Part shown: one piece after another, positions 1-21,928 of the stretch | How the letters are laid out: the number at the start of each line of letters is the position of its first letter | Numbering within the stretch: the first letter of the stretch is position 1 | Notes under the pieces: model-generated | What the model was told of the DNA's origin: nothing | The model's input: the letters and a program-made list of their open reading frames with translations, nothing else | Databases searched by the model: none | Source of the DNA: Thermoproteus sp. | GTDB taxonomy: Archaea > Thermoproteota > Thermoprotei > Thermoproteales > Thermoproteaceae | Direction: 5' to 3' | Length of the DNA stretch: 21,928 nt | Assembly (NCBI GenBank): GCA_049976425.1 | Contig: JBMFIG010000022.1 | Span: 1-21,928 of the forward strand | Translations under genes and position numbers: made by a program

Positions 1-1
1 G

Positions 2-247
2 CGTGTTAGGAATGCTGATTTTGACGGGGTTGATGTGGATCTCCTCGTGGAGACGGATAGGAGGATCTTCGTCGTCGAGGTGAAGGTGAGGCCGAGAATC
101 GAAGACGTAGGGGCACTCCTAGCGAAGGCGGAGGTGGTGGCGTCTAGGCTGGGAAAGCCCACGGTGCCGGTCCTCGCCGGCACACAGCTAGGAAAAGAGG
201 TGGAGGCCTACGCGAGGGGGAAGGGGGTCCTGGTTTACATATATTAG
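2..247 (+). CDS. C-terminal part of a PD-(D/E)XK restriction-endonuclease-fold protein (5' end outside the window)
   Basis: Frame is open from position 2 (RVRNADFDGVDVDLLVETDRRIFVVEVK...). D-x11-EVK nuclease-like motif, typical of crenarchaeal coiled-coil/nuclease-fold paralog families. Stop TAG at 245-247. Confidence 0.65.
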   Translation, partial: RVRNADFDGVDVDLLVETDRRIFVVEVKVRPRIEDVGALLAKAEVVASRLGKPTVPVLAGTQLGKEVEAYARGKGVLVYIY

Positions 248-306
248 AAACTGCCAGGTTTAGGCTTGTAGTACGTCGTTGTAGTTCTGCTACGCTGGAC
301 GTGTCC

Positions 307-1215
307 TCACCCGAAGTACGATATGAGCTCCGATATCTTCTCCTTTGTCAGCTCCAGCGGGGCTTCTATGGGCGCCTTGCCTCCCAGCAACCTCGCCACT
401 TCCTCCTCGTAGGCGGGCAGATCCTCCCTTCTGTAGAAGATGCCTATGGGTATCTTGCCGTAGGGATCCAGCGTCGGCCACTCGAGGGCTCTCTTGTAGG
501 CTTGTTCGAAGTCTGCGGGATCGTGGCCGACCGCCTCGAGCTTGTAGACGCGCGCCCTGAACCAGTCGTAGGTGTTTATGCGGTTGAACGTGACGCAGGG
601 GCTCAGGACGTCGACCAGGGCGAAGCCTCTATGCCTCAACGCCTCCGAGATTATCTGGGCGAGGTGGGCCACATCGCCGCTGAAGCCCCTCGCCACGAAC
701 GTGGCCCCCGCCGAGAGGGCGAGGGCGAGCGGGTTGACCGGCGAGTCTATGGAGCCGTAGGGAGTTGTCTTGGTCTTCACGCCCTTGAGGGTGGTCGGCG
801 ACATCTGGCCTGTGGTGAGGCCGTAGACTTGGTTATTCGACACTATGTATACGACCCCCACGTTGCGCCTCGCGGCGTGTATCAGGTGGTTGAGGCCTAT
901 GCCGTAGCCGTCGCCGTCCCCGCCGACGCCTATGACGGTCAGCTTGGGGTTAGATATCTTTATGCCGGTGGCTACGGGCAGTATGCGGCCGTGTATTCCG
1001 TGGACTCCGTAGGTCTTCATGAAGTGGGGCAACTGCGAGGAGCACCCTATCCCCGACACCACGACGACGTCCTCGTTCCTCGCCCCAGCCTCAGCCAACG
1101 CCCTCCTCAAGGCCTCCAATATGCCGTAGTCGCCGCAACCGGGGCACCAGATCGGAGCCCTCGCCGCGGCGAAGTCCATGGGCTTTCTATCGACTTTTAC
1201 CTTGACCGACGCCAT
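307..1215 (-). CDS. korB: 2-oxoacid:ferredoxin oxidoreductase beta subunit (TPP-binding)
   Basis: WCPGCG, SGIGCS, HGR and GDGD...NNQVYGLTTGQ TPP motifs, plus SPCVTFN. Start moved to the ATG at 1215 (MASVKV), 2 nt after the alpha-subunit stop. Substrate specificity cannot be determined, so the symbol is generic. Confidence 0.95.
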   Translation of the reverse strand: MASVKVKVDRKPMDFAAARAPIWCPGCGDYGILEALRRALAEAGARNEDVVVVSGIGCSSQLPHFMKTYGVHGIHGRILPVATGIKISNPKLTVIGVGGDGDGYGIGLNHLIHAARRNVGVVYIVSNNQVYGLTTGQMSPTTLKGVKTKTTPYGSIDSPVNPLALALSAGATFVARGFSGDVAHLAQIISEALRHRGFALVDVLSPCVTFNRINTYDWFRARVYKLEAVGHDPADFEQAYKRALEWPTLDPYGKIPIGIFYRREDLPAYEEEVARLLGGKAPIEAPLELTKEKISELISYFG

Positions 1216-1217
1216 GG

Positions 1218-2891
1218 CTACACCAGCTCGGACAGCTCGTCCACGCTGAACGGCTCGCCCCACCACTTGAGCACCTTCCTCTTGAACTCGACGCCCAGCT
1301 CTCTCTTGAGGTATACGGCCAGCTGCCCCTCGCGGTTCAGCTCGACGTCTATCAACGCCCTCCCGCCGTCCAGCGCCTTGGCCGCGGCCTCTCTGTTGAG
1401 CGGGTAGATGTCCCTGAACACCACGGCGGCGAGGTCGCGCCTCTGCGACAACAGATCCAGCACCGGCATGGCGGTGGAGCCCCAGGTGACCAGGGCTATC
1501 TCCCCGGAGCCGAAGGGGGCCGGCCCCTCCATCTCCTCAGCCACCTTGGCGAGCTTCCTCATCCTCTTCTCGTGCATGGCCTTCCTTATCTCCGGCAGAT
1601 GCCTATCGGTGATCACGTCGCCCCTCTCGTCGTGCTCGTCGCTCGTGGCGACGTACATGCCGCCGGGGACTCCCGGTATGGTCCTCGGCGAGATCCCGTC
1701 GTCGGTCAGCTTATAGCGTTTGTACTCCTCCCAGACCACCGGCGAGGTGACGAGCTGTCCCCTCTCTATCTTGAACCTGCCCCAGTCTATGTCGTCCACC
1801 GTCGCCAGCGACTCGTTGAAGTAGAGGTCTGTCGCGACTATGACGGGTATCTGGTACTTCTCGGCTATGTTGAAGGCCTTGGCGGCCGCGTAGAGGCCGT
1901 CCTCTATGGTGTAGGGCGCTATAACTGCGTGGGGGTACTCGCCGTGGGACGGCGCAAGCGACATGAGGAGATCCGCCTGCTCCGTCTCCGTGGGGAGGCC
2001 GGTGCTGGGGCCGCCTCTCTGGCTGAGGAAGACCACCGCCGGCGTCTCTATCATCGCGGCGAGGCCGAACCCCTCGTGCATGAGGTCGAAACCGCCTCCC
2101 GAGGTGCCCGTGGCCGCCCTCACGCCGGCGAACGACGCGCCTATGACCATGTTTATGGCGGCTATCTCGTCCTCGGCTTGGATCACGGCGACGCCGAACT
2201 TGGGGCCGGCCTCGGCCAGGAAGTGCATTATGGGGCTGGCGGGGGTCATGGGGTAGGCGACGTAGAACCTCATGCCCGCCAAGATAGAGCCCACGGCCAG
2301 CGCCTCGGCCCCCGACATTAGGAGCTTCTGCTCGCCTGCCTTAGATAGGCTCCAGGCGTTGCCGGCCGTCTTGGCCGCGTGGTCCATGCCCATCTGGGCG
2401 GCCTGTATGTTCTGCTCCGCTATCTTCTCGCCCTTCTCGCCGAACTCCCTCTTCAGGAGTCCGGCCAGCACCGATATATCAGCCCCGAGGAGCCCCATGA
2501 GGGCCCCCACGGCGACTGTGTTCCTCATAATCTTGTTGCCGGCCTTCAAGGCGTAGTCCGTCAGCGGGACTGGGATCTCGCCGGCGCGTTGCGGGGTCTG
2601 CCTGTCGGCTGAGTCGTAGATCACGTACTTGGCCCTCCCTTCGTGGGCCGCAAGGGCGTTCTTGTTGAGGGCGACCAAGACGTCGTAGGAGTTCCACCGG
2701 CCGTGGCTGTATATCTTCCTGTCCGAGGCCCTGATCTGGTAAAACATGGTGGGGTTGCCCTTGATTATGGACGCGTACTGGCGGAAGGCGAAGACATGGT
2801 AGCCCAGCTTCGCGAGAGACAACGCGACGAGACGCCCGGCGGACTCGACGCCCTCGCCTTGGGCGCCGCTTATCCTAACGGTTATTTCCAT
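1218..2891 (-). CDS. korA: 2-oxoacid:ferredoxin oxidoreductase alpha subunit (N-terminal gamma domain fused)
   Basis: N-terminal GAQGEGVESAG gamma domain, YPMTP, QAEDEIAA, TSGGG, QRGGPSTGLPT. The ATG at 2891 (MEITVRISG) is preferred over 2912 because an AT-rich TATA-like element lies about 25 nt upstream of it. Confidence 0.95.
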   Translation of the reverse strand: MEITVRISGAQGEGVESAGRLVALSLAKLGYHVFAFRQYASIIKGNPTMFYQIRASDRKIYSHGRWNSYDVLVALNKNALAAHEGRAKYVIYDSADRQTPQRAGEIPVPLTDYALKAGNKIMRNTVAVGALMGLLGADISVLAGLLKREFGEKGEKIAEQNIQAAQMGMDHAAKTAGNAWSLSKAGEQKLLMSGAEALAVGSILAGMRFYVAYPMTPASPIMHFLAEAGPKFGVAVIQAEDEIAAINMVIGASFAGVRAATGTSGGGFDLMHEGFGLAAMIETPAVVFLSQRGGPSTGLPTETEQADLLMSLAPSHGEYPHAVIAPYTIEDGLYAAAKAFNIAEKYQIPVIVATDLYFNESLATVDDIDWGRFKIERGQLVTSPVVWEEYKRYKLTDDGISPRTIPGVPGGMYVATSDEHDERGDVITDRHLPEIRKAMHEKRMRKLAKVAEEMEGPAPFGSGEIALVTWGSTAMPVLDLLSQRRDLAAVVFRDIYPLNREAAAKALDGGRALIDVELNREGQLAVYLKRELGVEFKRKVLKWWGEPFSVDELSELV

Positions 2892-3042
2892 GAAGGTGAT
2901 TCCGTTTTTCATTAATATTCATTATAGAAGTCGATTTGCGCCGTAATGCGAGCGCTTTAAGGGCGGTATATATCAATACGCCGGCCGATACGTAGGGGGC
3001 CGACGGCGCAAGCCCTCCGCCGCTCCTCTAGGCAACTTCCCG

Positions 3043-3124
3043 GTGAACTAAATATAAAGGTTTGCAGTCGGCGTAGTTCACGTCGTGAACGGACAAGTTC
3101 ACTGGGCACACCGCGCCGTGAACT
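3043..3124. repeat. Cluster of five GTGAAC/GTTCAC half-sites forming nested inverted repeats; probable operator array
   Basis: GTGAACTA 3043-3050, TAGTTCAC 3074-3081, GTGAAC 3085-3090, AGTTCAC 3096-3102, GTGAACT 3118-3124, in the divergent intergenic region between korA and the 3161 gene. Confidence 0.6.
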
Positions 3125-3134
3125 CGACGGATCC

Positions 3135-3142
3135 TTTTATAT
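3135..3142 (+). promoter_or_regulatory. TATA box of the leaderless 3161 gene
   Basis: TTTTATAT 19-26 nt upstream of the ATG at 3161. Confidence 0.6.
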
Positions 3143-3160
3143 GGTTGGGCTCACGCCGCT

Positions 3161-3559
3161 ATGATCTTGATCGACTACGACCCGACAACCGGCACCGCCC
3201 TCCTCTCTACGGGGAGAGCGCGTTGCGGACAGCTGGAGATCAGACAGATGGCTGTCCCCCGGCCCCCGGTCCCCCCTCCTGCGAAGGTCGACGTGGTTAG
3301 GTCGCCCAACGGAGGCGTGGCGCTGGTCGGCGCCGCCCCGATATCTGAGGACGAGATAGTCCTCGACAACATGGAGGAGGCCATAGAGGGCGAGATACGC
3401 CGCGGCTACCTCAGAGGCGTCGTCTGCAACAGGGAGGTCAAGATCAAGGTATACGTCCCCTACAGCGGGCCCGTGCTGGCGCTGATACCGGTCAAGAAAA
3501 TCGGCCGGGTGCCGAAGGCCGCCGTCCGTCTACTGGCGTACAAGCCGGCTCTGCCCTAG
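3161..3559 (+). CDS. Hypothetical protein (132 aa, beta-rich, Pro-rich linker)
   Basis: Host-like codon usage, TATA at leaderless spacing, and a 4-bp convergent overlap with the ADH stop. No family recognised. Confidence 0.75.
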   Translation: MILIDYDPTTGTALLSTGRARCGQLEIRQMAVPRPPVPPPAKVDVVRSPNGGVALVGAAPISEDEIVLDNMEEAIEGEIRRGYLRGVVCNREVKIKVYVPYSGPVLALIPVKKIGRVPKAAVRLLAYKPALP

Positions 3560-4650
3560 GGAACCACCACCATCCTCCCGACGTACTGGCCCCTACGCAT
3601 GGCCTGAAACGCCTCGTTGATCTCGTCCAGCTTCCACCTCTTCGTCACCAAGCCTCCGTAGTTGACCGCGCGCCTCTTTGCATAGTCTACCACTTCAGTG
3701 AGATCAGCCACCGAACCCCAAAGGCTCCCCACTATCTTTTTCTCGTTGATTACCAGGTCGGCGATCGGGAAACTGCCTCTAACGCCGCCGAGGCCCACGA
3801 CCACGTAGACGCCCTCCGGCGACAATAGATCTATGTATTTCGATATAGTCTGTTCAGCCCCTACGAAGTCCAACACGGCGACTATCTTCCTGCCCGCGGC
3901 CGCCGCGGCCACTGCCTTGGCCGGATCGCCCCTCTTGGCGTCGACAGACGCGTATATCTTGCTCATCTTCCTTGCGAACTCGAGCGCCTCCTCCTTGGCG
4001 TCCACGGCCACCACGTCGAGATGTGGTGCGAGGACGTTGACCCACTGGACGCCGAAGGATCCGAGGCCGCCGACGCCGACGGCCACCACGACGTCGCCTG
4101 GCTCCGCAAACTCTCCGACAAGCTTAAGGGCGGTCTTCACTGCCCTATACGGCGTTAGCCCCGCGTCGGTCAGGACAGCGGCGGCCGCCAAGTCGTCCAG
4201 CCCCTCGGCAGACACCAGATATCTGTAGCTGGGCACCAAGAAGTATTCGGCATAGCAACCTCCGTAGAGGCCGTAGGCGCCTGTCCAGCTCTGGGACTTC
4301 TTGACGGCCATCTGGTTAAGCCCCTTGAGGGTGTATATGTCGTCCTCTAGGTAGTATCCGCCCTGGACCAACACGGGCATGCCGATTTTAACGCGGTCGG
4401 GCACGGCATCGCCCTTTGCCGCGACGTAGCCCGAGGGCTCGTGTCCCAGCACAGACGGCACCTTCTCGGGAACGCCAGATAACTCTCCCAGCCATATGTG
4501 CAGATCTGTATGGCACAGCCCACACCCCGCGGTCCTCACGACGACCTGCTCGCCTTTTGGTTGAGGAATCTCGACCTCCTCGATAGTGAACGGCTGGCCG
4601 TAGCCCCGAAAGACGGCGGCCTTGCCCTTAGGTTTGTTCACCACCGCCAT
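3556..4650 (-). CDS. adh: Zinc-dependent medium-chain alcohol dehydrogenase (MDR), probably NAD-dependent
   Basis: CGLCHTDLH, GHE and TDAGLTPY catalytic-Zn motifs, GVGGLG Rossmann motif, acidic residue in VAVDAK, C-terminal GRMVVVP. Confidence 0.93.
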   Translation of the reverse strand: MAVVNKPKGKAAVFRGYGQPFTIEEVEIPQPKGEQVVVRTAGCGLCHTDLHIWLGELSGVPEKVPSVLGHEPSGYVAAKGDAVPDRVKIGMPVLVQGGYYLEDDIYTLKGLNQMAVKKSQSWTGAYGLYGGCYAEYFLVPSYRYLVSAEGLDDLAAAAVLTDAGLTPYRAVKTALKLVGEFAEPGDVVVAVGVGGLGSFGVQWVNVLAPHLDVVAVDAKEEALEFARKMSKIYASVDAKRGDPAKAVAAAAAGRKIVAVLDFVGAEQTISKYIDLLSPEGVYVVVGLGGVRGSFPIADLVINEKKIVGSLWGSVADLTEVVDYAKRRAVNYGGLVTKRWKLDEINEAFQAMRRGQYVGRMVVVP

Positions 4651-4728
4651 CGATAACTATTAGCCATATGACTGAAAAACATTCCGAGAGATGCTAAAAA
4701 TTCACAATAAAAACTGAACCAGCGATGC

Positions 4729-4828
4729 TCACGCTAAATGCGTGATTTATTGGCTATAATAAGTATTATATTAATTATTTCTTATATATTAAATTTAATA
4801 TTATTTAAAATAGAACTATAATATATTA
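4729..4828. promoter_or_regulatory. Extremely AT-rich island with palindromes upstream of adh
   Basis: Only 4 G/C in 4755-4828. Inverted repeats: TCACGC-N5-GCGTGA (4729-4745), TATAATA-AG-TATTATA (4755-4770) and ATATTAAATTTAATAT (4786-4801). Function unknown. Confidence 0.45.
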
Positions 4829-5021
4829 CGCCTCAAAGCGCCGCCCCTGCCTGCGTCCTGGTTCCTAGTCCACTTGGCGAGGAATTGCCTGTAGCATTCT
4901 CTGCTACAGAATACCCACGGCTTGTTGACGCAACACGTCTTCACCACTATCGGCGTCCCGTTTTCCCGCAGTTGGCGCACCTCAGCTCTGTGGTTCTCTG
5001 AACCTTGAGCTCAAACGGCAT
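4816..5021 (-). pseudogene. Frameshifted small TRASH-domain (metal-binding) gene overlapping the thi4 stop
   Basis: ATG 5021 gives MPFELKVQRTTELRCANCGK and then stops at 4947-4949. The -1 frame continues GTPIVVKTCCVNKPWVFCSRECYRQFLAKW...RRNIL to TAG 4816-4818. Joined, the parts give the CxxC...FCSxxC TRASH signature. Confidence 0.75.
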
Positions 5022-5790
5022 GGACCTCGGCCGCCAGGTCCTTAGCTACTATCTCCGCGATCTTTTTGCCGGACATAAGCATGCCGCCGAATATGGGCCC
5101 CATCCTCGGCAAACCGAAGACGGCGGCTACGGCCATCCCTGTCACGTAGAGCCCGGGCGCCACCTTTCCGGTGTGCTCCACCACGAGCTTCTCCGAGACC
5201 TCCGACCACGCGGACTTCTCCCCCCGTAGCTGTATGCCGAGCTCAGGCACCTTCCGCGCCGCTACTGAGACGACCTCGGCGTCGTGGCCGGTGGCGTCCA
5301 CCACGGCCTTAGCCTGCATGTAGAGCGGATCCACGTGCATGCCCGACATCTGTATAGGCGTCCATATCCACAGGAGGCCGGTGATCCTCGGCGGATCGCC
5401 CCTAAATATTACGTCGTCTACGTGCACCCCGAGGAGTATCTTGGCGCCTGCGTCTATAGCCCCCGCCGCGAGTTTGGCTATGAGCTCCGCCGGGTCGACC
5501 GCGTAGAGGCCGTCGCCCGCGGGCTTGTAGCGGACCTTGAAGTCCCGCAGTATGGGCAGGGCCTCCTCCTGCACGATTATCTTGGGGTACATATTGCCGC
5601 CGGGCCCTATGCCGCCGCCGAAGGAGAACCTCCTCTCCAGCACGATCACCTTGAGCCCCTTCTCGGCCAGATACCGCGCGGCGGTGAGCCCCGACGGGCC
5701 GGCTCCCACGATGGCCACGTCGACGTCGCTGTACTCGTACAGATCCTCGGCGCCGTGCTTGATTATTGCCCGTCCGATCTTCAGCTCCAT
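5011..5790 (-). CDS. thi4: Thiazole synthase Thi4, His (non-Cys, sulfide-using) type
   Basis: DVAIVGAGPSGL, GGGIGPGG, MHVDP (His in place of the suicide Cys), DATGHD and PRMGPIFGGMLMSG. Start placed at ATG 5790 (MELKIG), with an AT-rich TATA-like element at 5811-5820. Confidence 0.95.
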   Translation of the reverse strand: MELKIGRAIIKHGAEDLYEYSDVDVAIVGAGPSGLTAARYLAEKGLKVIVLERRFSFGGGIGPGGNMYPKIIVQEEALPILRDFKVRYKPAGDGLYAVDPAELIAKLAAGAIDAGAKILLGVHVDDVIFRGDPPRITGLLWIWTPIQMSGMHVDPLYMQAKAVVDATGHDAEVVSVAARKVPELGIQLRGEKSAWSEVSEKLVVEHTGKVAPGLYVTGMAVAAVFGLPRMGPIFGGMLMSGKKIAEIVAKDLAAEVHAV

Positions 5791-5878
5791 GGCGTCACGT
5801 ATATCCATCATATTTAATTTATTTCTCTCAAATAACGAACTTATCACGAGGCTTAAAAACCGGCCGGTATCTGCGCCC

Positions 5879-6391
5879 GTGGACGAGGTGGTGTTCAGAG
5901 GGAGTAAGTTCTCCGTGGTCAGGCGGTCGAGAGTCGTCGGCGGGAGGATCGCCGTGGGAGAGTACATAGTGCACCCAGGCGCCGTCGCGGTCCTGGCGCT
6001 TGTCGACGGCGAGGCTCTGCTCGTGCGGCAGTTCAGAGGCGCTCTGGGGGAGAGGACCTTGGAGATACCGGCAGGCAGTCTGGAGCCCGGCGAGAGGCCG
6101 GAGGAGACAGCTATTAGGGAGATGGTCGAGGAGACAGGCTACAAGCCTCTGCGGCTGGAGCCCCTTCTGGACTTCTACCCGACGCCCGGCGTGAGCAACG
6201 AGCGGATCTGGATCTTCTTCACAGACAAGGCGGAGCACGTCGGCGTCGGCGATCGCGACGCGGAGGAGGCCGATATGGAGGTGGTGAGGATGAGGCCGCG
6301 GGACGTCTTGGCCATGGTAGACCGCGGCGAGATAAAGGACGGCAAGACCATACTGGCGTTCCTAGCCGCGTACAGAAAAGGCCTTATATAG
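5879..6391 (+). CDS. Nudix hydrolase, ADP-ribose pyrophosphatase-like
   Basis: Nudix box GSLEPGERPEETAIREMVEETG, with HPGAVAVL, RQFR, YPTPG and IKDGKT ADPRase-type motifs. GTG start at 5879 with CTTAAAAA at 5852-5859. Confidence 0.92.
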   Translation: MDEVVFRGSKFSVVRRSRVVGGRIAVGEYIVHPGAVAVLALVDGEALLVRQFRGALGERTLEIPAGSLEPGERPEETAIREMVEETGYKPLRLEPLLDFYPTPGVSNERIWIFFTDKAEHVGVGDRDAEEADMEVVRMRPRDVLAMVDRGEIKDGKTILAFLAAYRKGLI

Positions 6392-6430
6392 CGTCGTCAC
6401 GCATCGGCAAACCCCGCCGGCCTCACAGAT
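6378..6430 (-). ncRNA. Possible partial or degenerate C/D box sRNA
   Basis: Minus strand: GTGAGGC (C-like, 6426-6420), 12-nt guide CGGCGGGGTTTG, CCGA (6407-6404), GTGACGA (6400-6394). No terminal D box at the expected spacing. Confidence 0.35.
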
Positions 6431-6465
6431 CGGCAATCGATTAATAACACCGCGTAAAAATTTTT

Positions 6466-6518
6466 AGATGAGGACGTCCAGGGCGCCGAGCTGTGACGAC
6501 GGTTTCTGGTCGCCGAGA
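6466..6518 (+). ncRNA. C/D box 2'-O-methylation guide sRNA
   Basis: Box C ATGAGGA 6468-6474, 11-nt guide, D' CCGA 6486-6489, C' GTGACGA 6493-6499, 13-nt guide, D CCGA 6513-6516. TTAATAA lies about 25 nt upstream. Located in a convergent intergenic gap. Confidence 0.72.
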
Positions 6519-6526
6519 GGATTCGG

Positions 6527-7702
6527 CTAGCCGAAGAGAGGCACGCGCGACCTCTTGGGCGGCCTCGGCACCAACACGGTGAGCGCGGCCGACGCGAGGG
6601 CTATTGCGGCCATCACGTACACGCCGCCGAGCCCCATGGAGGACAGCAGAAGCCCCATGGCGAGAGGCCCGAGGGCGCCTCCGCCGGTGTTGCCCAGACC
6701 CCACACTAGTGACGTCGCAAGCCCCGTCGAGGACCGCGGCACCAGATCGCCGGCTAAGGATAACGTGAGCGGGAAGGCGCTGAAGGTGAAGAGGCCGAAT
6801 ATAGGCAACCAGTACAGGCTTCTGGTCGCGACGAGCGCGACGGCCGACAACGCGGCGCCGGCCGTCGTCCCCGCCAGGAGGGTCCTCCTGCCCACCACGT
6901 CGCTGAGGTAGCCGAAGAGCGGCTGGCCCACGATGGCAGGCAGGAGGAAGAAGGTTATCTCGTTGCCGAGGCTCTGGCCGAAGGAGTAGCCGAAGTAGCT
7001 GACAAGCACGACGCCCACGTACTGGGATATCCCCTGCAACGCGAACCCCCTTGCGAAGACGACCGCCGTGAGCGTGGCGACAGCCCTCATGTCGGGCCTC
7101 TCGGAGGAGCTGGCCTTGCGGCCGCCTCTGCGCAGTCCCGGCTCCTCGCAGAGGAACATGGGGATCGCCGCGGCTAGGGAGACGGCCGCCAGCGAGACCA
7201 AGGCGTATAGGTAGTTGGAGGCGAGGAGCGCGAAGAGGGCCGTGCTTATGGCAGGGTAGAGGGCCCTCCCCAGACTGCCCATCGCCCCGTTTATGCCCAT
7301 GGCGTACCCGCTACTCCCGCCGTAGCTCAAAGCCAGAGCGGCCGACCCCAGAGGGTGGTAGAAGGCTGAGGCTATCCCGGCCACGACCGCTCCTGCGAGG
7401 GCCACAGGCACGTCGTAGAACTCCACGCCGTATCCGAACACGGCGAGTCCCAGAGCCCAGAGGCCCATGCCGAGGCCTATGAGCTTAAGCGGCCTCCCGT
7501 ATATATCCATCAAGCGCCCCACGAGAGGCGACGCCAGGGCGCCCAGCCCCGCGAAGGCGAGCGCTATCACGCCGGCCAGATAGGCGGGCATGCCGTGGGC
7601 CTTGACCATATAGGCGTACGCCACTGGCAACAGCCACGTGTTTCCGTCGTTGATGAAGTGCGCCACGCTGGTCAGCGCAAGGGTCCTTCCGGCGCTCGGC
7701 AT
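6527..7702 (-). CDS. MFS transporter (Fsr-like, about 12 TM)
   Basis: 391 aa hydrophobic protein with AHFIND, motif A GRLMDIYGR and GYLSDVVGRR, and AFYHP. Confidence 0.92.
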   Translation of the reverse strand: MPSAGRTLALTSVAHFINDGNTWLLPVAYAYMVKAHGMPAYLAGVIALAFAGLGALASPLVGRLMDIYGRPLKLIGLGMGLWALGLAVFGYGVEFYDVPVALAGAVVAGIASAFYHPLGSAALALSYGGSSGYAMGINGAMGSLGRALYPAISTALFALLASNYLYALVSLAAVSLAAAIPMFLCEEPGLRRGGRKASSSERPDMRAVATLTAVVFARGFALQGISQYVGVVLVSYFGYSFGQSLGNEITFFLLPAIVGQPLFGYLSDVVGRRTLLAGTTAGAALSAVALVATRSLYWLPIFGLFTFSAFPLTLSLAGDLVPRSSTGLATSLVWGLGNTGGGALGPLAMGLLLSSMGLGGVYVMAAIALASAALTVLVPRPPKRSRVPLFG

Positions 7703-7720
7703 GGCGTTATCTCGATATAT

Positions 7721-8530
7721 CTATTTTATTTTATCTATTCGCTCGACGGCTTTCCTGATCGCTCGATCTACCTCCCTCCTCACGGCTGGGCCCTCCTCGA
7801 TCCGCCCCTCCGGCAGGGGGTTCGGCCCGCCGTCGGCGCCCGCGAGCAGAGCCCTGAGCGCCGGGATAGATGCGGCGGAGGCGCAGTCCAGCACGACGTA
7901 TCCGCCGCCGGCTATGAGGCGGCCAGCCGCGTGGTACGCCGCGGTGGTGGCGAAGAAATGGCCGAGCGGCTCCAGCCGGTAGAGATCGAGCCCGACCTCG
8001 AGCACGAGGGGTTGCCTAAGCCTCTCGGCGAGGGCCAGAGCGGCCTCCACGGACCTGTCGGAGGCGCCAGGCGGGAGGGGGACCGCGACTACCTTATCGC
8101 TCCTCCTGGCCAGCTTCCCGGGCTGTGGGCCTTCGGCGCCGCTGTATATGGCTAGCAACGGGAACCCTAGCCTTAGATGGAGCTCCCAAGTGCCCCAGGG
8201 GAAGTGGGCGTCCAGCGCAACTACGGCGGCGTCCAGCCTCTTGGCCAGATAGGCGACTGCGTTGAGCAAGCCTCCGCGGCCCGAGTCGTAGCCCACGTCC
8301 TTCGGGGGGTATGTTGCCACGACCGCCTTCCCCCTACGCAACGCCTCCTCTAGGAGGCCCAGCGCCGCGAGGACCTCGTCCTCCCGCTTCTTCGCGGCGC
8401 TGGCCAGCGGCCCGCCGTGTATTTCGACGTAGTCCTCCCAACGGCCCTTCGCGGAGACGGGCTCGCGGAGATCTTCCGGAATCGCCTCGATCCTCTTGTC
8501 GGCGTAGCCCTCGGCCACGAGCACCTTCAC
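7721..8530 (-). CDS. Degenerate histone-deacetylase/AcuC-fold protein, likely catalytically impaired
   Basis: NAVAYLAKRL..VVALDAHFPWGT, VAVPLPPGASD and EVGLDLYRLEPLG match HDAC family motifs. GTG start at 8530 (VKVLVAEG) with TTTAAA at 8550-8555. Confidence 0.75.
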   Translation of the reverse strand: MKVLVAEGYADKRIEAIPEDLREPVSAKGRWEDYVEIHGGPLASAAKKREDEVLAALGLLEEALRRGKAVVATYPPKDVGYDSGRGGLLNAVAYLAKRLDAAVVALDAHFPWGTWELHLRLGFPLLAIYSGAEGPQPGKLARRSDKVVAVPLPPGASDRSVEAALALAERLRQPLVLEVGLDLYRLEPLGHFFATTAAYHAAGRLIAGGGYVVLDCASAASIPALRALLAGADGGPNPLPEGRIEEGPAVRREVDRAIRKAVERIDKIK

Positions 8531-8630
8531 GGAGGGCCTTGGCCGGAGATTTAAATCGTTTTCGATATCTCCGCCATTTATCTCAGTTAACAGTATCGAA
8601 AAGTATATATGTTCCGAGCATAATGGCGCC

Positions 8631-9626
8631 GTGGACGAACTGGGGGCGGCCAAGACGTCCGTGATCGCCACGGCGGCAGTCATGGCCCTCTACCTCTCGA
8701 CGTGGTTTTTCACGGGCTCCGTCGCCGCCTTCTCGGAGTTCGCCCATACGTTGGTCGACGCCATAGGCGTGGCCGCGACTTATTTCGCCATAAGGACCAG
8801 CAGAAAGCCTCCGGACCTCGAACACCCCTACGGCCACTATAAGGCGGATGCCCTCGGCGGCCTCATAGGCTCGATCGTAGTGCTCATAGCGGCGGCTCTC
8901 GTGGCCTTCGAGGGCGTGGAGAAGCTGATCAAGTGGGAGGCCTATTCGCCGGACCTCTTCGCGGTCTTCGCCGTGGCCGGCGCCATAGCTATAGACGTCA
9001 ACAGAGTGAGGATCCTCAAACGCTTCGGCCACAGCAAGGCCCTCAGCGCGGACGCGCTCCACTTCACGACCGACATCTTCGCGTCGGGCGGCGTCCTCGC
9101 CGTATTCCTGTTGGGGCTGATCCTCGAGAGGGCGGCCCCTGCCTATTTCGACCTGGCCGCGCCGGCGGTGGACGTGGCCGCGGCGGCCGCGATAACGGCT
9201 ATCTTCACGTCGTTGAGCCTCAAGCTACTCCGCTCAGCCGCCGTGGAGCTCCTCGACTACTCTCCTCCCCAGCTGAGGGATGAGGTGAAGGCTCTTGCCC
9301 AGAGCGTGGAGGGCGTCGTGTCTGTCAAGGACGTGAAGTTGAGGAAGGCCGGCTCCGTATACCACGGGGAGGCGACCATAGAGGTCAGGCGCGGGCTCAG
9401 CGTGGAGGAGGCCCACGAGATAGCCGACGCCGTGGAGGACCGGCTGAGGAGGCGGCTCGGGGGCTACGTAGTCGTGCACGTGGAGCCCGCGCCTCTGCCC
9501 AAGCCCCCCGACTGTTGCGACGTCGTGTTGGTCGCGCCGGATAAGGCTCTGGTCTACGTCTACTCGCGCGACTGCAGAGCTTGTTTCCCCGGCTACGACG
9601 TGGAGCGTATATATAGAGTAAAATAG
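8631..9626 (+). CDS. Cation diffusion facilitator (FieF/YiiP-like) metal transporter with Cys-rich C-terminal extension
   Basis: HTLVD (TM2), HPYGHYK, DALHFTTD (TM5) and the dimerisation domain EAHEIAD..VHVEP. AAAAGTATATAT promoter at 8599-8610. Confidence 0.93.
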   Translation: MDELGAAKTSVIATAAVMALYLSTWFFTGSVAAFSEFAHTLVDAIGVAATYFAIRTSRKPPDLEHPYGHYKADALGGLIGSIVVLIAAALVAFEGVEKLIKWEAYSPDLFAVFAVAGAIAIDVNRVRILKRFGHSKALSADALHFTTDIFASGGVLAVFLLGLILERAAPAYFDLAAPAVDVAAAAAITAIFTSLSLKLLRSAAVELLDYSPPQLRDEVKALAQSVEGVVSVKDVKLRKAGSVYHGEATIEVRRGLSVEEAHEIADAVEDRLRRRLGGYVVVHVEPAPLPKPPDCCDVVLVAPDKALVYVYSRDCRACFPGYDVERIYRVK

Positions 9627-9689
9627 ACATATATAACGGTACACCCCTTACACCGAAAGCCTTATATCGGTGGAACGGAATATGCGGAC

Positions 9690-9806
9690 ATGGCAAGGAG
9701 AAATGAAAGCAATGCCAAGACTCTGTGGAGCCTCGGCCCGAGATCGGCCGAACAGCTCAGGAGAAGCGCCAAAAACATAGATTTTTTGGAGTCCATCCTG
9801 CGATAG
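9690..9806 (+). CDS. Putative 38-aa small protein upstream of the ABC operon
   Basis: MARRNESNAKTLWSLGPRSAEQLRRSAKNIDFLESILR*. BRE/TATA GAAAGCCTTATAT (9655-9667) at leaderless spacing. Confidence 0.4.
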   Translation: MARRNESNAKTLWSLGPRSAEQLRRSAKNIDFLESILR

Positions 9807-9842
9807 CCGAAGGGATAAATACTCCGGTATTCGATATATCGT

Positions 9843-10817
9843 ATGGACGGCGACGCCATCAAGGTGGTAGACCTCGTCAAGAGGTACGGCAACGTGACCG
9901 CCCTCGCCGGGATCTCCTTCTCAGTAGCCAGGGGGGAGATATTCGGACTCCTGGGCCCGAACGGCGCCGGCAAGACCACGACGATAAAGATACTCACGGG
10001 GCTCACGCCCCCGACGTCGGGCAAGGCCTACGTGGCGGGCTTCGACGTGGTGGAGCATCCGGATGAGGTCAAGCGGAGGGTCGGCTGGGTCTCGTCAGAG
10101 GTGATCCTCGACGACGATCTAAACGCCTGGGAGAATCTGGAGCTCCAGGCCAGGCTACAGGGGGTCAAGAACTGGCGGGAGAAGGCAACGGAGCTCCTCA
10201 AGTACTTCGATCTGCTCCAAAGCGCCGGGCGGCCTGTCGGAGGGTACTCCACGGGCATGAGGAAGAAGCTGGAGATCGCGACGGCCCTCCTCCACTCGCC
10301 CGAGGTCCTCTTCCTCGACGAGCCGACGATAGGGCTCGACGTCAACGCCAGGGCCATGTTGTGGGATCTCATAAGGGCGGTCAACAAGGAGTTCGGGGTC
10401 ACCATACTCCTGACCACGCACTACATGGAGGAGGCCGACGCCTTGTGCGGGAGGGTAGCCATAATAAACCTGGGCAAGATCATAGCTCTCGGTAGCCCCG
10501 CCGAGCTTAAGTCCAGCGTCGGCGGCGAGGTGGTCGAGCTCGAGGTAGAGAGGCCCATAGACATATCGTCGCTGAAGGCCGTGCCCGAGGTGCTCGACGT
10601 TGTGGCGTCTGACGGGGTAGTCAGGATCACCGTCAGGAAGGCGGACGAGGCCATACCGTCCATAGTCAGGGCCATAGACTTCTCGGCGGTCAAGTCGCTG
10701 AGGGTCGAGAAGCCGACTCTCGACACTGTCTTCATGAAGCTGACGGGCAAGAGGATAGAGGAGTCGCACGTGGACTACAGGAAGTTCTACGCGATGATAA
10801 GGAGGGCTAGGCAATGA
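9843..10817 (+). CDS. ABC transporter ATP-binding subunit (DrrA-like efflux)
   Basis: Walker A GPNGAGKTT, signature YSTGMRKK, Walker B LFLDEPT, TTHYMEEA, C-terminal PTLDTVF. Confidence 0.95.
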   Translation: MDGDAIKVVDLVKRYGNVTALAGISFSVARGEIFGLLGPNGAGKTTTIKILTGLTPPTSGKAYVAGFDVVEHPDEVKRRVGWVSSEVILDDDLNAWENLELQARLQGVKNWREKATELLKYFDLLQSAGRPVGGYSTGMRKKLEIATALLHSPEVLFLDEPTIGLDVNARAMLWDLIRAVNKEFGVTILLTTHYMEEADALCGRVAIINLGKIIALGSPAELKSSVGGEVVELEVERPIDISSLKAVPEVLDVVASDGVVRITVRKADEAIPSIVRAIDFSAVKSLRVEKPTLDTVFMKLTGKRIEESHVDYRKFYAMIRRARQ

Positions 10818-11587
10818 GCGGGCTCGGCGCCTTCTGGGGCCTCTACAAGCGGGAGGTCGTGAAGATCTACAGAAGAGCCTTTGCGCTGGTCATGACCTTC
10901 ATACAGCCCATAGTGTGGATAATCTTCTTCGGCTCCTCCCTCAACGGGATGCCCCGGCAGTACCTCATACAGTTCTTCGGGACGCCGAACTACATAGGCT
11001 TCATACTGCCGGGCCAGCTGGCGACGTCGATGCTGTTCACCGGCACCTTCAGCTCCATGTCCATAGTCTGGGACAGACGCTTCGGCTTTCTGAAGAAGAT
11101 CTTGGTGACCCCCGCGCCGAGGGAGGCCATATTCTTCTCCAAGATCATGGGCGCAGTCACTAGAGGGCTTATACAGATACCTGTCATGTTGCTTGCGGCC
11201 GCGGCCTTCGGCGTGTCGTTGCCTCTCGACCCCCTCGGCTACCTCGAGTGGATAGCCGCCTTGGTCTTGCTCGGCGTAGGCTTCTCCAGCATATACCTCG
11301 CCGTGGCCATGAGGTCTTCCGACTGGCAACTACCCCAGCTCGTGGCCAACATACTGAACCTGCCGCTGATGTTCACCTCGACAGCGCTCTTCCCGCGCAA
11401 TTTCTACCCCAGCTGGATGCAGGCTATCGCAGCGGTCAACCCGATAACCTTCGCCACAGAGATAGGCAGAGGCGTCGTCTTGAACGATCCGTACGCCCCG
11501 ACGCTCCTCGGCTATCTGGCCGTCTTCGCCGCCGTATCGACGGCGATCGGCCTCTTGGTTGCGAAGAGGTTCATGACGGCGGAATAG
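10814..11587 (+). CDS. ABC-2 type permease (DrrB-like)
   Basis: About 6 TM, DRRFGFLKKILVTP and NPITF motifs. ATGA overlap with the ATPase gene. Confidence 0.95.
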   Translation: MSGLGAFWGLYKREVVKIYRRAFALVMTFIQPIVWIIFFGSSLNGMPRQYLIQFFGTPNYIGFILPGQLATSMLFTGTFSSMSIVWDRRFGFLKKILVTPAPREAIFFSKIMGAVTRGLIQIPVMLLAAAAFGVSLPLDPLGYLEWIAALVLLGVGFSSIYLAVAMRSSDWQLPQLVANILNLPLMFTSTALFPRNFYPSWMQAIAAVNPITFATEIGRGVVLNDPYAPTLLGYLAVFAAVSTAIGLLVAKRFMTAE

Positions 11588-11640
11588 GGGATTACCCCGC
11601 CGTGTACGACAACCTTATATACAAGTCCGCGCGGGGGTCA

Positions 11641-11853
11641 ATGGGATCGCGGCTCGGCTGGTTTTTCAAGAAATTGCAGGTGTTGGCCGTATTATTCGTG
11701 TTGGGACTGCTATATCTGTACTTCAAGTCGAAGGCGGGCTATCTAGACCAGATGAAGGCCACGGCGTTCCTCGCCCCCATAATGCCGTTGCTCTTCTACC
11801 TCGCGGTGGAGGACGCGGTGAGGCGGGGCGTCGCGGCCAGGCGCAGGCCCTAG
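11641..11853 (+). CDS. Small two-TM membrane protein (70 aa)
   Basis: MGSRLGWFFKKLQVLAVLFVLGLLYLYF...; AACCTTATATA at 11611-11621 gives leaderless spacing. 4-bp convergent overlap with the MNT gene. Confidence 0.7.
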   Translation: MGSRLGWFFKKLQVLAVLFVLGLLYLYFKSKAGYLDQMKATAFLAPIMPLLFYLAVEDAVRRGVAARRRP

Positions 11854-12209
11854 GCCGTCCCGCCGGGGCAGAGCCCCAGCGAGAGCCCGTCGTGTATCGT
11901 CTTGCAACCGCGCAACATCTGCGCTATGACGCCGTCTACGACGAGCTCGTCCGCGGCGAACAGCACTATGTCGACGGGGACTCCGCGGCACAGCCTCCTC
12001 AGCTCAGCCGCCTCGTCGAAGTAGTCGGCGTAGCCGGGCACGACGACGAAGAGGTCGTAGTCGCTCGCCTGGCCGTGGACGCCGAGCGCTCTGGAGCCGA
12101 AGAGGAAGATGGACACCCGGCCTCCGTACCTCCCCACTATGGCCTCCACGCACTTGGCGAACCTCTCGGGGTACTGCCTCACTCTCTCGGCAAGGATCTC
12201 CCAGACCAT
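11850..12209 (-). CDS. Minimal nucleotidyltransferase (MNT), antitoxin-like
   Basis: LFGSRALG..SDYDLFVV and VDIV motifs. Start at ATG 12209 (MVWEIL), overlapping the HEPN gene end. Confidence 0.9.
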   Translation of the reverse strand: MVWEILAERVRQYPERFAKCVEAIVGRYGGRVSIFLFGSRALGVHGQASDYDLFVVVPGYADYFDEAAELRRLCRGVPVDIVLFAADELVVDGVIAQMLRGCKTIHDGLSLGLCPGGTA

Positions 12210-12571
12210 CTCTCCACAAGCCCCACTATTAGGTCCATGGCAGAGATACAACGGGCTGCCGTGGCCTCGCCGTACGGCTTGACGCCGCGGGCGGGGTACC
12301 GCGCGAGCACGTAATGCGGCTCCAGCCACTCAGCCTCTCTGTAGATCTCGTCGGGGACGTCCTTCCCTAGCCGCCGCAACACGTCGAGGAGCTCCGTGAG
12401 GCTGTGGGTGAACGGGTGGGATCCCGTGGCGTCTACGATAAGGCCCTTGAGGAGCATCTCCGCCGCTTGGTGGGCGTTGAAACACGCCGCGTTGTATATC
12501 GCCGATCTATACGCCAGCCGGGCCATCTTCATGAAGGAGATCCCCCTATCGAGCCAGTCCTCAAGCCCCAC
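12179..12571 (-). CDS. HEPN domain protein, partner of MNT
   Basis: YNAACFNAHQAAEMLLKG, THSL and HYVLARYP motifs. GTG start at 12571 with minus-strand TTTTTAA at about 12591-12597. Confidence 0.9.
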   Translation of the reverse strand: MGLEDWLDRGISFMKMARLAYRSAIYNAACFNAHQAAEMLLKGLIVDATGSHPFTHSLTELLDVLRRLGKDVPDEIYREAEWLEPHYVLARYPARGVKPYGEATAARCISAMDLIVGLVERWSGRSLPRE

Positions 12572-12646
12572 GTAGGTTTGGAGAAATGGATTAAAAAGTA
12601 GCGTTGGCCGGACAAACTTTATAGAGGAGGGCCTCGGTACCTTCTG

Positions 12647-13489
12647 GTGTCTGCCGACAAGGAGATGTCGATCTGGGAGCACCTCATGGAGCTAGCGACG
12701 AGGCTCAGGAGGGTCCTCGTCGTCTCGGTCATAGTCTTCCTCCTCACCCTCATGCCCACGCCGCGCCACTTCTCCGACCCGATGCAGTTCTTGACCGGCT
12801 TCTTCGTGACGGGCAACTTCACCACGTTGTCCTACGATATATTCTATAGGTATATTATAGAGCCGTCGATACATATAGCCTACACCAACATAGTCTTGAT
12901 CTCGGGCGACGTCTTCACGCCGTTCAACGCACTGCTGTACGTATCCCTATACTTCACCGTGTTGGCGATAGTGCCGTATCTCGTCTACGAGATCTGGGCC
13001 TACGTGAGGCCCGCCCTCTACCCCCACGAGATTAGGGCCGTCAAGAAATACTTGGCCTACGGCGTCCTCCTGTTCTATCTGGGCAACCTCTACGGCCTGG
13101 GCCTCATCTCCCGCTACTTCTTGAGGTTCTTGATAGACATCTCGTCGGTCCTCCCGGGCGTGACGCCCATATTCAACATAGGGTCTGTGGTGGATACGAT
13201 AATCCAGATCGCGCTTTGGTCCGGCGTCTTCTTCGAGGCCCCTATAGTGGTCGCCATATTGTCGGAGCTCTGTATGTTGAATCCCTGGGCCCTGGCCAGC
13301 TATAGGCCGGTGATATACGCCGTCTCGCTTATAATTATCGCCATATTCACGCCCGACGCGACCTTGATATCGGTCTTCCTGACCTTCCTGCCGTTCGCCG
13401 TGTTGCTCGAGATCGGTCTGGCCTACAGTAGGAAGATCGTCAAGAAGTGCCCCGACTACGCGTATATGCGGCCGAGCGGGAGTAGATAG
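12647..13489 (+). CDS. tatC: Twin-arginine translocase subunit TatC
   Basis: EMSIWEHLMELATRL, YEIWAYVRPALYPHE, FEAP and FTPD motifs; about 6 TM. Confidence 0.95.
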   Translation: MSADKEMSIWEHLMELATRLRRVLVVSVIVFLLTLMPTPRHFSDPMQFLTGFFVTGNFTTLSYDIFYRYIIEPSIHIAYTNIVLISGDVFTPFNALLYVSLYFTVLAIVPYLVYEIWAYVRPALYPHEIRAVKKYLAYGVLLFYLGNLYGLGLISRYFLRFLIDISSVLPGVTPIFNIGSVVDTIIQIALWSGVFFEAPIVVAILSELCMLNPWALASYRPVIYAVSLIIIAIFTPDATLISVFLTFLPFAVLLEIGLAYSRKIVKKCPDYAYMRPSGSR

Positions 13490-13571
13490 CGGCCGGCTCC
13501 GTACCGATGGGGGCCGATTCCCACCCCGCCGGATGAGGCGATAATTAATAAATAGGCCGCGCCGCGTCTAT

Positions 13572-16394
13572 ATGGACTTCCGCCAGATAGAGGAGAAGTG
13601 GCAGAGGCGCTGGGCCGAGGCCCGCGTCTTCGAGCCGACGCCGGAGCCGGGGAGGCCCAAGTTCTTCATAACCGCCGCCTATCCCTACCCCAACGGCGCG
13701 ATCCACATAGGGCACGGCCGCACCTACCTCATCGCCGACATAATGGCGAGGTACCACCGCCACAAAGGCCTCAACGTCCTATTCCCCATGGGGTTCCACT
13801 ACACCGGGACCCCCATATTGACCGTCGCCGAGTCCATAGCGGCTGGCGACGTCCGCGCCATGGAGGACTTCAAGGTCATCTACGACGTGCCCGAGGAGGA
13901 GCTGAGGAAGATGGGGGACCCGCTGTACCTGGCCAACTACTTCAAGGAGCTCTCGAAGCAGTACATGAAGAAGATGGGCCTCTCCATAGACTGGACCAGG
14001 GAGTTCACCACCATAGATCCCGAGTACCAGCAGTTCATCAGGTGGCAGTTCAAGAAGCTGTACGACAAGGGCCTCCTCGTCAAGGGCAGACATCCGGTGG
14101 GCTGGTGCCCCAAGCACCAGATGCCGGTGGGAGCCCACGACACTAAGGACGACAAGGAGCCCGACATAGGCGAATGGACGTTGATCTATTTCGAGGGCGA
14201 GGACGGGCTGATATACCCCACGGCGACTCTCAGGCCCGAGACGGTCCTTGGCGTCACCAACCTCTGGATAAACCCCGAGGAGGACTACGCCGTGGCCGAG
14301 GTCGACGGCAGGAAGATGGTGTTGAGCCTCGACGCCGCCTTCAGGCTCTCCTTCCAGACCCGCGTCAAGACACTCGAAAGGGCTAGGGGCTCCTCCTTCG
14401 TGGGCCGCAAGGTCAGGAACCCCGTTACGGGCGAGCTCGTCCCGATATACCCCGCCCCCTTCGTCGACGTGAAGACGGGCACCGGCGTCGTCATGTCGGT
14501 CCCGGCCCACGCGCCCTACGACTACGCCGCCTTGCGGGATCTAGGCGAGGTGAGGCTCATACCGCTTATCTCTGTGGAGGGCTACGGCGAGTATCCGGCG
14601 AAGGAGGTGGTGGAGAGGATGGGCATCAAGGACCAGAAGGACCCGAGGCTCGAGGAGGCCACCAAGGAGGTCTACATGGCGGAGTTCAACAAGGGGTATA
14701 TGAGGCAGGACGTGGCCGACAGGGTGGGCCTCCATCTGCCCGAGCCCGCCCGCTCTCTGCTCAGAGGCTTCTTCGCCGCCTTTATAGCCGGCAGGCCCGT
14801 GAGGGAGGCCAGAGATAGGATAAAGGCGTGGATGGAGGCGGCGGGCATAGGCGGGAGGATGTACGAGATCATGAACAAGCCGGTCTACTGCAGATGCGGT
14901 ACGGAGATAGTGGTGAAGGTCCTCGAGGATCAGTGGTTCCTCAACTACGGAGATCCCAACTGGAAGAAGGCCACCAAGGAGTTGCTCGCCTCTATGAGGA
15001 TAGTGCCCGACGAGGCCAGGGCGCAGTTCGAGGCAACCATAGACTGGCTCGACAAGAGGGCGTGCGCGAGGACTAGGGGGATGGGCACGCCGTTGCCTTG
15101 GGATCCCACATGGATAATAGAAAGCCTGAGCGACTCCACGATATATATGGCGTACTACACCGTCATAAGGAGGATAAGGGAGTTCGGCCTCAAGCCCGAG
15201 CAGCTGACCGAGGCCTTCTGGGACTACGTCTTTCTGGGCAAGGGCGACGCCGCCGAGGTCGCGAAGGCCGTCGGCGCCGACGAGAAGGCGTTGAGGGCGA
15301 TTAGGGAGGAGTTCTCCTACTGGTACCCTCTGGACTGGAGGAACTCGGGCAAGGACCTCATCCCCAACCACCTCACCTTCTTCCTCTTCAACCACTCCGC
15401 CATATTCCCCAAGGAGCTGTGGCCCAGAGGCATAGTGGCCAACGGATGGGTCTTGGTGGAGGGCGAGAAGATGTCGAAGTCCAAGAGGAACGTGCTGGCC
15501 TTGGGCAAGGCGGTGGACCAATTCGGCGCGGATCCTCTGAGGGCGACCCTCGCCATCTCGGCGGAGGTGGACCAAGACCTCGACTTCAGGGCGAACGTGG
15601 CGAGGTCCGTCGCGAAGCATCTCGAGGAGATATACAACCTAGTCGTCTCGACGGCGGAGAGGGCGACGAGGGACGGCGAGGGCCTCCCCGAGATGTGGCT
15701 TAGGTCCGAAGCGGCGTCCCTCCTGGAGAAGGCCGCGAAGGCCCTCGACGACGTGGCCGTCAGACAGGCGGCGGTCTACGTGCTCTACGACATGCGCAGG
15801 GCGTTGGAGAGGTATCTCGAGATGGTCGAAGTACCCAGCCGCGCCGTCGTTGAGGTGTTGAAGGCCTGGGCCGTGGCCATGGAGCCCTTCGTCCCCCACC
15901 TCGCCGAGGAGCTGTGGGAGAAGCTGGGCGAGAGGCCCTTCGCGGCGAAGGCGCCCTGGCCGAAGCTCGCGGCGGATAGGAGGACCTTGTTGGCCGTGCG
16001 CTACGCCGACCGCCTAGTCGAGGACGTGGCGAAGCTGAAGGAGCTGAGGAGGGAGGCCAAACGCGCTGTTATATACGTCAACAACAACTTCGCCTGGATC
16101 AAGGCGGCGGTCAAGGCGAGGGACGTCAGAGAGCTCATATCGGCGGGGGTCCCCGGCGAGGTCGCCAAGAGGCTCCTCGACGTGGCTAGGCAGTTCGACG
16201 ACGACTTCAAGGCGTTGATCGCCGAGGTCGACGACTTCGACGAATACTCGGCGCTGGCCGAGCTGAGGACTTTCCTGTCCAGGGAGACCGGCTTGGAGAT
16301 AGCCGTGTATAGGGCCGACGACGAGAAGGCGCCAGATCTAGGCGGGAAGAAGCGCTCCGCGTTGCCGTTGAGGGCCGGGGTATATCTGGAATGA
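13572..16394 (+). CDS. leuS: Leucine-tRNA ligase (archaeal type)
   Basis: AYPYPNGAIHIGH, FPMGFHYTG, CP1 editing motifs TLRPET, GTG and SVPAHAPYD, SGKDLIPNHL, KMSKS; 940 aa. Confidence 0.97.
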   Translation: MDFRQIEEKWQRRWAEARVFEPTPEPGRPKFFITAAYPYPNGAIHIGHGRTYLIADIMARYHRHKGLNVLFPMGFHYTGTPILTVAESIAAGDVRAMEDFKVIYDVPEEELRKMGDPLYLANYFKELSKQYMKKMGLSIDWTREFTTIDPEYQQFIRWQFKKLYDKGLLVKGRHPVGWCPKHQMPVGAHDTKDDKEPDIGEWTLIYFEGEDGLIYPTATLRPETVLGVTNLWINPEEDYAVAEVDGRKMVLSLDAAFRLSFQTRVKTLERARGSSFVGRKVRNPVTGELVPIYPAPFVDVKTGTGVVMSVPAHAPYDYAALRDLGEVRLIPLISVEGYGEYPAKEVVERMGIKDQKDPRLEEATKEVYMAEFNKGYMRQDVADRVGLHLPEPARSLLRGFFAAFIAGRPVREARDRIKAWMEAAGIGGRMYEIMNKPVYCRCGTEIVVKVLEDQWFLNYGDPNWKKATKELLASMRIVPDEARAQFEATIDWLDKRACARTRGMGTPLPWDPTWIIESLSDSTIYMAYYTVIRRIREFGLKPEQLTEAFWDYVFLGKGDAAEVAKAVGADEKALRAIREEFSYWYPLDWRNSGKDLIPNHLTFFLFNHSAIFPKELWPRGIVANGWVLVEGEKMSKSKRNVLALGKAVDQFGADPLRATLAISAEVDQDLDFRANVARSVAKHLEEIYNLVVSTAERATRDGEGLPEMWLRSEAASLLEKAAKALDDVAVRQAAVYVLYDMRRALERYLEMVEVPSRAVVEVLKAWAVAMEPFVPHLAEELWEKLGERPFAAKAPWPKLAADRRTLLAVRYADRLVEDVAKLKELRREAKRAVIYVNNNFAWIKAAVKARDVRELISAGVPGEVAKRLLDVARQFDDDFKALIAEVDDFDEYSALAELRTFLSRETGLEIAVYRADDEKAPDLGGKKRSALPLRAGVYLE

Positions 16395-16421
16395 TATAAA
16401 TAGAGAGGCCCACATCTCTTC

Positions 16422-17652
<1,231 letters not shown>

Positions 17653-17675
17653 AATTATAGGACGGGTTTTTGTAT

Positions 17676-18569
17676 ATGAAGCTTCGAGGGAAGATAGCCG
17701 TCGTCACGGGCGGCGCGAGGGGTATCGGGGCCGCCATCGCCTACAAACTCGGCGTGGAGGGCGCCAGGGTGGTCCTCTTCGACGTGGATAGGGAGGGCGG
17801 AGAGTACAGAGAGAGGTGGCTCAAGGACCGAGGCGTCGACGCCCTCTTCGTCCACGGAGACGTGGCAGAGGAGCGGGACGTAGCGCGCCTCTTCGAGACG
17901 GTCGAGGGGAAGTACGGAGGCGTCGATATATTAATCAACAACGCTGGTGTGGGCAACTTCAAGGACTTCTTCGAGGAGACTCTGGAGGACTGGTATAGGG
18001 TCATCGACACGAACCTCACCGGGCCCTACCTCTGCTCCAAATACGCGGCCAGGATAATGGCGAGGAGGGGCGGAGGCGTCATAATCAACATAGCGTCGAC
18101 CCGCGCCTTCCAGTCGGAGCCCAACACGGCGCCCTACTCAGCCTCGAAGGGCGGGCTGATCGCCTTGACCCACTCGTTGGCGATCACGCTGGCCAAGTAC
18201 AGGATAAGGGTCGTGGCGGTGTCGCCGGGGTGGATAGACACCAGCGCCTGGCAGATACCTCCCAGAGAGCCGTCCCTGAATAGGCTGGACCACGGGCAAC
18301 ATCCGGCGGGGAGGGTGGGCGACCCCATGGACGTGGCGAACCTCGTGGCGTTCCTCGCCTCCGAAGAGGCCTCGTGGATAACCGGCGTCAACTTCACAAT
18401 AGACGGCGGCATGACGGTCAAGATGATATATCTGGATCCCGCCGTCATCTCCGACGCCATCTCTACGTTGACCGGAGACGCCGAGTTCTCCGCCCTCTTG
18501 AAGAAGGCGCTGGAGCGTTGGGACGAATACGGGCCGAAGGTCAGGGAGGCTCTGAGGAGCGCCCTCTAG
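17676..18569 (+). CDS. Short-chain dehydrogenase/reductase (classical SDR) with ~45-aa C-terminal extension
   Basis: TGGARGIG, NNAG, NIAS, YSASK, SPGWIDT and IDGG motifs. ATG at 17676. Confidence 0.95.
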   Translation: MKLRGKIAVVTGGARGIGAAIAYKLGVEGARVVLFDVDREGGEYRERWLKDRGVDALFVHGDVAEERDVARLFETVEGKYGGVDILINNAGVGNFKDFFEETLEDWYRVIDTNLTGPYLCSKYAARIMARRGGGVIINIASTRAFQSEPNTAPYSASKGGLIALTHSLAITLAKYRIRVVAVSPGWIDTSAWQIPPREPSLNRLDHGQHPAGRVGDPMDVANLVAFLASEEASWITGVNFTIDGGMTVKMIYLDPAVISDAISTLTGDAEFSALLKKALERWDEYGPKVREALRSAL

Positions 18570-18572
18570 CGC

Positions 18573-19448
18573 CTACCGGAGCAGGTGGCTCCCGTCGCAG
18601 TAGGTCCCAGGCGTGTTGAGGTCGAAGAACTCCTCCCTACATATATCGAACTGGAGCCCTCTGGCCTCCGCCTCGCGCTTGACGCGCTCCAGGACAGCCC
18701 TCCTGTACTCGGCCGGGGCGTACCTCTGGCCGTGCATGTAGACGCCTCTGACCCAGTAGAGCTCCCTCAGCTTGTCCGCCGCCTCGGGGAAGGCCTTGAC
18801 GAGCCGGGCGAAGTTGTCGGGCTTCGCCTTGTAGGTGCTGGCCACCAACTGCCGCGCGCCGGCCTCAGCCGCGGCGGCCACTACTGCCGATAGGGACTCC
18901 GGCGAGTCGTTGACGTAGGGCACTATGGGATCGAGCCTCACGCCCACCGGAATTCCCGCCTCGACCAGCCTCCTCGCCGCCTCCAGCCGGGCCGAGGGCC
19001 TAGGCGCCCGCGGCTCGAGCCTCTCGGCTATTCTCTCGTCCAGCGTCGTCACGGTGATCTGGACCGCGACCTTCCCAGGGTATTTCGACAAGATGTCGAG
19101 ATCCCTCAAGACCAGGGGGGACTTAGTGACTATCAAGACCTTGTGCCCCGCCTCCAGTATAAGCGAGAGGGCTCTCCGCGTTAGGCGGAGCTCGGCCTCC
19201 GGCGGGGTGTAGGGGTCGGACGAATTGGAGAGCGAGATCACGGAGCCCGGCGGCAGCTTCTTGAGATCGCGCCTCACCCTCTCCAGGAGATCCTCCTTGG
19301 GCCTGGGCTGGAAAGCCCTCGGTATATAGCTCGATATGTAGCAGTAGGCGCAGGAGTGGCCGCAGCCGGTGTAGGGGTTCAGCCCGTATTTGGGCGGGCA
19401 GGGGCAGAGCGGGTTCTTCCAGGGATCGAAAGGCCTTATCGCGGACAC
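18573..19448 (-). CDS. Radical SAM protein, spore-photoproduct-lyase (SplB)-like family
   Basis: LNPYTGCGHSCAYCY (CxxxCxxC), SDPY..E..LTR, TKS..VLRDLD and LEP.AP...RL motifs. Confidence 0.9.
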   Translation of the reverse strand: MSAIRPFDPWKNPLCPCPPKYGLNPYTGCGHSCAYCYISSYIPRAFQPRPKEDLLERVRRDLKKLPPGSVISLSNSSDPYTPPEAELRLTRRALSLILEAGHKVLIVTKSPLVLRDLDILSKYPGKVAVQITVTTLDERIAERLEPRAPRPSARLEAARRLVEAGIPVGVRLDPIVPYVNDSPESLSAVVAAAAEAGARQLVASTYKAKPDNFARLVKAFPEAADKLRELYWVRGVYMHGQRYAPAEYRRAVLERVKREAEARGLQFDICREEFFDLNTPGTYCDGSHLLR

Positions 19449-19521
19449 ATGGCCTAGCGCGTTGCCGGTTAAAAGCTAAGCGGCGGGGAGGAACAATATT
19501 TATATCCGCCGCGATATATTC

Positions 19522-20277
19522 ATGAAGACCGGGATAGGCCCCATCGACGGTCTGTTGCCGCCGGACGGGCTTCCGCCCGGCTACCTCGTGTTGCTCGAAG
19601 GGCATCTCGGGGTCGGGAAGACCTTCTTCGCGTACTGCTTCGCCGTCTCTGCGGCCAAGGCCAAGGCGCCGGCGGCCGTCTTCGCCGTGGACGCCCTACC
19701 CGAAGACGTGGCCGAGACCCTCAGGAGAAGGGGCATAGACCCGGGCTCCGTCGCCATCGTGGACGGGTTCTACGCCCCGACCGACAGGCTCAACAAGATG
19801 AAGGGGTGGAGCAAGGCCAAGCTCGACGTCCTCGACACGAAGGCGGTCTTGGACAAGCTTGCGGAGCTCGCCGACGAGGTGAGGGGCGGCGTCGTGGTGA
19901 TAGACTCCCTCAACGAGATCATATTGAGGACCTCCAACGTCTTCGAGCTGTTCAGAGGCCTCAAGATCTTCGCCAAGTACACCGGCTCGCTCGTCGTCGG
20001 GGTGGTCCACACCGACGTGGAGGACGTGAAGAACACTCTGGCCCTCGCCGAACATCTAGCCGACGTCATAATACAGGCCGAGATGGATCCCGATCTGGAG
20101 CAGATGGGCCTCTTCATAAGGAGGATAAGGGTCGCGAGGGCCAAGGGGCTCCAGGTGCCGCACGACTGGATACACGTCGACATAGTCGGTGGGAGGGTGG
20201 TTGAGGTCGACGTCAAGTCGTTGCTGAGGGATCTGAACAGGAAGGTGGCCGAGCTCGGGGTGAGGATCGGCGTCTGA
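19522..20277 (+). CDS. KaiC/RAD55-like RecA-superfamily ATPase
   Basis: MKTGIGPIDGLL, Walker A GHLGVGKT, Walker B VVVIDS, HLADVII. TTTATAT at 19499-19505. Confidence 0.9.
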   Translation: MKTGIGPIDGLLPPDGLPPGYLVLLEGHLGVGKTFFAYCFAVSAAKAKAPAAVFAVDALPEDVAETLRRRGIDPGSVAIVDGFYAPTDRLNKMKGWSKAKLDVLDTKAVLDKLAELADEVRGGVVVIDSLNEIILRTSNVFELFRGLKIFAKYTGSLVVGVVHTDVEDVKNTLALAEHLADVIIQAEMDPDLEQMGLFIRRIRVARAKGLQVPHDWIHVDIVGGRVVEVDVKSLLRDLNRKVAELGVRIGV

Positions 20278-20285
20278 TTTTTTAA
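20278..20285 (+). promoter_or_regulatory. T-tract/TATA element; probable terminator of the ATPase gene and promoter of the TnpB-like gene
   Basis: TTTTTTAA directly after the TGA at 20277 and 20-27 nt upstream of the ATG at 20305. Confidence 0.5.
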
Positions 20286-20304
20286 GACACCTCCCGACAG
20301 GCAT

Positions 20305-21036
20305 ATGCTGACGTACAGCCTCAAATGCGACGCCGAGAAGGCGAGGGAGGCGATCGGCGGCGACTACGCCGTGGTCGAGCTGGGAGGGCCCGTCAAGCTG
20401 GTCGAGTCGGTCGTGTCGCTCTACCTCGACGACATGCCCATATGCATGTACAAGTCCTGGCGCCTCACCTACACCGATCTGGCCCAGCTGGGCCTATCAA
20501 AGGCCGAGGTCTACGTCAAGGGCGGTAGATCCGTCGTGAGGCTTGTGAGGGACGACGAGAGGCTCGGGCTGAGGGAGCTGATAGAGGGCAGTCCCCTCAT
20601 AGTGCACGCCATGGACGTCAACGAGGCCGGCATAGCCTACAGAGTCTTCAGGCTCGGCGGATACACTGAGCTTCTGGCCAAGGGAGTCGCGTCGAGCATA
20701 TCGGAGGCCTTCGTGCCCAAGAAAGGCGTCAACATACTCGTGGCCGACATACCTATGATGCCGCAGTACAAGAGGCACCTCGAGGACCTCCTCGCCATCG
20801 GCCGGGAGCACTTCGTGGAGCTCCACACGACCATGCTCTCCGACGTCTGCCCCGTCTGCGGCGGGAGGATGGTGAAGAAGGGCCGCCTCGTCTACTGCCC
20901 CCGCTGCAAGGTCCAGCTCAATAGGGACGTCAACGCCGCGTGGACGCTGGCCAGGAACATAATAAGGAGGCTCGGGAGGATGGAGCAACTCGCCGAGCTG
21001 CGCGAGGTCTTCATGCTCTCCTACCCCGACGTCTGA
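20305..21036 (+). CDS. Shortened TnpB (IS200/IS605 OrfB)-derived protein with Zn ribbon
   Basis: RuvC-I-like HAMDVNE, RuvC-II-like ILVADI, CPVCG...CPRC Zn ribbon, RuvC-III NRDVNAA. Only 243 aa. No tnpA or IS ends seen. Confidence 0.8.
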   Translation: MLTYSLKCDAEKAREAIGGDYAVVELGGPVKLVESVVSLYLDDMPICMYKSWRLTYTDLAQLGLSKAEVYVKGGRSVVRLVRDDERLGLRELIEGSPLIVHAMDVNEAGIAYRVFRLGGYTELLAKGVASSISEAFVPKKGVNILVADIPMMPQYKRHLEDLLAIGREHFVELHTTMLSDVCPVCGGRMVKKGRLVYCPRCKVQLNRDVNAAWTLARNIIRRLGRMEQLAELREVFMLSYPDV

Positions 21037-21601
21037 GTATACGCCGGGCCTCCAAGAGGCCCCGCAGAGGGTCCACGCCGCACCCCAGCCTGGCCACGTC
21101 GAGCAGGACCCCGCCTGCAGGGTCGGGGCGCGCCTCAGCCCTCGCGAAGAAGTAGAGACCCCGCATCTTCACCACGGCGACGCCGTCCCTTAGGATCACG
21201 CCCCTGGGCCTCAACGCGGGCATCCTCGACCGGGAGAACCCCTCGACGGGGCCCACGGGCCCTATGGGCTCGAGGCAGATCGAGACCTCCCTAAACTCGG
21301 CGGCGAGGATGGGGCCCAAATCCGGCGGGAGGGGCCTAGATATCGGGAAGCACACGGACAGATCGGCCAGGAGGGTCCCGCCGAGCCAGCCCACCGAGAG
21401 CACGCCGAGGCTGGGAAGCTCCGAGGGGCATAGAGAGGCGCCCCACTCGCCCGCTATCTCCCGGGCGTAGGCCCGCGCGCGGTCGAGGAGCGCAGAGAGG
21501 GGGGCGGGCTCGCTATATAGCAGTGTGTAGCGGATCCTCCGTTGCGCTATCCCCTCTATGTAGGCCCTCCGGACAGCTACCGGCTCCACCAACGGGCTCA
21601 A
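21011..21601 (-). CDS. Hypothetical protein
   Basis: 196-aa ORF filling the gap with host-like composition. The start could instead be TTG 21592 or GTG 21589, given the TATA at 21613-21620. Overlaps the TnpB-like gene end by 26 nt. Confidence 0.7.
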   Translation of the reverse strand: MSPLVEPVAVRRAYIEGIAQRRIRYTLLYSEPAPLSALLDRARAYAREIAGEWGASLCPSELPSLGVLSVGWLGGTLLADLSVCFPISRPLPPDLGPILAAEFREVSICLEPIGPVGPVEGFSRSRMPALRPRGVILRDGVAVVKMRGLYFFARAEARPDPAGGVLLDVARLGCGVDPLRGLLEARRILRRRGRRA

Positions 21602-21640
21602 TAGAGCGCATCTTTATATACCCCCTCCCCAGCCAGACCT

Positions 21641-21724
21641 ATGCCTCGGGAGGAGGAGTGGGAGGAAGAAGAGGAGCTCTGGGAGGAGTTCGAGGAGGAG
21701 TGGGAAGAGGAAGAGGAGTGGTAA
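21641..21724 (+). CDS. Hyperacidic 27-aa Glu/Trp micropeptide
   Basis: MPREEEWEEEEELWEEFEEEWEEEEEW*. TTTATATA at 21613-21620 gives leaderless spacing, GAG/GAA synonymous variation is present, and a T-tract follows the stop. Confidence 0.7.
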   Translation: MPREEEWEEEEELWEEFEEEWEEEEEW

Positions 21725-21823
21725 CATAACCGCCTTTTTACATCTCTTACGCTTTTGGATTCGATTAGCGGCGTGATCGGCTCCATAGATCCTCAGCTGA
21801 GGCGATCAAACAAGCCCCCGCGA

Positions 21824-21928
21824 TGGCGGGCCCGGCGGGATTTCTAGGCGGCTTTGCCTGAACCCGCGACCTCCGCCCCACTAGGGACTACGGCTCAGAA
21901 GGCCGCCGCTCTTCCATGCTGAGCTACG
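21824..21928 (-). tRNA. tRNA-Arg(TCT) with two non-canonical introns (45/46 and 56/57); first ~5 nt outside the window
   Basis: D arm GCTC/GAGC, anticodon arm GCGGC-CTTCTGA-GCCGT (TCT at 21899-21897), T arm GCGGG-TTCAAAT-CCCGC after splicing, encoded CCA at 21826-21824. Introns at 21871-21887 and 21844-21859, each with BHB-type geometry. Confidence 0.93.

Follow-up and report, generated by a model that had tools for sequence, protein, structure and literature searches.

A miniaturized TnpB derivative, exapted and fixed in the Thermoproteaceae, with a seemingly retained nuclease site

A 243-codon open reading frame in a 21,928-nucleotide stretch of Thermoproteus sp. DNA (hereafter the window) carries the motifs of TnpB, from which Cas12 descends and which offers a compact scaffold for genome editing. 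The locus raises two questions: whether the gene is the remnant of an insertion sequence (IS) or a protein that the host has made its own, and, if the latter, whether its RuvC site still works. The original prediction described an exapted host protein with an altered RuvC site, acting either as a nuclease-dead binder or as a nuclease that uses D148. The reading frame starts with ATG and is free of internal stops, and all of the motifs listed for it lie at the residues to which they had been assigned: MLTYSLK (1-7), AEVYVKGGRSVVRLV (67-81), MDVNE with D104, LVADI with A147 and D148, the cysteines C182/C185/C198/C201, and then RDVNAA with D208. The coordinates of the gene, its parts and its neighbors are collected in Table 1.

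Table 1. Coordinates of the miniature TnpB gene, its predicted domains and the flanking features in the window.
Feature	Position	Strand	Basis or remark
SPL/PA0069/Rv2578c-type radical SAM gene, 291 aa	18573-19448	-	PF04055, E 3.4e-19
KaiC/RecA-superfamily ATPase gene, 251 aa	19522-20277	+	PF06745, E 3e-14
T/A-rich TATA-like box (TTTTTTAAGA)	20278-20287	+	about 22 nt before the ATG, from sequence
Miniature TnpB-derived protein gene, 243 aa	20305-21036 (stop codon included)	+	ORF list, homologue clusters, dN/dS
WED-like seven-stranded beta domain, residues 1-95	20305-20589	+	AF2 strands; hhalign on last hairpin
Minimal RuvC core, beta1-beta5, residues 96-178	20590-20838	+	AF2, hhalign, MAFFT
Codons in the RuvC core: D104; D148; E172	20614-20616; 20746-20748; 20818-20820	+	
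TNB zinc ribbon C182/C185/C198/C201, residues 179-206	20839-20922	+	PF07282, invariant Cys
RuvC-III helix (R207-D208; ARNI) and C-terminal helix, residues 207-243	20923-21033	+	AF2, hhalign, orthologues
D208 codon	20926-20928	+	
Convergent 196-aa ORF	21011-21601	-	overlaps last 26 nt of miniature TnpB gene

Profile and structure comparisons, which had been proposed as a check, return a TnpB/Cas12f fold and not an unrelated one. The Pfam family PF07282 (Cas12f1-like TNB domain) scores 32.3 bits on residues 179-214, above its cut-off of 26.3, and hhalign against 13 full-length TnpBs gives a probability of 99.07 (E 1.5e-18) over 150 columns spanning query residues 69-226. All eight Foldseek matches in the PDB at E <= 0.001 are TnpB, Cas12g or Cas12f complexes, headed by 8h1j (E 4.3e-6); the alignments to TnpB and Cas12f extend over 271-292 columns, with probabilities of 0.94-1.00 and TM-scores on the query that are low (0.28-0.34). 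In BFVD, 21 matches pass the same threshold, and those that carry names are transposases or Cas12f1-like TNB proteins, with the single exception of a putative HTH transcription regulator. The nearest ESM Atlas clusters, a lead at most, are Thermoproteota PF07282 proteins of 277-410 aa (scores 0.93-0.94). A search of PDB chain sequences with the family profile yielded weak zinc-ribbon matches, namely TiaS (E 0.03), a DNA ligase and a “Transposase” (9j09, E 0.2). PADLOC found only C-terminal Cas12-type matches for the 243-aa protein and weak matches for the neighboring genes, and PHROGs labels the protein “transposase”; a reading as part of a defense system was dropped on these results. A homodimer prediction run with two copies and the family alignment, without controls, returned a score of 0.00 and a mark of 0.42 and speaks neither way.

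The AF2 model (pLDDT 90.5, pTM 0.88) places seven strands before residue 95, followed by five strands and four helices, a layout that agrees with the WED and RuvC domains as described for ISDra2 TnpB (8h1j; PMC10097598). The N-terminal strands (residues 3-7, 21-26, 30-33, 36-41, 44-50, 64-72 and 75-82) are predicted to form a seven-stranded barrel like that of ISDra2 TnpB; by sequence, one hairpin alone pairs with the WED domain of full-length TnpBs in hhalign (residues 69-82, with their last WED hairpin), and we describe residues 1-95 as WED-like. The predicted RuvC domain likewise shares with ISDra2 TnpB the RNase H fold, the RuvC-I and RuvC-III aspartates, and a CCCC ribbon that sits between beta5 and the final catalytic helix. 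The C-terminal helix is strongly conserved in the family (L232, R233, E234, F236 and P241).

What sets the protein apart from ISDra2 TnpB is its size, 243 against 408 aa. The REC domain of ISDra2 TnpB comprises residues 13-116, about 104 aa, and, besides reading the TAM, holds the guide-target duplex (PMC10097598). In the AF2 model of the miniature protein the helical REC domain inserted in WED is absent, and its slot between WED strands 1 and 2 holds 13 residues (8-20) with one 8-residue helix, in line with the loss of most of REC proposed at the outset. The distance from RuvC-I to RuvC-II is also reduced, to 44 residues as compared with 87 (ISDra2) and 102 (a local TnpB); the shortening had been recognized correctly, although the distance measured through D148 is 44 and not 43. 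Judged by alignment and model, REC is gone together with the helical segment that joins RuvC-I to RuvC-II in TnpB, and the protein is a miniaturized TnpB derivative composed of a WED-like barrel, a minimal RuvC and a TNB ribbon.

An architecture this minimal could also belong to a relic of a host nuclease built from RuvC and a zinc ribbon that predates the transposon and does not derive from TnpB. The bare RNase H-fold core is similar in form and size to the RuvC/RuvX (YqgF) Holliday-junction resolvases; the Thermus RuvC resolvase is among the weaker structural matches (E 0.05, TM 0.44-0.49 on the target), and the invariant E172 on beta5 recalls the RuvX arrangement described in PMC10691335. 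The resolvases, however, lack WED and TNB, and the retention of both the WED barrel and the TNB insertion is a TnpB/Cas12 feature. Moreover, the miniature gene is restricted to one archaeal family, whereas TnpBs occur throughout the phylum (116/251 genomes), and we give a pre-transposon origin a very small chance.

The distribution of the gene bears directly on whether it still belongs to a mobile element. It is present in 27 of 29 Thermoproteaceae genomes, the two without a match being 73% and 61% complete, and each of the 24 high-quality genomes contains one intact copy; the Thermoproteus genome studied here has a single copy. Searches of 91 further genomes in the class and of 378 further genomes in a phylum sample gave no full-length match, and full-length clusters among 1.84 billion representatives number only three. 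Protein length is nearly constant: 22 of 23 homologous clusters measure 237-243 aa, the other being a 190-aa fragment (78% of the query), and 23 of 24 full-length family clusters measure 237-245 aa, with an outlier of 229 aa. The gene tree requires two label changes for three genera, which is the minimum, and regional synteny around the gene is kept. Values of dN/dS range from 0.061 to 0.119 in pairs from the Thermoproteus-type group g1 (20 of 21 computable), with a median of 0.096 in 48 pairs from the second genus, g2, with dS < 1.5. The tree, dN/dS values and promoter counts leave out loci L025, L028 and L029 (the insertion form in genome G023 and the broken copy in G016), and the dN/dS and codon analyses leave out L027, whose stop is missing at the extracted end. 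Single-copy, syntenic orthologues with dN/dS well below 1 had been named as something to look for; single intact copies are found in all good genomes (24/24), dN/dS is 0.06-0.12, and the gene is under purifying selection.

Signs of mobility are lacking. The genome encodes no Y1 TnpA, and, apart from a 10-nt hairpin within the downstream ORF, nothing resembling IS-end repeats turned up; the original prediction had called both absences. The gene is a single copy at a fixed syntenic position and sits outside any transposon context. Its GC3 (0.885) equals that of the neighboring genes (0.83-0.88), consistent with the host-like codon usage noted before. The T/A-rich box ahead of the start codon, earlier called the gene's own TATA element, has counterparts at 21 of 26 orthologous loci (an A/T window of at least 7/8, centered -36 to -16), where A/T-rich 8-mers cluster in the -32 and -24 bins; judged from sequence, the box suggests that the gene has a promoter to itself and gives a leaderless mRNA. 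An IS200/IS605-type tnpB without host function, in decay or recently truncated, would fit the name “transposase” that some databases attach to homologues, and the additional, broken copy of the gene in G016. It is difficult to reconcile with a constant length, one intact copy per good genome, dN/dS of about 0.1, a genus-congruent tree in conserved synteny, and the absence of Y1 TnpA and IS ends, and we give it next to no credence. As originally proposed, the miniature TnpB gene is an exapted, fixed host gene and not a decaying IS.

TnpB normally comes with an omegaRNA locus, IS ends and mobility, and the miniature gene has none of the three. No RNA gene adjoins it. The 196-aa ORF runs convergently over its 3' end, as had been pointed out, and in 10 of 10 long loci no more than 104 nt separate the stop from the next ORF. 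In columns computed without L026, the codon entropy of conserved positions stays level (1.12-1.36 bits per 20-residue window), and synonymous variation does not drop at the 3' end. Within the window, Rfam detects only one tRNA and one H/ACA sRNA, neither of them adjoining the gene. A cis omegaRNA is therefore not evident at this locus.

An RNA-guided nuclease with a guide encoded in trans has to be weighed here, one in which RNA or a partner protein stands in for REC, comparable to the dependence of IscB and IsrB on their bulky omegaRNA. WED and RuvC, which hold the omegaRNA scaffold in ISDra2 TnpB (PMC10097598), are both kept, the catalytic residues are invariant, and the family is basic (median pI 8.9); retention of these domains and the basic pI would be in keeping with an RNA partner supplied by another locus. 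Some genomes of the family also carry full-length TnpBs, presumably along with their RNAs, next to the miniature gene in their gene complement. Against a trans guide, REC, which TnpB needs for TAM reading and for the heteroduplex channel (PMC10097598), is absent, the helical RuvC insert that contacts RNA stems is deleted, the gene has neither adjacent non-coding space nor synonymous constraint, and the Rfam matches in the window lie away from it and offer no candidate RNA. On balance, we consider guidance by a trans-encoded RNA unlikely, if worth keeping in view.

The state of the RuvC site bears on the choice between a nuclease and a binder. Both hhalign and MAFFT align D104 and D208 to invariant Asp columns of the 13 full-length TnpBs, and both place D148, not A147, in the canonical RuvC-II Glu column. 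The replacement of the RuvC-II Glu by Ala147 read from the sequence at first was off by one in register, and residue 147 is Ala or Val among orthologues. The RuvC-II column thus contains an invariant Asp instead of Glu, which differs from the canonical triad. The same Asp occupies this column in 8 of 13 local full-length TnpBs, among them two copies that are 93% identical and reside in one genome. In orthologues down to 42% identity, D104, D148, E172 and H174 (the latter two on beta5 of the RuvC core), the four cysteines, R207 and D208 are all invariant. By these alignments D148 is a conservative E-to-D variant of a TnpB family that still looks mobile, the metal-binding carboxylates D104, D148 and D208 are most likely intact, and we infer that the protein would be catalytically competent.

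Two further points on the site and its lineage were considered. A role for E172 as a relocated catalytic Glu (RIIr-type) was rejected: three of five canonical-Glu TnpBs also have a Glu nearby (VEV or IEV), MAFFT and hhalign disagree on the register at that position, and we therefore do not claim it as a replacement catalytic residue. The family profile scores Glu-type and Asp-type TnpBs alike among the 13 local sequences (22-29 bits); in hhalign, the Asp-type subset reaches E 4e-15 (80 columns, with beta4 covered) and the Glu-type subset E 5.8e-14 (71 columns, beginning after beta4). This gap in scores is too small to argue for descent from an Asp-type TnpB lineage.

The position of D148 revises the view of an altered or dead RuvC site. 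A nuclease-dead binder or regulator in the manner of TldR or Cas12m, with the RuvC/WED scaffold serving for binding only, would account for the strict loss of the canonical RuvC-II Glu and for the Ala or Val at residue 147, and many published fixed TnpB derivatives are inactivated regulators (PMC10691335; PMC10705468). TldR proteins as described in PMC10705468 are bacterial or phage-encoded, nuclease-dead, and work with an adjacent guide RNA. The miniature TnpB is similarly domesticated for a host function, but differs from TldR in its invariant acidic residues D104, D148 and D208 and in having no guide locus of the TldR type. A dead site would hardly keep D104, D148, D208, E172 and H174 through to 42% identity, and the Asp in the same column of multi-copy, still mobile-looking TnpBs makes a TldR-like protein less likely still. 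Between the two options first entertained, a binder or a D148-dependent nuclease, the alignments argue for the nuclease, and we regard a dead binder as improbable. With D148 in the Glu column, as in many local archaeal TnpBs, the protein is read here as a putative active nuclease.

Non-mobile miniature TnpBs of archaea have been published before (Altae-Tran et al. 2023, PMC10691335). They include a “GATase-TnpB” clade in the Sulfolobaceae, of about 280 aa with wedge and active RuvC only, and a clade in Halobacteria, of about 220 aa with RuvC only; the authors propose nuclease activity for these miniatures, possibly independent of RNA. As described there, they have much in common with the Thermoproteaceae protein: a fixed, non-mobile, lineage-specific archaeal gene, a small size with WED and RuvC/TNB and without REC, catalytic residues that are seemingly kept (the RuvC-II Asp here), and no room for a downstream RNA gene. 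As a kind, miniature archaeal TnpBs are hence already in print (PMC10691335), and the Thermoproteaceae clade is a further member. The terms “Thermoprote” and “Pyrobaculum” do not occur in the main text of that paper, whose SI Table S5 may list the clade, and the papers that a literature search on TnpB and Pyrobaculum returned do not, by title and abstract, deal with this protein.

The Thermoproteaceae form differs from the Sulfolobaceae one as reported (PMC10691335) in being smaller (243 aa), in having Asp and not Glu at RuvC-II, and in its neighbors. Two proteins in our set (L078 and L080) are about 280 aa, lie beside a GATase_4 gene and read ALEDL/AIEDL at RuvC-II; on size and this neighbor they probably represent the published GATase-TnpB clade. 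No GATase gene was found among those neighbors of the miniature TnpB gene that were scanned against Pfam. In hhalign, L078/L080 match the Thermoproteaceae family over the TNB stretch only (41 columns, E 2.4e-7), compared with 150 columns for the local TnpBs (E 1.5e-18), which points to a miniaturization independent of that in the Sulfolobaceae.

The genes around the miniature TnpB offer a possible, if variable, functional context. The KaiC-like gene ends 27 nt upstream, and in 7 of 7 full-length g1 loci it is the immediate upstream neighbor in the same orientation; 7 of 17 loci of the second genus have it 630-730 nt downstream on the opposite strand. The radical SAM gene, which scores 136 bits with NCBIfam rSAM_PA0069, below the cut-off, is within six genes of the miniature TnpB gene in 10 of 10 long loci, and directly downstream in both loci of the third genus (g3). 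The convergent ORF has no Pfam, NCBIfam, PADLOC or PHROG match, and homologues of it (52-98% identity) flank the gene in 5 of 6 other g1 loci. A metallophosphoesterase gene adjoins the miniature gene in 8 of 17 g2 loci, on the same strand, on either side and no more than 56 nt away; it was not found in the Thermoproteus genome with one Pyrobaculum query. As the adjacent gene varies by genus, the neighborhood may be plain leftover synteny.

Taken as a whole, our preferred explanation, which we hold with a confidence only somewhat above even, is a domesticated miniature TnpB, fixed in the family and acting as an active, guide-free host nuclease. In this account a descendant of a TnpB nuclease (IS200/IS605/IS607 OrfB) was fixed chromosomally in the ancestor that the Thermoproteaceae share, and vertical descent has since passed it on in Thermoproteus, Pyrobaculum and a third genus. 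It has kept the WED beta-barrel, an RNase H core of RuvC pared down to five strands, and the TNB zinc ribbon; REC is lost, as is the helical segment that joins RuvC-I to RuvC-II. The carboxylates D104, D148 and D208, with E172 and H174 nearby on beta5, would make it an active nuclease, most likely working without a guide of its own, with specificity for structure or sequence and a place in the nucleic-acid metabolism of the host, possibly linked to the SPL-type radical SAM protein, the KaiC/RecA-like ATPase and, in Pyrobaculum, the metallophosphoesterase. Of this explanation, the ancestry, the architecture, the fixation, the purifying selection and the lack of an adjoining RNA gene are shown, and guide independence and a role in repair or processing are speculative. 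That the protein is either RNA-guided, with a trans guide replacing REC, or a guide-free repair nuclease working with the RecA/KaiC-like ATPase and the SPL-type radical SAM protein is in our estimation something of a long shot.

A TnpB stripped to WED, RuvC and TNB, and retained by its host over a span of tens to hundreds of millions of years, would mark the minimal stable core. This clade combines a seemingly independent miniaturization, parallel to that in the Sulfolobaceae, with the RuvC-II Asp variant, a hyperthermophilic setting and cultured hosts with complete genomes, such as Pyrobaculum oguniense TE7, and these properties make it feasible to ask biochemically whether a TnpB core without REC cuts and whether it needs RNA. 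Were a guide supplied in trans after all, the protein would be the smallest natural RNA-guided nuclease scaffold, and one at work at 90-100 degrees C. More broadly, miniatures kept by their hosts suggest that the TnpB core has uses beyond transposon homing.

The mini protein, the 243-residue product of the mini gene (see table), is derived from TnpB. Its sole Pfam match, at residues 179–214, is to PF07282 (Cas12f1-like TNB) at 32.3 bits, above the gathering score of 26.3 bits; NCBIfam TnpB models match its C-terminal 40 residues only, far under their cut-offs. Using hhalign, an alignment of 22 mini-protein homologs (A1) was compared with an alignment of 13 full-length TnpB ORFs (362–518 aa) drawn from same-class genomes. 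The two match over 150 columns (query 69–226; probability 99.07, E 1.5e-18), a range that takes in the last WED hairpin, RuvC-I, RuvC-II, the zinc ribbon and RuvC-III, with a large gap at the helical insert that TnpBs have between β3 and β4. An AF2 model built from A1 (pLDDT 90.5, pTM 0.88) gave eight PDB matches at E ≤ 0.001, all of them TnpB, Cas12g or Cas12f complexes (8h1j, the top match at 4.3e-6, then 8i3q, 8j12, 8j3r, 6xmf, 8j1j, 8iaz and 6xmg). Their TM-scores are low (0.28–0.34), as expected because half of the target is absent from the query; Thermus RuvC also appears, at E 0.05. The same model drew 21 BFVD matches at E ≤ 0.001; those with names are either transposases or TNB proteins of the Cas12f1-like type, with the exception of one putative HTH transcription regulator.

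In ISDra2 TnpB, as described in PMC10097598, seven strands form the WED barrel, and REC (residues 13–116) is inserted between its strands 1 and 2; the RuvC domain has five strands and four helices with the TNB between β5 and α4, and catalysis relies on D191, E278 and D361. The predicted layout of the mini protein agrees: seven strands lie within residues 3–82, followed by five strands (98–106, 109–117, 122–129, 142–148 and 170–174) and four helices, and the ribbon is placed between β5 and the helix beginning at R207-D208. It differs at the REC insertion site, where the AF2 model has 13 residues only between WED strands 1 and 2, and REC has therefore been lost. The original prediction of a miniaturised TnpB derivative lacking most of REC is borne out by the profile comparison and the predicted structure together. 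Two cysteines of the WED-like domain, C8 and C47, are invariant down to 42% identity; a disulfide between them is possible and would suit hosts that are rich in cytoplasmic disulfides.

Features in and around the mini gene
Feature	Position	Strand	Remarks
Mini gene	20305..21036	+	intact ORF, ATG start, 243 aa
Codon of C8	20326–20328	+	WED-like domain
Codon of C47	20443–20445	+	WED-like domain
KaiC-like gene upstream of mini gene	stop 27 nt before mini-gene ATG	+	ORF list
T/A-rich box	20278–20287		~22 nt before mini-gene ATG; sequence
Convergent ORF, 196 aa	overlaps last 26 nt of mini gene	-	ORF list
Hairpin	21043–21065		10-nt stem, 90% complementary, 3-nt loop; 7 nt past mini-gene stop, within 3' end of convergent ORF
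Short Glu/Trp-rich ORF	21640–21724	+	ATGCCTCGGGAGGAGGAGTGGGAG..., behind TATATA-like box
tRNA (Rfam match)	21827–21928	-	31.8 bits; cut by window end
H/ACA sRNA PyrR201 (RF02801)	16424–16491	+	59.5 bits, above gathering score

The mini gene is a fixed host gene and not an IS remnant. Its own genome (99.4% complete) holds a single copy and, apart from it, one long frame that resembles TnpB and a fragment; a Y1 transposase was not found there by a search that was positive in 6 of 14 reference genomes, in keeping with the predicted absence of tnpA. Matches to the mini gene occur in 27 of 29 family genomes, its own included, and in all 24 with a completeness of 90% or more; completeness is 73% and 61% in the two genomes that lack one. 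Other matches in the family are C-terminal-only and fall in long TnpB frames, except in two genomes. The first, the Pyrobaculum-type G016, has a second, broken copy (locus L028, G016:C20, ~12456–13363), 66–68% identical to the window's mini protein and read as two overlapping pieces, query 1–154 with one TAG and 92–243; this suggests internal duplication or a frameshift, so that the copy would be either a paralog in decay or a product of mixed assembly. In the second, G023, some 32 codons have been inserted behind residue 94 of the ortholog (L025/L029, G023:C97, 3529–4347), where a linker joins the WED-like part to the RuvC part, and the gene reads as a single 277-aa frame. That linker carries a 6-residue deletion in the A1 homolog P0005, and therefore tolerates indels.

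Full-length matches were found neither in 91 further genomes of the class, eight of which have TNB-only matches, nor in a phylum sample of 378 other genomes, where 11 have partial matches that begin no earlier than query residue 129. Among 1.84 billion cluster representatives, phmmer recovered nine proteins at E ≤ 0.001, just three of them full-length relatives (243, 245 and 229 aa). A word-indexed search returned 23 clusters, namely 22 of 237–243 aa at 60–100% identity and one 190-aa fragment, under names such as ‘transposase’ and ‘zinc ribbon domain-containing protein’; they come from Thermoproteus and Pyrobaculum, genera confirmed by named records. Within the window's genus, 20 of 21 pairs give a Nei-Gojobori dN/dS of 0.061–0.119 (the remaining pair is saturated and has no value); in the second genus, Pyrobaculum, the median over the 48 pairs whose dS is < 1.5 is 0.096. 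A maximum-likelihood tree of 26 orthologs requires two label changes for three genera, the minimum, with moderate support on the branches parting the two larger genera (90/60 and 60/70). Near-universal presence in the family, low dN/dS and a genus-congruent tree uphold the view that this is an exapted host gene instead of a decaying IS.

D104, D148, D208, C182, C185, C198 and C201 are invariant across A1, and every motif listed in the original prediction lies at its given residue number. The claim that Ala147 replaces the catalytic Glu (LVADI versus VVEDL) is not supported, however, as D148 occupies the catalytic-Glu column in both hhalign and MAFFT alignments with full-length TnpBs. Among the 13 of these, the column holds Glu in five (VEDL, VENL, LEDL, VERL, IEYL) and Asp in eight (IVVD, VVID, ILVD). 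Two Asp-type proteins from a single genome share 93% identity, and such copies suggest recent mobility and therefore function. Orthologs at 42–46% identity retain D104-V-N-E107, D148-x-P150, E172-L-H174, the four Cys, R207-D208 and W213..ARNI. Because of the position of D148 and this retention, we take the RuvC triad to carry a conservative Asp substitution and the site to be probably active. Domestication of a miniature TnpB stands, the Glu-to-Ala loss is not supported, and a nuclease-dead binder, one of the two options in the original prediction, is improbable. E172 on β5 recalls the RuvX-like relocated glutamate described for RuvC-II-rearranged TnpBs (Altae-Tran et al., PMC10691335); around it the hhalign and MAFFT registers disagree, and a Glu is also found nearby in some canonical TnpBs.

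Three checks (codon entropy, downstream space and Rfam) gave no sign of a cis omegaRNA at the mini loci. Synonymous constraint was not seen, codon entropy at conserved residues being flat over the gene (1.12–1.36 bits per 20-residue window; 1.25–1.33 bits over residues 201–240). The distance from mini stop to next ORF start is −110 to +104 nt in 10/10 long loci, one of these ORFs being an overlapping and probably spurious one. Rfam at gathering thresholds returned for the window the tRNA and PyrR201 only; the tRNA match covers 102 nt, more than the 71 positions of the model, and an intron in this gene is therefore possible. A nuclease guided in trans is, in our judgement, unlikely.

A window of at least 7/8 A/T centred between −36 and −16 precedes the mini gene in 21 of 26 orthologous loci, and A/T-rich 8-mers number 51 in the −32 bin and 107 in the −24 bin as against 3–13 in other bins. 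This peak is consistent with the mini gene having an archaeal promoter of its own and a leaderless mRNA, also at loci directly behind the KaiC-like gene. The predicted host-like codon usage (GC3 0.885; neighbours 0.83–0.88) and convergent 3' overlap were likewise found. The hairpin past the stop may be a shared terminator-like element.

The region is syntenic over the family, yet shuffled. All seven full-length loci of the window's genus have the order radical SAM (−), KaiC-like (+), mini (+). In Pyrobaculum, a same-strand metallophosphoesterase (Pfam Metallophos_2) adjoins the mini gene in 8/17 loci (downstream in seven, upstream in one), closely coupled at −8 to +56 nt (mini loci L053, L059, L060 and others of the genus); its 208-aa product is matched by PDC-S10, a candidate model of PADLOC (E 1.3e-20). 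With one query, no metallophosphoesterase was found in the window's own genome. A KaiC-like gene comes next on the opposite strand in 7/17 Pyrobaculum loci, and aIF-1A lies within 1.5 kb in 13/17. The radical SAM gene, whose product is similar to the PA0069/Rv2578c and SPL group at scores below the curated cut-offs, is directly downstream in both loci of the third genus and within six genes in 10/10 long loci. The recurrence of these neighbours is a hint of nucleic-acid repair or processing, and may equally be explained by inherited gene order.

Non-mobile TnpBs fixed in archaeal lineages are described by Altae-Tran et al. 2023 (PMC10691335), among them a Halobacteria clade of ~220 aa and a Sulfolobaceae clade of ~280 aa that has wedge and active RuvC only, sits beside a GATase gene and is held by the authors to be possibly RNA-independent. 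The mini family is of this published kind; the main text of that paper mentions neither Thermoproteaceae nor Pyrobaculum. We infer that two ~280-aa proteins, which belong to a different family of the phylum and of which one adjoins a GATase_4 gene, stand for the Sulfolobaceae clade. They carry the canonical Glu (ALEDL, AIEDL), in contrast to the Asp of the mini protein, and align with A1 in the TNB ribbon only (41 columns, E 2.4e-7); the two miniaturisations therefore look independent by sequence. TldRs, described in PMC10705468 as nuclease-dead with adjacent guides, differ from the mini protein on both counts, judged from sequence. The mini gene is a domesticated miniature TnpB, and we somewhat favour a role in which its WED-RuvC-TNB core would act as a guide-independent, metal-dependent nuclease.
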